From Candidatus Merdisoma merdipullorum (GTDB lineage Bacteria; Bacillota; Clostridia; Lachnospirales; Lachnospiraceae): a DNA stretch of 64,000 nucleotides. Location of the stretch: positions 38,391 through 102,390 of the forward strand of contig DVLE01000082.1 in NCBI GenBank assembly GCA_018715645.1, in the 5' to 3' direction. Shown here piece after piece: positions 1 through 64,000 of this stretch (its first letter is position 1; each line of letters begins with the position of its first letter). The notes under the pieces are model-generated. The model worked only from the letters and a program-made list of their open reading frames with translations, did not search any database and was not told where the DNA came from. The translations under genes and the position numbers were made by a program.

Positions 1-1
1 A

Positions 2-253
2 GCTCTGGCCTTTATCATTCTGTTTCTGGTACTGCAGCAGATAGAAGGCAATCTGATTTATCCTCATGTGGTAGGAAATTCCGTTGGCCTGCCTTCCATT
101 TGGGTGCTGGTAGCTGTCACAGTGGGCGGAAACCTGATGGGAATAGCCGGAATGCTGGTGTTTATTCCCATCACCTCTGTACTGTATACGCTTCTGCGCG
201 AATGGGTATATCGGAGACTGAAGGAGAAAAAGACGGGAGCGGGCGGAATGTAG
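2..253 (+). CDS. AI-2E family transporter, C-terminal fragment (5'-truncated by window)
   Basis: Open frame from base 2: LQQIEGNLIYPHVVGNSVGLPSIWVLVAVTVGGNLMGIAGML, the typical AI-2E C-terminal signature. Confidence 0.85.
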   Translation, partial: ALAFIILFLVLQQIEGNLIYPHVVGNSVGLPSIWVLVAVTVGGNLMGIAGMLVFIPITSVLYTLLREWVYRRLKEKKTGAGGM

Positions 254-327
254 CCGCGCGTTAAATTTTCCGGCTGATATGCTCTTGTCAGTTAAAGGAA
301 GTATTTTCCAAGAAAGAAGGGTTATGT

Positions 328-783
328 GTGAGAGAAATAAAAGCAGGAGAATATTACCGCCATTTTCAGGGCGAATTTTATCAGGTCACGGGCATCGCAA
401 AGAATGCCGGGACCGGAAGGCCGATGGTGCTCTATCAGGCGCTGGACGGAGACGGGGAGCTTTTGGCCAGGGATTATGAGGAGTTTGCAGGAGAGGTGGA
501 CAGGAAAGAATATCCGGAAGCTGAGCAGAGATACTGCTTTGAAAAAGTAGAAGCGCCGACTGAGACCAATCCCCTGCTGCTTCGTTTTCTGGATGCGGAA
601 ACTTATGAGGATAAGCTGGAGCTTTTCCAGTCCTGGGAGGCGTATGCGGACGATCAGCTTCTGGAAAGCATCGCGGTATCGCTGGATATTGTGCTTGACA
701 AGGGGACGACTAAGGACAGGTACAGGCAGGTGCTGAATTGTCTGAAGACTATGGAGCATTTTGAGACGAATCGTTTTCGGTAA
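328..783 (+). CDS. DUF1653-domain protein
   Basis: N-terminal YRHFQGEFYQV...MVLYQAL...RDYEEF...QRYCFEK matches the DUF1653 pattern; helical C-terminal extension. Confidence 0.75.
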   Translation: MREIKAGEYYRHFQGEFYQVTGIAKNAGTGRPMVLYQALDGDGELLARDYEEFAGEVDRKEYPEAEQRYCFEKVEAPTETNPLLLRFLDAETYEDKLELFQSWEAYADDQLLESIAVSLDIVLDKGTTKDRYRQVLNCLKTMEHFETNRFR

Positions 784-801
784 GAGACAGGGGGAGTAAA
801 G

Positions 802-2160
802 GTGGACATAGTAATCATCGGAGACGGAAAAGTGGGGCATAAGCTGGCTATGCAGCTATCCGGAGAAAGCTACAATGTAACGCTGATCGATCAGTGTGAG
901 AAAAAGCTTGCAGATACGGTAAATGAGATGGACGTGTCCTGCGTCGTGGGAGACGGCGCAAGCGCTGAGATCCAGAAGAAGGCGGACGTACCGGGCGCGG
1001 ATCTGGTGATTGCCTGTACCTCAACGGATGAAATGAATATGTTCTGCTGTCTCCTGGCCAGAAGACTTGGCGCAAAGCAGACTATCGCAAGAGTGCGTAA
1101 TCCTGTCTATTCGGAGCAGATTCATCTTCTGAAAGAAGATTTGAAGCTGAGTATGGCAGTTAACCCGGAGCTTGCCCTGGCAGGAGAGATTTCCCGTGTG
1201 TTGATTTTTCCGTCAGCAGCGAAGATAGAGACCTTCGTGAAGGGCCGCGTGGAGCTTGTGGAGGTTATGCTTACGGAGAAAAGCGTGATAAAAGGGATTC
1301 CTTTAAGCGGTCTTTATAAAAAGTACCAGATCAAGATGCTGATCTGTGCGGTTCAGCGCGGTTCAAAGGTGTATATCCCGGACGGAAGCTTTGTGCTGGA
1401 AGCCGGGGATAAGATCAATATCGCGGCTTCCCATAAGGAGATAGAAAAATTCTTCCGCCTGACAAATTCCATGAGAAATCAGGCGAAGAACGTAATGATC
1501 TGCGGCGGCGGCCGGGTGGCCTATTATCTGGCGCGTCAGCTTGTTACCCTGGGAATGCAGGTCAAGATTGTGGAGCAGAACGAGGCGCGCTGCACGGAAC
1601 TTTGCGATCTTCTGCCAAAAGCTACGATTATTCACGGCAACGCCACCAATCACGAGCTTCTGGAAGAAGAAGGGATAAGCAAAGCGGATGCTTTTGTGAC
1701 ATTGACCGGCATGGATGAGGAGAATATCATTATGTCCATGTACGCCAAGATGCGTAATGTTCCGAAGATCGTTACAAAAGTCAACGACGAAGGACTGGAG
1801 AGCATGGTGGAGGAGCTTGGCATGGAAAGCGTGGTTTCTGCAAAAAATGTGACGGCCAACGCGATCACCGGCTATGTGCGCGCTATGAAAAACTCCATGG
1901 GAAGCTCCAATGTGGAAACAGTCTATAAGCTGATTGGCGGCAGAATTGAGGCTCTGGAATTTCTGATTCGGGAAAAGACCAGGTATACGGGAGTTCCTCT
2001 GAAAGATTTGACGTTAAAGGAAAATCATCTGGTGGCGGCCATCGTCAGAAAGAATCAGATCATCATACCGGGCGGAGACGATACCCTGGAGGTAGGCGAC
2101 AGTGTCATTGTGGTTTCCATGGCGCAGGGACTTGAAGATTTGAAGGATATTCTGCGTTAA
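802..2160 (+). CDS. trkA: Trk system potassium uptake protein TrkA
   Basis: Two Rossmann RCK_N motifs (IIGDGKVG, ICGGGRVA), each followed by RCK_C; 452 aa; next to trkH. Confidence 0.95.
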   Translation: MDIVIIGDGKVGHKLAMQLSGESYNVTLIDQCEKKLADTVNEMDVSCVVGDGASAEIQKKADVPGADLVIACTSTDEMNMFCCLLARRLGAKQTIARVRNPVYSEQIHLLKEDLKLSMAVNPELALAGEISRVLIFPSAAKIETFVKGRVELVEVMLTEKSVIKGIPLSGLYKKYQIKMLICAVQRGSKVYIPDGSFVLEAGDKINIAASHKEIEKFFRLTNSMRNQAKNVMICGGGRVAYYLARQLVTLGMQVKIVEQNEARCTELCDLLPKATIIHGNATNHELLEEEGISKADAFVTLTGMDEENIIMSMYAKMRNVPKIVTKVNDEGLESMVEELGMESVVSAKNVTANAITGYVRAMKNSMGSSNVETVYKLIGGRIEALEFLIREKTRYTGVPLKDLTLKENHLVAAIVRKNQIIIPGGDDTLEVGDSVIVVSMAQGLEDLKDILR

Positions 2161-2201
2161 GAAAACGCGTTTCGCGGTATTTTTGTTTCAGAGGGACAGA
2201 T

Positions 2202-3647
2202 ATGAATTACGGAATGATAAGATATATTACGGGGAAAATGCTTCTTGTGGAGGCAATCCTGATGCTGCTTCCTGTTTTTGTGTCGCTGCTCTATCAGGAG
2301 GACAGCGGCGTATATTTTGTGATCGTTGCGGCGGAACTGGCGGCATTGTCGCTGATTCTTTCCAAAAAGAAGCCGGAGGACACTTCCCTGTATGCCAAGG
2401 AAGGCTTTGTGATTGTGGCTTTGGCATGGATTCTCTGGTCGGCGTTCGGGGCTTTGCCCTTTGTGCTTGGCGGCAGCATTCCGAGGTTTGTGGACGCTTT
2501 TTTTGAGACGGTGTCCGGCTTTACGACGACGGGGTCCACGATTCTGACGGATATTGAGAGTTTGCCTATGGGCATGAATTTCTGGCGCTGTTTTACGCAC
2601 TGGATCGGAGGTATGGGCGTGCTGGTCTTTGTCATGACCATCCTTCCTTTAAGCTCGAAAAACTCCATGTTTCTTATGCGGGCGGAGATGCCGGGTCCTA
2701 CCTGCGACAAACTGGTGCCGAAGGCGCGCTCCACAGCGCGGATTTTGTACGGGATCTATATTGTGCTTTCCGCAGCGGAGGTGATTTTCCTTCTGGCCGG
2801 AGGAATGAATCTTTATGACGCTCTTGTGCATACCTTCAGCACGGCGGGCACAGGAGGCTTTGACAACAGGAACGCGAACGTAGCTTTTTACGACAGCGCC
2901 TATATCGATGGCGTTATCACGGTGTTTATGCTGCTGTTTGGCATAAACTTCAGTCTGTATTATCTGATGCTGCTGAAGAATTTTAAGGCGGCGTTTAAAA
3001 GCGAGGAGCTGCGGGCATATCTGGGTATTGTGGCGGCATCTATCGCTCTGATTACGGTGAATATCGTACACATTTATGGAAATGTGCTGAAATCCTTCCG
3101 CTATGCAGCCTTCCAGGTGGCTTCTGTGATCACGACGACAGGCTTTGTGACGGTGAACTTTGATCTGTGGCCGGAGTTTTCCAAAACAATACTTCTGATT
3201 ATTATGGCGATTGGAGCCTGCGCCGGAAGCACGGGAGGCGGCATGAAGGTGTCACGGATCATTATTCTGGCCAGAACCGTCACGAAAGAGATCCGGCAGG
3301 TGCTTCATCCAAAGTCTGTAAATGTGGTGAGACTCGATGGAAAACGGCTGACGGATGAAAACACCAGGGGCGTTTACGTCTATATGATCTGCTATATGGC
3401 AATTCTCGCCCTTTCGGTGCTGCTGATTTCTGTGGACAATTTTGATTTTACCACGAATTTTACAGCAGTTCTGACGACGCTCAATAATGTGGGACCAGGA
3501 CTTGCAGGAGTAGGTCCTGTGGAGAATTTCTCCGCCTATTCCTGGTTTTCCAAGCTCGTTCTGAGTCTGGACATGCTGCTTGGGCGGCTGGAAATTCTGC
3601 CGCTTCTGATGCTGTTCACGCCCAGGACATGGAGAAAGAGATTTTAA
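2202..3647 (+). CDS. trkH: Trk system potassium uptake membrane protein TrkH
   Basis: FETVSGFTTTG, STAGTGGF, ITTTGF, GACAGSTGGGMK, NNVGPG and MLLGRLE pore-loop motifs. Confidence 0.95.
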   Translation: MNYGMIRYITGKMLLVEAILMLLPVFVSLLYQEDSGVYFVIVAAELAALSLILSKKKPEDTSLYAKEGFVIVALAWILWSAFGALPFVLGGSIPRFVDAFFETVSGFTTTGSTILTDIESLPMGMNFWRCFTHWIGGMGVLVFVMTILPLSSKNSMFLMRAEMPGPTCDKLVPKARSTARILYGIYIVLSAAEVIFLLAGGMNLYDALVHTFSTAGTGGFDNRNANVAFYDSAYIDGVITVFMLLFGINFSLYYLMLLKNFKAAFKSEELRAYLGIVAASIALITVNIVHIYGNVLKSFRYAAFQVASVITTTGFVTVNFDLWPEFSKTILLIIMAIGACAGSTGGGMKVSRIIILARTVTKEIRQVLHPKSVNVVRLDGKRLTDENTRGVYVYMICYMAILALSVLLISVDNFDFTTNFTAVLTTLNNVGPGLAGVGPVENFSAYSWFSKLVLSLDMLLGRLEILPLLMLFTPRTWRKRF

Positions 3648-3682
3648 AAGAAAGATGATAAAAGAAAGACGAGGTAGAAAAA

Positions 3683-4504
3683 ATGAGTGAGAAAGCATGT
3701 AATAACAGCAGTTGTGATAAGACGAGCTGCGAGGGATGTCCAAGCCGGGAAAAGCCGGCAAGCTTTCAGGTGGATGCCAATGAATATAGCTGTATCCGCC
3801 GGGTGATTGGCGTTGTCAGCGGCAAGGGAGGCGTGGGGAAGTCTATGGTGACAGCCTCCATCGCCAATGAGCTTGCGGCGAAGGGGTACCAGGTGGGAAT
3901 CCTCGACGCGGACATTACAGGTCCCTCGATTCCCCGCATGTACGGGATTCACGGTCCGGCAGCGGCCAGCGACATGGGAATTGAACCAAGGCTTACGAAA
4001 AACGGAATCAAGCTGATGTCTATGAATCTCCTGCTCCCTGCAGAGGATACGCCTGTGATCTGGCGCGGTCCCATTATCGCGAACATTGTCAAGCAGTTCT
4101 GGACGGACGTGATCTGGGGAGATCTGGATTATCTTCTGGTGGATATGCCTCCTGGAACGGGCGACGTACCCCTGACTGTGTTCCAGTCCCTGCCGGTGAG
4201 CGAGATTGTTCTGGTGACTTCCCCGCAGGATCTGGTCCAGATGATCGTAAAGAAGGCTCTGAGCATGGCGGAGCAGATGAAGATTCCGGTGAAAGGCGTG
4301 GTGGAGAATTATTCCTATCTTCAGTGTCCGGACTGCGGAAAGAAGCTCTATCCTTTCGGTAAAAGCCACCTGGATGAGATCGCCGGGGAGGAAAAGCTCC
4401 ATATTCTTGGAAGGATTCCCTTTGACTCCGGCTTCGCGGAGGCCGCGGATGCGGGAGAGTTCGATAAGGTGAGAAATACCTGGATCGAGACGGAATTTGA
4501 ATAA
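3683..4504 (+). CDS. mrp: Mrp/NBP35 (ApbC) Fe-S cluster carrier ATPase
   Basis: SGKGGVGKS, DADITGPSIP, VIWRGP, DMPPGTGD, VENYS..CPDC; Cys-rich N-terminus. Confidence 0.92.
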   Translation: MSEKACNNSSCDKTSCEGCPSREKPASFQVDANEYSCIRRVIGVVSGKGGVGKSMVTASIANELAAKGYQVGILDADITGPSIPRMYGIHGPAAASDMGIEPRLTKNGIKLMSMNLLLPAEDTPVIWRGPIIANIVKQFWTDVIWGDLDYLLVDMPPGTGDVPLTVFQSLPVSEIVLVTSPQDLVQMIVKKALSMAEQMKIPVKGVVENYSYLQCPDCGKKLYPFGKSHLDEIAGEEKLHILGRIPFDSGFAEAADAGEFDKVRNTWIETEFE

Positions 4505-4515
4505 AGAAATCATGA

Positions 4516-4552
4516 TTGGCTGTTTGGTACGAAACCAGACAGCCAAAATTTA
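4516..4552 (+). terminator. Probable intrinsic terminator after mrp
   Basis: TTGGCTGTTTGGT / ACCAGACAGCCAA inverted repeat; weak U-tract. Confidence 0.55.
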
Positions 4553-4591
4553 TGTCCGGCAGAAATAGACGTAAAAATGCGGTTGATCTTA

Positions 4592-4638
4592 AGCCTACAT
4601 TATGTTAATATAAAATTAGCCTACAACATGTTAATATA
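4592..4638 (+). promoter_or_regulatory. Tandem BlaI/MecI-type operator
   Basis: Direct repeat AGCCTACAttATGTTAATATA (4592-4612) / AGCCTACAacATGTTAATATA (4618-4638), 19/21 identical, each with a TACA-N3-TGT core, just upstream of the BlaI-family gene. Confidence 0.75.
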
Positions 4639-4655
4639 GAAGGGAGGGAAGAAAG

Positions 4656-5027
4656 ATGCAGCAGATCTCGGAATCAGAGCTGGTCCTGATGAGAATTATC
4701 TGGGGCAATGGAGGAACGGCTCTTTATTCTTTTCTTATGGAGGAGCTGGAAAAGGAAGAAAGTACATGGAAGAAAAATACGGTCCTTACTCTGCTTTCAC
4801 GTTTGGTGGAAAAGGGGTATCTTAGAACGAACAAGATTGGCAGACGCAATGAATACGAAGCGTTGGTTACGGAGCAGGAGTATCAGGCCGCGCAGACGAA
4901 CAGCTTTCTGGACCGGATTTTCGGAGGAAACGTACGGGGGCTTGTCTCCACGCTTTTGCAGGAAGATATGCTTTCGGCGGAGGAACTGAAGGAGATCGAA
5001 AAATATTGGGAGGAACAGAATGAGTGA
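4656..5027 (+). CDS. BlaI/MecI/CopY family repressor
   Basis: ISESELVLMRIIW...NTVLTLLSRLVEKGYL...FLDRIFGGNVRGLVSTL; 123 aa; overlaps the M56 gene. Confidence 0.92.
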   Translation: MQQISESELVLMRIIWGNGGTALYSFLMEELEKEESTWKKNTVLTLLSRLVEKGYLRTNKIGRRNEYEALVTEQEYQAAQTNSFLDRIFGGNVRGLVSTLLQEDMLSAEELKEIEKYWEEQNE

Positions 5028-6888
5028 GTTTGTGAAAACACTTCTGTCGCTGTCTGTTTCCGGTTCCTTGCTTACGGTGGCGCTTTTGTGCCTGAAGCCG
5101 CTTTACCGGGAGAGGTTCAGCAAACGCTGGCAGTATTATATCTGGCTTATTGTGGTCTTGCGCTTTCTCCTGCCGTTCACACCGGAGACGGCGCTTATGA
5201 ATCGAATGTTTGTAAGCGCGGAAACGGCTGTGCAGTCAGAAGTTTCCGGGAACGGGGAGACGGCGGAAGACAGCGCTTTGGAGAACCCGGCTTATACCGG
5301 TGAGCTGGATAGCGCGGCCAGTACGGTATCTCCCAGGGGTTCAGTTGATACCGTATCCATAAGAGACGTAGCCGGACAGAGTGAAGCTTTGGGAAACTTT
5401 GAAGTATGGGCTGGCCCTGGGATGTTCGTGGTATGGGCGTTTGGTGCCGCACTGCTTTTTTGCCGGAAACTGGTGTCATACCGAAGGTTTACGTACTGTC
5501 TCTGGTCAGAGAGTACGGAAAGCGGAACAGAGGAAGAACAAAAGCTGCTGGATGCCTGCATGAAAACTATGTATATCAAGCGAAGAATCAAGCTTTGCCG
5601 CAGCACTTATATCAGCTCTCCTGTGCTTTTAGAGTTTGGAAAACCGGTTATTGTGCTTCCGCTGGGAGAGATCCCGGCGGAGACGCTGGAATTGGTATTC
5701 CGGCATGAGCTGATTCATTACCGCCGGAGAGATGCCCTGTACAAATGGCTGGTTCAGTTGGCTATGTGTATCCATTGGTTTAATCCTGTCGTGTATCTTG
5801 TGGGAAAGGAGGTCGGGCGCTCTTGCGAGCTGTCCTGCGATGAGGCTGTTCTTTCCGGACTCCCCAGGGGAGAAAAGCGAAAGTACGGCGATATGCTGCT
5901 GGCATTTGCGAAAGCAGGGAAAGGATGTCAGAACTCCTTTGTATCTGTAATTCTGACCGAAGGGGCAGAGCATTTGAAAGAAAGGCTGGGTGCGGTTATG
6001 AGATTTAAGAAAAGTACGAAAGCAGCCGTAATTGGTCCGGTATTTGCGCTCTGCGTGCTGCTTCTGGGCGCCGTATATACGGGAGCCTACATCGGCATGC
6101 CGGACGGTGAAAATACAGGGGAAGCGCCAGCGGAGGAATCGGATGCCAGGAAAAGCCGGATAGATGCGGAAATACAGGCCTCTCTGGCAGAAGATCAGGA
6201 AGGAGATCCGGCTGTAAGCGTTCCGGCAGAGACACATCTGGAGCTGGTGCATATGGAAGAAGCCTATCCATGGTTCCTTCTGGAATTTCAGATTCTTGAG
6301 GGAGGAACGAAAGAAGCACGCACCTTTGAGAATCCTTCCCCTCCCGATGTGACGCTGGAACAGGGAGGAGAGAGGCGGAGCGGATATTGGACGTATCTGC
6401 GGGAGACCACGGACACGGCTTTGATTGCTCAGAACAAATCAGACGGGTTTGTGATAAGCTTCTGGAGTACGGGGGACGAGAGCGCCACGATTTCTGCGGA
6501 AGGTCTGTCCTATACGGTGGAGCTGCCGACCGAGGAACTGGAAACGATCACAATGGATCAGAGGATGGAGTTTCTCAGCGAGAATGCCGCGATAGATACG
6601 GCTCTGGTTTATCCAAAAGGCTTTGTTCTGAATTTTTCGGGAATCAGCTATGAGACTATACAGAGGACGGCGTTCATTCTGGCGGAGGAGGGAAGCGAAT
6701 ACGACGAATATCTGGAAGGGTTTGTAGGAAACAATTCCTATGATGAAGGGACGGAGACGTATACGCAGTCTTTTGCGTTTCCTGAAGGTTTTCCAGAGGG
6801 GAAAAACCTGGTCCTGCGGGTTATAAAGCTTGACAGAAACGGGCAGGAGAGCAGGGATTATGCGGATTATCCGCTGCATTTCTTGTAA
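5020..6888 (+). CDS. BlaR1-like M56 metallopeptidase sensor/transducer with unrecognised acidic C-terminal domain
   Basis: YYIWLIVVLRFLLP, HELIH zinc motif, IHWFNPVVY, ELSCDEAV, LKERL; TM segment followed by an acidic C-terminal domain. Confidence 0.88.
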   Translation: MSEFVKTLLSLSVSGSLLTVALLCLKPLYRERFSKRWQYYIWLIVVLRFLLPFTPETALMNRMFVSAETAVQSEVSGNGETAEDSALENPAYTGELDSAASTVSPRGSVDTVSIRDVAGQSEALGNFEVWAGPGMFVVWAFGAALLFCRKLVSYRRFTYCLWSESTESGTEEEQKLLDACMKTMYIKRRIKLCRSTYISSPVLLEFGKPVIVLPLGEIPAETLELVFRHELIHYRRRDALYKWLVQLAMCIHWFNPVVYLVGKEVGRSCELSCDEAVLSGLPRGEKRKYGDMLLAFAKAGKGCQNSFVSVILTEGAEHLKERLGAVMRFKKSTKAAVIGPVFALCVLLLGAVYTGAYIGMPDGENTGEAPAEESDARKSRIDAEIQASLAEDQEGDPAVSVPAETHLELVHMEEAYPWFLLEFQILEGGTKEARTFENPSPPDVTLEQGGERRSGYWTYLRETTDTALIAQNKSDGFVISFWSTGDESATISAEGLSYTVELPTEELETITMDQRMEFLSENAAIDTALVYPKGFVLNFSGISYETIQRTAFILAEEGSEYDEYLEGFVGNNSYDEGTETYTQSFAFPEGFPEGKNLVLRVIKLDRNGQESRDYADYPLHFL

Positions 6889-6895
6889 ATTTATC

Positions 6896-6949
6896 TTGCA
6901 ATTCCGGAAAGTGTGTGATACACTATTATCGAACAAATGTTCGATAATA
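6896..6949 (+). promoter_or_regulatory. sigma-A promoter with LexA (SOS) box
   Basis: TTGCAA(6896-6901)-17 bp-TACACT(6919-6924); CGAAC-AAAT-GTTCG at 6930-6943 inside an 11-bp perfect inverted repeat (6924-6949). Confidence 0.85.
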
Positions 6950-6973
6950 CGAATAAGAGAGTGGGAAATCAGA

Positions 6974-8344
6974 ATGCAGGATAGGATGAAGCAGACGAAA
7001 AGGCAGGCAAGAGTGACGGAGTCCATGACGGTCATGGAGAAGCTGAAAATTTTATCCGACGCAGCCAAGTATGACGTGGCCTGTACTTCCAGCGGGACCT
7101 CGCGGGGAAATAACGGAAAGGGAATCGGAAACTGTTTTGACGCGGGAATCTGTCATAGCTTTGCGGCAGATGGACGCTGTATCTCTCTGCTGAAGATCCT
7201 GTTTACGAATGAATGTATTTTTAACTGCCGGTACTGCCTGAATCGTTCTTCCAATGATGTGCCGCGCGCTACCTTTACGCCGGATGAGGTCTGTGAGCTG
7301 GTTATCGGCTTTTACCGGAGAAATTATATCGAAGGACTGTTTTTAAGCTCTGGCATCGTGGGAAGCCCGGATTACACGATGGAACTTTTATACCAGACTC
7401 TTTACAAGCTGAGGAACCAGTATCATTTTGGAGGCTATATTCATGTGAAGGCGATACCGGGGGCGGATCCCCTTCTGATTGAGAAGACAGGCTTTCTGGC
7501 GGATCGTATGAGCGTGAATCTGGAACTGCCGACTGCGGAGGGGCTGAAAAAGCTGGCTCCGGCGAAGACCAGGGAGAAGATTTTAAGACCGATGCGCCAG
7601 GTACAGAATAGGAGAGAGGAGAACAGGCAGGAGCTTGTTTTGTACCGGAACGCGCCCCGGTTTGTTCCGGCCGGACAGTCTACGCAGATGATTGTAGGGG
7701 CTACGCCGGAAAATGATTTTCAGATTATGACGGTGGCGGAATCTCTCTACAAGAAGTTTGATCTGAAGCGGGTTTTCTATTCGGCCTTCGTGCGTGTCAA
7801 TGATGACGCCGCCCTCCCGGCTTTGCCGGGAGGGCCTCCTCTCCTCCGGGAACATAGATTGTATCAGGCAGACTGGCTTTTGCGGTTTTACGGCTTTGAA
7901 GCCGGAGAGCTTCTGTCGGAGGAAAGGCCGAATTTTAACGTGCTTCTCGATCCCAAGTGCGATTGGGCGCTCCGGCATCTGGAGCAGTTTCCTGTGGAGA
8001 TCAACCGCGCTTCCTATCAGACTCTGCTCAGAGTGCCGGGAATCGGCGTGAAGTCGGCTCAGCGCATTGTGAAGGCCAGGCGGCTTGGAAGTCTTGATTT
8101 TCCGGATCTGAAGCGGATGGGCGTGGTGCTGAAGCGGGCGCTTTACTTTGTTACCTGCAGGGGCAGAATGATGTATCCGACACGGATAGAAGAAGATTAC
8201 ATTACAAGAAATCTGCTGAATGTGAAGGAAAAGCTGCCGGCACAGCTTCGGGGAGAGATGTCTTACCGGCAGCTTTCGCTCTTTGACGACGGGATGCCGC
8301 TGTCCCGTGAAGAACAGATATGCCTCTTGGGAGGAGAACGATGA
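6974..8344 (+). CDS. Putative DNA modification/repair radical SAM protein (TIGR03916-like) with HhH motif
   Basis: LSDAAKYDVACTSSG, GICHSFAADGRCISLLKIL, CIFNCRYC (CX3CX2C), REHRLYQADWLLRFYGF, LLRVPGIG (HhH); start placed at first ATG downstream of the promoter (6974; 7025 or 7034 also possible). Confidence 0.9.
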   Translation: MQDRMKQTKRQARVTESMTVMEKLKILSDAAKYDVACTSSGTSRGNNGKGIGNCFDAGICHSFAADGRCISLLKILFTNECIFNCRYCLNRSSNDVPRATFTPDEVCELVIGFYRRNYIEGLFLSSGIVGSPDYTMELLYQTLYKLRNQYHFGGYIHVKAIPGADPLLIEKTGFLADRMSVNLELPTAEGLKKLAPAKTREKILRPMRQVQNRREENRQELVLYRNAPRFVPAGQSTQMIVGATPENDFQIMTVAESLYKKFDLKRVFYSAFVRVNDDAALPALPGGPPLLREHRLYQADWLLRFYGFEAGELLSEERPNFNVLLDPKCDWALRHLEQFPVEINRASYQTLLRVPGIGVKSAQRIVKARRLGSLDFPDLKRMGVVLKRALYFVTCRGRMMYPTRIEEDYITRNLLNVKEKLPAQLRGEMSYRQLSLFDDGMPLSREEQICLLGGER

Positions 8345-9108
8345 TTACCGTATTTTTGTGTGAGGACAGTCTTGACGGGATCCTGACAGGGGTGTATGAA
8401 GCTTACGACAGCCGCCTGGGACACAGGAACATTAGACTTAAAACGGAAGAAATGGATACGATGGAGCTGTTCTGCGAGTACCGCACTGTGCGCACGGATT
8501 TGGAGAAGGCGGAAAAGGTGTTGCGGACGGTACGAAAGAGAATGGGTGAGAAGGCGAAGGAGGCGGTCTGCTATGCGGCAGCCTGTCCGGACGAGCGCAG
8601 AGCGGATGCCATCTACCGTTTGATTGTGCTGGGACTGTCCCTGCCTGACGGAAGGGAAGCTCTGAATTTTCTGCAGGATCCGTCTGTTCTGCTTGTGGAG
8701 AAGCTTCGTTATAAGGCCTGGCATGAGGCTGAGCGGATGCTGGGCTTTCTTCGCTTTGAGGAGCTTCCCGGCGGGATTCTTTACGCCTTCATGGAACCGC
8801 CTTATGCGGTGCTTCCTCTTATCGCCCCTCATTTTGCGGACCGGCTTCTTCAGGAGAACTGGATCATCCATGATAAAAAAAGGGAGCTTTTGGCCGTACA
8901 CAGAAAATATGCGGGCTGGATGCTGGCGGATGCGAAGCTGCTGGAATTGCGGTATATAGAAGGGCGTTCTTCGGAGGAGGAGAACTTCCAGGCATTATGG
9001 CGGACTTTCTGCAAGAGTATCGCGATAGAGGAACGGCGCAATCCGCGCTGCCAGCAGAATCTTCTTCCCCTGCGGTTCCGCCCTTCCATGACGGAGTTTC
9101 GGATTTGA
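8341..9108 (+). CDS. TIGR03915/DUF4130 family putative DNA repair protein
   Basis: DSLDGILTGVYEAY, EAERMLGFLRF, APHFADRL..NWIIHD, FQALWRTFCKSIAIEERRNPRCQQNLLPLRF; ATGA overlap with the radical SAM gene. Confidence 0.88.
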   Translation: MITVFLCEDSLDGILTGVYEAYDSRLGHRNIRLKTEEMDTMELFCEYRTVRTDLEKAEKVLRTVRKRMGEKAKEAVCYAAACPDERRADAIYRLIVLGLSLPDGREALNFLQDPSVLLVEKLRYKAWHEAERMLGFLRFEELPGGILYAFMEPPYAVLPLIAPHFADRLLQENWIIHDKKRELLAVHRKYAGWMLADAKLLELRYIEGRSSEEENFQALWRTFCKSIAIEERRNPRCQQNLLPLRFRPSMTEFRI

Positions 9109-9133
9109 CAGTCCTTGAAAATCATAGTACACT
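9105..9133 (+). promoter_or_regulatory. sigma-A promoter for hom
   Basis: TTGACA(9105-9110)-17 bp-TACACT(9128-9133). Confidence 0.65.
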
Positions 9134-9219
9134 GGAACAGAAGACAGGGACAAAAATCAGGCAGATAAAGGCATTTTTCATCTGCCGTGATATAGAGAAA
9201 GCAGACAGGAGAATAGAAA

Positions 9220-10512
9220 ATGGGTAATGTTCCGGTAATCAAGGCCGCTCTTTTGGGAGCGGGTACCGTAGGCGGAGGCGTATGTCAGATCCTGGAATGG
9301 CAGAAGGATGAGATGCCGAAAAAGCTGGGCGCTTCGGTGGAGCTTAAAAAGATTTTGGTGCGCGATACGAAGAAGGAAAGGGAGGGGATAGACAGTTCCC
9401 TTCTGACAGACAGTTGGCAGGAGATTCTTGAGGATCCTGAGATTCAGATCGTGATAGAAGTCATGGGAGGCATCGAGCCTGCCCGTACCTGTATTCTGGA
9501 AGCTCTGCGTGCAGGAAAGAACGTGGTGACGGCCAACAAGGACCTCCTTGCGGAATATGGCAGGGAGCTTCTAGACACAGCCGAGGATCAGGGAGTGGAT
9601 CTGATGTTTGAGGCCGCTGTGGCCGGAGGAATCCCGATTATCCGGCCTTTGAAGCAGTGTCTGGCTGCCAATCATATTTCTGAGGTCATGGGAATCGTCA
9701 ATGGAACCACCAATTATATTCTGACCCGGATGACGGCGGATCACATGGAATTTTCGGAGGCTCTCGCGCTGGCCACTGAACTTGGTTATGCGGAGGCCGA
9801 TCCCACGGCGGATATTGAAGGCCACGACGCAGCCCGGAAGGTGGCGATTCTGGCTTCCATCGCTTTCAATTCCAGAGTGACCTTCCAGGATGTTTATACA
9901 GAGGGAATTACAAAGATCACGGCGGCCGACATCCGCTACGCGGCGGAACTGAATATGGTAATTAAGCTTCTGGGCGTCGCGAGAAATACGGAGGAAGGGA
10001 TCGAGGTAGGCGTCTATCCGATGCTGATTCCCTCCGATCATCCTCTTGCGACGGTAAACGACGCGTTTAACGCGGTCTTTGTACACGGAGACGCGGTGGA
10101 CGACGCCATGTTCCTTGGCAGAGGAGCCGGAAAGCTTCCGACGGGGAGCGCCGTAGCGGGCGATATTTTTGAGATAGTGAGAGATATTCAGGCAGGCTGT
10201 ACAGGGCGCATCAATTGCACCTGCTACAAAAATCTTCCGGTGAAACCAAAAGAGGAGATGCAGAGCCGTTATTTTCTGCGGCTTCATGCGGAGGATCGCC
10301 CCGGCGTTCTGGCGGGAATCGCATCTGTCTTTGGAAATAACAATGTGAGCATTGCTCAGGTGATTCAGAAAAGCGCCGCGGAGGGCACGGCGGAGATGGT
10401 GATTATCACGGATCGCGTGGTGGAGCGTCATTTTCGTGACGCTTTGCTGATTATAAAGGAAATGTCAATCGTAAAGGAGATTCCTTCCGTGCTGCGTGTA
10501 TACGGAAAGTAA
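9220..10512 (+). CDS. hom: Homoserine dehydrogenase (with ACT domain)
   Basis: GAGTVGGG, VVTANK, FEAAVAGGIPII, GIVNGTTNYIL, GYAEADPTADIEGHDAARK, C-terminal DRPGVL ACT. Confidence 0.96.
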   Translation: MGNVPVIKAALLGAGTVGGGVCQILEWQKDEMPKKLGASVELKKILVRDTKKEREGIDSSLLTDSWQEILEDPEIQIVIEVMGGIEPARTCILEALRAGKNVVTANKDLLAEYGRELLDTAEDQGVDLMFEAAVAGGIPIIRPLKQCLAANHISEVMGIVNGTTNYILTRMTADHMEFSEALALATELGYAEADPTADIEGHDAARKVAILASIAFNSRVTFQDVYTEGITKITAADIRYAAELNMVIKLLGVARNTEEGIEVGVYPMLIPSDHPLATVNDAFNAVFVHGDAVDDAMFLGRGAGKLPTGSAVAGDIFEIVRDIQAGCTGRINCTCYKNLPVKPKEEMQSRYFLRLHAEDRPGVLAGIASVFGNNNVSIAQVIQKSAAEGTAEMVIITDRVVERHFRDALLIIKEMSIVKEIPSVLRVYGK

Positions 10513-10542
10513 AGGCCAGAGACGGCGGAAAAGGGGAGACAG

Positions 10543-11169
10543 ATGGAGGAAAAGACATTGACGCTGCTGGATCATGCCATCATATTTGCCACAAAGGCGC
10601 ATTCCGGGACCACCCGTAAGGGGACGAATGTTCCATATATTGTGCATCCTATTGAGGCGGCGGCTATTGTTTCAGCAATGACGGACGATGAGGAGATCAT
10701 TGCGGCGGCTGTGCTTCATGATGTGTTGGAGGATACGGAGGCCACAAGAGAGGATTTGCTTGTCAGGTTTGGAAGAAGAATTACAGATCTTGTGATGAAT
10801 GAAAGCGAGGATAAGAGAAGGAATCTGCCGGCTGCTCTGACCTGGAAGACACGCAAGCAGGAGACGATTACGTTTCTGGAAACCCGTGCGGATACTGATG
10901 CAAAGATGCTTGCCCTGGCGGACAAGCTGGCTAATCTGCGGGCGATTTTCCGGGATCAGTGTATTGTTGGAGATAAGGTATGGGAGAGGTTTAACGAGAA
11001 GGACAAAAATATGCATGCCTGGATGTATCGCTCCATTGCAAAGGCTTTGGAGGAGCTGAAGGAACATCCTACCTGGCAGGAATACAACCGGCTTGTGGAG
11101 GAGGTGTTCGGCAGGGCAGATGCCGCGTCTGAGGGGAAAAATGACGGGGATGCGGAAAATGAAGCTTGA
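10543..11169 (+). CDS. Stand-alone HD-domain protein, SpoT/Mesh1-like (p)ppGpp hydrolase family
   Basis: FATKAH...RKG..PYIVHP...AAVLHDVLEDT...LADKLANL; no synthetase domain. Confidence 0.8.
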   Translation: MEEKTLTLLDHAIIFATKAHSGTTRKGTNVPYIVHPIEAAAIVSAMTDDEEIIAAAVLHDVLEDTEATREDLLVRFGRRITDLVMNESEDKRRNLPAALTWKTRKQETITFLETRADTDAKMLALADKLANLRAIFRDQCIVGDKVWERFNEKDKNMHAWMYRSIAKALEELKEHPTWQEYNRLVEEVFGRADAASEGKNDGDAENEA

Positions 11170-11231
11170 CAAACACCTTGCGAAAGGATAATCTGCTATA
11201 GAGATAATACAAAAAGCAGAGGAGGAATATT

Positions 11232-12518
11232 ATGAAACCGTACCGCGAAATGAGTAAGGAAGAACTGCTGGAGCTGAAAGCGGAACTGGATGCAAAATAC
11301 CGTGAGGTCCAGGCCATGGATCTGCATCTTGATATGTCCCGCGGAAAACCGAGCGCAGAGCAGCTTGACCTTTCCATGGGAATGATGGATGTGCTGAACA
11401 GCAGTACCGATCTGAAGGATTCCGAGGGTGTGGACTGCCGTAATTATGGTGTTCTGGACGGCGTGAAGGAGGCAAAAGAGCTTCTTGGCCAGATGTCTGA
11501 GGTGTCTCCCGATAAAATTATCATTTACGGAAATTCCAGCCTGAATGTGATGTATGATACAGTAGCCAGATCGATGACGCATGGTGTGATGGGAAGCACT
11601 CCCTGGTGTAAGCTGGATAAAGTAAAATTCCTGTGTCCGGTGCCGGGATATGACCGCCATTTTGCGATCACCGAGTATTTTGGAATTGAGATGATCAATG
11701 TTCCGATGACGCCGACGGGTCCGGATATGGATATGGTGGAGGAGCTGGTAAGCTCGGATCCGGCCATAAAGGGGATCTGGTGTGTACCGAAATACTCCAA
11801 TCCTCAGGGCATTACTTATTCCGATGAGACGGTGCGGCGTTTTGCGCGGCTGAAGCCTGCGGCTCCTGATTTCCGGATTTACTGGGACAATGCATACTGC
11901 GTGCATCACCTCTACGACGACGATCAGGATTTCCTGATTGAGATTCTTGGAGAATGTGAGAAGGCTGGAAATCCGGATATAGTATATAAATTCTGCTCCA
12001 CCTCCAAAATCAGCTTTCCGGGTTCGGGAGTGGCCTGCATCGCCGCTTCCCCGAATAATCTGAAGGACATCCGGAAGCAGCTTACGATTCAGACCATCGG
12101 ACATGACAAGGTAAATCAGCTCCGTCACGTACGGTTTTTCAAGGATCTGGACGGCATTCACGCGCATATGCGCAAGCATGCGGCGATTATGCGTCCCAAG
12201 TTTGAGGCGGTCCTGGATACGCTGGACAAGGAACTTGGAGGATTGGAGATCGGAAGCTGGATTCGTCCCAAGGGCGGCTATTTCATCTCCTTTGACTCAA
12301 TGGAAGGCTGCGCGAAGGCGATTGTGGCGAAGTGCAAAGCGGCGGGAGTGGTCCTGACCGGAGCCGGAGCCACCTACCCCTATGGAAAGGATCCGAAGGA
12401 CAGCAATATCCGTATCGCTCCCTCTTATCCTACGACAGAGGAGCTGGCTAAGGCTACAGACCTGTTCGTTCTCTGCGTAAAGCTGGCAAGTGTGGAGAAG
12501 CTTCTGGAAGAAAAATAG
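11232..12518 (+). CDS. PLP-dependent class I/II aminotransferase (probable aspartate aminotransferase)
   Basis: LDMSRGKP, CPVPGYDRHF, VPKYSNPQG, WDNAY, STSKISFPG (PLP Lys), NIRIAPSYP. Confidence 0.88.
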   Translation: MKPYREMSKEELLELKAELDAKYREVQAMDLHLDMSRGKPSAEQLDLSMGMMDVLNSSTDLKDSEGVDCRNYGVLDGVKEAKELLGQMSEVSPDKIIIYGNSSLNVMYDTVARSMTHGVMGSTPWCKLDKVKFLCPVPGYDRHFAITEYFGIEMINVPMTPTGPDMDMVEELVSSDPAIKGIWCVPKYSNPQGITYSDETVRRFARLKPAAPDFRIYWDNAYCVHHLYDDDQDFLIEILGECEKAGNPDIVYKFCSTSKISFPGSGVACIAASPNNLKDIRKQLTIQTIGHDKVNQLRHVRFFKDLDGIHAHMRKHAAIMRPKFEAVLDTLDKELGGLEIGSWIRPKGGYFISFDSMEGCAKAIVAKCKAAGVVLTGAGATYPYGKDPKDSNIRIAPSYPTTEELAKATDLFVLCVKLASVEKLLEEK

Positions 12519-12647
12519 AAAAGAAAAATAGAGAAGAAAAGGGAGGACCCCAGGAACATCAGACAGAAGATGCTTCCGGGGCCCTCTCTTTATGTTGCTG
12601 CGGACTGTATGCCCTTGTCAATCAGGGGTACTCTTGACAATGAATGG

Positions 12648-13469
12648 TTAGCTGAGAATAAAATAGACGAGAACAAGAATACCAAGCACGATTCGATAGT
12701 AACCGAAGGCTTTGAAATCATTTTTCCTTATGTAACCCAGCAGAAATTTGATCGCCAGAATAGAAACTACGAAGGCTGTCAGCATACCAACGAGCAGGAT
12801 GGCGATTTCGGTTCCTGTAAAATGAAAGCCGAACTTGACAAGCTTTAAAAGACTGGCTCCGAACATGACGGGAATCGCCAGAAAAAAGCTGAACTCTGTG
12901 GCCACGTAACGGGAGGTACCCAAAAGGATGGCGCCCAGGATCGTGGCCCCGGACCGCGAGGTACCCGGTATCAGGGAAAGGACCTGAAAGACACCGATCA
13001 GAATCGCTGTGGGGTAGGTCAGTTCCTGGAAAGAATTGATAGACGGAGTACGAGTCCTGTTCCGGTTTTCAATGATGATAAAAAGCACACCATAGAGAAT
13101 CAGCATCAGAGCGACAGTCTGATAATTGTAGAACAGGGCGTCGATCTGGTTGTCAAAGGGAATACCGATAAGGGCCGCGGGCAAAACAGCCACGATTACT
13201 TTGAACCAGAGCGACCAGGTGTCTTTTTTGATCCAGCCCTTGGAGGGGGAGGTGAAGGGCCACAGCTTCCAGAAATAGAGAACTACCACGGCCAGAATAG
13301 CACCGAGCTGGATAACGACCAGAAACATTTCCATGAAATCATCGCTGACATTAAGGTGGACGAATTCATCCACGAGAATCATGTGTCCCGTACTGCTGAT
13401 AGGGAGCCATTCAGTCAGGCCTTCTACGATTCCAAGCAGCAGTACCTTTAACCATTCCAAAATATTCAT
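12648..13469 (-). CDS. uppP: Undecaprenyl-diphosphate phosphatase
   Basis: [47 protein letters not shown]; ATG at 13469 with GAGG RBS. Confidence 0.96.
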
Positions 13470-13783
13470 GCGCAAACCTCATTTCTCCGGCGGCCGTCTT
13501 TTGCATAGAAGGCGGCGAAGCCGTTATTTCAGTCAGCCTTTCGCAGAAGCCCTCCGCAGGCTCCTGCAAAGCAATGTATTTGGCTACCGGCTTATAGTAT
13601 ACCATACCAGCCGCCCTGTCAATGTCGAAAGGAGAGAGCGACTGTAAAGATGAAACGAAAATTTATGCATATTTTTTTGAGATTTATGCGTCTTGTCTCT
13701 TGTTTTTTTCAGAAATGGTGTTAAAATGGAGCAGAGTGAGATTTATTTGCAGCTCACTTATTCTGAATATGGGAGGAACAACT

Positions 13784-14662
13784 ATGAAAAAATTAGTAGC
13801 TGTATTACTGGCAGGCGTTATGTGCGCGTCACTTGCAGCCTGCGGTTCTGACGCGGCAGACGAGTCTGTGACTTCGGATGCAGAAGCAGTAGTGGAGGAG
13901 ACCACGGAGGAGACAGAGGAGGCGGCAGCAGACGAGGCGGCTGCAGCAGATACAGAAGCGGCAGGTGAAGCTTCCGGAGAGGTGACAACTGTGACGGAAG
14001 GCGTTCTGACTATGGGAACGAACGCGGCATTCCCGCCGTATGAGTATTATGACGACAGCGACAACGTAGTAGGAATCGACGCGGAGATCGCGCAGGCGAT
14101 TGCGGATAAGCTTGGTCTGACCCTTGAGATTCAGGACATGGATTTCAATTCCATTATCACTGCAATCCAGAGCGGAAAGGTTGACGTGGGCATCGCAGGA
14201 ATGACGGTAAGCGAGGACAGACTTCAGAATGTGGACTTTACGGATTCCTACGCGACAGGCGTACAGGTGATCATTGTGCCGGAGGATTCTGAGATTGAGT
14301 CCGTTGATGATCTGGAAGGCAAGCTCATCGGCGTGCAGGAGGGTACGACCGGACACATTTACTGCTCTGACGACTACGGCGAGGAGAATGTACGTGCGTA
14401 TACGAACGGAGCTACGGCGGTACAGGCCCTTTTAAGCAATCAGATCGACTGCGTTGTTATCGATCAGCAGCCGGCGCTCAGCTTCGTGGAGGCAAATGAA
14501 GGACTGAAGATTCTGGATACCGAGTATACGATCGAGGACTACGCCATTGCCGTATCCAAGGACAATCCGGCTCTGCGCGACGCTATCAACACAGCGCTCA
14601 ACGAGCTGATCGAAGACGGTACGGTTCAGTCTATCCTGGATAAGTACATCACAGCGGAATAA
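13784..14662 (+). CDS. Polar amino-acid ABC transporter substrate-binding lipoprotein
   Basis: GGAGG RBS, MKK signal with LAAC lipobox, acidic linker, GTNAAFPPYEY, GVQEGTTG. Confidence 0.92.
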   Translation: MKKLVAVLLAGVMCASLAACGSDAADESVTSDAEAVVEETTEETEEAAADEAAAADTEAAGEASGEVTTVTEGVLTMGTNAAFPPYEYYDDSDNVVGIDAEIAQAIADKLGLTLEIQDMDFNSIITAIQSGKVDVGIAGMTVSEDRLQNVDFTDSYATGVQVIIVPEDSEIESVDDLEGKLIGVQEGTTGHIYCSDDYGEENVRAYTNGATAVQALLSNQIDCVVIDQQPALSFVEANEGLKILDTEYTIEDYAIAVSKDNPALRDAINTALNELIEDGTVQSILDKYITAE

Positions 14663-14730
14663 GGCGGATGTAATGCAGCCGCAGCCGGATTTGGAGAACT
14701 CCGGCAAGCTGCGGAAACAAAAGAGCATCA

Positions 14731-14771
14731 ACAGGGGTGTTCAGGCAGCGTTTTGAACACCCCCGTTTTTA
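14731..14771 (+). terminator. Intrinsic terminator/stabilising hairpin after the binding-protein gene
   Basis: GGGGTGTTCA/TGAACACCCC stem followed by CGTTTTT. Confidence 0.65.
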
Positions 14772-14959
14772 TCATGTCAGCGTACCTTCATTCGACAAGG
14801 ATATACGGCGTGTACGCTTGTCAATTGAGATCACTGTCAGTTTACAAGAACACATACGCTCGAAGCAGGCATGTGTGTCCTTGTAAACTGAAGGTGCAAG
14901 AGACAAAAAGAAACTTTGCTCTTTGTACAGGGACGTTATTACGAAAGGAGTTATACGGC

Positions 14960-15691
14960 GTGGGAGAATTTATTGAAGAGTTAAAACTGGGCGTTTATCA
15001 GACCTTCATTCTGGACAATAACTATCAGTATTTCCTGGAAGGAATCAAAGTGACTTTGCTGGTGACCGTATTTGCCCTGATGTTAGGCCTGGTTCTGGGC
15101 GTCATTGTGGCAATCATCCGTTCCGCCCATGATCAGCAGCCGGAAAAAAAGAAAGGAATTGTTCTGCGGATTCTGAATGCGCTCTGTAAGCTGTATCTGA
15201 CCGTAATCCGCGGAACGCCGATGCTGGTGCAGCTTTTGATCATGTGGTTTGTCATCTGGGCCGGCACCCGTGCTACCGATGGAAATCTGATCCGCTGCGC
15301 GGTTCTGGCTTTTGGAATCAATTCAGGAGCTTATGTGGCGGAGATTATCCGCTCTGGAATCATGTCTATTGATAAGGGACAGATGGAAGCGGGACGTTCT
15401 CTGGGACTGAATTATGCCGCTACCATGCGCTTCGTCATCATTCCCCAGGCTTTCAAGAATGTGCTGCCGGCCCTTGGAAACGAGCTGATTACGCTTTTGA
15501 AGGAGACCTCCGTTGTAACGGTGATCGGTCTTCGGGATCTGACCAAGGGAGCAATGATTATTCAGTCCAAAACCTATCAGGCTTTTGTTCCGTATATCGC
15601 GATTGCGCTGATTTACCTGATCATGGTGATTGTATTGTCCTGGATTCTGGGCAAGCTGGAGAGGAGGCTGAGACAGAGTGATTTACGTTAA
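14960..15691 (+). CDS. Polar amino-acid ABC transporter permease
   Basis: [35 protein letters not shown] (EAA loop); GTG start after AAGGAG. Confidence 0.93.
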
Positions 15692-16400
15692 GGATTTAAG
15701 AAAATCATTTGGCGATATGGAGGTAATCTCCGGCATCGATATGCATATCAGTCCGGGAGAAAAGGTGGTGATCGTGGGGCCGTCCGGTTCCGGAAAGTCA
15801 ACCTTTCTTCGCTGCCTGAATCTTCTGGAACAGCCTACCGGAGGTTCTATCGTCTTTGACGGTCAGGAAATCACAGCTCCGGGCGTGGATGTGAACCTGG
15901 TCAGAAGGCGTATGGGAATGGTGTTCCAGCATTTCAACCTGTTCGCCAACCTGACTGTGAAGAAAAACATTATGCTGGCTCCCGTTCAGCTTAAGCTTAA
16001 GACGAAGGAAGAAGCAGAGGCAGAGGCCATGCGTCTTTTGAAGCTTGTAAACCTGGAGGATAAGGCGGACTCCTATCCTTCGCAGCTTTCCGGCGGCCAG
16101 AAACAGAGAATCGCGATTGTGCGTTCTCTTGCGATGAATCCGGAGGTTATGCTGTTTGACGAGCCTACGTCGGCGCTGGATCCTGAGATGGTAGGAGAGG
16201 TGCTGGAGCTGATGAAAAGGCTTGCGGACGACGGCATGACCATGGTGGTCGTCACCCACGAAATGGGTTTTGCCAGAGAGGTGGGAACCCGTGTGGTATT
16301 TATGGACGAGGGCGTAGTCAGAGAAGAGAACTCTCCAAAGGAATTTTTTGACAACCCGAAGGATCCGAGACTTCAGGACTTTTTATCAAAGGTGTTGTAA
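15678..16400 (+). CDS. Polar amino-acid ABC transporter ATP-binding protein (GlnQ-like)
   Basis: [36 protein letters not shown]. Confidence 0.95.
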
Positions 16401-16411
16401 TTTTTAGTCAG

Positions 16412-16447
16412 AATCGGGAATCTGTGTGGACAGATTCCCGATTTTTT
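16412..16447 (+). terminator. Intrinsic terminator
   Basis: AATCGGGAATCTGT/ACAGATTCCCGATT stem plus T-run. Confidence 0.8.
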
Positions 16448-16480
16448 ATTATACTGAAACAGAAGGGAGGTTTTGCGAAA

Positions 16481-17644
16481 ATGAAAGAAGAAGTACTGCA
16501 GAAGTTTCAGGAACTTTTCGGCGGAGAGGGAGACATCCGCACTTATTTTGCTCCGGGCCGCGTGAATCTGATAGGCGAGCATACGGATTACAATGGAGGC
16601 CATGTATTTCCCTGCGCGCTGACCATGGGAACCTACGCGGCGGCCAGAAAGCGTGATGACAGAGTGCTGCGTTTTTACTCGATGAATTTTCCGGAGGAGG
16701 GTGTGATCGAGTCAAGCCTTGACGATCTGGTATGCCGTCCGGAGGCTGGCTGGACCAATTATCCCAAGGGAGTGTTCTGGGCGTTTGGAGAGAAAGGATA
16801 TACCGTTTCTTCCGGTATGGATATTGCGATTTACGGAGATATTCCCAATGGTTCAGGGCTTTCTTCATCAGCTTCCCTGGAGGTGCTGATCGGCGTCATG
16901 CTGCGCGATATGTTTGGTTTTGAGGTAAGCCAGATTGAGATTGCGCTGATCGGTCAGTTTTCTGAGAACAACTTCAACGGCATGAACTGCGGCATCATGG
17001 ACCAGTTCGCGAGCGCCATGGGAAAGAAGGACTGTGCGATTTTCCTGAACACGGCGGATCTGTCCTATGAATATGCTTCCGTAAAACTTGAGAATGCAAA
17101 GATTGTGATTACGAACAGCAACGTGAAGCACAGTCTGGTGGGTTCTGAATACAATGTGCGCCGCAGCCAGTGCGAGTCTGCGTTAAAGCAGCTTCAGAAG
17201 GTTGTGGACATAAAGACTCTTGGGGATTTGGATATTGAACAGTTCGAGGCTCATAAGTCTGCTATCGCGGATCCGGTGGAGCAGAAAAGAGCAAAGCATG
17301 CGGTCTATGAGAATCAGAGAACTCTTGAGGCGGTAAAGGCTCTGAAGGAGAATGACATCGCGGCCTTTGGAAAACTGATGAACGAGTCTCATGTGTCCCT
17401 GCGGGATGACTATGAGGTATCCTGCCCGGAGATGGATATTCTGGCGGAGGAAGCCTGGAAGCTCCCCGGAGTGCTGGGTTCCCGTATGACAGGAGGCGGC
17501 TTCGGCGGCTGTACGGTCAGCATCGTAGAGAATGACGCAGTGGATGGATTTATGGAAAAGGTAGGCGCCGCTTATGAAAAGCGGACGGGAATCAAACCGG
17601 CCTTTTATGTAGTGGATATTGGACAGGGAGCGGGTGTTATCTAA
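16481..17644 (+). CDS. galK: Galactokinase
   Basis: APGRVNLIGEHTDYN, PNGSGLSSSAS, CGIMDQF, GSRMTGGGFGG; ATG 16481 after GGGAGG. Confidence 0.96.
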   Translation: MKEEVLQKFQELFGGEGDIRTYFAPGRVNLIGEHTDYNGGHVFPCALTMGTYAAARKRDDRVLRFYSMNFPEEGVIESSLDDLVCRPEAGWTNYPKGVFWAFGEKGYTVSSGMDIAIYGDIPNGSGLSSSASLEVLIGVMLRDMFGFEVSQIEIALIGQFSENNFNGMNCGIMDQFASAMGKKDCAIFLNTADLSYEYASVKLENAKIVITNSNVKHSLVGSEYNVRRSQCESALKQLQKVVDIKTLGDLDIEQFEAHKSAIADPVEQKRAKHAVYENQRTLEAVKALKENDIAAFGKLMNESHVSLRDDYEVSCPEMDILAEEAWKLPGVLGSRMTGGGFGGCTVSIVENDAVDGFMEKVGAAYEKRTGIKPAFYVVDIGQGAGVI

Positions 17645-17825
17645 GATTTTTGATTTCTTTCGGCTTTCGTAAGAATTTCTTAATCTACTTTATACATTTT
17701 TTAGAGAGAGTACATACATTCGTCACAATTCCTTGCTATATTAAGAATGTAGCAAGAACACATATCAGTATTTCATTCATAACACTCGGGGCTTCCGGGA
17801 GGAAGCCCCACTCCCTCGAATTTAC

Positions 17826-17851
17826 GGACCTGGATAGCAGGTCCTTTTTTA
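17826..17851. terminator. Terminator between galK region and LysR gene
   Basis: GGACCTG/CAGGTCC stem followed by T6 on the + strand. Confidence 0.65.
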
Positions 17852-17864
17852 TTACGCAGGAAAC

Positions 17865-18740
17865 TCAATTCGGGGTATCGATGTGGAAGTATTCCCGGCA
17901 GAAATCCAAAAACAGTTCGCAGGCATGGGACATATGCCGTTTGGTGTCGTAGGTCAGGCTGATGGTGCGTTCCAGCTTGGGAAAGGTCAGAGGGATACAG
18001 ACAATGTCTTCCGGCAGCAGGGAGCCAAGGGTGGTTTCAGGGATCAGAGACGCCCCCACTCCGTTCTTCATCAGAGCCTCATAGGTGGTGCCGTTGTCGC
18101 ACTCTGCGATGATATTGGGACGAAAGCCTGCTTTAAGACAGTACAGTTCAAGATCTTCCCGCCGGTTGGAGGCGACAAAGGGATAAGATGCGGCTTCCTT
18201 CAGATGTATGGAGCTTCGTCCGGCCAGCGGATGATCCTTGTGGACTGCCAGGACAAAGCGCTCATGGAGCAGAGGAATGACACAGTTTCCAGCCAGAGGC
18301 GTATAGGCGTCGTTTGAGGTGATACAGAAATCGCAGTCATACATGAACAGGTGCTGGTATTGGATATAATTGCTTAGCTGCAGACGGATATAGGGATAGC
18401 GTTTATGGAAGGCGATGTATAGCTGAGGAAGATAGGTGGAAGCCGCCAGGACCAGCAGGCGGACATTGCCGAAGGGTTCGTTGGAGAGCTCCTTAAGTTC
18501 CGCAATGGTATCGTCGATCATCTGGATGCTCTGATCGATTTTCTGGTAAAAGATTTCGCCGGCTCTGTTCAGATAAATAGAGCGGTTGCGCCGGTCGAAA
18601 AGAGGGATGCCGATCTCCTTCTCCAGAGCGCTGATGGTCTTGCTGAGCGCGGGCTGAGAGATCATCAGTTCGGCGGCGGCCTTGGTAATGTTTTCATGTT
18701 TGGCTGCTACGCAGAAATATCGAAGCTGCAGTAAATCCAT
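17865..18740 (-). CDS. LysR family transcriptional regulator
   Basis: MDLLQLRYF...NITKAAAELMISQPALSKTISALEKEIGIPLFDR; ATG 18740 with AAGGAGG RBS. Confidence 0.95.
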   Translation of the reverse strand: MDLLQLRYFCVAAKHENITKAAAELMISQPALSKTISALEKEIGIPLFDRRNRSIYLNRAGEIFYQKIDQSIQMIDDTIAELKELSNEPFGNVRLLVLAASTYLPQLYIAFHKRYPYIRLQLSNYIQYQHLFMYDCDFCITSNDAYTPLAGNCVIPLLHERFVLAVHKDHPLAGRSSIHLKEAASYPFVASNRREDLELYCLKAGFRPNIIAECDNGTTYEALMKNGVGASLIPETTLGSLLPEDIVCIPLTFPKLERTISLTYDTKRHMSHACELFLDFCREYFHIDTPN

Positions 18741-18845
18741 AGGGCTTTCCTCCTTAAAAGCGCAGATTTCTTTCTGGGATTCGTGCCGCTGGCTTATTGT
18801 ATGAAAGAAAAAAACCAGAAAGAAAATCATAGCATTACAATTTGG

Positions 18846-18901
18846 TTATGAAAAATATAAATAATCATATATTGGACTTCATTATAAAAATAGTATATAC
18901 T
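18846..18901 (+). promoter_or_regulatory. LysR box and promoter of the cupin-dpp operon
   Basis: TTAT-N7-ATAA dyad (T-N11-A) at 18846-18860; TGGACT-17 bp-TATACT (18873-18901). Confidence 0.55.
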
Positions 18902-19064
18902 ATTCAACATAAATTGAAAAGCGGATTTGCAGTAACAATTCAGAATATTTGAGGCGTTGCAATTCGGGGAGAGACACGAGGACGTGGATCATCTTCCCTT
19001 TTTTATAATCTGCTGAGTTTAACACGGTAAAGTGTTGAAAAAAAACCAAGAAAGAGGAGAGCAT

Positions 19065-20030
19065 ATGGGTGTTGAGAATCTGCGCAGCGTAATGCACATT
19101 GATCCGAAGAAGAATGTATTGTATTCTATTCCGGACAGCGACAACCACGGAGACCTTCTGATACGTCCCCAGGGAAGCCGCATGATCAATGAACTGGGGG
19201 ACACTATTTATGTAAAAGATGCTTTTGTTCCCTATCATGATCACACAAAAGGATATGAGACTTTTTTGATCGACGGAGGCTCTGCCGAGGTCTGTATCAA
19301 CAAAAAGAAGTGTATTATCGAGAGGGGAGATATTGTACATATCCGGCCTTATGTCAATCACGGTTATCACTATCTTGAGGAAAATACTATCTGGCGCGAA
19401 ATGTTTCAGGATATGGACATGTACAACTGTGTGGAGGATAAGCACGTGATCCGCACTTACAGTCCGGAATACTGGGGCGAGAAGGAATTTATGGACAGAA
19501 GGTACAGCCTTTTGGGTACCCTGTACCGTGACGATCCGGTTCCGGAGGAGGCGAGCAAATACGATATACCTGCCGTACGTCCGAAGGGCTGGGCCATTGC
19601 AGGTTTTGAGATGGGCGGTATGAAGCTGAATCTGAAGGTTGGACGCTGGGAGACAGAAGGAATGAAGGAAATCTGGGAGATTCTTCCTGAAAAGGGAGTC
19701 CAGATTGAGTGGAATTATCCTTATGCAGGAAACGACGTTTACCTGGTGATGGAAGGTTCTGTTCACGTTCAGGCGGATGGCCATGATTTTGTAGCGAAAA
19801 AGCGGGACATTATCAATGTGCCTCCATATTATAAGCATACCTTTACGGTGCTGGAAGAAGGAACACAGCTTTACGCCTATAATGTGCAGTCGTATCTGAT
19901 GCACATCATGGAGCGCCTTCATGCGGACCAGGTGCGTACGCCGGAAAAACTGAAGGACTGGGACTACGTACAGGCGATCCTGCGTGAAAACAACTGCTGG
20001 GTAACAGGAATCAGAAAAGTAAACGTGTAA
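19065..20030 (+). CDS. Bicupin (two cupin domains) protein A
   Basis: PYHDHTKGYETF...GDIVHIRPYVNHGY (metal-binding cupin) and a second barrel VYLVMEGSV...DIINVPPYYKHTF. Confidence 0.8.
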   Translation: MGVENLRSVMHIDPKKNVLYSIPDSDNHGDLLIRPQGSRMINELGDTIYVKDAFVPYHDHTKGYETFLIDGGSAEVCINKKKCIIERGDIVHIRPYVNHGYHYLEENTIWREMFQDMDMYNCVEDKHVIRTYSPEYWGEKEFMDRRYSLLGTLYRDDPVPEEASKYDIPAVRPKGWAIAGFEMGGMKLNLKVGRWETEGMKEIWEILPEKGVQIEWNYPYAGNDVYLVMEGSVHVQADGHDFVAKKRDIINVPPYYKHTFTVLEEGTQLYAYNVQSYLMHIMERLHADQVRTPEKLKDWDYVQAILRENNCWVTGIRKVNV

Positions 20031-20043
20031 AGGATGGAAGGAT

Positions 20044-20988
20044 ATGTTTGACAATAAAATACATATTACGCCGGAAGATTATATTCATGATCTTACGGAG
20101 AAGGATTGCAAGGATTATCTGTTCATAGCCCCGGTAGGAGAGCTGCTGAACAATGAAATGAGCGACGTGTATTATCAGAAGGATGCGTTTGTACCATATC
20201 ATGAGCATCAGAAGGGGTACGAGACTTTCTGTATCGACAGAGGAAGCGTAGAGGTAACCATCAATGGAAAGCGCGCCGTTGCTGAAGCCGGCGACATCGT
20301 TCATATCGAGCCTTATACCTCCCATGGTTTTCGCTATCTGGAGGAGGGAACCATCTGGAGAGAGCTGTTTCATGAGATGAATATGTACGGCGGTATCATG
20401 GAAAAGAGACTGATTGAGAGAAGCTGTCCGGAAAAGCTGGAGGACGACGTATTTATGGCTCAGTACCGCCGCAGACATCACACCATTCGTCTTGGAGAGC
20501 CTGAGCCTGAACTGGTGGACAAGCATCAGATGCCTCAGATCCGTCCGAAAGGAGAGGGGATCGCCCGGTTTGAGTTTGAGGGAATCCGCTGCAGCCAGAA
20601 GGTAGGAAGGCACGAGACCGGAGGAGTGAAGGAGATCTGGGAGTTTGAGGCAGATAAGGGAATCTGCGCTGAGTGGAGCTGCCTTCATCCGGGCTGGGAT
20701 CTGTATGTGGTGAAGGAAGGAAGCATGGAGGTTACGGTCCTGGGCGAGACCTTTACTGCAAAGGCCAGGGATATTCTGCATTTCCCGCCTTATACGGGAT
20801 ATACAATGAAGGTTCTGGAAGCAGGAACCGTGATTCATGCAAATAACGTGGGAGCCATAGGACTTCGTCTGGCTGAGATTGTGGAGAAGAAGCTGCAGGG
20901 AGATCTGGATCTGGCAAAGAACTGGGAGCAGGTGAAAGAAATCTTTGAGCAGAATCACAGCTATCTTGTGAAAATTTGCAAAGCCTGA
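20044..20988 (+). CDS. Bicupin protein B (paralogue of A)
   Basis: PYHEHQKGYETF...GDIVHIEPYTSHGF; shares KDAFVPYH, EEGTIWRELF, KVGRHET..KEIWE with protein A. Confidence 0.8.
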   Translation: MFDNKIHITPEDYIHDLTEKDCKDYLFIAPVGELLNNEMSDVYYQKDAFVPYHEHQKGYETFCIDRGSVEVTINGKRAVAEAGDIVHIEPYTSHGFRYLEEGTIWRELFHEMNMYGGIMEKRLIERSCPEKLEDDVFMAQYRRRHHTIRLGEPEPELVDKHQMPQIRPKGEGIARFEFEGIRCSQKVGRHETGGVKEIWEFEADKGICAEWSCLHPGWDLYVVKEGSMEVTVLGETFTAKARDILHFPPYTGYTMKVLEAGTVIHANNVGAIGLRLAEIVEKKLQGDLDLAKNWEQVKEIFEQNHSYLVKICKA

Positions 20989-21045
20989 GGATGAAGAACC
21001 GGGGTGTTGTACTTCGGATACAGGGAAAGGAAAAGAGGAAGTTAT

Positions 21046-21975
21046 ATGGCGAAATATGTTACAAAACGGCTGTTGCTTTTGATCCCAATCCTGTTGGGTG
21101 TGAGCTTTATCATTTTTACGATTATGAATATGATACCAGGGGACGTAGCCTCCCTGATACTGGGAGACACGGCGCCTCAGTCCGCAAAGAACGAACTGAT
21201 GGCGGAGCTGGGCTTAAACCGTCCGTTCTGGATCAGGTATATTGATTATGTCTGGGACGCCCTCCATGGGGATTTTGGTCTCTCCTACCGGACAAGAACT
21301 CCGGTGTTTGACGAAATTTTCGCCCGTTTTCCGACCACATTTAAACTGGCCGCGGGCGCGATGCTTCTGTCTGTGGCCATTGGCGTGCCGCTGGGAATCC
21401 TGTCTGCAGTGAAGCAGTATTCCGCTCTTGACGTGATCAATTCGGTTACGGCAATGTTTGTTTCTTCCATTCCTGCCTTTTGGCTGGGATTGCTGTCTAT
21501 TCTTTTGTTTGCGCTGAAGCTGGGCTGGCTTCCTTCCAATGGAGCAGACACGGCGCAGAGTTTTATTCTGCCTATTGTGACGCTGTCGCTTCCAGGAGCG
21601 GCGGAGATCCTAAGGCTTACGCGATCGACGATGCTGGAAGTCATCCGGCAGGATTATATCCGCACAGCCAAAGCGAAGGGAGCTTCCAATGCGGCAGTGA
21701 TCTGGAAGCATGCGCTGAAGAATGCCCTGCTTCCTGTCATCACAGTGGCAGGCATGCATTTTGGAGCGCTGCTTGGCGGTTCTGTGATTACGGAATCCGT
21801 ATTTGCGATGCCGGGGGTGGGAACTTTGGCTATCGACGCGATTCGGAGCAAGGACACTCCTCAAGTAATGGCGGCGGTTCTTCTGCTTGCGACGCTGTTC
21901 TGTGTGATTATGCTGATCGTGGATTTGCTGTACGCGTTTATCGATCCGCGGATTCGTTCGAGATACAGTAAGTAA
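21046..21975 (+). CDS. Dpp/Opp/Nik-type ABC permease (DppB-like)
   Basis: HGDFGLSY, IPAFWLG, RSTMLEVIRQDYIRTAKAKG, LYAFIDPRI. Confidence 0.92.
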   Translation: MAKYVTKRLLLLIPILLGVSFIIFTIMNMIPGDVASLILGDTAPQSAKNELMAELGLNRPFWIRYIDYVWDALHGDFGLSYRTRTPVFDEIFARFPTTFKLAAGAMLLSVAIGVPLGILSAVKQYSALDVINSVTAMFVSSIPAFWLGLLSILLFALKLGWLPSNGADTAQSFILPIVTLSLPGAAEILRLTRSTMLEVIRQDYIRTAKAKGASNAAVIWKHALKNALLPVITVAGMHFGALLGGSVITESVFAMPGVGTLAIDAIRSKDTPQVMAAVLLLATLFCVIMLIVDLLYAFIDPRIRSRYSK

Positions 21976-21988
21976 GGAGCAGAGAAAG

Positions 21989-22870
21989 ATGAGTAGAAAT
22001 ACGGTGCAAACGACAGTGAAAAAGAAAAGCCAGGCCTATGAGATCTGGAGAAGATTCCGGAAAAACAAAGCTGCCATGCTGGGCCTTATCATCTTTAGCA
22101 TCATGGTGCTTCTGGCTATTTTCGCAGACGTGATCTGCGACTATGACACCCAGGTAATCGCGCAGGATATGGAGATCAGACTTCAGCCTCCAAGCGCGGA
22201 GCACTGGTTCGGAACAGACCTGTACGGGCGGGACATTTTCGCCCGCGTCGTTCACGGAGCGAGAATTTCCATTATCATTGGACTTGTGGCGACGGCCGGC
22301 AGCGTGCTGATAAGCGGAATTCTGGGTTCCGTGGCAGGCTATTACGGCGGCCGCGTGGATAATATCATTATGCGTGTGCTGGATATGTTTCTGGCGATTC
22401 CCGGAGAGCTGCTTGCCATGGCAATCGTGGCTTCTCTTGGCTCCAGCATGACGAACCTTCTGATTGCTGTAACTATTGCCAGGATCCCGCCGTTTACGCG
22501 GGTGGTGCGTTCCTCAATTCTGACGGTGATCGATCAGGATTACATAGAATCCGCGGTGGCCAGCGGATCGAAGGATTCTTACATTATTCTGAAACATGTG
22601 CTTCCGAATGCCATGGGACCGATTATTATTCAGGCTACCATGGGTGTGGGAAGAATGATCCTGACGGCGGCAGGCATGAGCTTTATCGGAATGGGCGTAC
22701 AGCCGCCGGTTCCGGAGTGGGGTTCCATGCTGGCGGAGGGAAGGGATTTCATGCGCTATTCCCCTTATATTACGCTGTTTCCGGGACTGGCAATTATCCT
22801 GACCTCTCTTTCGCTGAATCTGCTGGGCGATGGACTTCGGGATGCGCTTGATCCTAAGCTGAAGAATTAG
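21989..22870 (+). CDS. Dpp/Opp/Nik-type ABC permease (DppC-like)
   Basis: PSAEHWFGTDLYGRDIFARVVHGARIS, PEWGSML, NLLGDGLRDALDPK. Confidence 0.93.
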   Translation: MSRNTVQTTVKKKSQAYEIWRRFRKNKAAMLGLIIFSIMVLLAIFADVICDYDTQVIAQDMEIRLQPPSAEHWFGTDLYGRDIFARVVHGARISIIIGLVATAGSVLISGILGSVAGYYGGRVDNIIMRVLDMFLAIPGELLAMAIVASLGSSMTNLLIAVTIARIPPFTRVVRSSILTVIDQDYIESAVASGSKDSYIILKHVLPNAMGPIIIQATMGVGRMILTAAGMSFIGMGVQPPVPEWGSMLAEGRDFMRYSPYITLFPGLAIILTSLSLNLLGDGLRDALDPKLKN

Positions 22871-22881
22871 GGGGGACGTGT

Positions 22882-23422
22882 ATGTCTGACACATTACTGG
22901 AAATCAAAGATTTAAATATTGTATATAAGACGGATGAGGAGACTGTCCATGCGGTGAATGGAATCCGCCTCCGGGTAGGTACGAAGGAGACGCTGGGGCT
23001 GGTAGGCGAAACCGGAGCAGGAAAGACGACGACAGCTCTGGCAATCATGCGGCTTTTGCCGGACAGAATCGGCAAGATAGAAGGAGGAGAGATTCTCTTT
23101 GACGGAAAGAACCTTCTGGAATTGAAGGAGAATGAAATGCGGGGCATCCGCGGTCAGGAGATCGCGATGATCTTTCAGGATCCGATGACCAGCCTGAATC
23201 CTGTGCTGACTGTGGAAGATCAGATCCTTGAAGTTTTGAAGATCCACAATCACAGCAACCAGAGCAAGGAAGAGCTGGGAAAGCGTGTCGAGGAAATGCT
23301 TGAGCTTGTAGGAATCCCTGCCGTTCGTAAGAGCTGTTATCCTCATGAATTTTCAGGAGGAATGAAGCAGAGAGTGGTGATTGCCATGGCCCTGGCCTGC
23401 AATCCCAGACTGCTGATTGCGG
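22882..23422 (+). pseudogene. DppD-like ABC ATPase, truncated at Walker B
   Basis: GETGAGKT, FQDPMTSLNP and FSGGMKQR present; homology stops at RLLIA (expected LLIADEPT) and the ORF runs into an unrelated tail ending at 23526. Confidence 0.8.
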
Positions 23423-24001
23423 CTGACCGACCAGACGCTGCCGAATCCGGGAGCAGACGCGGTGGATACTCCGGAATACGATCCGGAAGGAGCAAAGGCC
23501 CTTCTGGCGGAGGCTGGCTATCCTGACGGTTTCTCTACGACGATCTATGTAAGAGAGGACTACACGAAGAAGATCGGCAGCATCATTCAGAGCCAGTGGA
23601 AAGAGATTGGCGTGGACGCTGAGGTTCAGGTAATGGAGCGCGCGGCTCTGCTGTCTGACATTAAGGCAGGCAACCTTACCTGCTATACGGTTGGAAACGT
23701 AAGCATGACGCTGGATTCCACCTTCCTTCTTGGAACCCTGACTACCTCCAATATTCCGGATTCCAACATGACCTTCTACTCCAATCCGGAGTATGACGCG
23801 ATTGTAGAGCAGCAGGCGAATACGGACGACGAGGCGGAGCGTCTGGAGCTGGTAACGCAGGCGCTGAATATCGAGGCCCGCGACGTGCCGAGAATCAATC
23901 TGTTCTACATGGTATCCAATATCGCGCACAACAAAGATCTGAACTGTAAGGTCTGTGCGGCCCTGGAGAGCTACAACTGGTCTGAATGGTCCTGGAACTA
24001 A
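23417..24001 (+). pseudogene. C-terminal fragment of a DppA/family-5 substrate-binding protein
   Basis: YDPEGAKALLAEAGYPDGF, IQSQWKEIGV, YSNPEYDAIV...DEAER; no signal peptide, RBS or N-terminal ~60%. Confidence 0.8.
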
Positions 24002-24067
24002 GAAAACGGACAGACATGGACGTCTCTCTTGTAAGAGACGATGAAGGATAACAGAATACTGAAAATG

Positions 24068-24111
24068 AGATACGCCTTTTGGAATCCGAAAAATCCAAAA
24101 GGCGTATTTTT
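24068..24111. terminator. Bidirectional intrinsic terminator
   Basis: ATACGCCTTTTGGA/TCCAAAAGGCGTAT 14-bp stem; T-run on + strand, CTCATTTT on - strand. Confidence 0.8.
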
Positions 24112-24207
24112 ACAGCGCCAGCCGCCGCGTGTTCACGGGATAATTAAGTGTGAGACCGGACACCGGCGATACGGGCGAACCGCACTCCTCCCCGGAACTG
24201 GCGCTGC
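24112..24207 (-). ncRNA. Candidate stand-alone structured small RNA (family not recognised)
   Basis: TTGTCA(24240-24235)-17 bp-TATAAT(24217-24212) on - strand; ends pair as GCAGCGCCAG/CUGGCGCUGU; internal hairpins; followed by the terminator. Confidence 0.65.
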
Positions 24208-24292
24208 ATTTATTATACTGCGCTTCCTCTTCGTTGACAAGGGGAGATGGCGCCTCTGCCGACGCAGAATGTGGATTATGTCTGATAAAAAA

Positions 24293-24321
24293 TTGACTGA
24301 ATTTCTGATCATTGGTATTAT
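24293..24321 (+). promoter_or_regulatory. sigma-A promoter of the response regulator operon
   Basis: TTGACT-17 bp-TATTAT with extended TG. Confidence 0.6.
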
Positions 24322-24416
24322 GTTAGAAGATGAATTTAGACGGCCGGAGGCAGTCATATCCCCACAGGAGAGCGTCCGGGCAGTAATTCCGAAAAAGCAG
24401 GAGGAAGAAGGAAAGC

Positions 24417-26015
24417 ATGTATACAATAGTCATCGCAGATGATGAGACAGAGCTTCGGCAGGCGCTGATCCGAAGAATTGACTGGGAAAGCGTAGGCTTT
24501 CAGGTAGTCGGAGAGGCGGAGAACGGAATCGAGGCTCTGGAACTGGTCGGAAAGCTGGAGCCGGATCTGCTTTTGACAGATGTGCGGATGCCGTTTATGT
24601 CCGGGATTGAGCTGGCCAGAGAGGTAAGAGAGATACGTCCTACGATGCAGATCGCGTTTTTAAGCGGCTTTGATGACTTTACCTACGCGCAGCAGGCGAT
24701 TCAGTATAATATTATCAGTTATATGCTGAAGCCGATTTCTTCGGAGGAGCTGACTGAGGAGCTTCGGAAGATAAAGAAAAAAATAGACGAGCGTTTTGAG
24801 GAATTTACGGAGCAGAGAGAGGAGAAGGAGCAGCAGAACCTCGCGCGTTTTCTGATGCCGCTCTTGCTGGACTCCTTCCAGAACGGAGCGGATGCCGCAA
24901 GAGAGAAGGCTCTGGAGGATGAAGCCGTGCGCCTGGGCTTTTTGAAAAATGCAGGGAGCGCTATTCATTATACGGTGCTTGTGACTAGCTTCATGGACAA
25001 AACTGGGAATAACTGTACGGATGAGACCAGCGCCGGGGCCGTACATCAGGTGGTGAGCCGGTATCTGCGTCACGCGGGTTTTTTCTGCAACGGCCGGGTG
25101 GTTTCCCTGTTGGCGGCCACTCAGGGAGCGTTGGATAAATACTTGCACATCATCGTAGAAGACATTGTACAAAGTGTGCAGAGAATCCTTGGCCTTTCGG
25201 CTGTGATCGGCGTCAGCAGGAGCGCCTCTGCACTGACGCACTGCCATGAGGCTTACGTGGAGGCTGTGAACGCCGCGAGCTATTCCAGGAGCAGTGGTGG
25301 CGGCGTGTACTTTATCTCCGACATCGAACGCGTGAAGACCTTTGATCAGGAGACGGTTCAGACGGCCGTCGGAGAGCTGGAGAATCTGGTCCGGAGCGGG
25401 ACGGCAGAGGAGCTGGAGGATTGTCTGAAGAACTATTTTCGCAAAATGGAGCTGGAGGAGGCTTCGCCTGCCATCATACAGCTTTTTTCCGTGCAGTTAT
25501 CCGCCGCCGTGTTCCGGGTGGTGTATGCGGTAGCCGACACGGAGGCTGCCAGAAGCTTTCAGCAGGAAATGCCGATGCAGAACCAGCAGCTTTTTGAGGA
25601 TGTATATGCAATGGAAGGGGCTTATCTGGAATTTTGTCTGGCAGCCAGAGAGCTCGTTTCAGAGTACAGACAGAAAAGCGGTTCCATTATCTGCGATAAG
25701 GCTCTTGCGCTGATTGAGAGCCGTTATATGGATCCGGGTCTTTCTCTTTTGGCGATCAGCACGGAGATTTCCGTCAGTCCCAATTATCTGAGCGCGCTGA
25801 TCAAGCGTTCTACAGGAAGCACCTTCGTGGATCTTCTGACACGCAAGCGGATCGAGACGGCCAAAAGGATGCTTCTTGGCACGCCGATGAAGATTCGGGA
25901 GATTGCCGAGAAATGCGGATACAACGATCAGCACTATTTCAGCTATTGTTTTAAGAAATACGAGGGAATTTCCCCGAATGCATGCAGGAGACAGCATGAA
26001 GAACAGAGGGCTTAA
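24417..26015 (+). CDS. YesN-like response regulator (REC + AraC HTH)
   Basis: IADDE, DLLLTDVRMP, YMLKP; C-terminal SPNYLSALIK...IAEKCGYNDQHYFSYCFKKYEGISP. Confidence 0.93.
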   Translation: MYTIVIADDETELRQALIRRIDWESVGFQVVGEAENGIEALELVGKLEPDLLLTDVRMPFMSGIELAREVREIRPTMQIAFLSGFDDFTYAQQAIQYNIISYMLKPISSEELTEELRKIKKKIDERFEEFTEQREEKEQQNLARFLMPLLLDSFQNGADAAREKALEDEAVRLGFLKNAGSAIHYTVLVTSFMDKTGNNCTDETSAGAVHQVVSRYLRHAGFFCNGRVVSLLAATQGALDKYLHIIVEDIVQSVQRILGLSAVIGVSRSASALTHCHEAYVEAVNAASYSRSSGGGVYFISDIERVKTFDQETVQTAVGELENLVRSGTAEELEDCLKNYFRKMELEEASPAIIQLFSVQLSAAVFRVVYAVADTEAARSFQQEMPMQNQQLFEDVYAMEGAYLEFCLAARELVSEYRQKSGSIICDKALALIESRYMDPGLSLLAISTEISVSPNYLSALIKRSTGSTFVDLLTRKRIETAKRMLLGTPMKIREIAEKCGYNDQHYFSYCFKKYEGISPNACRRQHEEQRA

Positions 26016-27699
26016 AAAGATAATTTCATTATCCGGAGTCATGACGGCCGTGGTGGTCGGTCTCGTACTGATTATTCTGGTTTCAGTTCTGATATTTTTT
26101 GTTCAGCTTTATGATGATTCCATCGAACAGAACTCGGTAATCAGCAGCGAGCAGGCGGCCCGGCAGGTTTTGAATACGGTAGAGAATTATACGGGCGACA
26201 TGGCGGATACCATGGAACTCATCGCAGAGTATATTGTGAAGTCCGGAGAGGAAAAAGAGGATTTTTTTGAGAGTTTTCTGGAAATCCGTTCAGACGTGGC
26301 GGCGATCACCACGTATGACGCAGAGGGAAGACTTCTGGACTGCTGGGCGGGAGAGCGGGAGCTGAAGGAGAATTATCTGCGCAATCTGTCTTATGCGGAG
26401 ATCCCGGAGGAGGCAGGACTGCATATTTCCAAACCGCATGTGGAATCCTTGCTGGAGGATTATTATCCCTGGGTGGTTACGATTTCTCAGAAAATGCGAA
26501 ATGAAAACGGACAGGAGATACAGGTGTTCATGGACATCCGGTTTTCCAATATTGCAGACTATGTGGACGACGTGGGAATCGGCCAGCACGGCTACTGCTT
26601 TATCCAGGATACGGATGGTGATCTGGTCTATCATCCCCAGCAGCAGCTTATCTATGCGGGGCTTTCGGAGGAGGAGGAGAAGCTTCAGGAACTGGCAGAT
26701 GGTTCCTATATCCGTTCCAATGTGATCTACACGATACAAAGTCTTGACAACTGCAACTGGCGCGTCGTGGCCGTGAGCTATGTGGATGAGCTGATCACCA
26801 GCAGGGTAGAGCGGATGATTCGGATCTGCGTGATCCTTCTGCTTCTGATGCTGTTAACGGCGATTGTGGCGGGAAGTCTGTTTTCCTGGGTATTTGCAAA
26901 GCCTGCGAAGCGTCTCACAAGCGCTATGGGAGACTTTGAGAAAAACGCGGCGAATTTCCGTTTTGAGCCGGTGGAAGGAACCAGTGAGATTACGGCTCTG
27001 TCTTCATCCTTCGGCCATATGGTGCTGCGGATTCAGCAGTTGATGGAGCAGGTGCGCCAGGAGGAGATTTCGCTGCGCAAAACGGAGCTGAAAGCGCTGC
27101 AGGCTCAGATTAATCCGCATTTTCTTTACAATACCCTGGATTCCATTGCCTGGATGTGCGAGGAGGAGAGGACGAAAGAGGCTGTGGAGATGATCAATGC
27201 CCTGGCCCGCCTTTTCCGTATCAGCATCAGCAAGGGGCATGAACTGATCCCTCTGGAAAAAGAGATCGAACACGCAAAAAGCTATCTGAAGATTCAGAAT
27301 TATCGCTACAAGAACCAGTTTACCTATCATTTTGATGTGGAAGAAAGCTGTCTGCCGTATTTCTGCAATAAGATTACCCTGCAGCCAATCATTGAGAACG
27401 CCATCTATCACGGAATAGACCGCATGGTAGATGAAGGGCATATCGAGATACGGGTCCGAGAGGAAGAACAGGCGGTTGTCATGACGGTCGAGGACAACGG
27501 CATCGGCATGACGCAGGAGCAGTGCGTGGAGATTCTTCAGAAAGAGCCGGGAGATCGGACGGGCATCGGAATCAAAAATGTAAACGACAGGATTCAGATA
27601 TATTTCGGAGAGAGCTATGGGCTTCGGATTACCAGTGAGCCGGATGTGGGCACCTGTGTGGAAATCCGGATTCCGAAGCTTAAGGAGGAGAGACAATGA
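25996..27699 (+). CDS. YesM/LytS-like sensor histidine kinase (Cache domain)
   Basis: Two TM segments, LKALQAQINPHFLYNTLDSI, LQPIIENAIYHG, VEDNGIG, GIGIKNV; ATG 25996 after AGGAG. Confidence 0.93.
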   Translation: MKNRGLKKIISLSGVMTAVVVGLVLIILVSVLIFFVQLYDDSIEQNSVISSEQAARQVLNTVENYTGDMADTMELIAEYIVKSGEEKEDFFESFLEIRSDVAAITTYDAEGRLLDCWAGERELKENYLRNLSYAEIPEEAGLHISKPHVESLLEDYYPWVVTISQKMRNENGQEIQVFMDIRFSNIADYVDDVGIGQHGYCFIQDTDGDLVYHPQQQLIYAGLSEEEEKLQELADGSYIRSNVIYTIQSLDNCNWRVVAVSYVDELITSRVERMIRICVILLLLMLLTAIVAGSLFSWVFAKPAKRLTSAMGDFEKNAANFRFEPVEGTSEITALSSSFGHMVLRIQQLMEQVRQEEISLRKTELKALQAQINPHFLYNTLDSIAWMCEEERTKEAVEMINALARLFRISISKGHELIPLEKEIEHAKSYLKIQNYRYKNQFTYHFDVEESCLPYFCNKITLQPIIENAIYHGIDRMVDEGHIEIRVREEEQAVVMTVEDNGIGMTQEQCVEILQKEPGDRTGIGIKNVNDRIQIYFGESYGLRITSEPDVGTCVEIRIPKLKEERQ

Positions 27700-28718
27700 G
27701 TGCGGACGGAAAAACTCACAGGTGGAAAAGGCGTATTCTGGGAGCCCTGGGGGTATTGCTTCTGGCTGCCTGTTATTTTGTGGGAATACGCTATATTGTC
27801 CGGAATCTGACGGTAAACGAGGCAGAGGCAGGAGAGAGCGGAAGACATTATGTGGCGCTGGTAGCCAAGTCCACGACCTCGGCCTTCTGGAAGTCCGTAT
27901 TCGCCGGCGCAAACGCAGCGGGGACGGAGTATAATCTGGATCTGACGTTTTGCGGGCCGGAAAATGAAGAAGATTACGAGACACAGAACAAGATGATTGC
28001 TGAAGTGGTGGAAGATGGAGCGGAGGTCATAGTCTTCTCATCTGTGGATTATGAGGCGAACGCGGCGGCTATAGACGCGGCGGCAGCCCAGGGTGTAAAG
28101 ATTGTGAGTATCGACAGCGATGTGGACAGTACGGCCGTGAGCTGCCGGATCAGTACGGATAATTACGAGGCGGGACAGATGGCCGGCCAGGTCATTCTGG
28201 ACAGCGGACCGGAGGACATGAAAGTAGGAATCGTCAACTTTGATAAAAATTCCGCCAACGGACAGCAGAGAGAAGAAGGACTCCGCGAGGTCCTGGCCGG
28301 GGATTCCAGAGCGGAGATTGTGGCCGCCATAAACGTGCTTTCCACAACGGAGGACGCTTGGGAAGGTACGAAGCAGATGCTTCTTGAGCATCCGGAAATC
28401 AATGTGATCGCCACCTTCAACGAGTGGACCAGCCTCGGCGTAGGCTATGCCATCGAGGAGCTGGCGCTGGGAGAGGAGACCTTTGTGGTAGCCTTCGACA
28501 GCAATGTGGTCTCTGTGGGAATGCTGGAGACCGGAGAAGTAGACGCCCTGATTGTCCAGAATCCCTTTGCCATGGGGTATCTGGGGGTGGAGTGCGCCTA
28601 CAATCTGATCAACGGAACAGATATTGGGGAGACCGAGGTGGATACGGCCACGACTGTGATTACGCGGGAAAATATGTTTGAGGAAGAAAGCCAGAAGGTG
28701 CTGTTTACCTTCGATTAA
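27696..28718 (+). CDS. Membrane-anchored sugar-binding protein (periplasmic binding fold I), probably sensory
   Basis: N-terminal hydrophobic anchor, KSTTSAFWKSV, STDNYEAG, VVAFD, VQNPFAMGY; ATGA overlap with kinase. Confidence 0.85.
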   Translation: MSADGKTHRWKRRILGALGVLLLAACYFVGIRYIVRNLTVNEAEAGESGRHYVALVAKSTTSAFWKSVFAGANAAGTEYNLDLTFCGPENEEDYETQNKMIAEVVEDGAEVIVFSSVDYEANAAAIDAAAAQGVKIVSIDSDVDSTAVSCRISTDNYEAGQMAGQVILDSGPEDMKVGIVNFDKNSANGQQREEGLREVLAGDSRAEIVAAINVLSTTEDAWEGTKQMLLEHPEINVIATFNEWTSLGVGYAIEELALGEETFVVAFDSNVVSVGMLETGEVDALIVQNPFAMGYLGVECAYNLINGTDIGETEVDTATTVITRENMFEEESQKVLFTFD

Positions 28719-28736
28719 GCGGAGCGCTCCAGCCCG

Positions 28737-28820
28737 CCGGGTGCGGCGTATTAAGCCCTACGGGCTAAGACTGCTTATGCTCCGGGTGCGGCGTATTAAG
28801 CCGTGCGGACAGCCGCACGG
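28737..28820. repeat. 21-bp perfect direct repeat with following hairpins (REP-like)
   Basis: CCGGGTGCGGCGTATTAAGCC at 28737-28757 and 28782-28802; hairpins AGCCCTACGGGCT and CCGTGCGG-ACAG-CCGCACGG. Confidence 0.75.
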
Positions 28821-28825
28821 CTCAG

Positions 28826-28890
28826 AGAATAGAAATTTATACAAAAAGAATAAAATTTTCCATGGAAATTCTTTTTCGTTGTGCTATACT
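28826..28890 (+). promoter_or_regulatory. Activator-dependent promoter of mglB
   Basis: AGAATAGAAATTT (28826) / AGAATAAAATTTT (28847) 21 bp apart; extended -10 TGcTATACT (28882-28890); no consensus -35. Confidence 0.5.
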
Positions 28891-28937
28891 AATAACAGCG
28901 TGAAAAACGCAAATATAGATAAGGGAGGAATTTCAAC

Positions 28938-30146
28938 ATGAAGAAGAAACTTATGGCAGTTCTGTTGTGCGTTGCTCTGACAGCTACGATGCTGGCGGGC
29001 TGCGGCGGAAGCGATGACGCTGCGACGACAGATACCACTACGACTGAGGAAGCGACAGACGATGCTGCGGCAGCGGATGACGCGGCAGAAGAAGTGACAG
29101 ACACAGCCGAGGAAGCAGGTGCAGACCTGTCCAGCGCAAATGTTGCAGTATTCTATTATACATATGCAGATACCTACATTTCATCTGTACGTACCGCACT
29201 GGATGCTCAGCTTGACGCTCTTGGAGTAACCTATCAGGATTATGATGGAAACAACAACCAGACCACGCAGAATGAGCAGATCGACACAGCTCTGGCTCAG
29301 GGCGCAAATGTTCTGATCGTTAACATCGTAACATCCGGTTCCGTAGATGCTTCTCAGGCTATCGTGGACAAGGCTGCTGCGAAAGACGCTTACCTGATCT
29401 TCTTCAACCGTGCAGTTGAGGATGACAACACGGTAGGACAGGTTCTCGGCTCCTATGACAAGGTTGCTTTCGTAGGAACAGATGCTCCGGAAGCTGGCCA
29501 TATGCAGGGCGAGATGATCGGAAACTATCTGGTAGAGAACTATGATACAGTGGATCTGAACGGCGACGGAACAATTTCCTACGCTATGATGATGGGACAG
29601 CTTGGAAACGCTGAGGCTATCTACCGTACACAGTATTCTGTAGAGGATGCGAATGCTATCCTTGTTGAGAATGGCTATCCGGAGCTTGAGTACTTCGATG
29701 CCAGCAACAGCGACAAGTATCAGGTAGACCAGGACGGCGCTTGGAGCGCTACCGCTGCAAATAACTACATGACCACGAACCTGTCTCAGTACAATGAGAC
29801 CAACGGCAACATGATCGAACTGGTTATCTGCAACAACGACGGTATGGCTGAGGGCGTTATCTCCGCTCTGAACGTGGCAGGCTACAACCTGGGAACAGAG
29901 GATTCCACACTGATTCCTGTATTCGGTGTAGACGCGACAGACGCTGCTAAGCAGCTTATCGCTGACGGCAAGATGGTAGGAACCATTATGCAGGACGCAG
30001 AAGGAATGGCTAGCTGCATCAGCATCATGACGCAGAACGCAGCTACAGGCGCAGCCCTGACCGATGGAACGGATACCTGGAATGCTGATCCGGAAGTTAG
30101 CAACAAGATTTATATCCCCTATGGCACCTATACGGGAGAGGAGTAA
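28938..30146 (+). CDS. mglB: Galactose/glucose ABC substrate-binding lipoprotein
   Basis: LAGC lipobox, YTYADTYISSVR, IFFNR, DLNGDG Ca-binding loop, ICNNDGMA, VFGVDAT. Confidence 0.85.
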   Translation: MKKKLMAVLLCVALTATMLAGCGGSDDAATTDTTTTEEATDDAAAADDAAEEVTDTAEEAGADLSSANVAVFYYTYADTYISSVRTALDAQLDALGVTYQDYDGNNNQTTQNEQIDTALAQGANVLIVNIVTSGSVDASQAIVDKAAAKDAYLIFFNRAVEDDNTVGQVLGSYDKVAFVGTDAPEAGHMQGEMIGNYLVENYDTVDLNGDGTISYAMMMGQLGNAEAIYRTQYSVEDANAILVENGYPELEYFDASNSDKYQVDQDGAWSATAANNYMTTNLSQYNETNGNMIELVICNNDGMAEGVISALNVAGYNLGTEDSTLIPVFGVDATDAAKQLIADGKMVGTIMQDAEGMASCISIMTQNAATGAALTDGTDTWNADPEVSNKIYIPYGTYTGEE

Positions 30147-30239
30147 TTTGCCCGAATCAGGTGAGATAGAGAAGGACTAGAACGGAAAGGCGGTCGTGTT
30201 ATGCGGTCGCCTTTCTGCTAAGAAGACAGGAGGAAGAGC

Positions 30240-31739
30240 ATGGCGAATGAAGTTCTGTTACAAATGACTGATATATGTAAAGAATTTCCCGGCGTCAAGG
30301 CGCTGGATCATGTTTCTTTGACGGTGAAACGGGGGACGGTGCACGCGCTGATGGGAGAAAACGGCGCGGGAAAATCCACCTTGATGAAGTGTTTGTTTGG
30401 AATGTATGTGAAGAACAGCGGACACATTTTCCTGGAAGGAAAAGAGATCAACTTCAAAAGCTCGAAGGAAGCATTGGAAAACGGCGTTGCCATGGTGCAT
30501 CAGGAGTTGAACCAGGCATTGAAGCGCAATGTTATGGACAATCTCTGGCTGGGACGTTATCCGAAGATCGGAGGCGTCATGGTCAACGAGAAGAAAATCT
30601 ATGATGACACAAAAGCAGTATTTCAGGAGCTGGGCATTGATGTGGATCCGAAGCGGATCATGAGCACGATGCCGGTATCCCAGAGACAGATGGTGGAGAT
30701 TGCGAAGGCAGTTTCCTACAATTCCAAGGTCATTGTATTCGACGAACCCACCTCCTCCCTGACAGAGGTAGAGGTAGAACACTTATTTAAGATTATAAAT
30801 ATGCTGCGTGACAGAGGATGCGGCATTATCTATATTTCCCACAAAATGGCAGAGATCCTGCGTATCTCAGACGAGGTTACCATCATGCGCGACGGCCAGT
30901 ATGTGGCCACGAAGCCTGCCAAGGGTCTGACGAACGAGGAAATTATCCGGCTGATGGTAGGACGTGAGCTGACTGAACAGTTCCCGCCCAAGACGAATAA
31001 GCCGGGTGAAATAGCTCTGGAAGTGGAGCATCTTTCCGGAAAGTATTCCCTTCTGAACGATGTTTCCTTCAATGTGCGCAAGGGCGAGATTGTGGGACTT
31101 GCAGGCCTCGATGGCAGCGGACGTACGGAGACGCTGGAGAATATCTTCGGTATTGCCACCCGTAAGTCCGGTACGATCAAGCTGAACGGCAAAGTGACGA
31201 GAAACCGCAACGCAAGAGAGTCTATTCGGAACGGATTCGCGCTGCTGACAGAGGAAAGGCGTGCCACGGGTATCTTTGGTATCTTGAATATCCGGGAAAA
31301 TACAGTTATTTCCAGCCTGAAAAAGCATTTGAAAATGGGCTTCTGGCTGGATGAGAAATCCATGCGTAAGGATACGCAGTGGTCGATAGACGCCATGCAC
31401 ACAAAGACGCCGACCCAGGAGACGAAGATTCGTTCCCTGTCCGGAGGCAACCAGCAGAAGGTAATCCTGGGACGCTGGCTTCTGACTGATCCGGAGGTGC
31501 TGCTCCTTGACGAGCCGACGCGAGGCATCGACGTAGGTGCAAAATATGAGATCTACCAGCTTATCATTGATCTGGCGAACAGAGGAAAGAGCGTTGTCAT
31601 GGTGTCCTCAGAGATGCCTGAGCTTCTCGGTATCTGCGATCGGATTATCGTAATGTCCGGAGGACGGAAGGCAGGAGAGGTAAACGCAAAAGAAACGACG
31701 CAGGAAGAGATTATGACTCATGCTGCGAAATATGTATAA
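30240..31739 (+). CDS. mglA: Galactoside ABC ATP-binding protein
   Basis: [52 protein letters not shown]. Confidence 0.9.
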
Positions 31740-31754
31740 AGGAGGCAGCGTCGA

Positions 31755-32837
31755 ATGAATTTCGTATCCAATATAAAATCCAATATAGCTGCAAAGCGTG
31801 CCAGCTACAAGGCGCTTGACAGCAAAGAAAAGGCTGCATACTGGAAAGATGCGCTGATTAATAACGCGATTTATATTCTGATTATTATTGCAATTATTTA
31901 TACGCAGTCTCAGAACAGCTATTTTCTGAAGACCGATTCCATTGTGAACATTATTTCTCTTTCTGCGGCGAACCTGCCTATTGCCTGTGGTATCGCGGGC
32001 TGTATCGTACTGACGGGTACAGACCTTTCCGCAGGACGTGTGGTTGGTCTGACGGCATGTATTTCCGCGTCTCTGCTGCAGTCGGCGGATTATGCGACGA
32101 AGATGTTCCCGAATATGCCGGAGATCCCCATCGTCATCGTAATTCTGGCGGTGATTCTCGTAGGCGGTATCGTCGGCTGGGTGAATGGTTTCTTCGTAGC
32201 TAAGTTTTCTCTGCATCCGTTCATCGTAACCTTGGCTACACAGCTTATTGTATACGGCGTGCTGCTGATGTATATCATGATCAACGGCAACAACGGACAG
32301 CCGCTGTCTGGTCTGGATCAGAGATTTAAAGATTTCGTAACAGGAAGTATTCTGTCTGTAAACGGTGTGCCGATTCCCAATTATGTGTGGTACGGACTGA
32401 TTGTGGTTGTCTTCATGTGGTTCATGTGGAATAAGACCACCTTCGGAAAGAATATGTTCGCGGTAGGTTCCAGCCCTGAGGCTGCCAACGTATCTGGTGT
32501 AAACGTAGCTATGACCACCATTCTGGTACATACGCTGGCTGGCTGTATGTACGGTATCACAGGATTCATTGAGTCCGCCCGTATCGGTTCCAACTCAGCG
32601 ACCACAGGCTGGAACTATGAGTCTGACGCTATCGCGGCCTGCGTTATCGGAGGCGTATCCTTCGTAGGAGGTACCGGAAAGATCAGCGGCGTAGTACTCG
32701 GTGTATTCATGCTGAGAATCATCTTCGTAGCGCTGCAGTTCCTTTCTATCAACCAGAACCTTCAGTATATTATCAAAGGTCTTATCATTCTGATTGCCTG
32801 CTCGATTGATATGAGAAAGTATCTGGTGCGGAAGTAG
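31755..32837 (+). CDS. mglC: Galactoside ABC permease
   Basis: GTDLSAGR, LHPFIVTL, WNKTTFGKNMFAVG, DAIAACVIGGVSFVGG, DMRKY. Confidence 0.88.
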   Translation: MNFVSNIKSNIAAKRASYKALDSKEKAAYWKDALINNAIYILIIIAIIYTQSQNSYFLKTDSIVNIISLSAANLPIACGIAGCIVLTGTDLSAGRVVGLTACISASLLQSADYATKMFPNMPEIPIVIVILAVILVGGIVGWVNGFFVAKFSLHPFIVTLATQLIVYGVLLMYIMINGNNGQPLSGLDQRFKDFVTGSILSVNGVPIPNYVWYGLIVVVFMWFMWNKTTFGKNMFAVGSSPEAANVSGVNVAMTTILVHTLAGCMYGITGFIESARIGSNSATTGWNYESDAIAACVIGGVSFVGGTGKISGVVLGVFMLRIIFVALQFLSINQNLQYIIKGLIILIACSIDMRKYLVRK

Positions 32838-32841
32838 GTAT

Positions 32842-33426
32842 ATGGAAGAAAAGAAAAAGTGGTTCGGACGGGGCATCTATGACAAAAAGGATGCCCCTAT
32901 CCGCATCCTGGACAAGCTTATCCTGGGCGCGGTGGCGCTCGTTATTATTTTGATTTTCTGGTTTGCAGTTCACGGCGGTTATACGGTAAGCTTCGACACA
33001 GACGGAGGAAGCGAAGTGGCGGAGCAGAGACTGGAGTACGGCGATCTGGTGGCGGAACCGGAGACTCCGGTAAAGCCCGGCTATACCTTTGTGAGCTGGG
33101 TAACTTCCAGGGATGAGAGTCTGGCGGAGGAATGGAGCTTTGCAGAAACGAAGGTCACCAGTGATCAGACGCTTTACGCAGTCTGGGAGCCTGCACAGGT
33201 TACCGTAAAATTTGATCTGGACGGCGGCGCCTGCGAGGGTTCCGCTTCTGTCCCGGATAAAACTGTGGTTTACGGAGAGACATACGGCGAACTTCCGGTG
33301 CCGGAAAAGGAAGGCTGCCGGTTCGACGGCTGGGTTTACAGCGGCAATATAATAACGGCCGACACTCAGGTTACGATGACAGGCGAGCATGTGCTGACGG
33401 CACGCTGGGTAATGGAGGAAAATTGA
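32842..33426 (+). CDS. Membrane-anchored protein with two InlB B-repeats (Flg_new)
   Basis: YTVSFDTDGGS...PVKPGYTFVSW...TLYAVW and VKFDLDGG...PEKEGCRFDGW...LTARW after one TM helix. Confidence 0.8.
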   Translation: MEEKKKWFGRGIYDKKDAPIRILDKLILGAVALVIILIFWFAVHGGYTVSFDTDGGSEVAEQRLEYGDLVAEPETPVKPGYTFVSWVTSRDESLAEEWSFAETKVTSDQTLYAVWEPAQVTVKFDLDGGACEGSASVPDKTVVYGETYGELPVPEKEGCRFDGWVYSGNIITADTQVTMTGEHVLTARWVMEEN

Positions 33427-33427
33427 C

Positions 33428-33760
33428 ATGAAACGTGACAACGCAAGAATGGCTGTCTACGCACTGGGCGGGGCATATCTGATATATCTGGCCTGGGAAC
33501 TCTTTTCCGGGCTTGACACGGCGGGGTCGGAAAAGCCGCTGATGCTGGTATTTGGCATTCTTTTTGCTGTAATAGGAGTTGTGGCTGTGGCAGGCGGACT
33601 TTATTCCGGCTGGAAGCGTATGAAAGACATGCAGCAGCCGGCGTCCGGTTCTGCGCCGGAGTCTGAGAAAGAAAAGGATAGGGAAGAAGACGGGAAAGCG
33701 CCGGAGTCTGAGCCGCTGGCGGAGAATGGAGAAACACCAGAGGAAATCGAAGAGAAATAG
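33428..33760 (+). CDS. Hypothetical 2-TM protein with acidic tail
   Basis: GGAGG RBS, two hydrophobic segments, followed by a terminator-like hairpin (about 33772-33815). Confidence 0.7.
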   Translation: MKRDNARMAVYALGGAYLIYLAWELFSGLDTAGSEKPLMLVFGILFAVIGVVAVAGGLYSGWKRMKDMQQPASGSAPESEKEKDREEDGKAPESEPLAENGETPEEIEEK

Positions 33761-33925
33761 GCGTTTTTATGGGAGCGTTTCAGAACATAGGGATTCTGGA
33801 GCGCTTTCTTTTTTTGTACTGCCCCAGGCTGCAAAGGGAAAGAGATTCTTTCGCGTGACAATCCATGGGAAATAGTCTATACTGAGAAGGAACTTTGAGT
33901 GCTATTTTTGGAGAGTGAAAGGATT

Positions 33926-34564
33926 ATGACGAAAGAAAAACTGACGTTGGAGATCATTGACCGTCTGAAAAAGGAGTATCCGGACGCAGGCTGCACGCTT
34001 GATTATGATCAGGCGTGGAAGCTTTTGGTAAGCGTCCGTCTGGCGGCGCAGTGTACGGACGCCCGTGTCAATGTGGTAGTGGAGAAGCTTTATGAAAAAT
34101 TTCCCGATGTGAAGGCTCTGGCAGAGGCTTCCGTGGAGGAGATAGAGGAGATCGTGAAGCCCTGCGGTCTGGGACACAGCAAGGCCAGGGACATCAGCGC
34201 CTGCATGAAAATTCTCTGGGAGCAGTACGGCGGAAAGGTGCCGGACTCCTTTGAGAAACTCTTGAAGCTGCCCGGAGTGGGACGCAAGAGCGCCAACCTG
34301 ATCATGGGAGACGTATTCGGAAAGCCTGCCATTGTGACAGATACGCACTGTATCCGTCTTGTTAACCGCATGGGACTTGTGGACAATATCAAGGAGCCGA
34401 AGAAAGTGGAGATGGCGCTCTGGAAGCTGGTTCCTCCGGAGGAGGGCAGTGATTTCTGTCACAGGCTTGTGTATCATGGACGGGACGTCTGTACTGCGCG
34501 GACAAAGCCTCATTGCGATCGCTGCTGCTTAAGCGATATTTGCGCAAAAAACGGTGTGGAGTGA
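33926..34564 (+). CDS. nth: Endonuclease III
   Basis: LAAQCTDARVN, LPGVGRKSAN (HhH-K), VTDTH, C-X6-C-X2-C-X5-C Fe-S motif. Confidence 0.95.
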   Translation: MTKEKLTLEIIDRLKKEYPDAGCTLDYDQAWKLLVSVRLAAQCTDARVNVVVEKLYEKFPDVKALAEASVEEIEEIVKPCGLGHSKARDISACMKILWEQYGGKVPDSFEKLLKLPGVGRKSANLIMGDVFGKPAIVTDTHCIRLVNRMGLVDNIKEPKKVEMALWKLVPPEEGSDFCHRLVYHGRDVCTARTKPHCDRCCLSDICAKNGVE

Positions 34565-34568
34565 GAAA

Positions 34569-35771
34569 ATGGAAACTGCGATTGTGACATTGAAAAAGGG
34601 AGAAGGGCGGTCGCTGAAAGCAGGCGGAGCCTGGATCTATGACAACGAGATAGAATCTGTGGCCGGAAGCTTTCTGGATGGAGATCTGGTCGTCGTTCAT
34701 GATTTTGACGGATATGGGCTTGGAAAGGGATTTATCAACCGCCATTCCAAAATCCGCGTCCGTATGCTGACGAGAAATCCGGCGCAGGAGATTGACAGGG
34801 ATTTCCTGAAAATGCGGGTGCGGACGTCCTGGGAATACAGAAAGAAAACCGTGGATACGTCGAGCTGCAGAGTGATTTTCGGAGAGGCCGATTTTCTGCC
34901 GGGGATTGTGGTGGACAAGTTTGCCGATGTGCTGGTCATCCAGTCCCTTGCCCTTGGGATGGATCGGTTTAAAGAAACGATTGTGGAGGAGCTGAAGGCA
35001 GCTCTTTTGGAGGATGGCATCTCTATCCGCGGCGTCTATGAGCGCAGCGACGCGAAGGAACGGGAAAAGGAAGGCATGGAACGGGTAAAGGGCTTTCTGG
35101 GCGGACCTTTTGATACGAATGTAGAGATTGTGGAAAATGGAGTTCGCTATCTGGTAGATGTGAAAGACGGGCAGAAGACGGGCTTTTTCCTCGATCAGAA
35201 ATACAATCGCCTGGCCATTCAGAAGCTTTGCCGGGACGCGCGGGTGCTGGACTGCTTTACCCATACCGGATCCTTTGCGCTGAACGCCGGCCTTGCCGGG
35301 GCGCGGGAGGTGCTGGGCGTGGATGCCTCAGAGCTTGGCGTCCGGCAGGCGGAGCTGAACGCGAAGCTCAATCATCTGGAGGAGCGTGTACATTTTCAGT
35401 GCGCCGACGTCTTTGACCTGCTTCCGGAGCTTGAGAGGCAGGGAGAGGTTTACGATCTGGTGATTCTTGATCCGCCGGCCTTTACCAAATCCCGAAGTTC
35501 CGTGAAGAATGCGGTCAAAGGCTACCGGGAGATCAATATGCGGGGGATGAAGCTGGTGCGGGATGGAGGTTTTCTCGCCACATGCTCCTGCTCGCATTTC
35601 ATGACCTATGAGCTTTTTACGCAGACTCTTAAGCAGGCTGCCAAAAGCGTGCATAAGAGGCTCAGACAGGTGGAATACCGGACGCAGGCTCCGGATCATC
35701 CGATTCTCTGGGCGGCTGACGAGTCCTATTATCTGAAGTTTTATATTTTCCAGGTTTGTGAGGAAAAATGA
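34569..35771 (+). CDS. RlmI-like class I SAM-dependent rRNA m5C methyltransferase
   Basis: PUA-like N-terminus, GEADFLPG, GQKTGFFLDQ, VLDCFTHTG, ILDPPAF, TCSCS. Confidence 0.9.
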   Translation: METAIVTLKKGEGRSLKAGGAWIYDNEIESVAGSFLDGDLVVVHDFDGYGLGKGFINRHSKIRVRMLTRNPAQEIDRDFLKMRVRTSWEYRKKTVDTSSCRVIFGEADFLPGIVVDKFADVLVIQSLALGMDRFKETIVEELKAALLEDGISIRGVYERSDAKEREKEGMERVKGFLGGPFDTNVEIVENGVRYLVDVKDGQKTGFFLDQKYNRLAIQKLCRDARVLDCFTHTGSFALNAGLAGAREVLGVDASELGVRQAELNAKLNHLEERVHFQCADVFDLLPELERQGEVYDLVILDPPAFTKSRSSVKNAVKGYREINMRGMKLVRDGGFLATCSCSHFMTYELFTQTLKQAAKSVHKRLRQVEYRTQAPDHPILWAADESYYLKFYIFQVCEEK

Positions 35772-37231
35772 GTATGAGGCTTCCGGAAGAATTTGAAAAG
35801 AGAATGAAGGAGATGCTGGGCGACGAGTATCCGGCGTTCCTGGAGGGCTTCCAGCATGAGCCTTTTTTGGCCCTGCGGGTGAATACCTGCAAGCTTTCCA
35901 CGCAGGAGTTTCAGAAAATGAGCCCTTTCTCTCTGCGTCCTGTATCCTGGGCGGCGGAGGGTTTCTACTATGAAAAAACGGACAGACCGGGAAAGCATCC
36001 CTGGCATGAGGCGGGACTTTATTATATTCAGGAGCCCAGCGCTATGGCGGTCGCCCCGCTGGCGGAGGCGCAGCCGGGCGAGAGGATCCTGGATCTCTGC
36101 GCCGCGCCGGGCGGAAAGACTACCCAGCTTGCCATGGCCATGAAAGGAAAAGGCCTTCTTGTCTCCAATGAGATACATCCGGCCAGAGCGCGGATTCTCT
36201 CCTCGAATGTGGAGCGTATGGGAATCACCCATGCGGTCGTGACCAATGAGACGCCAAAGAAGCTGGCGGAGCGGTTTCCGGCCTTTTTTGACCGGATCCT
36301 GGTGGACGCGCCCTGCTCCGGAGAGGGAATGTTCCGAAAGGAGGAGCAGGCCCTTCTCCAGTGGAGTGCGGAAAATGTGCGGATGTGCGTCAGGCGGCAG
36401 CAGGAAATCCTTGATCAGGCGGCGGAAATGCTCCGCCCCGGCGGAGTGCTGGTATACTCCACCTGTACCTTTGCTCCTGAGGAGGACGAGGGAAGCGTCG
36501 CTGCATTTTTATGCGGACATCCGGAGTTTTCCGTAAAAAAGATACAAGCCTGTGAGAGCTTTTCCTCAGGAAATCCAGCCTGGGCAGGCGAAGCCATTCC
36601 GGAGAATGTCAGCCAGGAGGAGAAGGAGCGGATTTTGCAGGAGCTTTCGTATACCTTCCGGCTCTGGCCCCAGAGACTGGAAGGGGAGGGACACTTTGCG
36701 GCCGTACTTCAAAAAGATGGAGAGGCCAGGCGTCTGCGAAAGCCTGAGGAAGATTTGTCTTTGGGACAGAGCCGGAAAAAGGGCGCGAGGACCGCAGGGG
36801 GAACTGCAGAGGCACAGGCTTTAAAGCTCTGGGAGGACTTTGCCAGGGATACGCTGACGCGTCTGCCGGAGGGGATTCCGGCGCTGTTTGGAGAACAGCT
36901 TTTTCTGCTGCCCTGCGTACTTCCCTTGTCCGGCCTGAAGGTTCTGCGGGCAGGACTGCATCTGGGAACCATAAAAAAGAATCGTTTTGAACCCTCCCAT
37001 GCGCTGGCACTTGCACTGCGGGCAGAGGATGCAAAGCGCGTCCGGCCTCTTTTGGGGGATTCCACGGAAATCAAAAGCTATCTGAGGGGCGAAAGCCTTG
37101 AGGCGCCCTCGTCTCATACGCCGGAAAAGGGCTGGACTTTGGTTCTCGTGGACGGCTACCCTGCAGGCTGGGGAAAGCAGAGCGGGGGAACCCTGAAAAA
37201 TCATTATCCAAAAGGGCTGCGTCTGAATTAA
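35768..37231 (+). CDS. RsmF/NOL1/NOP2-type 16S rRNA m5C methyltransferase
   Basis: YIQEPSAM, LDLCAAPGGKT, LVDAPCSGEG, YSTCTF, LKNHYPKGLR. Confidence 0.92.
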   Translation: MSMRLPEEFEKRMKEMLGDEYPAFLEGFQHEPFLALRVNTCKLSTQEFQKMSPFSLRPVSWAAEGFYYEKTDRPGKHPWHEAGLYYIQEPSAMAVAPLAEAQPGERILDLCAAPGGKTTQLAMAMKGKGLLVSNEIHPARARILSSNVERMGITHAVVTNETPKKLAERFPAFFDRILVDAPCSGEGMFRKEEQALLQWSAENVRMCVRRQQEILDQAAEMLRPGGVLVYSTCTFAPEEDEGSVAAFLCGHPEFSVKKIQACESFSSGNPAWAGEAIPENVSQEEKERILQELSYTFRLWPQRLEGEGHFAAVLQKDGEARRLRKPEEDLSLGQSRKKGARTAGGTAEAQALKLWEDFARDTLTRLPEGIPALFGEQLFLLPCVLPLSGLKVLRAGLHLGTIKKNRFEPSHALALALRAEDAKRVRPLLGDSTEIKSYLRGESLEAPSSHTPEKGWTLVLVDGYPAGWGKQSGGTLKNHYPKGLRLN

Positions 37232-37374
37232 AAAGGGCTGGCACGAAAAGAAATACTTTACCCAACCGGAAAAATGTATTATGATAAAAGAGTTGAAAAT
37301 AGCATCGTCCATGTGCGGAATCTTTCGGGTTTTGCGCGAACGTGGATAAAAATACGAGAGGAGAATTTACAACT

Positions 37375-38562
37375 ATGGGAGAAAATTTAAGCGTTGCAGA
37401 GAGAAGCCTTAAGCTTCATGAAGAATGCCGTGGCAAGATCGAGATTAAGTCCAGGGTTCCGGTTAAAACGAAGGAGGATCTTTCTCTGGCGTATACGCCG
37501 GGAGTTGCGCAGCCCTGTCTTGAGATTCAGAAGGACATCAGCAAGTCCTATGTGTATACGAATCGCTGGAACACCTGTCTGGTAGTGACGGATGGCACGG
37601 CTGTTCTGGGACTGGGAGACATCGGTCCGGAGGCAGGAATGCCGGTTATGGAAGGCAAGTGCGTGCTTTTCAAAGAGTTTGGCAATGTGGATGCGTTCCC
37701 GCTCTGCATCAAGAGCAAGGACGTGGATGAGATCGTAAATACGATTTATCTGATTTCCGGAAGCTGCGGCGGAGTAAACCTGGAGGATATTGCCGCGCCC
37801 CGCTGCTTTGAGATTGAAAAGAAACTGAAAGAAAAATGCGATATTCCGATTTTCCATGACGACCAGCACGGAACAGCCGTTATCACGCTGGCAGGTCTGA
37901 CCAATGCTCTTCGTCTGGTAGGAAAGAAGAAAGAGGACATCAAGGTGGCTGTAAATGGAGCCGGAGCGGCAGCTATCTCCATCACGAAGCTTCTGATCGC
38001 AGCCGGCGTCCGCAACGTAACCCTCTGCGACCGTACCGGAGCCATCTATGAAGGACGTGAGAAGGGCATGAATCCGATTAAGGAGGAAATGGCAAAGATC
38101 ACGAATCCGGAAAAGATTCAGGGAAGCCTGGCTGATATTGTCAAGGGAGCGGACGTATTTATCGGCGTCAGCGCGCCGGGAAGTCTGACTGTCGATATGG
38201 TCAAGACCATGGCGAAGGATGCCATCATCTTTGCATGCGCGAACCCGACGCCGGAGATTTATCCGGACGAGGCGAAAGCAGGCGGAGCGAGAGTAATCGC
38301 TACAGGACGCAGCGATTTCCCGAACCAGATCAACAATGTGCTGGCGTTTCCGGGAATCTTCCGCGGAGCCTTCGATGTGCGTGCCAGCGACATCAACGAT
38401 GAGATGAAGATGGCGGCAGCCGAGGCGCTGGCGAACCTGATTTCCGAGGATGAGCTGTCTGAGGATTACATTATTCCGGCAGCCTTCGATCCGAGAGTAG
38501 GAAAGGCTGTGGCTGAGGCTGTGGCTGAGGCGGCAAGAAAGTCCGGCGTAGCCCGCATCTGA
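37375..38562 (+). CDS. NAD(P)-dependent malic enzyme
   Basis: AYTPGVA, TDGTAVLGLGDIG, MEGK, NLEDI, FHDDQHGT, NGAGAA, GRSDFPNQINNVLAFPG. Confidence 0.95.
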   Translation: MGENLSVAERSLKLHEECRGKIEIKSRVPVKTKEDLSLAYTPGVAQPCLEIQKDISKSYVYTNRWNTCLVVTDGTAVLGLGDIGPEAGMPVMEGKCVLFKEFGNVDAFPLCIKSKDVDEIVNTIYLISGSCGGVNLEDIAAPRCFEIEKKLKEKCDIPIFHDDQHGTAVITLAGLTNALRLVGKKKEDIKVAVNGAGAAAISITKLLIAAGVRNVTLCDRTGAIYEGREKGMNPIKEEMAKITNPEKIQGSLADIVKGADVFIGVSAPGSLTVDMVKTMAKDAIIFACANPTPEIYPDEAKAGGARVIATGRSDFPNQINNVLAFPGIFRGAFDVRASDINDEMKMAAAEALANLISEDELSEDYIIPAAFDPRVGKAVAEAVAEAARKSGVARI

Positions 38563-38833
38563 TTTTTTGAAAGCTTGTTTTAGAGACAAAACGCCGCTCC
38601 TGCGGACTGCGGGGAGCGGAGGACTGTCCGCATGAGAGAGAAACCCTCCGGTGCAGGGAAGCTGTGTGAGCTTAGCATCGGAGGGTTTTGTGCATTTCTT
38701 ATAGTTTTGCGAAAGACTGACTGAAAAATATTGACAAAAATGACGAATAGTGGCACAATAAAATCAGGCAGAGCACGGATTTTGTAATCGGAGACGGGCG
38801 CTGTCAAAATGATATTTCCGCGGAGGTTTCCTT

Positions 38834-39598
38834 ATGAACGAGTATGAAAAAATTCGTGACATCTTGGATAAGAGCAGCTATACGGTAGCTATGTGCGGCA
38901 CCGATATGATGAAGGAATCAGGGATGCCGAGCTTACGGGCTCCGGAGATCGCCTACCAGGTAGAAAAGGAGTACGGATATTCTCCAGAAGAGATTTTTTC
39001 TTCCGTCTTCTATACGAACCGTACGGAGACATTTTTTAATTACTACAGAAAGTATATGCTGATGCCGCCCCTGGAGCCCAGCGCCGGATTTTACGCCCTG
39101 GCTGAGCTTGAAAAACAGGGAAAGCTTCAGTGCAGCATTGCGAATAATGTACATAATCTTCCCGGACGGGCAGGCTGTAAGAAGATACTGAATCTTCACG
39201 GGACGATTTATGACAACGAATGCCCCCGCTGCGGAAAGAAATATTCGATGGAATATATGAGGGATTCCAAGAAGGTTCCTCTTTGTGAGTCCTGCATGGT
39301 CCCGGTCAGACCAAAGGTGCTGCTTTTCGGGGAGCAGGTAGACAATCAGATGATGACGGCGGCAGTGAGCGAGATTTCCAAGGCGCAGGTCCTGCTGCTT
39401 CTGGGAACTTCGATCAATTCCGGACTTTGCGACGGCTATGTGCAGTATTTTAAGGGAGATACGATGATCATCATCAACGCCCAGGATCATTATACGGATG
39501 AGAAGGCGGATATTGTACTCCGGGAAGAAGTAAAGTCGGCCCTGCCGAAGATCGTATGGCCGGACGGAAAAGCGGAGAAAAGGACAGAAAAAGACTGA
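38834..39598 (+). CDS. Sir2/CobB-fold protein with degenerate NAD-binding motifs
   Basis: Retains LHG, CPRC...CESC zinc site, RPxVLLFGE, GTS; GAG replaced by GTD and TQNID by ANNVH. Confidence 0.8.
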   Translation: MNEYEKIRDILDKSSYTVAMCGTDMMKESGMPSLRAPEIAYQVEKEYGYSPEEIFSSVFYTNRTETFFNYYRKYMLMPPLEPSAGFYALAELEKQGKLQCSIANNVHNLPGRAGCKKILNLHGTIYDNECPRCGKKYSMEYMRDSKKVPLCESCMVPVRPKVLLFGEQVDNQMMTAAVSEISKAQVLLLLGTSINSGLCDGYVQYFKGDTMIIINAQDHYTDEKADIVLREEVKSALPKIVWPDGKAEKRTEKD

Positions 39599-39618
39599 CA
39601 GGAAAGGATTACAGACGA

Positions 39619-40185
39619 ATGAAGCTGCTGGAAGAAAAGATACTTCAGGAAGGGGAAGTACTGGGAGAGGATATTTTAAAGGTAGATGGGTTTATCAATC
39701 ATCAGATAGACGTGGCTCTTATGGAAGAGCTTGGAAGAGATATGGCGGAGCATTTTCGGGGCCAGGGTGTGACTAAGGTGTTTACCATTGAGTCGTCGGG
39801 AATCGCTCCGGCGCTCTTTACGGCCAGAGAGCTGGGACTGCCCCTTGTGATTCTGAAAAAGCAGAACGCGAAAAATCTGGGAACCAAGGTATGGCAGACG
39901 GAGGTAGTGTCTTATACCAAAGATATTTCCTATCAGCTTACCCTTGCGAAAAACTATATCTCGGACTCGGATCATGTGCTGATTGTGGATGATTTTCTTG
40001 CGAACGGAGAGGCGGCCACAGGGGCGGTCCGTCTGATCCGAAAAGCGCATGCCACGGTTGCCGGCCTTGGCGTTCTGATCGAAAAGGCTTTCCAGCCGGG
40101 ACGAAAGAAGCTGGAAAGCCAGGGAATCCATGTGTATGCCCAGGCCAGTATCAAAGGCTTCCAAGGCGGAAAGGTGGTATTTTGA
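39619..40185 (+). CDS. xpt: Xanthine phosphoribosyltransferase
   Basis: ILKVDGFINHQID, TIESSGIAPA, LIVDDFLANG, IEKAFQPGR. Confidence 0.93.
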   Translation: MKLLEEKILQEGEVLGEDILKVDGFINHQIDVALMEELGRDMAEHFRGQGVTKVFTIESSGIAPALFTARELGLPLVILKKQNAKNLGTKVWQTEVVSYTKDISYQLTLAKNYISDSDHVLIVDDFLANGEAATGAVRLIRKAHATVAGLGVLIEKAFQPGRKKLESQGIHVYAQASIKGFQGGKVVF

Positions 40186-41105
40186 GCAGGAAGCAAAAGG
40201 GACAGGCATCCGGCGGCGGCGCGATGTTCTGGGAACTGGAAAAGAAGGACATTATCCGTCTTCTCACAGCCGTGGGCGGAATGCTTCTTTATTCTGTCGG
40301 AATTAATAATTTTATTGTGCCGGCCAATCTGTACAGCGGGGGCATGATGGGAATCAGTCAGATTCTTCGTACGCTGCTGATCCGCTATACAGATTTTCAT
40401 ATGGGAGGGACAGACATTGCCGGAATGATCAATTTCGTGTTAAATGTTCCTTTATTTTTTCTGGCCTATTATTCGATCAGCAAAGGTTTTTTCCTGAGGA
40501 CGATAGTCTGCGTTCTGAGTCAGACAGCCTTTCTGACGCTGATTCCCATCCCTTCGGTGCCGATAGTGGAGGACACGCTGACTGCCAGCCTGATCGGAGG
40601 AATTCTGACGGGCGCCGGTATAGGCTTTTCCCTGCACGGAGGAGGCAGCAGCGGAGGCGTGGACATCCTGGGAATCTTTTTTACGAAACGCTTTCAGGAT
40701 TTCAGTGTGGGCAGGCTGAATCTGAGCGTAAATATTGGAATATATCTGGTCTGCGCTCTGCTTTTTGATATTCAGGTCGTGATTTACTGCATTATCTACA
40801 GTTCTATCAACGCTCTGATTCTGGACCGTACGCATACCCAGAATATCAGTACGGAGGTCTTTATCTTCACAAAGGAGGATCCGCAGAAGGTTATGGACTA
40901 TATTCTGAAGAATCTGGTCCGCGGAGCGACCTATTGGGAGGCCAAAGGAGGTTATACGCAGGAAAAGACAAACATTGTGTTTACCGTGATCTCCAAGCAT
41001 GAGCTGACGGCTTTGAAGCGTCGGCTGAAGCAGATCGATCCGGCCGCCTTTCTTGTAAGTAAGGAAAATGTAGGAATAGAAGGCAAATACATGAAGCACC
41101 TATAG
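40182..41105 (+). CDS. YitT family membrane protein
   Basis: LYSGGMMGISQ, NFVLNVPL, GSSGGVDI, RGAT..AKGGYT, IDPAAF; start uncertain (TTG 40182 or ATG 40223). Confidence 0.88.
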   Translation: MSRKQKGQASGGGAMFWELEKKDIIRLLTAVGGMLLYSVGINNFIVPANLYSGGMMGISQILRTLLIRYTDFHMGGTDIAGMINFVLNVPLFFLAYYSISKGFFLRTIVCVLSQTAFLTLIPIPSVPIVEDTLTASLIGGILTGAGIGFSLHGGGSSGGVDILGIFFTKRFQDFSVGRLNLSVNIGIYLVCALLFDIQVVIYCIIYSSINALILDRTHTQNISTEVFIFTKEDPQKVMDYILKNLVRGATYWEAKGGYTQEKTNIVFTVISKHELTALKRRLKQIDPAAFLVSKENVGIEGKYMKHL

Positions 41106-41292
41106 AGTTTCAGCCGGTATCGGAACAATGGAGGCTTCGGTTTTTCTGGAATGTCTGAAGCAGGAAAAGCCGAAGCCTTTTTGCGTGAAAAATTTTGCAT
41201 ATTTTGAAGACAATCGGAAATCGCCTTCGTTATAGTAGATGAACAGGGAAAGATAAGAAGATATAGAAATAAGAGGAGGGGAGGCGGATGAG

Positions 41293-41808
41293 ATTAACAG
41301 GGATGAGAAGCTGGAAGAACTGATAGATCAGTATCAGAGTCTTGTGTTTTCTCTTTGCTACAAGATGACGGCGGATTATTTTGCGGCAGAGGATCTGGCT
41401 CAGGAGACATTTTTATCCGCTTATGAAAAGTATTCCTCTTTTGACGGACGTCATGAGAAGGCATGGATCTGTAAAATAGCCACGAACAAGTGCCTGGATT
41501 ATCTGAAGGCAGCCGGAAGGCGAAATGTTCCCACAGAGGACGAGTGGTTTTCCTGGCAGGAGGATACGAAGGAATCGCCGGAGGAGAGCTGTCTGGAACA
41601 GGAGGTCAGGGAGGAGCTGTACAAAGCCTGTAAGGATCTGAAACCGCCCTATGACGAGATTGCCCTGGACTACTATTATTATGAAATGGACGTGGGCGAG
41701 ATTGCCAAAAAGAGAGAACGCAATATCAAGACAGTTCAGACTCAGATTTACCGAGCGCGGGGCATGCTCCGCAAGAAATACAGGAAGAAGGAGGAAAGAA
41801 GCGCATGA
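41293..41808 (+). CDS. ECF (sigma-70 group 4) RNA polymerase sigma factor
   Basis: AEDLAQETFL, AWICKIATNKCLDYLK, TVQTQIYRARGML; homology extends upstream of the GTG at 41344 to an ATT at 41293. Confidence 0.88.
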   Translation: MNRDEKLEELIDQYQSLVFSLCYKMTADYFAAEDLAQETFLSAYEKYSSFDGRHEKAWICKIATNKCLDYLKAAGRRNVPTEDEWFSWQEDTKESPEESCLEQEVREELYKACKDLKPPYDEIALDYYYYEMDVGEIAKKRERNIKTVQTQIYRARGMLRKKYRKKEERSA

Positions 41809-42212
41809 GAATAGACAGGATGACAGAACAAGAGCTGAATGCCTACACGGAAGAGCTGATCCGTCAGGTGGAAGCGGAAGGATTGATTCCTGCCCCGGCT
41901 CACATGAAGCAGGAGATTTTAGGACGTTCTAAGAGCCTGGATTATCAAATTCGGGTACAGACGCGGCAGATTCCGAAGAAGCTTCAGTTCCTCTGCTACA
42001 GTCTGAAGGTAGGAGCGGCCGTGGCGCTGGCACTGTTCCTGGTGTTCATGGTTCCCCAAGAGATGCCGAAGCTGAACAGCGTATCTGCGGAAATCACAGT
42101 ACAGAGGGAAGAATCCCTTGGAAATAAGCTGAATCAGGGGATGCGGTCGATGAACCGGATGCTGAACAGCATGAATCTATACTTAAACGGAAATAATCAA
42201 ATGGAGGATTAA
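41805..42212 (+). CDS. Putative anti-sigma factor (single TM)
   Basis: ATGA overlap with the sigma gene; APAHMKQEIL..., YSLKVGAAVALALFLVF TM. Confidence 0.55.
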   Translation: MRIDRMTEQELNAYTEELIRQVEAEGLIPAPAHMKQEILGRSKSLDYQIRVQTRQIPKKLQFLCYSLKVGAAVALALFLVFMVPQEMPKLNSVSAEITVQREESLGNKLNQGMRSMNRMLNSMNLYLNGNNQMED

Positions 42213-42216
42213 AGAT

Positions 42217-42792
42217 ATGACAAAGAAAAAAAGCGGGTTCTGGACTTTCATTTTTTCCCTTCTGCCCGGAGCGGCAGAGATGTATATGGGGTTTATGAAG
42301 ATGGGCGTAAGCCTGATGGGGATGTTTTTTGCGCTCTTTATCATAGGAGGCTTTTTCGGGCAGAGTATTTTTGTTCTGGCGGATATTGTGGTATGGTTTT
42401 ATGCGTTTTTCCATGCGCACAATCTGCGGGCTATGGACGACGAGGAGTTCTATGCTTTGGAGGATGATTACCTGTTTCATCTTGATGGTTCCGGGAAGGA
42501 ATTCTGGAATAAAGCGGTGGCGTCCCGTTACCGGAAACTGGCTGCGGCCGTGCTGATTCTGGTGGGTATTTCGATTTTGTGGAATAATCTTCTGGATCTG
42601 CTGTGGTATATCCTGCCTGATTTCCTGGAGGATATTGTCTATACGATCAGCTATCGGATTCCGCAGACAGTGCTTGGCATTGCGATTATCGTGGCAGGCG
42701 TCTGGATGATTCGCGGAAAGAAAAAGGAGCTTCTTGACGGAGAGGAGAAGGAGGAGGAACATGGAGGAGAAACGGACGATACGAACGCATAG
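42217..42792 (+). CDS. Hypothetical multi-TM membrane protein
   Basis: GGAGG RBS; FSLLPGAAEMYMGFMKMG; about four TM segments. Confidence 0.75.
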   Translation: MTKKKSGFWTFIFSLLPGAAEMYMGFMKMGVSLMGMFFALFIIGGFFGQSIFVLADIVVWFYAFFHAHNLRAMDDEEFYALEDDYLFHLDGSGKEFWNKAVASRYRKLAAAVLILVGISILWNNLLDLLWYILPDFLEDIVYTISYRIPQTVLGIAIIVAGVWMIRGKKKELLDGEEKEEEHGGETDDTNA

Positions 42793-43084
42793 AGTAGGAA
42801 CCGTGACCTTTGGACTGGTTCTGATTGTCATGGGAGGCCTGTTTTTACTAAAAATGATTTTTCCGGTTTTGGATTATGAACTGATTTTTCGCCTCTGGCC
42901 TCTGATCTTTATTTCTTTGGGAATCGAGGTGCTTGTGAGCAGCCGCAGGGTGGAGGAACGGATGGTTTATGATGGAGCCGCTATCTTTCTTCTGATTCTG
43001 CTCGTAATTTTCGCAATGTGTATGGCGGGAATGGACTGGGTATTCACTCATGCAGGACAGACGGTCTGCGAAACGGCTTATTGA
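42761..43084 (+). CDS. Small 3-TM membrane protein (LiaF/DUF5668-like)
   Basis: RVGTVTFGLVLI, RLWPLIFISLGIEVL; GGAGG RBS before ATG 42761. Confidence 0.7.
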   Translation: MEEKRTIRTHRVGTVTFGLVLIVMGGLFLLKMIFPVLDYELIFRLWPLIFISLGIEVLVSSRRVEERMVYDGAAIFLLILLVIFAMCMAGMDWVFTHAGQTVCETAY

Positions 43085-43220
43085 GACGAAGAGTCTGTTT
43101 TGGCAAAGACGCGGGGGCTGCGTATACTATAAGGAAAGGGAGCGAAAGAAATGACCGCTCCTGTTCCCCCGCATATTCCGGAATATGTTTTTATAAGGAA
43201 AAAGCCTGCGGTCTGGAAAG

Positions 43221-43952
43221 TCAGACCGCGGGCTTTTTGCGCACAGCCACGTCCTGAAACTGAAAATGATCCGGACGATGGCGGGATTGGGTGTATTCAA
43301 ACTGAATGCCGTCGGCGTTGAAGGTCTGACTGGTGATGACGGCCATACAGTTGTAATCTTTCATATCCAGGTAGGTTTCGTCGATCTGCGTTACTCTTTC
43401 TACGGTCATAGTCCGCTTGCTGGTGGAGATGGTAAAGCCAAGAGTCTGCTCCAGGTATTCGTAGACGGAACGCTCAGCAATTTCCGGAGTCAGCCCCGGC
43501 ATCATTTCTTTGAGAAAATAATTATGGTCAAGGATCAGAGGGATGCCGTCCAGATACCTGAGGCGCTGCAGGTAATAAAGCTGAGAGCCGACAGGAAAGC
43601 CGGTTCTTCGGGATATTTTTTCTCCGGTTTCAAGCTCTGCAAACTGGAGCACCTTTGTCCTGGGCTTTTGCCGGTTACGGACGGCGGATTCCAGAAAGGA
43701 CTCGATCCCCCCTACGGTAAAGGAGGTCTGCTCTATGGGCTGAAAGATATTGCGGACGCCCTTGCCCTGCATAGGCTGGACATAGCCGTCGGAAGCCAGC
43801 TCCGCCAGGGCACGGCGCACGGTGTTTCTGGAGCAGTCGTATTCCTGTATGAGTACGTGCTCAGAGGGAAGCAGCTCCTGGTAGGAAAAAGCTTCCGTCT
43901 CGATTTTTTCTTTTAAGTCTCTGTAGATATAGTCGTATTTTGCTTTCGGCAT
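43221..43952 (-). CDS. treR: Trehalose operon repressor (GntR/UTRA)
   Basis: LLPSE...SRNTVRRAL...GKGV HTH; QFEYTQSRHRPDHF; divergent from treP-treC. Confidence 0.9.
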   Translation of the reverse strand: MPKAKYDYIYRDLKEKIETEAFSYQELLPSEHVLIQEYDCSRNTVRRALAELASDGYVQPMQGKGVRNIFQPIEQTSFTVGGIESFLESAVRNRQKPRTKVLQFAELETGEKISRRTGFPVGSQLYYLQRLRYLDGIPLILDHNYFLKEMMPGLTPEIAERSVYEYLEQTLGFTISTSKRTMTVERVTQIDETYLDMKDYNCMAVITSQTFNADGIQFEYTQSRHRPDHFQFQDVAVRKKPAV

Positions 43953-44006
43953 TCAGCTTTTCCTTCTTTCCTTTTGTAGATACCTCCATTATACAGGAAA
44001 TGCCGA

Positions 44007-44113
44007 ACATGTTCAAACAAATTTTCAAGAATTTTAACATGTTTAAACAAATTTGAAGAAAACCTCTTGACATGTTTAAACAAGAGTGCTATGCTTTAGT
44101 TGTTCAAACATGT
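44007..44113. promoter_or_regulatory. Four TreR operator sites overlapping the treP promoter
   Basis: ACATGTTYAAACAA at 44007, 44037, 44070 and an inverted variant at 44100-44113; TTGACA(44067)-17 bp-TATGCT(44090) with extended TG. Confidence 0.8.
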
Positions 44114-44185
44114 AACGGAAGCCAGGCATTCGGAAGGAGAGAGTTCCGAAATGGATTTGGCGGATGGTGGATAAACAAGGAGAGG

Positions 44186-46018
44186 AAGAAAGCGGATGAA
44201 AAGGCGATTGAGAACATTCCCAGCGTAAAGGGAACTTTTACGCAGGCAGGACAGTATCAGGTCATTATCGGAAACGACGTGGCTGTGTTTTACAATGAAT
44301 TTACGGCTTACGCCGGAATCGAGGGAGTCAGCAAGGATGCGGTAAAGGCCGCGGCAAAGTCGGGACAGAATCCGGCGCAGCGGATCATGGGCGCTCTGGG
44401 AGAGATTTTTGCCCCGCTGATCCCGGCTCTTATCTGCGGCGGTTTGATTCTGGGCTTCCGCAATGTTATCGGTGAAATTAATTTCTTTGCGGATGGGACC
44501 AAGAGCCTGGCGGATATTTCCCAGTTCTGGTCAGGTATGTATAATTTTCTCTGGCTTATCGGAGAAGCGGTATTCCATATGCTCCCGGTTGGTATCGTAT
44601 GGTCTATCACGAAGAAGATGGGGACCACGCAGATTCTCGGTATTATCCTCGGATTAACTCTTGTATCTCCCCAGCTTCTGAACGGATTTTCCGTGGCATC
44701 CACCCCGGCAGCCGACATTCCGATATGGGATTTCGGTTTTGCGCAGGTGCAGATGATCGGCTATCAGGGCCAGGTGATTTCAGCGATGCTGGCGGGCTTT
44801 GTGCTGGTATTTCTGGAGAAGTTCTTTAAAAAGCACTGCCCGGAAGTAGTCAGCATGATTGTTGTGCCGTTCTGCTCCCTGGTTCCGGCCGTGGTGATCG
44901 CACACACAGTGGTGGGCCCTATTGGCTGGAAGATTGGAGATGCTCTGGCAAATGTGGTGTACAACGGGCTGTTCTCAAGTTTTGGCTGGCTGTTTGCGGG
45001 AATCTTCGGACTTTTGTACGCGCCGCTTGTGATGACAGGACTTCATCATATGACGAATGCTATTGATTCCCAGCTTGTAAGTATGTATGAGGGTACGATT
45101 CTGTGGCCTATGATTGCGCTTTCCAATATCGCGCAGGGTTCCAGCGTGCTTGCCATGTCCCTGCTTCAGAAGAAAAATGAACGCGCGCAGCAGGTAAACG
45201 TGCCGGCCTGTATCTCCTGTTACCTGGGCGTCACGGAACCGGCTCTGTTTGGTGTAAACCTGAAATATGGCTTTCCGCTTGTCTGCGGTATGATTGGCTC
45301 ATGCATCGCCGCAATGGTTTCCGTAGGCTTTGGCGTAGAGGCTTTCAGTATCGGCGTAGGCGGTCTGCCGGGAATCCTGTCGATTAAGACAGAGTTTTAT
45401 CTGCCATTCCTGGCTGCCATGGCGATTGCAGTGATCGTACCTTTCATTTTGACCCTTCTTGTGGGCGGCAGGAAGCTGACCACAGAGGAAAAAGGAGTTC
45501 ACGCGGCCCCGGCTGATTTTCAGGCAGGAGAGACGGCCTCCTCTGAATCAGATGGAGAAAATGCCGGAGAAATCAAGGCTGTTTTGAGCGGCCACGTGAT
45601 CCCGATTGAGGAAGTGAATGACAATGTATTTTCCCAGAAGATCATGGGCGACGGCGTAGCTATAGAACCCAGTGACACGGTAGTAAAGGCTCCTGCGGAC
45701 GCTAAGGTGACGGTGGTTATGAAAGAGAGCGGCCATGCCTGCGGACTGACGCTGAAAAACGGACTGGAGCTTTTGATTCATGTAGGAATCGATACAGTAG
45801 ATATGGGAGGAGACGGCTTCCAGCTCTTTGTAGACGAGGGACAGGAAGTACGCTGCGGACAGCCGTTGATTCAGTTTGATCCGGATAAGATCAGGGCCGC
45901 CGGACATCCCCTTACGACCATGCTGATCGTAACAGGCGAAGGAGAGGCAAAGAACGTAACTATGCATACCGGCGCGGAGACAGAAGCAGGAAAGACCACG
46001 GTTATCACTTTTGAATAG
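44186..46018 (+). pseudogene. treP: PTS trehalose EIIBC-EIIA, lacking start codon and N-terminal EIIB active site
   Basis: After RBS AAGGAG(44177-44182) the frame begins mid-EIIB (KKADEKAIENIPSVKG..QYQVIIG); no HCxTRLR motif; EIIC (TGLHH, GVTEPALFG) and EIIA (DNVFSQK, LLIHVGIDTV) intact. Confidence 0.75.
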
Positions 46019-46045
46019 TCTGGAAGACGGAAAGGAAAAGAGCAG

Positions 46046-47725
46046 ATGGCACAGGATTTTAAGAAAAGCACAGTATATCAGATTTATCCCAAATCATTCT
46101 GCGACAGCAATGGAGATGGCCTCGGAGATCTGAAAGGTGTTACCGGAAAACTGGATTATCTTCAGAAACTGGGCGTAGATTATATCTGGCTGACACCGTT
46201 TTTCGTATCTCCTCAGAATGACAATGGGTATGATGTGGAGGATTATTACCATATTGATCCCAGATACGGTACCATGGAGGAGCTGGAGGAGCTGATCGCG
46301 GAAGCAAAAAAACGCGGCATTCGTCTGATGTTTGATATGGTGTTCAATCATGTGTCCAGCCATCATGAGTGGTTTAAAAAGGCGCTGGAGGGAGACCCCT
46401 ATTATAAAGATTTCTTCTTTTTCCGCAAGGGAAAGGAAAACGGAGAGCCTCCTACAAACTGGGAAAGCAAGTTCGGCGGAAACGCCTGGGAGTATGTGGA
46501 AAAGTTTGACGAGTATTATCTTCACCTCTTTCATGTAACCCAGCCGGATCTGAACTGGGACAATGAGAATGTGAGAAAAGAGCTTCAGAAAGTAATCAGA
46601 TTTTGGATGGAGAAGGGGGTGAAAGGCTTCCGCTTTGATGTGGTCAATTTGATCAGCAAGAGCTGTTTCGCGGATGACGAGACAGGCGATGGCAGGAAAT
46701 ACTATACGGATGGCCCTAAAGTTCACCAGTATCTCCACGAGTTGAATCAGGCCACCTTCGGTACGGATACGGAGATTATTACGGTGGGAGAGATGTCCAG
46801 CACCTCTATTGAGAACTGCTATTCTTATGCGGGAGCGGATACGCAGGAGCTTTCCATGGTGTTCAGCTTCCATCACCTGAAAGTGGATTTTATGGGAAAT
46901 GAGAAGTGGGTTCTGGTTCCGGCGGACTTTGGAAAGCTGAAGGATATTCTTTTTACCTGGCAGACGAAGATGGAGGAGCACGATGCATGGAATGCTGTGT
47001 TCTGGTGCAATCACGATCAGCCCCGCGTCGTGTCCCGTTTTGGAAACGAGGGAATGTTCTGGAGAGAGTCTGCGAAGATGCTGGGAACCGTGATCCACTG
47101 TATGCGCGGTACACCCTATATTTATCAGGGCGAAGAAATCGGAATGACCAATACGGATTTCACGGAGATTGGCCAGTTTAAGGATGTGGAAAGCCTGAAC
47201 CATTACCGGATTCTGCAGGATAAAGGGCTGTCGGCCTCCGACGCCCTGCGTATCGTTCAGATCCATTCCCGCGACAACGGCCGCACGCCCATGCAGTGGG
47301 ATGAGAGCAGATACGCGGGCTTCACCGATGAAACCTGCGCGCGGAAGCCCTGGATCGGCGTCAACTCCAACCATGTCAGGATCAACGCGGCTTCCCAGAT
47401 AAATGATGAGGATTCCATCTTCAGTCACTACCGTAAGCTGATAAAGCTGCGCAAGGATTTGGATGTGATCGCTTATGGCTCTTTTGTTCCTCTGGCCCGG
47501 AAACATCCTTCTGTACTGGCTTATAAACGGATCTATGGAAACCAGGAGCTGCTGGTGGTCAATAATTTTTATGGCAGAGAATGTGTCTGGAAATCCGGTA
47601 TGGATATGGGGGAATACCGCTGTATTTTAAGCAATTATGCAGATGAAAATCCGGCCGCAGAGGACGGCACATGGAGCTTAAGGCCTTACGAATCTATGGT
47701 GTGGTACCGCGGCGGGAGGGCATGA
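46046..47725 (+). CDS. treC: Trehalose-6-phosphate hydrolase (GH13)
   Basis: YQIYPKSF, SPQNDNGYD, GFRFDVVNLISK, VGEMSST, WCNHDQPR, SRDNGRTPMQW. Confidence 0.92.
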   Translation: MAQDFKKSTVYQIYPKSFCDSNGDGLGDLKGVTGKLDYLQKLGVDYIWLTPFFVSPQNDNGYDVEDYYHIDPRYGTMEELEELIAEAKKRGIRLMFDMVFNHVSSHHEWFKKALEGDPYYKDFFFFRKGKENGEPPTNWESKFGGNAWEYVEKFDEYYLHLFHVTQPDLNWDNENVRKELQKVIRFWMEKGVKGFRFDVVNLISKSCFADDETGDGRKYYTDGPKVHQYLHELNQATFGTDTEIITVGEMSSTSIENCYSYAGADTQELSMVFSFHHLKVDFMGNEKWVLVPADFGKLKDILFTWQTKMEEHDAWNAVFWCNHDQPRVVSRFGNEGMFWRESAKMLGTVIHCMRGTPYIYQGEEIGMTNTDFTEIGQFKDVESLNHYRILQDKGLSASDALRIVQIHSRDNGRTPMQWDESRYAGFTDETCARKPWIGVNSNHVRINAASQINDEDSIFSHYRKLIKLRKDLDVIAYGSFVPLARKHPSVLAYKRIYGNQELLVVNNFYGRECVWKSGMDMGEYRCILSNYADENPAAEDGTWSLRPYESMVWYRGGRA

Positions 47726-48260
47726 CAAAACGGGGTCTGTTCCACAGCGCCATGCCGCACAGAAACCAGACGAGGCTTCGGAATACGGAGGAGCCGAAAA
47801 GGCCACTCATATAGAAGAATACGAAGTTTTCGGATTGCAGCCGAATAAATTCAGGAAACAGGTTCCCAATGAGGGAGGAATCGACAGAGTTTCCCGCGCG
47901 TACCTGTATGAGGAAAGAAACGAAAAAGTGCATCATTTCTATACAGAAGGGAAGGACGCAGATAAAATAAAAAATAATTACAGCCAGCACAGGATAAAAG
48001 AGAAGGGCGGCCGCCCTGCCCGTCAGCGGCTTCAGCTTCATGAAGATTTTTAAAAGCTGCATCAGAAGCCAGCCCCCAAGAAGGAGAATTACAGGGAGCA
48101 GAAGAAGCTGTACGCAGTATTCAGGCTCATAAAGGAAATAATTCTTCAGAAGGTATTCCCGCCATTGGGACGTGAAGATACAAAAAGCTGTCAGGACGAT
48201 CAGGATGACGCCTGCAGGAATAAGCCGCCGTATGTTTTTTCCTATAGCCGCCATATACAT
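47694..48260 (-). CDS. Hypothetical membrane protein
   Basis: About four hydrophobic segments, GAGGAG RBS; convergent 32-bp overlap with treC. Confidence 0.6.
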   Translation of the reverse strand: MYMAAIGKNIRRLIPAGVILIVLTAFCIFTSQWREYLLKNYFLYEPEYCVQLLLLPVILLLGGWLLMQLLKIFMKLKPLTGRAAALLFYPVLAVIIFYFICVLPFCIEMMHFFVSFLIQVRAGNSVDSSLIGNLFPEFIRLQSENFVFFYMSGLFGSSVFRSLVWFLCGMALWNRPRFVMPSRRGTTP

Positions 48261-48418
48261 TCTCCTCTCTTTGTCAGGCTGAAATCTTCCTGCATACAGT
48301 GTACCGCAGGCAGGAAAAAATGTCACGCAAAGAATCTTTGCGGGGGTAACGAAGGATTGACATTCTGAAAAAGTAAGGGTACGATAAAAACTAATAGAAG
48401 GAACAGGGAGGAATCTAT

Positions 48419-49210
48419 ATGGTAATCATTGATCAGGAACTGTGCGTTGGCTGCGGAGCCTGCGCGAAAGACTGTCCGGGACATGCGATTCGCATGGAGG
48501 AGGGAAAAGCGAAGGTCATTCGTCCCTGTATCCAGTGCGGTCACTGCGTGGCGGTCTGTCCGGTAAAGGCGGCGGCCATACCGGAGTACGATATGGCGGA
48601 CGTGGAGGAATACGATGAGGAGAGCTTTAAGATTTTACCGGAGAATTTCCTTCATGCGGTAAAATTCAGAAGAAGCATCCGGAATTTTCAGGAGAAGCCG
48701 TTAGAAAAGGAAAAGCTGGAGAGAATTCTGGACGCCGGCCGCTATACGGCGACAGCAAAGAACGCGCAGGCATGTACCTTCGTACTGGTACAGGAAAGAC
48801 TGGCGGAATTTAAAGCCTTGCTGTGGGAAGAACTGCCGTCTGTTCTGGAAGAACTGAAAGAGAGCGCGCCTGCCTACGCGAAGGCATTTACTGTTTTCTA
48901 TGAAAAATGGAAGAAGAATCAAGAGAATGACAACTTTTTCTTCAACTGCACGGCTTTTCTGATGATTGCCGCAGAGAATCCGCTGGATGGGGGACTGGCT
49001 GCCGCCAATATAGAGAATCAGGCTGTGGCCGAAGGCGGAGGAGCGCTTTACAGCGGCTATCTGGTGCGTGCGGTTTCCGCCAGCGCGAGACTTCGGGAAT
49101 GGCTGGGAACGGGGGACAAGCCTGTGGCCTGCTGTATGCTTCTCGGCTATCCGGCTGTTTCTTACAGGAGAACGGCTCCCCGCAAGAAAGCGGATATTAT
49201 CTGGAGATAA
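48419..49210 (+). CDS. Nitroreductase family protein with N-terminal 2x[4Fe-4S] ferredoxin
   Basis: CVGCGACAKDCP, CIQCGHCVAVCP, RRSIRNF, LLGYP. Confidence 0.9.
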   Translation: MVIIDQELCVGCGACAKDCPGHAIRMEEGKAKVIRPCIQCGHCVAVCPVKAAAIPEYDMADVEEYDEESFKILPENFLHAVKFRRSIRNFQEKPLEKEKLERILDAGRYTATAKNAQACTFVLVQERLAEFKALLWEELPSVLEELKESAPAYAKAFTVFYEKWKKNQENDNFFFNCTAFLMIAAENPLDGGLAAANIENQAVAEGGGALYSGYLVRAVSASARLREWLGTGDKPVACCMLLGYPAVSYRRTAPRKKADIIWR

Positions 49211-49229
49211 AAATTGCGAAAAAAGTTTA

Positions 49230-49410
49230 TTGCTATTTTTTTTATTTTGGAATATAATCGCTATAGATATAGAAAACACCGGACCGCGGGATAACTCCCG
49301 CGGTCCGGTTTAAGCTGGAAAGCTTCCTCTCCGCTCACGGCGGGAAGAAGCTGACACAAGACGACGAGTAATGTTTATCGTGTTATAAGATAAACACTAC
49401 TTTTTTCTTT
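49230..49410 (+). promoter_or_regulatory. Promoter plus structured leader/attenuator of ABC exporter operon
   Basis: TTGCTA-17 bp-TATAAT (49230-49258); hairpins 49278-49309, 49321-49352 and 49367-49401 plus T-run. Confidence 0.6.
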
Positions 49411-49435
49411 GCAGAAAAGGAGGAGTAAAAAGGAC

Positions 49436-51175
49436 ATGATTAAGGAACTGTTAAAGAGTGTCCGGGAATACAAAAAAGCATCCCTCATGACTCCCTTCTG
49501 GGTGGCTCTTGAGGTAGTGCTGGAATGTATCATCCCGTTCATTACGGCGCGGCTGGTCAATGAGATCAAGGCAGGCTGCAGCATGGCAGTGATTTTCCAG
49601 TACGGAGGGCTGCTTGTGGCTATGGCGCTTCTGTCTCTTTTATTCGGTACGCTGTCTGGTTTCAGCTGCGCGGAAGCTTCCTGCGGATTGGCAAAGAATC
49701 TCCGCAAGGATATGTTCTACAGCGTTCAGAAGTATTCGTTTGAGAATATCGATAAATTTCTGGTATCTTCTCTGGTAACCCGTATGACTACGGATGTAAC
49801 CAACGTACAGCTTGCTTATATGATGATTATCCGGGTGGCGGTCCGTGCTCCGCTGATGCTTATTTTCGCGTTTACCATGGCATTTATCATGGGAGGAAGG
49901 ATGGCCTGGATCTTCCTGCTGACCGTGCCGCTTCTGGGATTCGGCTTAAGTATGGTTATCCGGAAAACGGTGCCGCTGTTCCGCAAGGTATTTAAAAAGT
50001 ACGATAATCTGAACAGCTCCATTCAGGAAAATATCAAGGCAATGCGCGTCGTGAAATCCTTCGTGCGCGAGGATTATGAGGAAAAGAAGTTCGGCGCGGC
50101 AGCGGAGGATGTCTGCGCAGACTTTACAAGAGCGGAGCGGATTCTGGCCTTTAACGGACCGATGATGCAGTTCTGTATCTACGCGGTTATGGTATTTGTG
50201 CTTTCCTTTGGTTCGTACACCATCATTACCACGCACGGCGTTGCCCTGGATGTAGGACAGTTTTCCTCGCTTTTGACTTACAATTTCATGATGCTGAACA
50301 GCCTGATGATGCTTTCCATGGTATTTGTGATGATTACTATGGCGGGCGAGTCCGCGAAGCGTATCGTCGAGGTTCTCACCGAAAAGAGTACCCTGGATAA
50401 TCCGGAGAATCCGGTTTATGAGGTGGCGGACGGCTCCATTGTTTTCGACCATGTAAACTTTAAATATTCCAAAAAGGCTGAGCGGATGGCCCTGGCAAAC
50501 ATCAATCTGGAAATCAAGTCCGGCGAGACCATTGGAATTATCGGCGGTACAGGCTCCTCAAAGTCTTCTTTGATTCAGTTGATTTCCAGACTGTATGATG
50601 TGACGGAAGGCTCCGTGAAAGTGGGCGGCCGCGATGTGCGCGAGTACGATCTGGATACGCTGAGAAATCAGGTGGCGGTAGTGCTTCAGAAAAATATCCT
50701 GTTTTCCGGCACGATCAAGGATAATCTGCGCTGGGGAAATAAGGAGGCTACCGACGAGGAGATGATTGAGGCGTGTAAGATGGCCTGCGCGGATGAGTTT
50801 GTCTCCCAGTTCCCTGATGGCTATGACACCTGGATTGAGCAGGGCGGAGCGAACGTGTCCGGCGGACAGAAGCAGAGGCTCTGCATCGCCCGCGCCCTTC
50901 TGAAGCGTCCGAAGATCCTGATTCTGGATGATTCCACCAGCGCGGTAGATACCAAAACCGACGCGAGCATCCGGAAGGCTCTGCGGGAGTACATACCGGA
51001 GACCACAAAGATTATCATTGCTCAGAGAACGGCCTCCGTGGAGGATGCGGACCGCATTATCGTCATGGAAGGCGGTACCATCAACGATGTGGGAACACAT
51101 CAGGAGCTTCTGGAAAGAAACCCTATCTACAGTGAAATATATACGTCTCAGAATAAGGCAGGTGATAAGGAATGA
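49436..51175 (+). CDS. Heterodimeric ABC exporter subunit (degenerate site)
   Basis: TMD + NBD; GGTGSSKS, VSGGQKQR, LILDDSTS, IAQR. Confidence 0.92.
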   Translation: MIKELLKSVREYKKASLMTPFWVALEVVLECIIPFITARLVNEIKAGCSMAVIFQYGGLLVAMALLSLLFGTLSGFSCAEASCGLAKNLRKDMFYSVQKYSFENIDKFLVSSLVTRMTTDVTNVQLAYMMIIRVAVRAPLMLIFAFTMAFIMGGRMAWIFLLTVPLLGFGLSMVIRKTVPLFRKVFKKYDNLNSSIQENIKAMRVVKSFVREDYEEKKFGAAAEDVCADFTRAERILAFNGPMMQFCIYAVMVFVLSFGSYTIITTHGVALDVGQFSSLLTYNFMMLNSLMMLSMVFVMITMAGESAKRIVEVLTEKSTLDNPENPVYEVADGSIVFDHVNFKYSKKAERMALANINLEIKSGETIGIIGGTGSSKSSLIQLISRLYDVTEGSVKVGGRDVREYDLDTLRNQVAVVLQKNILFSGTIKDNLRWGNKEATDEEMIEACKMACADEFVSQFPDGYDTWIEQGGANVSGGQKQRLCIARALLKRPKILILDDSTSAVDTKTDASIRKALREYIPETTKIIIAQRTASVEDADRIIVMEGGTINDVGTHQELLERNPIYSEIYTSQNKAGDKE

Positions 51176-53067
51176 ACAAGAAAAGCAGCAGATCATCAAC
51201 AGTCCTGCGTCTTTTGAAGACGATAAGGGAATTTTATCCAGTCATGATGCCTGTGACAGTGGTGTGCATCATCTTCAGCGCGGTTGTAAGCTCTGTACCC
51301 GCGATTTTTATGCAGAATGTCATCGCGATTGTGGAGCAGACCTGGCAGAGCGGCGACTGGGCTTCCGTCGGCGGACAGATTCTCCGTCTGGTTTCCATTC
51401 TGGCCGTATTTTATGTGCTGTCTCTGACTTCATCTCTTGCGTTCAATCAGTTAATGGCGATCATGACGCAGGGAACCTTAAAGAAACTGCGTGTGAAGAT
51501 GTTCAACGGTATGCAGCGGCTTCCGGTCAAATATTTTGACACGAACAATCATGGCGACGTCATGAGTTATTACACAAATGACATCGATACGCTGCGCCAG
51601 ATGATTTCGCAGAGCTTTCCGCAGATTCTGACCTCCTCTATCATGGTGCTGACCGTATTCTGCATCATGCTTTACTACAGCATCTGGCTGGCGATTGTGA
51701 TTGTGATCGGAATGATCATCATGCTTCTTGCAGTACGTAAGATCGGCGGAGGCTCCGCCCGGTTCTTCTTCCGTCAGCAGATGGCTCTGGGTAAGGTAGA
51801 GGGCTTTGTAGAGGAAATCATGAACGGTGAGAAGGTAGTCAAGGTATTCTGTCATGAGAGAGAGACGGAGGCTGACTTTGACAAGCTGAACGAGGAGCTT
51901 TTCCAGGTGGCGAAGCAGGCGAACAGATATGCGAATATCCTTGGACCGGTTCTGAACAATATGGGAAACGCGCTGTATGTGCTGGTGGCGGTCGTGGGAG
52001 GTCTTCTGCTTCTGTTCCAGGCTCCCAACTTAAGTCTTTCAGGGCTTGGGATCAGCATCAGCATCGTGGTTCCCTTCCTGAATATGACAAAGCAGTTTTC
52101 AGGAAACATCTTCCAGGTGTCTAACCAGATCAACTCGGTCGTTATGGGTCTGGCAGGTGCAGAAAGAATCTTTACGCTCATGGATCAGCAGCCGGAAAGT
52201 GACGAGGGATATGTTACCCTGGTGAATGTCCGGGAGGAAGACGATGGAACGCTGACAGAATGCGAGGAGCGTACAGGAATCTGGGCCTGGAAGCATCCCC
52301 ACAAAGCGGACGGTACAGTTACCTACACAAGACTGCAGGGAGATGTGCGTCTCTTTGACGTGGATTTTGAGTATGAGCCGGATAAGCCTGTGCTACGCGA
52401 TATTTCTCTGTATGCGAAGCCGGGTCAGAAGGTGGCCTTCGTAGGAGCCACCGGAGCAGGAAAGACAACGATTACGAACCTGCTGAATCGCTTTTACGAT
52501 ATTGCGGACGGCAAGATCCGCTATGACGGCATCAATATCAACAAGATAAAGAAAGCGGACCTGCGCCATTCCATGGGAATCGTCCTTCAGGATGTAAATC
52601 TGTTTACGGGAACGGTTATGGAGAACATCCGCTATGGAAAGCTGGACGCTCCCGACGAGGAATGTATCGGGGCGGCGAGACTGGCGGGAGCGGATGACTT
52701 TATCCGCCGTCTGCCGGATGGATACCAGACCATGCTGACCGGGAACGGCGCGAACCTGTCCCAGGGACAGAGGCAGCTCCTTTCCATTGCCCGTGCGGCC
52801 GTGGCGGATCCGCCGGTTATGATTATGGACGAGGCGACAAGCTCCATTGACACGCGTACCGAAGCCATCGTGCAGAGAGGTATGGACGCGCTGATGGAGG
52901 GCAGGACCGTATTTGTCATCGCGCACCGTCTGTCTACGGTTAAGAATTCAGACGTAATCATTGTTCTGGATCACGGACGGATCATAGAGCGAGGCACCCA
53001 CGAGGAGCTTCTGGAGCAGAAAGGACAGTATTACCAGTTGTATACAGGAGCTTTTGAGCTGGAATAA
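51172..53067 (+). CDS. Heterodimeric ABC exporter subunit (consensus site)
   Basis: GATGAGKT, LSQGQRQ, IMDEATS, IAHRLST. Confidence 0.92.
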   Translation: MNKKSSRSSTVLRLLKTIREFYPVMMPVTVVCIIFSAVVSSVPAIFMQNVIAIVEQTWQSGDWASVGGQILRLVSILAVFYVLSLTSSLAFNQLMAIMTQGTLKKLRVKMFNGMQRLPVKYFDTNNHGDVMSYYTNDIDTLRQMISQSFPQILTSSIMVLTVFCIMLYYSIWLAIVIVIGMIIMLLAVRKIGGGSARFFFRQQMALGKVEGFVEEIMNGEKVVKVFCHERETEADFDKLNEELFQVAKQANRYANILGPVLNNMGNALYVLVAVVGGLLLLFQAPNLSLSGLGISISIVVPFLNMTKQFSGNIFQVSNQINSVVMGLAGAERIFTLMDQQPESDEGYVTLVNVREEDDGTLTECEERTGIWAWKHPHKADGTVTYTRLQGDVRLFDVDFEYEPDKPVLRDISLYAKPGQKVAFVGATGAGKTTITNLLNRFYDIADGKIRYDGININKIKKADLRHSMGIVLQDVNLFTGTVMENIRYGKLDAPDEECIGAARLAGADDFIRRLPDGYQTMLTGNGANLSQGQRQLLSIARAAVADPPVMIMDEATSSIDTRTEAIVQRGMDALMEGRTVFVIAHRLSTVKNSDVIIVLDHGRIIERGTHEELLEQKGQYYQLYTGAFELE

Positions 53068-53075
53068 GAGTTTAG

Positions 53076-53114
53076 AAAGAGCCGGAAGACTGAGCGTCAG
53101 TCTCCGGCTCTTTT
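53076..53114. terminator. Bidirectional terminator between ABC and MATE genes
   Basis: AAAGAGCCGGA-A-GACTGA / TCAGTC-TCCGGCTCTTT. Confidence 0.8.
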
Positions 53115-53126
53115 GTACGTTGAAAG

Positions 53127-54500
53127 TTAAGCTTTTCTCAATTCTGCCAGCGCCTTGCGGAAGGTGAAGAAGAAGGCGGTAGCTGTAAAGATAACGGCGA
53201 TCACATCTGCTACCGGCTCGGCCAGATAGACGGCAAAGGTCTTGTTGTCCGGCAGAAGCCTGGGCATCAGATAGATCAGCGGAAGCAGCAAAATGAATTT
53301 TCGCACAATGGCTGCCAGCGCGGACATGACCGCATTTCCCAGAGAGATGAAGGTCATCTGGCAGGCCATCTGGATCCCGAAGATGAAGAGGGCGGCCAGA
53401 TAAACCCGAAGGGCGGAAGCGGTAAATTCGATGAGCGCGGCGTCATTGGTAAAGAGTGAAGCGAAAAGCTCAGGGAAGAGCATGACGCCCAGCCAGAGCA
53501 GTATGGAATAGCACAGACTGCTCTTAAGAAGCAGGAAAAAGGCTCTTTTTACACGATCTGCATTGCGTGCGCCGTAATTATAGCTGACAATGGGCTGAGC
53601 GCCCTGGCCGAGTCCCTGCAGGGGAAGCATGGCGAACTGCATAACGCTGGAGAGGATGGTCATGGCGCCCACTGCGATGTCTCCGCCGTATCTCTGCAGT
53701 GATGAATTGAAGCACACGGAGATGACGCTCTCGCTGGCCTGCATGATAAAGGTAGACACGCCAAGAGCCAGGCAGGGAAGGATGATGCCAGGCTGAAGCC
53801 TTAGATTGCAGATGCGGATACGTAAGGTCGTCTTTTTTCCGACCAGGAACAGAAGCACCCAGGCACAGGACATGGCCTGAGAAATGATCGTCGCCAGAGC
53901 GGCGCCCTGTACGCCCATGCCGAAGCCAAAGATAAAAACAGGATCGAGAATGATATTGGCTACGGCTCCGATCAGTACGGAGAGCATTCCTGTTTTTGCA
54001 AAGCCCTGGGCCGTTATGAAAGCATTCATGCCGAGGGTGAGCTGTACGAAAATAGTGCCTATGGCGTAGATATTCATATAATCTACGGCATAGCCGATGG
54101 TATTTTCGCTGGCGCCAAAGGCCATCAGAAAGTCATGGTTCCAGATAAGGAGAACGGCGGTCAATACCACGGAGATCAGGATCTGAGTTACAAAGCAGTT
54201 GCCCAATGCGGACTCCGCGGTTTTGTAATCCCCTTTTCCCATGTAAATCGAGGCACGGGGCGCTCCGCCGTTGCTGATAAGAGCCGCGAAAGCGGAAACG
54301 ATCAGGATTAAGGGAAGGCAGACGCCCACGCCGGTGAGGGCTGTTGCGCCTACGTCAGGAATGTGGCCGATGTAGATCCGGTCCACGATGTTGTAAAGCA
54401 TGTTGATGAGCTGGGCGGTCACGGTAGGTAAAGCCAGACGCATCAGGAGGCGTCCCACCGGCTCGGTACCCAGAAAACTGTTGTCATTGCTGCTGTTCAT
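53127..54500 (-). CDS. MATE family efflux transporter (MepA-like)
   Basis: LALPTVTAQLINMLYNIVDRIYIG, NIILDPVFIF, GVQGAALAT, QPIVSYNYGA. Confidence 0.93.
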   Translation of the reverse strand: MNSSNDNSFLGTEPVGRLLMRLALPTVTAQLINMLYNIVDRIYIGHIPDVGATALTGVGVCLPLILIVSAFAALISNGGAPRASIYMGKGDYKTAESALGNCFVTQILISVVLTAVLLIWNHDFLMAFGASENTIGYAVDYMNIYAIGTIFVQLTLGMNAFITAQGFAKTGMLSVLIGAVANIILDPVFIFGFGMGVQGAALATIISQAMSCAWVLLFLVGKKTTLRIRICNLRLQPGIILPCLALGVSTFIMQASESVISVCFNSSLQRYGGDIAVGAMTILSSVMQFAMLPLQGLGQGAQPIVSYNYGARNADRVKRAFFLLLKSSLCYSILLWLGVMLFPELFASLFTNDAALIEFTASALRVYLAALFIFGIQMACQMTFISLGNAVMSALAAIVRKFILLLPLIYLMPRLLPDNKTFAVYLAEPVADVIAVIFTATAFFFTFRKALAELRKA

Positions 54501-54948
54501 TTGTGTTACACCTGCTTTCCAGTCCGTTCAGGACATTTTTTGTGATTTTTTCGGTGAGAGCTTCGTAAGCTTCTATTTCTGAAGCCGAAAGCCCTTCTGA
54601 GAGTTTTTGATAGAATCCGGCTTTTACTTTATCAATCTGCCAGACAATTTCTGAAGCATGTTCCGTAAGAGAAAGGTGAATGCGTCTTCGATCAACCGGA
54701 TCCGGAAAACGCTCCAGATACCCTTTCTGTATCAGAGCTTCTATGCCCTGAGATACATTTCCCTTCGACAGCATTCGATATTCCACAATGTCTCCGGCGG
54801 TGTCAAGACCGGGATTATTGTGCAGAAAGCTGACAATAGTGATCTCAATGCGGGAAAGGGAAAAATTTTTGCGGATTTCATCCATGTGCTGATCATAAAG
54901 CTTCTGCATTCTTCGATGGAGCAGAAGCACACCTTTTAACTGGCTCAT
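54484..54948 (-). CDS. MarR family regulator
   Basis: SKGNVSQGIEALIQKGYL..DPVDRRRIHLSLT. Confidence 0.9.
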   Translation of the reverse strand: MSQLKGVLLLHRRMQKLYDQHMDEIRKNFSLSRIEITIVSFLHNNPGLDTAGDIVEYRMLSKGNVSQGIEALIQKGYLERFPDPVDRRRIHLSLTEHASEIVWQIDKVKAGFYQKLSEGLSASEIEAYEALTEKITKNVLNGLESRCNTNEQQQ

Positions 54949-54961
54949 GCCTTCTCCTTTT

Positions 54962-55080
54962 GTTCTAATTAGAACGATTCTTTTTAGAACAATTATATCA
55001 CAAATAAGGGAACTGTCAATTCTTTTTCCGGGAGGATTGACAGGCAGAAGGATTGAGAATACAATGATTGCATATACAAC
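54962..55080. promoter_or_regulatory. Divergent promoters with MarR-type palindromes
   Basis: GTTCTAATTAGAAC palindrome (54962-54975) plus imperfect copy (54977-54990); - strand TTGACA-16-TATAAT; + strand TTGACA(55037)-17-TACAAT(55060); ATTGCATATACAAC dyad (55067-55080). Confidence 0.65.
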
Positions 55081-55096
55081 AGTTGGAGGTGCAACT

Positions 55097-56824
55097 ATGC
55101 TGATACGCCTGTTTTCCTATATGGGGAAATATAAGAAATATGCTGTATTTGCCATGCTCTGTATTACGGTAGAATCCATATTTGAACTTCTGGTTCCGCT
55201 GATTATGGCGGATGTGGTGGACGTAGGAGTGGCTTCGGGAGACACGGCTTATATCTATGCAAAGGGAGCGCAGATGGTAGTCTGCGCGGTTCTGGCTCTG
55301 ATTCTGGGAATGGGAAGCGCCAGATTCGCGGCTCTGGCCGGGCAGGGACTTGGAGCAGAGCTTCGCCGTGCAGAGTATGAAAGGCTCCAGCACTATTCCT
55401 TTTCCAATATCGATCATTTTCGGTCGTCTTCTCTGGTAACACGGCTTACGAGTGACGTAACGAATATTCAGAATGCGGTTTCCATGGGAATGCGGCCCTT
55501 TTGCCGCGGCCCGGTAATGCTGGTGGCGGCCACGGCGGTGGCCTTTTCCATCAATCATACGCTGGCCGTCGTCTTTTTTGTGGCTCTTCCATTGCTGGCG
55601 GCAGCTCTTTTCGTGATTACCATGAAAGTAAGGCCCTTGTATTCCAGAATGCAGGGAGCAGTCGATACGGTCAATCGTATCGTTCAGGAAAACCTTACGG
55701 CTATCCGTGTGGTGAAGGCTTTTGTCAGGGAGGACTACGAGATCGCCAAATTTGAGGAGGGCAACAAGAACCTGCGCACCCAGTCGGAGACGGCCTTCCG
55801 TCTGGCGTCCCTCAATATGCCGGCCATGCAGTTCGTCATGTACGGTACGATTCTGGGAATCCTGCTTTTCGGAGGGGAGCTGATTCAGACAGGAAATATG
55901 CAGGTAGGAGAGCTGACAGGCTTTCTCAGCTATGTGCTTCAGATTCTAAATTCCCTGATGATGATTTCCAACGTCTTTCTGATGCTTACCCGGTCGGTGG
56001 CTTCCGGCGTCCGCATTATGGAGGTAATCGATGAGAAGATCGATATTACGGACGGGCAGGCAAAGGACATCGAGGTAGAGCAGGGCGATATTTCCTTTGA
56101 ACACGTCTGGTTTAAGTATAAGAAAGAAGCAAAGGAGTATGTGCTTTCGGACGTAAATCTGCAGATCCGGGCAGGGCAGACCGTGGGGATCATCGGTCAG
56201 ACAGGCGCCGCGAAATCCACACTGGTCCAGTTGATTCCCCGTCTTTATGAGGTGGAAAAGGGCGTGGTGAAGGTGGACGGCGTTCCCGTTCAGGAGTATC
56301 CGATGGAGCGTCTGCGCGACGCGATTGCCATGGTGCTGCAGAAGAACACCCTGTTTTCCGGAAGCCTCCTTTCCAATCTGAAGTGGGGCAGGGAGGATGC
56401 CTCCATGGAGGAAGTGGAGGAAGTCTGCCGGATCGCCTGCGTGGATGAATTTCTCGACCGGCTGCCGGAAGGCTATGAGACGGAGATGGGACAGGGAGGC
56501 GTCAATGTATCGGGCGGCCAGAAGCAGAGAATCTGTATTGCCAGAGCTCTCTTAAAGAAGCCGAAGGTCCTGATTCTCGACGATTCCACAAGCGCCGTGG
56601 ATACGGCTACGGAGCGCAGGATTCGGGAGCGGATGCAGGAGTATCTGCCCTTCATGACAAAGATCGTTATCGCCCAGAGAATTTCCTCCGTGCGAAACGC
56701 GGATCAGATCGTGATCCTCGACGACGGGAAGATCAACGACATAGGAACCCATGAGGAACTGCTGGCGCGCAATGAGATCTACCAGCAGATTTATGAATCT
56801 CAGAAGGAAGGAGTGGAGCTGTAA
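55097..56824 (+). CDS. Heterodimeric ABC exporter subunit (degenerate site)
   Basis: GQTGAAKS, VSGGQKQR, LILDDSTS, IAQR; ATG 55097 after GGAGG. Confidence 0.92.
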   Translation: MLIRLFSYMGKYKKYAVFAMLCITVESIFELLVPLIMADVVDVGVASGDTAYIYAKGAQMVVCAVLALILGMGSARFAALAGQGLGAELRRAEYERLQHYSFSNIDHFRSSSLVTRLTSDVTNIQNAVSMGMRPFCRGPVMLVAATAVAFSINHTLAVVFFVALPLLAAALFVITMKVRPLYSRMQGAVDTVNRIVQENLTAIRVVKAFVREDYEIAKFEEGNKNLRTQSETAFRLASLNMPAMQFVMYGTILGILLFGGELIQTGNMQVGELTGFLSYVLQILNSLMMISNVFLMLTRSVASGVRIMEVIDEKIDITDGQAKDIEVEQGDISFEHVWFKYKKEAKEYVLSDVNLQIRAGQTVGIIGQTGAAKSTLVQLIPRLYEVEKGVVKVDGVPVQEYPMERLRDAIAMVLQKNTLFSGSLLSNLKWGREDASMEEVEEVCRIACVDEFLDRLPEGYETEMGQGGVNVSGGQKQRICIARALLKKPKVLILDDSTSAVDTATERRIRERMQEYLPFMTKIVIAQRISSVRNADQIVILDDGKINDIGTHEELLARNEIYQQIYESQKEGVEL

Positions 56825-58689
56825 TGGCGCAGTATAAATATACGGGATACAAAAAGCCGAAAAATACAAAGAAGACGCTTTTTCACCTTCTGCGCTATCT
56901 GGGACATCACAAATGGATGTTCCTGCTGGTAGGGATTCTTGTATTCATCAGCGCGGGGGCGAACCTTTTGGGAACCTATTTTCTGAAGCCGGTCATCAAC
57001 CGCTTTATCCTGCCGGGCGATATGAGCGGACTGGCGGAGGCCGTCGCAGGCATGGGCCTTATGTATCTGTGCGGAGCACTTGCCACGCTGGGATACAATC
57101 AGCTGATGATCAAGTCGGCTCAGACAGTGGTGCAGGAGATTCGGCGAGATCTGTTTGTGCATGTACAGAAGCTTCCGCTGAAATATTTTGACGCTCATAC
57201 CCATGGCGAGCTGATGAGCCGTTTTACCAATGATGTGGATACGGTCCAGGAAGCCATGAACAACAGTTTCGCGATGATCATCCAGAACTTCCTGATGCTG
57301 GCCGGTACCGTGATCATGATGACGGTCTTAAGCGTGCGTCTTTCTCTGATCGTCATCGTCTTTCTCGCTGTCATGTTTGTCTTTATCCGTTTTAATGGGA
57401 GCCGGAGCCGCAAATATTTCCAGAGGCAGCAGGCGGAGCTTGGACGCATCGGCGGCTTTGTGGAGGAGATGATGGCGGGACAGAAGGTGGAAAAAGTATT
57501 CAATCATGAGAAAAAGGATTTTGAAAACTTCTGTGTGCTGAATGAAAGCTTTCGCAAAGAGTCTACGAGCGCCCTGACTTATACAGGAATGCAGGTGCCG
57601 ACCATCGTGAGTCTTTCCTACCTTAATTACGCGGTTTCAGCCTGTGTGGGCGGCCTGTTTGCCCTGGCCGGTCTTCTGGACATCGGAGGTCTTGCCTCTT
57701 ACCTGGTCTATGTCCGCCAGAGCGCCCTGCCGCTGAATCAGTTTACCCAGCAGGTAAATCTTCTGATGACAGCCCTGGCCGGAGCGGAGCGTATCTTTGA
57801 ACTCATGGAGACGGAAGCCGAACCCGACGAGGGGGTTGTAACGCTCTGCCATGTAAAAGAAGAAAATGGAGAGATTACGGAGACAGCCGAGCGTACGGAA
57901 CAGTTTGCCTGGAAAGTGCCGGAGGGTGAAAGCGCGGAGACGAAGCTGGTGCCGCTTCGGGGCGACGTTCGTTTTGAACGGGTAGTCTTTGGGTATGTGC
58001 CGGAAAAAAAGGTACTGAACGGCATTTCGCTCTACGCGAAGCCCGGTCAGAAGATTGCCTTTGTGGGTTCCACGGGGGCTGGAAAGACTACGATTATCAA
58101 TCTTGTGAACCGTTTTTACGAGATACAGGCGGGGGCTATCACCTACGATGGGATCGACATTCGCAGAATCAGAAAGGACGATCTGAGACATTCGCTGGCA
58201 ATGGTCATTCAGGAAACCCATCTGTTTACCGGGACCATCGCAGACAATATCCGCTATGGAAAGCTGGACGCCACGGACGAGGAGGTGCGGGAGGCCGCCC
58301 GCATCGCCAATGCGGATTCCTTCATCCGCAGACTTCCCGATGGCTATGATACGATGCTGCATAGCGATGGAAGCAATCTGTCCCAGGGGCAGCGCCAGCT
58401 TCTGGCCATCGCCAGGGCGGCTGTGGCCCGGCCCCCGGTGCTGATTCTTGACGAAGCGACCAGCTCTGTGGACACCCGCACCGAACGGCTGATTGAAAAG
58501 GGAATGGATGCGATTATGGAGGGGCGCACGGTGTTTGTGATCGCTCATCGGCTGTCCACGGTCCGCAACTCCAAAGCTATCATGGTTCTGGAACACGGCG
58601 AGATTATAGAACGCGGCGATCACGAAGATCTGCTTGCGCAGAAAGGACGCTATTACCAGTTGTATACCGGACAGTTTGAATTGGAGTAG
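56824..58689 (+). CDS. Heterodimeric ABC exporter subunit (consensus site)
   Basis: GSTGAGKT, LSQGQRQ, ILDEATS, IAHRLST. Confidence 0.92.
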   Translation: MAQYKYTGYKKPKNTKKTLFHLLRYLGHHKWMFLLVGILVFISAGANLLGTYFLKPVINRFILPGDMSGLAEAVAGMGLMYLCGALATLGYNQLMIKSAQTVVQEIRRDLFVHVQKLPLKYFDAHTHGELMSRFTNDVDTVQEAMNNSFAMIIQNFLMLAGTVIMMTVLSVRLSLIVIVFLAVMFVFIRFNGSRSRKYFQRQQAELGRIGGFVEEMMAGQKVEKVFNHEKKDFENFCVLNESFRKESTSALTYTGMQVPTIVSLSYLNYAVSACVGGLFALAGLLDIGGLASYLVYVRQSALPLNQFTQQVNLLMTALAGAERIFELMETEAEPDEGVVTLCHVKEENGEITETAERTEQFAWKVPEGESAETKLVPLRGDVRFERVVFGYVPEKKVLNGISLYAKPGQKIAFVGSTGAGKTTIINLVNRFYEIQAGAITYDGIDIRRIRKDDLRHSLAMVIQETHLFTGTIADNIRYGKLDATDEEVREAARIANADSFIRRLPDGYDTMLHSDGSNLSQGQRQLLAIARAAVARPPVLILDEATSSVDTRTERLIEKGMDAIMEGRTVFVIAHRLSTVRNSKAIMVLEHGEIIERGDHEDLLAQKGRYYQLYTGQFELE

Positions 58690-58718
58690 GGCGACATGGA
58701 AGGAAAGCAGGTGGAAGA

Positions 58719-59144
58719 ATGAAAAAGGGTGAAATCAGAGAAATTCTGCACAGGCTGGATCTGGAACGGAAAAAGATTCTGGGGCCAAGGTTTCATGCCC
58801 TGGGACTTACCATCGGAGAAGGGCAGGCCAGGGCGCTGAACGGCCTGCTCTGTCAGGGACCTATGACGCAGAAGGAACTGGCAGATCTGTGTCTGAGGGA
58901 TGCGGCGACCATGTCCCGGACGCTGGATAAGCTTGAGAAGGCCGGTCTTCTCAAGCGGGAAAATAATCCCGGCTGCCGGCGGTCTTTTCTGATCTGTCTG
59001 ACAAAGGACGGAGAGGAGAAAGCAAAGCAGGTACAGGAGATTTTCCGGGAACTGGACGAACAGATATGGGGAGAGATCTCAGAAGAGGATATGGAAAAGC
59101 TGTATGGGATTTTACAGCGGGTAGAGAAAAATCTGAATGGATGA
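58719..59144 (+). CDS. MarR family regulator
   Basis: MTQKELADL..DAATMSRTLDKLEKAGLL...RRSFLICLT. Confidence 0.9.
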   Translation: MKKGEIREILHRLDLERKKILGPRFHALGLTIGEGQARALNGLLCQGPMTQKELADLCLRDAATMSRTLDKLEKAGLLKRENNPGCRRSFLICLTKDGEEKAKQVQEIFRELDEQIWGEISEEDMEKLYGILQRVEKNLNG

Positions 59145-59169
59145 AACTGGAAAACTGTAATTTTGTGGA

Positions 59170-59198
59170 TTGACATAGCTTTTTTTGTTGTCTATAAT
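59170..59198 (+). promoter_or_regulatory. Perfect-consensus sigma-A promoter
   Basis: TTGACA(59170-59175)-17 bp-TATAAT(59193-59198). Confidence 0.75.
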
Positions 59199-59371
59199 GA
59201 AATTGTTACAGGAATCACTTATAAATGTGTTAATCACACATTCTGGCAGTTCTGCCATGATTTCCAAAAGCTATTTCAATATTATGGCAGAAGGCAAAGA
59301 GTTTTTTTGAGGATGCCGCTGCCGGAAAAGGGGACAGCATGAAAACAAGCTTGCGAAAAGAGGAAGTATTT

Positions 59372-59911
59372 ATGTCGGAACAGAAAAATAAAGAGTATAC
59401 TACAGATGATATTTTGGCTCTGCCGGAAGGCGTAAGAGCGGAGCTTATTGATGGCAAGATCTATTATATGGCGTCGCCTGGCAGAACGCACCAGCAGATA
59501 TTGGCGGGAATTACGGTTCAAATATATAATTATATCAAAGAACACGGCGGTGAATGTCAGGTATATCCGGCGCCCTTTGCGGTGTTTATTATGAACGATA
59601 AGCGAAATTATTTTGAGCCGGATATTGTTGTAGTCTGTGACCCAGATAAACTCGACGAATCAGGCTGTCACGGCGCTCCGGACTGGATCATCGAGATCGT
59701 TTCCCCATCCAGCAGAACTATGGACTATTACAAAAAGGCGGGAAAATATGCAGAGGCGGGAGTGAGAGAATATTGGATTGTGGATCCTGCAAGAAAGGCG
59801 ACTGTGATTTGCCGTATGGAAAAGGGGGAAGGGCCGGTTATTCATCCTTTTACGGACACACTTCCCTCCGGAGTAATAGAAGGACTGGAGCTGAATTTTC
59901 AGATAATATAA
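59372..59911 (+). CDS. Uma2 family (PD-(D/E)xK) endonuclease-like protein
   Basis: RAELIDG..MASP..HQ, FEPDIVVVC, APDWIIEIVSPS, YAEAGVREYWIVDP. Confidence 0.9.
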   Translation: MSEQKNKEYTTDDILALPEGVRAELIDGKIYYMASPGRTHQQILAGITVQIYNYIKEHGGECQVYPAPFAVFIMNDKRNYFEPDIVVVCDPDKLDESGCHGAPDWIIEIVSPSSRTMDYYKKAGKYAEAGVREYWIVDPARKATVICRMEKGEGPVIHPFTDTLPSGVIEGLELNFQII

Positions 59912-59917
59912 AAAGAT

Positions 59918-60484
59918 TTAGGGGATCTCATCAATATTTCCGCTTCCCATGGTACGCCGCCAGGTTCCTTCCAGCAGAACCATACGGCCGGCTTCCAGGG
60001 ATTTTGGCACGTCGATGATATTCTGATTGGAGGATCCCCGGAAGATGAGGCCTGCGTCTTTCAGCTCCTCCACAAACTTTCCATCTACGAGGACGTCGAT
60101 AAGGGAGAGCAGCCCTTTCAAGATTTCAGGCTCTCCCACGGATCCGGTCAGAAGATCTGTCTCAAAGGTAAAACCTGTGTAACACCAGAGTGTTTTTTGC
60201 GGAAAACGCTCTTTGAACTGCCGGGCAAGCTCCAAAAGGGCGGGCTGATTCTCCGGCTCCAGGGGCTCTCCGCCAAGAAAGGAAAGACCGGCCACATAGG
60301 ACGGAGCCAGGGCGGAGAGGATCTCGTCGGCGGTTTCCTTTGTGAAGGGCTGACCGTAGGAGAAATCCCAGGCTTCCCGGTTAAAGCAGTTCCGGCAGCG
60401 GTGGCGGCATCCGCTCACAAAGAGTGAGACGCGGACGCCGGGACCGTTGGCAATATCATTTTTTTTGATGGTCGCGTAATTCAT
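59918..60484 (-). CDS. nrdG: Anaerobic ribonucleotide reductase activating protein
   Basis: DIANGPGVRVSLFVSGCRHRCRNCFN, GGEPL, DVLVDG, FRGSSNQ. Confidence 0.96.
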   Translation of the reverse strand: MNYATIKKNDIANGPGVRVSLFVSGCRHRCRNCFNREAWDFSYGQPFTKETADEILSALAPSYVAGLSFLGGEPLEPENQPALLELARQFKERFPQKTLWCYTGFTFETDLLTGSVGEPEILKGLLSLIDVLVDGKFVEELKDAGLIFRGSSNQNIIDVPKSLEAGRMVLLEGTWRRTMGSGNIDEIP

Positions 60485-60508
60485 AAGCCTGCCTCATCCT
60501 GGCGCTGC

Positions 60509-62686
60509 CTACAGATGCAGCACCCGTTCCTTGATTTCCTGGGTTCTTCCCTGGTTCCAGAACTGAGTTCCGATGTAGCCGCAGGTTCTTCTGGCTACGT
60601 TCATCTTATTCTGGTCCGTGTTGCCGCAGTTGGGGCACTGCCAGATAAGCTTTCCATGCTCATCCTCTTTGATTTCGATCTCGCCGTCATAGCCGCAGAC
60701 CTGGCAGTAATCGCTCTTGGTGTTCAGCTCCGCGTACATGATGTGGTCGTAGATAAATTTCATAACGGCCAGCACAGCTTCCAGATTATTCTGCATATTC
60801 GGAACTTCCACATAGGAGATAGCTCCGCCCGGAGAAAGGGCCTGGAACTTTGCTTCCAGCGCAAGCTTGTCAAAGGCGTCGATTTCCTCGGTCACATGAA
60901 CATGGTAGCTGTTCGTGATATAATTGCGGTCAGTTACGCCTTTTACGATGCCGAAACGCTGCTGCAGGCACTTGGCGAATTTGTAGGTGGTGCTTTCCAG
61001 CGGCGTGCCGTACAGGGAGTAGTCAATCTGCTCGGCAGCCTTCCATTTTGCCGTGTACTCGTTCAGCTTTTTCATGATTTCCAGGCCGAGAGCCTCGCCC
61101 TCCGGCTCGGTCAGCTTCTTTCCGTTCAGACTGTAGACGCATTCCCACAAGCCCGCATAGCCCAGAGAGAGGGTGGAGTAGCCGCCGTGTAGATACTTGT
61201 CGATTTTTTCTCCCTTTTTCAGACGAAGCAGGGCTCCGTGCTGCCAGAGAATCGGAGCGGCGTCGGACACGGTTCCGGTCAGGCGCTCGTGGCGGCACTG
61301 AAGGGCGCGGTGGCAAAGCTCCATGCGCTCGTCAAAGATTTCCCAGAATTTGTCCATATCGCCGCCTGCGGACAGGCCAATATCCACCAGATTGACCGTA
61401 ACCACGCCCTGGTTAAAGCGGCCGTAATATTTGGGCTCTCCGTTCTCGTCCACATAAGGCGTAAGGAAGCTTCTGCAGCCCATGCAGGTGTAGCAGTGTC
61501 CCTCACCGTTTTTGTCAATCTTGTTCTGAAGCATAATCTTTTCAGAAATATAATCCGGTACGAGACGCTTTGCCGTACACTTGGCGGCCAGCTTTGTCAG
61601 ATACCAGTACTTGCTGTCCTCATGGATATTGTCCTCCTCCAGCACGTAGATCAGCTTGGGGAAGGCAGGGGTAATCCACACGCCCTTTTCGTTCTTGACG
61701 CCCTGGTAACGCTGACGCAGGGTTTCTTCTATAATCAGAGCAAGATCCTGCTTTTCCTGCTCATTTTTCGCTTCGTTCAGGTACATGAATACCGTGACGA
61801 AGGGAGCCTGTCCGTTGGTGGTCATCAGCGTAACGACCTGATACTGGATCATCTGGACGCCATTCTTCACCTCATCCCGCAGCCGCTTTTCCGTAATAGC
61901 GGAAATCTCATCCTCCGTGACTGCTTCCCGGATAGAGTGAAGCTCCTCCGCGACCTGGCGGCGGATTTTCTGACGGCTGACGTCCACAAAGGGAGCCAGA
62001 TGAGTCAGGCTGATGCTCTGGCCGCCGTACTGGCAGGAAGCCACCTGAGCGATGATCTGGGTGGCGATATTGCAGGCTGTGGAGAAGCTGTGGGGCTTCT
62101 CAATCAGCGTTCCGCTGATGACGGTGCCGTTCTGAAGCATGTCCTCCAGATTGACCAGATCACAGTTGTGCATATGCTGGGCGAAATAATCCGCGTCATG
62201 GAAGTGGATAATGCCCTGCTCATGGGCGTTTACAATGTCGGGCGGAAGCAGAAGACGCTTGGTGATGTCCTTGCTGACCTCTCCGGCCATATAGTCTCTC
62301 TGCACGCTGTTGACCGTAGGATTTTTGTTGGAATTTTCCTGCTTGACCTCCTCATTGTTGCACTCGATGAGGCTTAAAATCTGTTCGTCTGTGGTGTTGG
62401 ATTTACGTACCAGAGCACGGCGGTAGCGATAGGTGATATAGCGCCTGGCCACATCAAAGGCACGCTGATTCATAATCTGATCCTCCACCATGTCCTGGAT
62501 CTCCTCTACGCTCAAGGAACGGCTCATATTCTGGGCGGCGCTTTCCACATCCTCCGCGATCCGCTTGATCTGAACTGCGGACATACGGGCGCTTGGAACG
62601 ACGCTCTCATTGGCCTTGGTTACGGCGATAACAATTTTCTGCGGATCGAAGGAAACCTCGGCTCCGCTGCGCTTGATGATTTTCAT
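60509..62686 (-). CDS. nrdD: Anaerobic ribonucleoside-triphosphate reductase
   Basis: ATP-cone (MKIIKRSG), IHFHD..NC, MGCRS, GRFNQG, CQVC..CPNC, RRTCGY glycyl-radical motif; ATG 62686 after GAGGGAG. Confidence 0.97.
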   Translation of the reverse strand: MKIIKRSGAEVSFDPQKIVIAVTKANESVVPSARMSAVQIKRIAEDVESAAQNMSRSLSVEEIQDMVEDQIMNQRAFDVARRYITYRYRRALVRKSNTTDEQILSLIECNNEEVKQENSNKNPTVNSVQRDYMAGEVSKDITKRLLLPPDIVNAHEQGIIHFHDADYFAQHMHNCDLVNLEDMLQNGTVISGTLIEKPHSFSTACNIATQIIAQVASCQYGGQSISLTHLAPFVDVSRQKIRRQVAEELHSIREAVTEDEISAITEKRLRDEVKNGVQMIQYQVVTLMTTNGQAPFVTVFMYLNEAKNEQEKQDLALIIEETLRQRYQGVKNEKGVWITPAFPKLIYVLEEDNIHEDSKYWYLTKLAAKCTAKRLVPDYISEKIMLQNKIDKNGEGHCYTCMGCRSFLTPYVDENGEPKYYGRFNQGVVTVNLVDIGLSAGGDMDKFWEIFDERMELCHRALQCRHERLTGTVSDAAPILWQHGALLRLKKGEKIDKYLHGGYSTLSLGYAGLWECVYSLNGKKLTEPEGEALGLEIMKKLNEYTAKWKAAEQIDYSLYGTPLESTTYKFAKCLQQRFGIVKGVTDRNYITNSYHVHVTEEIDAFDKLALEAKFQALSPGGAISYVEVPNMQNNLEAVLAVMKFIYDHIMYAELNTKSDYCQVCGYDGEIEIKEDEHGKLIWQCPNCGNTDQNKMNVARRTCGYIGTQFWNQGRTQEIKERVLHL

Positions 62687-62749
62687 AGAATATTCTCCCT
62701 CTTGTATATGCAATGATTATAGTATTACTCTAGCCGACGAAATTTATTT

Positions 62750-62797
62750 TAACAATATATAGTAGCGATGTCAATGGAAAATTACTAGATATTGATG
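62750..62797. promoter_or_regulatory. Tandem NrdR boxes
   Basis: TAACAATATATAGTAG (62750-62765) and TTACTAGATATTGATG (62782-62797), 32 bp apart, upstream of nrdD. Confidence 0.75.
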
Positions 62798-62966
62798 AAT
62801 GGCTGCTGGCAGCGTATGTGGGCGGGGTGAGTGGTAAATGGCAGTGAACGACGGCAAATAGCAGCAAGGAGAAGAAAAGCGGCGGTTTCTTGCAGGATGC
62901 CGCGGAATGGGTTACAATGACGGAAAAGGACTTATCCCAAAGAGTCCCTGGTTTTGGAGGCAAAGC

Positions 62967-64000
62967 ATGGAGATTGCTTATGAAATAAAAGAGGGAGAAG
63001 CCATCGTCTGGCGCTGCTATGAGTATGGAACGGAAGCGGAGCTGCCTGGGACCATAGAAGGACGGCCTGTGACAGAGCTTGCTCCCTATGTGTTTTCCGC
63101 CCATATGGATGAAAAGCTTTTAGAGCAAAAAATCCGGGAGGGAAAAATCCGGATGACATACGACGCTGGCGGCGAAGAACGGGCTGGCAGACCTGGAGAG
63201 GAACGGACAGGTCTTCCGCCGGCTTTGAAAGGAACGGAGATTACGGCGGTAAGTCTGCCGCCAGAGCTTAGAAAAATAGGAGCCTACGCCTTTTACAACT
63301 GCAGCAGGCTTCGGAAAATCAGCTTTTACGGCAGTCTGTCCGATCTGGGAGCCGGATTGTTTACAGGCTGCCATGCCATAAGAGAGCTTAAGCTTACCCT
63401 GGATGAGACGTACGTATCCTGCCTTCGTGAGATTCTTATGGAGGTTCCCGAAAAGCTGACGGTTACCCTGAAAGGCAGAGTCAGAGGCAGGTTGGTATTT
63501 CCTGAATTTTTTGAGGAAAGCGTGGAAAACACGCCGGCGCGGATTCTGGTGACGCAGATGCATGGAAGCGGTATGAATTTCCGAAACTGTTTTTATGATC
63601 GGAAATTTGATTTCAAGGCTTACGACGCCTGCTTTTATATGGCAAAGGCTGGCGAAGACTTTGACACCGTGCTGGAAATGGTCCTGAGCCGCCTGATGTA
63701 TCCGGTTCAGCTATCTTCCAAAGGGCGGCAGGCATACGAAGACTGGCTTTTTTGCAGGCTTGACCGGGCTATGGAAAAAGCGGTGCTGGACAGAGATATG
63801 GAAACGCTGGAATATCTGGCGGCTTGTACCCTGAAAGGACAGGAGGCGGATACGGAGGGACGGAAAGAAAAGAACCGGGAAGATACGCTCAGAAAGGCAG
63901 CCTCTTTCGCGGCTTCTCACCATTTTCCGGAAGGGACTTCCTTCCTGATGTCAGAGCTTTATCAGGTGAGCGGAGCCGAAACAGAGGAAAAAAGGGAAAG
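62967..64000 (+). CDS. BspA-type leucine-rich-repeat domain protein (3'-truncated by window; absent from ORF track)
   Basis: GGAGG RBS, ATG 62967; LPGTIEGRPVTELAPYVF, VSLPPELRKIGAYAFYNCSRL, LGAGLFTGC; no stop before window end. Confidence 0.8.
   Translation, partial: MEIAYEIKEGEAIVWRCYEYGTEAELPGTIEGRPVTELAPYVFSAHMDEKLLEQKIREGKIRMTYDAGGEERAGRPGEERTGLPPALKGTEITAVSLPPELRKIGAYAFYNCSRLRKISFYGSLSDLGAGLFTGCHAIRELKLTLDETYVSCLREILMEVPEKLTVTLKGRVRGRLVFPEFFEESVENTPARILVTQMHGSGMNFRNCFYDRKFDFKAYDACFYMAKAGEDFDTVLEMVLSRLMYPVQLSSKGRQAYEDWLFCRLDRAMEKAVLDRDMETLEYLAACTLKGQEADTEGRKEKNREDTLRKAASFAASHHFPEGTSFLMSELYQVSGAETEEKRE

What the first reader, a model, noticed from the sequence alone, without database searches (positions are those of the whole stretch)
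24068..24240. Unannotated free-standing structured RNA gene on the minus strand
Seen: TTGTCA-17-TATAAT on the - strand with no gene to drive. The predicted start (about 24207-24205) coincides with one arm of a 10-12 bp terminal helix (GCAGCGCCAGUU / GGCUGGCGCUGU) enclosing about 72 nt, with hairpins GUGCGG-UUCGC-CCGUAU and GCCGG-UGU-CCGGU, a GGGGAGGAG tract and an AU-rich single strand; a 14-bp terminator hairpin follows directly. It lacks the SRP GGAA/AGCAG motif and a tRNA cloverleaf, and is too short for typical 6S. Inference: a compact multi-junction ncRNA with its own transcription unit, possibly a new family.
Basis: partly seen in the sequence, partly recalled or inferred. Interest (0 to 1): 0.7.

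Follow-up and report, generated by a model that had tools for sequence, protein, structure and literature searches.

The report
New four-armed small RNA of Lachnospiraceae
The flagged spot is a real, separately transcribed gene for a roughly 96-base folded RNA of a family that matches nothing in the RNA libraries searched, is found only in some gut Lachnospiraceae and in some of their phages, and has no known job yet.

Summary
Confirmed. On the minus strand, a near-consensus promoter (24240-24212) leads into a 96-nt RNA (24207-24112), followed by a hairpin terminator shared with the plus-strand gene upstream.

No Rfam 15 family matches. A model built from relatives finds one copy per genome in 22 of 151 genera of the same family. 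It finds 11 of 28 other species of the same genus, at three different chromosomal sites. It finds none in 140 genomes of other families of the order, or in 146 of the class.

The promoter sits at a fixed distance in 50 of 53 loci. Neighbouring genes are unrelated, and no adjacent reading frame is conserved.

Forty-nine distinct sequences support a perfect four-way junction:
- a covarying closing helix;
- a variable hairpin;
- a long arm with an invariant GUGU/ACAC segment and a conserved 16-22-nt end loop.

Overall, 95.7% of cells are paired and 23 of 33 pairs show compensatory changes.

The same promoter-plus-RNA cassette also lies inside true phage genomes.

Function is unknown. My best guess is a trans-acting folded RNA that binds a partner, possibly in phage-host dealings. 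No expression data were obtained.

The parts
24235..24240 (-). -35 box TTGTCA
   Evidence: A TTG -35 box at 17-nt spacing recurs in most of 53 homologous loci.
24212..24217 (-). -10 box TATAAT
   Evidence: A -10 box with at most 1 mismatch lies 2-7 nt before the RNA in 50 of 53 loci.
24112..24207 (-). The RNA proper (96 nt, from the first to the last base of closing helix P1). The inferred start is about 24206-24204.
   Evidence: Model R1 scores it at 101 bits. The P1-to-P1 length is 94-117 nt in 49 distinct homologues.
24198..24207 (-). P1, 5' strand (GCAGCGCCAG); pairs with 24112-24121
   Evidence: 8 of 10 pairs have changes on both sides.
24185..24197 (-). P2: a 4-bp hairpin UUCC/GGAG. The loop here is GGGGA; in relatives it is GGGA in 44 of 49, GAAA once and GCGA once.
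   Evidence: Stem changes are compensated: UCU/AGA, UCCU/GGGG, and a paired insertion UUUCC/GGAAG.
24170..24184 (-). P3: hairpin UGCGG/CCGUA with a variable loop (UUCGC here; 2-28 nt in relatives)
24122..24169 (-). P4, the long arm. From the junction outward: a U.G pair, then the covarying CGCCG/CGGCG, a bulged G, the invariant GUGU/ACAC, a bulged A or GA, CCGG/CCG(U)G, and the end loop.
   Evidence: 9 of 14 pairs have changes on both sides. GUGU/ACAC becomes GAGU/ACUC in two sequences.
24139..24155 (-). End loop of P4 (17 nt). It has a near-invariant U-C-A near its 5' side and an invariant C at its 3' side. This is the candidate recognition surface.
   Evidence: Column counts: U 44, C 48, A 46 and C 49 of 49 sequences.
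24112..24121 (-). P1, 3' strand (CUGGCGCUGU)
24070..24107 (.). 14-bp hairpin terminator, usable in both directions. The T-run is better on the + strand, where it ends the upstream gene fragment.
   Evidence: It is not conserved in homologues.

Best explanation
This is a real, stand-alone gene for a stable non-coding RNA of about 96 nt. It belongs to a family not described in the libraries I could search.

Transcription and fold:
- A housekeeping-type (sigma-A) promoter starts transcription at the first base pairs of the closing helix.
- The transcript ends at the shared terminator hairpin here. In many relatives it appears to end at a U-run after the closing helix.
- The RNA folds into a perfect four-way junction (P1-P4) with G.U pairs at the junction.

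Inferred mechanism:
- The GNRA tetraloop of the short arm P2 probably docks on the invariant 'bulged G + GUGU/ACAC' segment of P4, which lies at a matching distance from the junction.
- That contact would lock the fold and present the conserved far end of P4 (bulge, short helix, and a 16-22-nt loop with near-invariant U-C-A and C).
- The RNA then acts in trans as a folded particle. It most likely binds a protein or another macromolecule, rather than controlling a neighbouring gene.

Distribution: the gene is accessory. It is patchy even within one genus, sits at different chromosomal sites, and the same promoter-plus-RNA cassette is carried by phages of these bacteria.

What is shown and what is inferred:
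- Shown: the gene unit, strand, fold, distribution and phage carriage.
- Inferred: the tetraloop docking, the trans-acting binding role, and any role in phage-host dealings.

My odds are about 0.9 that it is a genuine structured ncRNA of an undescribed family, and about 0.35 for the 'folded binder of a protein or macromolecule' mechanism.
For: Gene unit:
- The promoter matches consensus at 11 of 12 positions and is conserved in position in 50 of 53 loci.
- There is one copy per genome.
- Neighbouring genes are unrelated housekeeping genes. No Pfam family recurs in more than 3 of 133 neighbouring ORFs, there are no conserved flanking ORF clusters, and no conserved small ORF lies within 1.2 kb.

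Strand:
- G.U pairs are conserved on this strand only: U.G in 49 of 49 at the base of P2, 43 of 49 at the base of P4, and G.U in 37 of 49 in P3. On the other strand these would be A-C mismatches.

Fold:
- 95.7% of cells are paired, and 23 of 33 pairs have changes on both sides.
- The covariation score is 0.49, against 0.18 for shuffles and at most 0.12 for slid controls. All four helices carry compensatory changes.
- An independent MAFFT/RNAalifold run agrees.
- The P2 loop is GNRA in every loop variant seen.

Not a known family:
- No Rfam match.
- SRP and 6S RNAs lie elsewhere in five carrier genomes. None of the five has a Ro/TROVE protein. ARAGORN finds no tRNA.

Distribution:
- 22 of 151 genera of the family and 11 of 28 other species of the genus, at three non-syntenic sites.
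- None in 140 genomes of other families of the order or in 146 of the class.
- The named carriers are all Lachnospiraceae.

Phage carriage:
- Full-length matches lie inside viral contigs.
- One contig has portal, large and small terminase genes on one side of the RNA and a methyltransferase on the other.
- Another viral contig has direct terminal repeats.
- The shared sequence between phage contexts is just the promoter-to-3'-end unit.
Against: - No transcript has been seen. No RNA run holding the stretch was on record, so the start, end and abundance are inferred.
- No partner is known.
- The tetraloop-receptor contact rests on geometry and invariance only. The single GAAA variant and the single GCGA variant show no matching receptor change.
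- The conserved P4 loop could equally be a base-pairing seed.
- The A2 alignment was fitted to the model, which favours the modelled pairs. A1, made with MAFFT, supports the same helices.
- Related sequences are not independent, so shuffle counts overstate significance.
- My literature and library searches are incomplete. The family might be listed in a large candidate catalogue that I could only partly search.
Confidence: 0.6

Rival explanations
1. A base-pairing riboregulator. The structured body is only a stable scaffold, and the conserved C/U-rich end loop of P4 (U-C-A ... AUCCC) is a seed that pairs with G-rich ribosome-binding regions of target mRNAs, of the host or of a phage, and blocks their translation. 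This would resemble the UCCC-motif sRNAs of Firmicutes (RsaE/RoxS type; from general knowledge).
For: It is a stand-alone unit with promoter and terminator and has no fixed neighbour. The 16-22-nt unpaired loop has near-invariant positions and an AUCCC-like 3' side in most members. Known phage-borne sRNAs mostly act by pairing (review PMC12197685, listed, abstract only).
Against: The loop differs between subtypes (UCUCACAC, UUCAAAC, CUCAACC; UCCC becomes UUCU or UUCG in some), so no single long seed is conserved. Part of the 'UCCC' is used in the last helix of P4. A GNRA-stabilised four-way junction with an invariant helix segment is more elaborate than typical pairing sRNAs. No target was sought or found.
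Confidence: 0.22
2. A small catalytic RNA, or a free-standing aptamer for a small molecule or ion, working as a folded RNA without a protein.
For: The tertiary-contact-type architecture (GNRA loop, invariant helix segment, conserved bulges, G.U pairs fixed at the junction) is typical of ribozymes and aptamers.
Against: No known ribozyme or riboswitch model matches. Few conserved unpaired junction nucleotides are left once P2 is recognised. There is no expression platform and no regulated downstream gene. The gene is accessory and patchy, unlike core catalytic RNAs.
Confidence: 0.1
3. A cis-acting or antisense element. It would be either a leader or attenuator for a downstream gene, or an antisense RNA or roadblock against read-through between the two plus-strand genes that flank it.
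For: In the window, in one carrier (between thrS and infC) and in the phage contigs, it lies antisense between co-directional genes. The terminal helix plus U-run resembles a terminator.
Against: Across loci, neighbour orientation is mixed: downstream genes are on the same strand in 19 cases and the opposite strand in 19; upstream, 31 and 17. Neighbour families are unrelated. In the window no minus-strand gene lies downstream. The sequence is conserved at 71-90% identity across genera while the flanks are not, which a merely local antisense role would not require.
Confidence: 0.04
4. Mainly a DNA-level feature: a phage attachment site, or a mobile repeat that happens to fold.
For: In several viral contigs the RNA lies at or near a contig end. 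One viral contig holds a copy cut off inside the P4 loop. In one contig an integrase sits at the opposite end.
Against: Integrases are not next to the RNA, and the missing 3' half is not elsewhere in the record with the cut copy. In two complete phage-type contigs the RNA is internal. There is one copy per genome and no repeats. Compensatory changes and strand-specific G.U pairs show selection on an RNA fold. Chromosomal copies sit among housekeeping genes.
Confidence: 0.03
5. A chance fold, a plus-strand terminator artefact, or a short protein-coding gene starting at the GTG after GGAGGA.
For: The terminator hairpin does serve the plus strand. The GTG opens a 13-codon frame (read).
Against: There are 53 homologous loci with covariation. 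P3 loop lengths vary from 2 to 28 nt, so no frame is kept. The only 'conserved ORFs' are overlaps of the RNA itself, on both strands. Overlapping ORFs have no Pfam hit.
Confidence: 0.01

Closest known systems
Orphan stand-alone structured ncRNAs of Firmicutes, e.g. raiA motif RNA (PMC10861870)
   Same: It has its own promoter and terminator, no fixed gene partner, a multi-helix fold supported by covariation, conserved unpaired nucleotides, and an unknown biochemical function.
   Different: raiA is about 200 nt and widespread in Firmicutes and Actinobacteria. This RNA is about 96 nt, forms a single four-way junction, and is confined to part of one family. It is accessory and also phage-borne. 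It shows no sequence or model similarity to raiA.
ROOL and GOLLD RNAs (PMC12286853)
   Same: These are structured RNAs of unknown function shared between bacteria and their (pro)phages. In two phage contigs here a tRNA gene lies 1-5 kb away.
   Different: Those are 0.6-0.8 kb and form RNA-only cages. This RNA is eight times smaller, and I have no evidence of multimers. There is no model match.
Phage-encoded small RNAs and 'morons' (review PMC12197685); P1 C4 / P4 CI immunity RNAs (from general knowledge)
   Same: It is a small RNA with its own promoter set against the direction of the flanking phage operons. Here it sits between the DNA-modification/replication genes and the late regulator and packaging genes.
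   Different: Known examples act by pairing with adjacent phage transcripts and are not shared as conserved chromosomal genes across host genera. C4 is in Rfam and does not match. No target sequence was found here.
Bacterial Y RNA (YrlA) / tRNA-like RNAs
   Same: Size around 100 nt, a long closing helix formed by the 5' and 3' ends, and a cloverleaf-like four-arm outline.
   Different: There is no Ro/TROVE gene in five carriers. It has no T-loop and no 7-nt anticodon loop, ARAGORN finds nothing, there are no unpaired junction linkers, and there is no Rfam match.

Membership tests
Any Rfam 15 family | Score at or above the family's gathering threshold, or at least a credible sub-threshold match | tested here: not met
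   No gathering-level match in the 64-kb window. At E <= 10 on 23950-24450, the only matches on the core are trivial hairpin hits to the terminator. The phage copies are also unmatched.
SRP RNA (Bacteria_large_SRP RF01854 / 4.5S) | Domain IV loops that bind Ffh; one essential copy per genome | tested here: not met
   No model match at the locus. A full-length SRP RNA of 183-194 bits lies elsewhere in G000 and in four other carriers.
6S RNA (RF00013) | A rod of about 180 nt with a central bubble that mimics an open promoter | tested here: not met
   This RNA is 96 nt and forms a four-way junction. 6S RNA is found elsewhere in all five carriers tested.
tRNA / tRNA-like | Cloverleaf with a 7-nt anticodon loop, T-loop and linker nucleotides | tested here: not met
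   ARAGORN finds none. The loop of the arm in the anticodon position varies from 2 to 28 nt, and there are no junction linkers.
Bacterial Y RNA (YrlA) | Co-occurrence with a Ro60/TROVE protein | tested here: not met
   PF05731 is absent from five carrier genomes, four of them at least 96% complete. The control genomes do give hits.
Riboswitch / cis-regulatory leader | Consistent position upstream of a functionally coherent gene set on the same strand | tested here: not met
   Downstream genes are on the same strand in 19 cases and the opposite strand in 19. There are 157 different Pfam families among 133 neighbours, none in more than 3. In the window the next gene converges on it.
Type I / type III toxin-antitoxin RNA | An adjacent or overlapping toxin ORF; tandem repeats for type III | tested here: not met
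   No conserved ORF of 25 aa or more lies within 1.2 kb, other than frames across the RNA itself. There is a single copy and no repeats.
Stand-alone structured ncRNA gene (generic kind) | Own promoter at a fixed distance; fold kept by compensatory changes; no coding frame | tested here: met
Stand-alone structured ncRNA gene (generic kind) | A discrete transcript of the predicted size and strand | not testable with these tools
   No RNA run holding the stretch is on record. The runs that could be laid are contigs, probably from DNA.
Phage 'moron'-type cassette | A self-contained promoter-to-terminator unit found in different places in related phage genomes | tested here: met
   The same promoter-plus-RNA unit occurs with different flanks in L215, L217 and L179/L203. 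It lies inside contigs carrying portal, terminase or tape-measure genes. Expression in lysogens was not tested.

The most novel reading that the evidence does not exclude
The RNA is an accessory, RNA-only conflict factor. On this reading it is a compact folded RNA, traded as a promoter-to-terminator cassette between Lachnospiraceae chromosomes and their temperate phages. It would act without any dedicated neighbouring protein gene, for example as a decoy or inhibitor of a host or phage protein that decides immunity, late gene expression or defence. It would then be the first tertiary-structured RNA 'moron' of this sort.
Probability: 0.2. Interest if true: 0.8.

Novelty: new member of a known kind. 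Interest (0 to 1): 0.62.

Why it matters
Lachnospiraceae are among the most abundant bacteria of the human and animal gut, yet their RNA biology is almost unexplored.

This is a small RNA with a well-supported, crystallisable-looking fold: a perfect four-way junction with a GNRA loop and a candidate receptor. It belongs to no family I could find, and both bacteria and their phages carry it.

Small size, strong covariation and cultured carriers (Enterocloster citroniae, Parablautia intestinalis) make it directly testable. The accessory, phage-linked distribution points to a role in phage-host dealings, an area where RNA-only factors are rare.

Even if the function proves modest, the family deserves a model in the RNA libraries so that the locus stops being annotated as empty.

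Tried and rejected
- **Expression.** The search for sequencing runs listed no RNA holder. The four runs laid were contigs, probably from DNA. They showed only that other organisms in the same samples share the 24118-24204 core with different flanks. This is no evidence either way on expression.
- **Known families.** Rfam was searched at gathering and at E <= 10. SRP, 6S and TROVE were searched in carrier genomes, and ARAGORN was run. None explains the locus.
- **Plasmids and deposited phage genomes.** BLASTN in distant mode found no match.
- **Literature.** Sequence words from the RNA occur in no held paper. They do not occur in the first 200 of 408 supplementary files of the human-microbiome candidate catalogue PMC8040213. 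Two Breaker-lab surveys mention no Lachnospiraceae or four-stem motif. A 2026 preprint on genome-language-model mining of ncRNAs was listed but could not be opened.
- **Earlier notes of this scan.** No look-alike was found by sequence.
- **Phage attachment-site idea.** Integrases are not adjacent, and the missing half of the cut copy is not in its record. I dropped this as the main reading.
- **Pairing of GUUCCGGGA with UCCCGGGAAC (pseudoknot or switch).** The 5' side stays fixed when the 3' side changes, and the GAAA and GCGA loop variants fit a GNRA hairpin instead.
- **Extra tertiary pairs.** An all-against-all column scan gave only alignment-shift artefacts.
- **Empty-site comparison.** The nearest relative's response-regulator gene has a different, recombinase-like gene upstream, so no insertion borders could be read.
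- **Partner protein by neighbourhood.** None was found.

Full report
**1. What is in the sequence**

Read on the minus strand, the 415-nt gap lies between two plus-strand genes. One is a solute-binding-protein fragment ending at 24001. The other is an AraC-type response regulator starting at 24417.

The gap holds, in order:
- TTGTCA at 24240-24235;
- a 17-nt spacer;
- TATAAT at 24217-24212;
- five bases later, a 10-bp helix whose two strands (24207-24198 and 24121-24112) enclose 76 nt;
- three bases after the helix (its 3' strand ends at 24112), a 14-bp hairpin (24107-24070).

The stretch folds much better than shuffles, z = -6.6. The plus strand also folds well, z = -6.0, so folding energy alone does not pick the strand. 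The hairpin has its better T-run on the plus strand, so it is first of all the terminator of the upstream gene and is usable in both directions. Promoter-like sites as such are not above chance in this region.

**2. It is conserved as an RNA gene**

The stretch is single-copy in its own genome. BLASTN in 200 genomes of the same family, one per genus, found about 20 real matches of 71-90% identity confined to the core. The flanks are unrelated.

A covariance model built from 20 sequences found the following:

| Group searched | Result |
|---|---|
| Genera of the family | one full-length copy in 22 of 151 |
| Other species of the genus | 11 of 28 |
| Other families of the order | none in 140 genomes |
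| Other families of the class | none in 146 genomes |

A 17-mer scan of species-representative genomes gave many chance hits in GC-rich phyla. Every hit confirmed by the model carries a Lachnospiraceae-type name: Enterocloster citroniae, Parablautia intestinalis, Acetatifactor, Marvinbryantia, Cuneatibacter and uncultured Lachnospiraceae.

In 50 of 53 loci a -10 box with at most one mismatch lies 2-7 nt before the modelled RNA, usually with TTG 17 nt upstream. In about 30 of 53 a U-run lies within about 22 nt after the closing helix, in some cases directly abutting it. The transcription unit therefore equals the structured RNA.

**3. The fold**

Forty-nine distinct sequences show a perfect four-way junction.
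- **P1** is the closing helix, 9-11 bp. Eight of its ten modelled pairs show changes on both sides.
It is a 4-bp hairpin, UUCC/GGAG. Its loop is GGGA in 44 sequences, GAAA in one and GCGA in one, all GNRA. Two sequences, the window among them, have GGGGA, which could mimic a GNRA loop with one base flipped out (from general knowledge of GNR(N)A pentaloops). The stem shows UCU/AGA, UCCU/GGGG and a paired insertion UUUCC/GGAAG.
Its loop ranges from 2 to 28 nt.
- **P4** is a long arm. From the junction outward it has a U.G pair, five strongly covarying pairs, one bulged base, the nearly invariant GUGU/ACAC (GAGU/ACUC in two sequences), a one- or two-base bulge, a 4-5-bp covarying helix, and a 16-22-nt end loop with near-invariant U-C-A and an invariant C.

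Counted on this structure, 95.7% of cells pair and 23 of 33 pairs have changes on both sides. The covariation score is 0.49, against 0.18 for shuffles and at most 0.12 for the structure slid by 1-3 columns. That alignment was fitted to the model. The independent MAFFT alignment gave 18 of 33 compensatory pairs for essentially the same helices.

Conserved G.U pairs (49 of 49, 43 of 49 and 37 of 49) fix the strand.

Indels in the P3 loop break any reading frame. The only 'conserved ORFs' in the neighbourhood are frames across the RNA itself, on both strands.

**4. What it is not**
- No Rfam 15 family matches.
- SRP RNA and 6S RNA lie elsewhere in this and four other carrier genomes.
- There is no Ro protein for a Y RNA and no tRNA by ARAGORN.
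- It is not a leader. Neighbours are unrelated (PFK, Spo0A, adenylosuccinate lyase, transporters and so on). Orientation is mixed. In one carrier it sits between infC and thrS.
- There is no toxin-like small ORF next to it.

**5. It is accessory and also phage-borne**

Within the genus the RNA is missing from several genomes that are 99% complete. Where present, it occupies three different chromosomal sites: two syntenic groups plus the window's own site.

The model also finds full-length copies in IMG/VR viral contigs.
- In a 47-kb contig the RNA lies at 28.98 kb. Portal, large and small terminase and a late-type regulator are on one side. A methyltransferase interrupted by a group II intron is on the other.
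- In a 57.7-kb contig with direct terminal repeats it lies at 17.4 kb, between a primase and a radical-SAM gene.
- A third contig has it beside helicase, methyltransferase and HNH genes.
- A fourth has it 0.9 kb from a tape-measure gene.

In the phage copies the shared sequence begins at the -35 box and ends about 10 nt past the RNA, and the flanks then diverge. The unit behaves as a self-contained cassette. In the three viral contigs whose flanking genes were mapped on both sides, it points against the flanking operons.

One viral contig holds a copy cut off in the P4 loop. Its other half is not in that record. Integrases are not adjacent. An attachment-site role is therefore not the main story.

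**6. How it most likely works**

*Shown:* a strongly promoted, single-copy, compactly folded RNA with one variable arm and one highly conserved arm. It has no cis partner and is shared by hosts and phages.

*Inferred:*
- P2 is 4 bp long, which puts its GNRA loop about six base-pair steps from the junction. In P4, six pairs from the junction, sits the invariant 'bulge + GUGU/ACAC'. This is the natural candidate for a tetraloop receptor, and it would clamp the arms side by side.
- That leaves the far end of P4 as the exposed, conserved surface.
- RNAs built this way usually work as folded particles that are recognised by a protein or another macromolecule.

I give this about 0.35, a pairing sRNA with the P4 loop as seed about 0.22, and a ribozyme or aptamer about 0.1. 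The remaining odds go to the minor rivals and to mechanisms I have not thought of. The patchy, mobile, phage-linked distribution makes a role in phage-host dealings plausible but unproven.

**7. Comparison and novelty**

It works like the orphan stand-alone structured RNAs (raiA, ROOL/GOLLD) and, in phages, like an RNA 'moron'. It is a member of none of them. As an RNA family it appears undescribed in Rfam 15 and in the literature I could search. As a kind of thing it is familiar, an orphan structured small RNA, so I rate it a new member of a known kind, of moderately high interest.

The main gaps are the lack of any expression data and of a partner.

Noticed in passing
window 22882-24001 (+): The two plus-strand ORFs just before the RNA look like gene remnants. 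One is a 214-aa ABC ATPase piece. The other is a 194-aa piece that matches only the last third of a family-5 solute-binding protein (profile positions 253-364 of 368).
   Followed up: partly
window 24293-24321 (+): A promoter-like site, TTGACT-17-TATTAT with an extended -10 TG, lies about 95 nt before the response-regulator start. It is back to back with the RNA's promoter, with about 50 bp between the two -35 boxes.
   Followed up: no
L215 11965-13834 (-), viral contig G347: A group II intron (Rfam D1-D4 and D5-D6 matches) with its reverse transcriptase sits inside or next to a phage DNA methyltransferase gene, about 4 kb from the phage copy of the RNA.
   Followed up: no
L177 9190-9269 (-), viral contig G352: A copy of the RNA has its promoter but is cut off inside the P4 end loop. 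The 3' half is not elsewhere in that 34.7-kb record. It may be a recombination scar.
   Followed up: partly
L222-L232 (same genus as the window): Within one genus the RNA sits at three different chromosomal sites. Two groups of species share flanks among themselves, while the window shares only the RNA with either group. Several genomes that are 99% complete lack it.
   Followed up: partly
L234 (G523), upstream of the orthologue of the window's response regulator: The closest relative's response-regulator gene is preceded by an ORF whose end reads like the C-terminus of a tyrosine recombinase (by eye, no tool run). The region upstream of this regulator may be a hotspot for insertions.
   Followed up: no
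L216 1445-1515 and L217 3209-3281: Two of the RNA-carrying phage contigs also carry a tRNA gene (Gly-CCC and Leu-TAG), 1.2 and 5 kb from the RNA.
   Followed up: no
L015 from about 1593 on (G146): A run of N starts a few bases after the 3' end of the RNA in this genome. It is either a scaffold gap or masked sequence, so its downstream context could not be read.
   Followed up: no
window 24118-24204, metagenome runs X2-X4: Several short contigs from the same samples match only the RNA core and then run on into unrelated sequence. Other organisms in those communities therefore carry their own copies.
   Followed up: no
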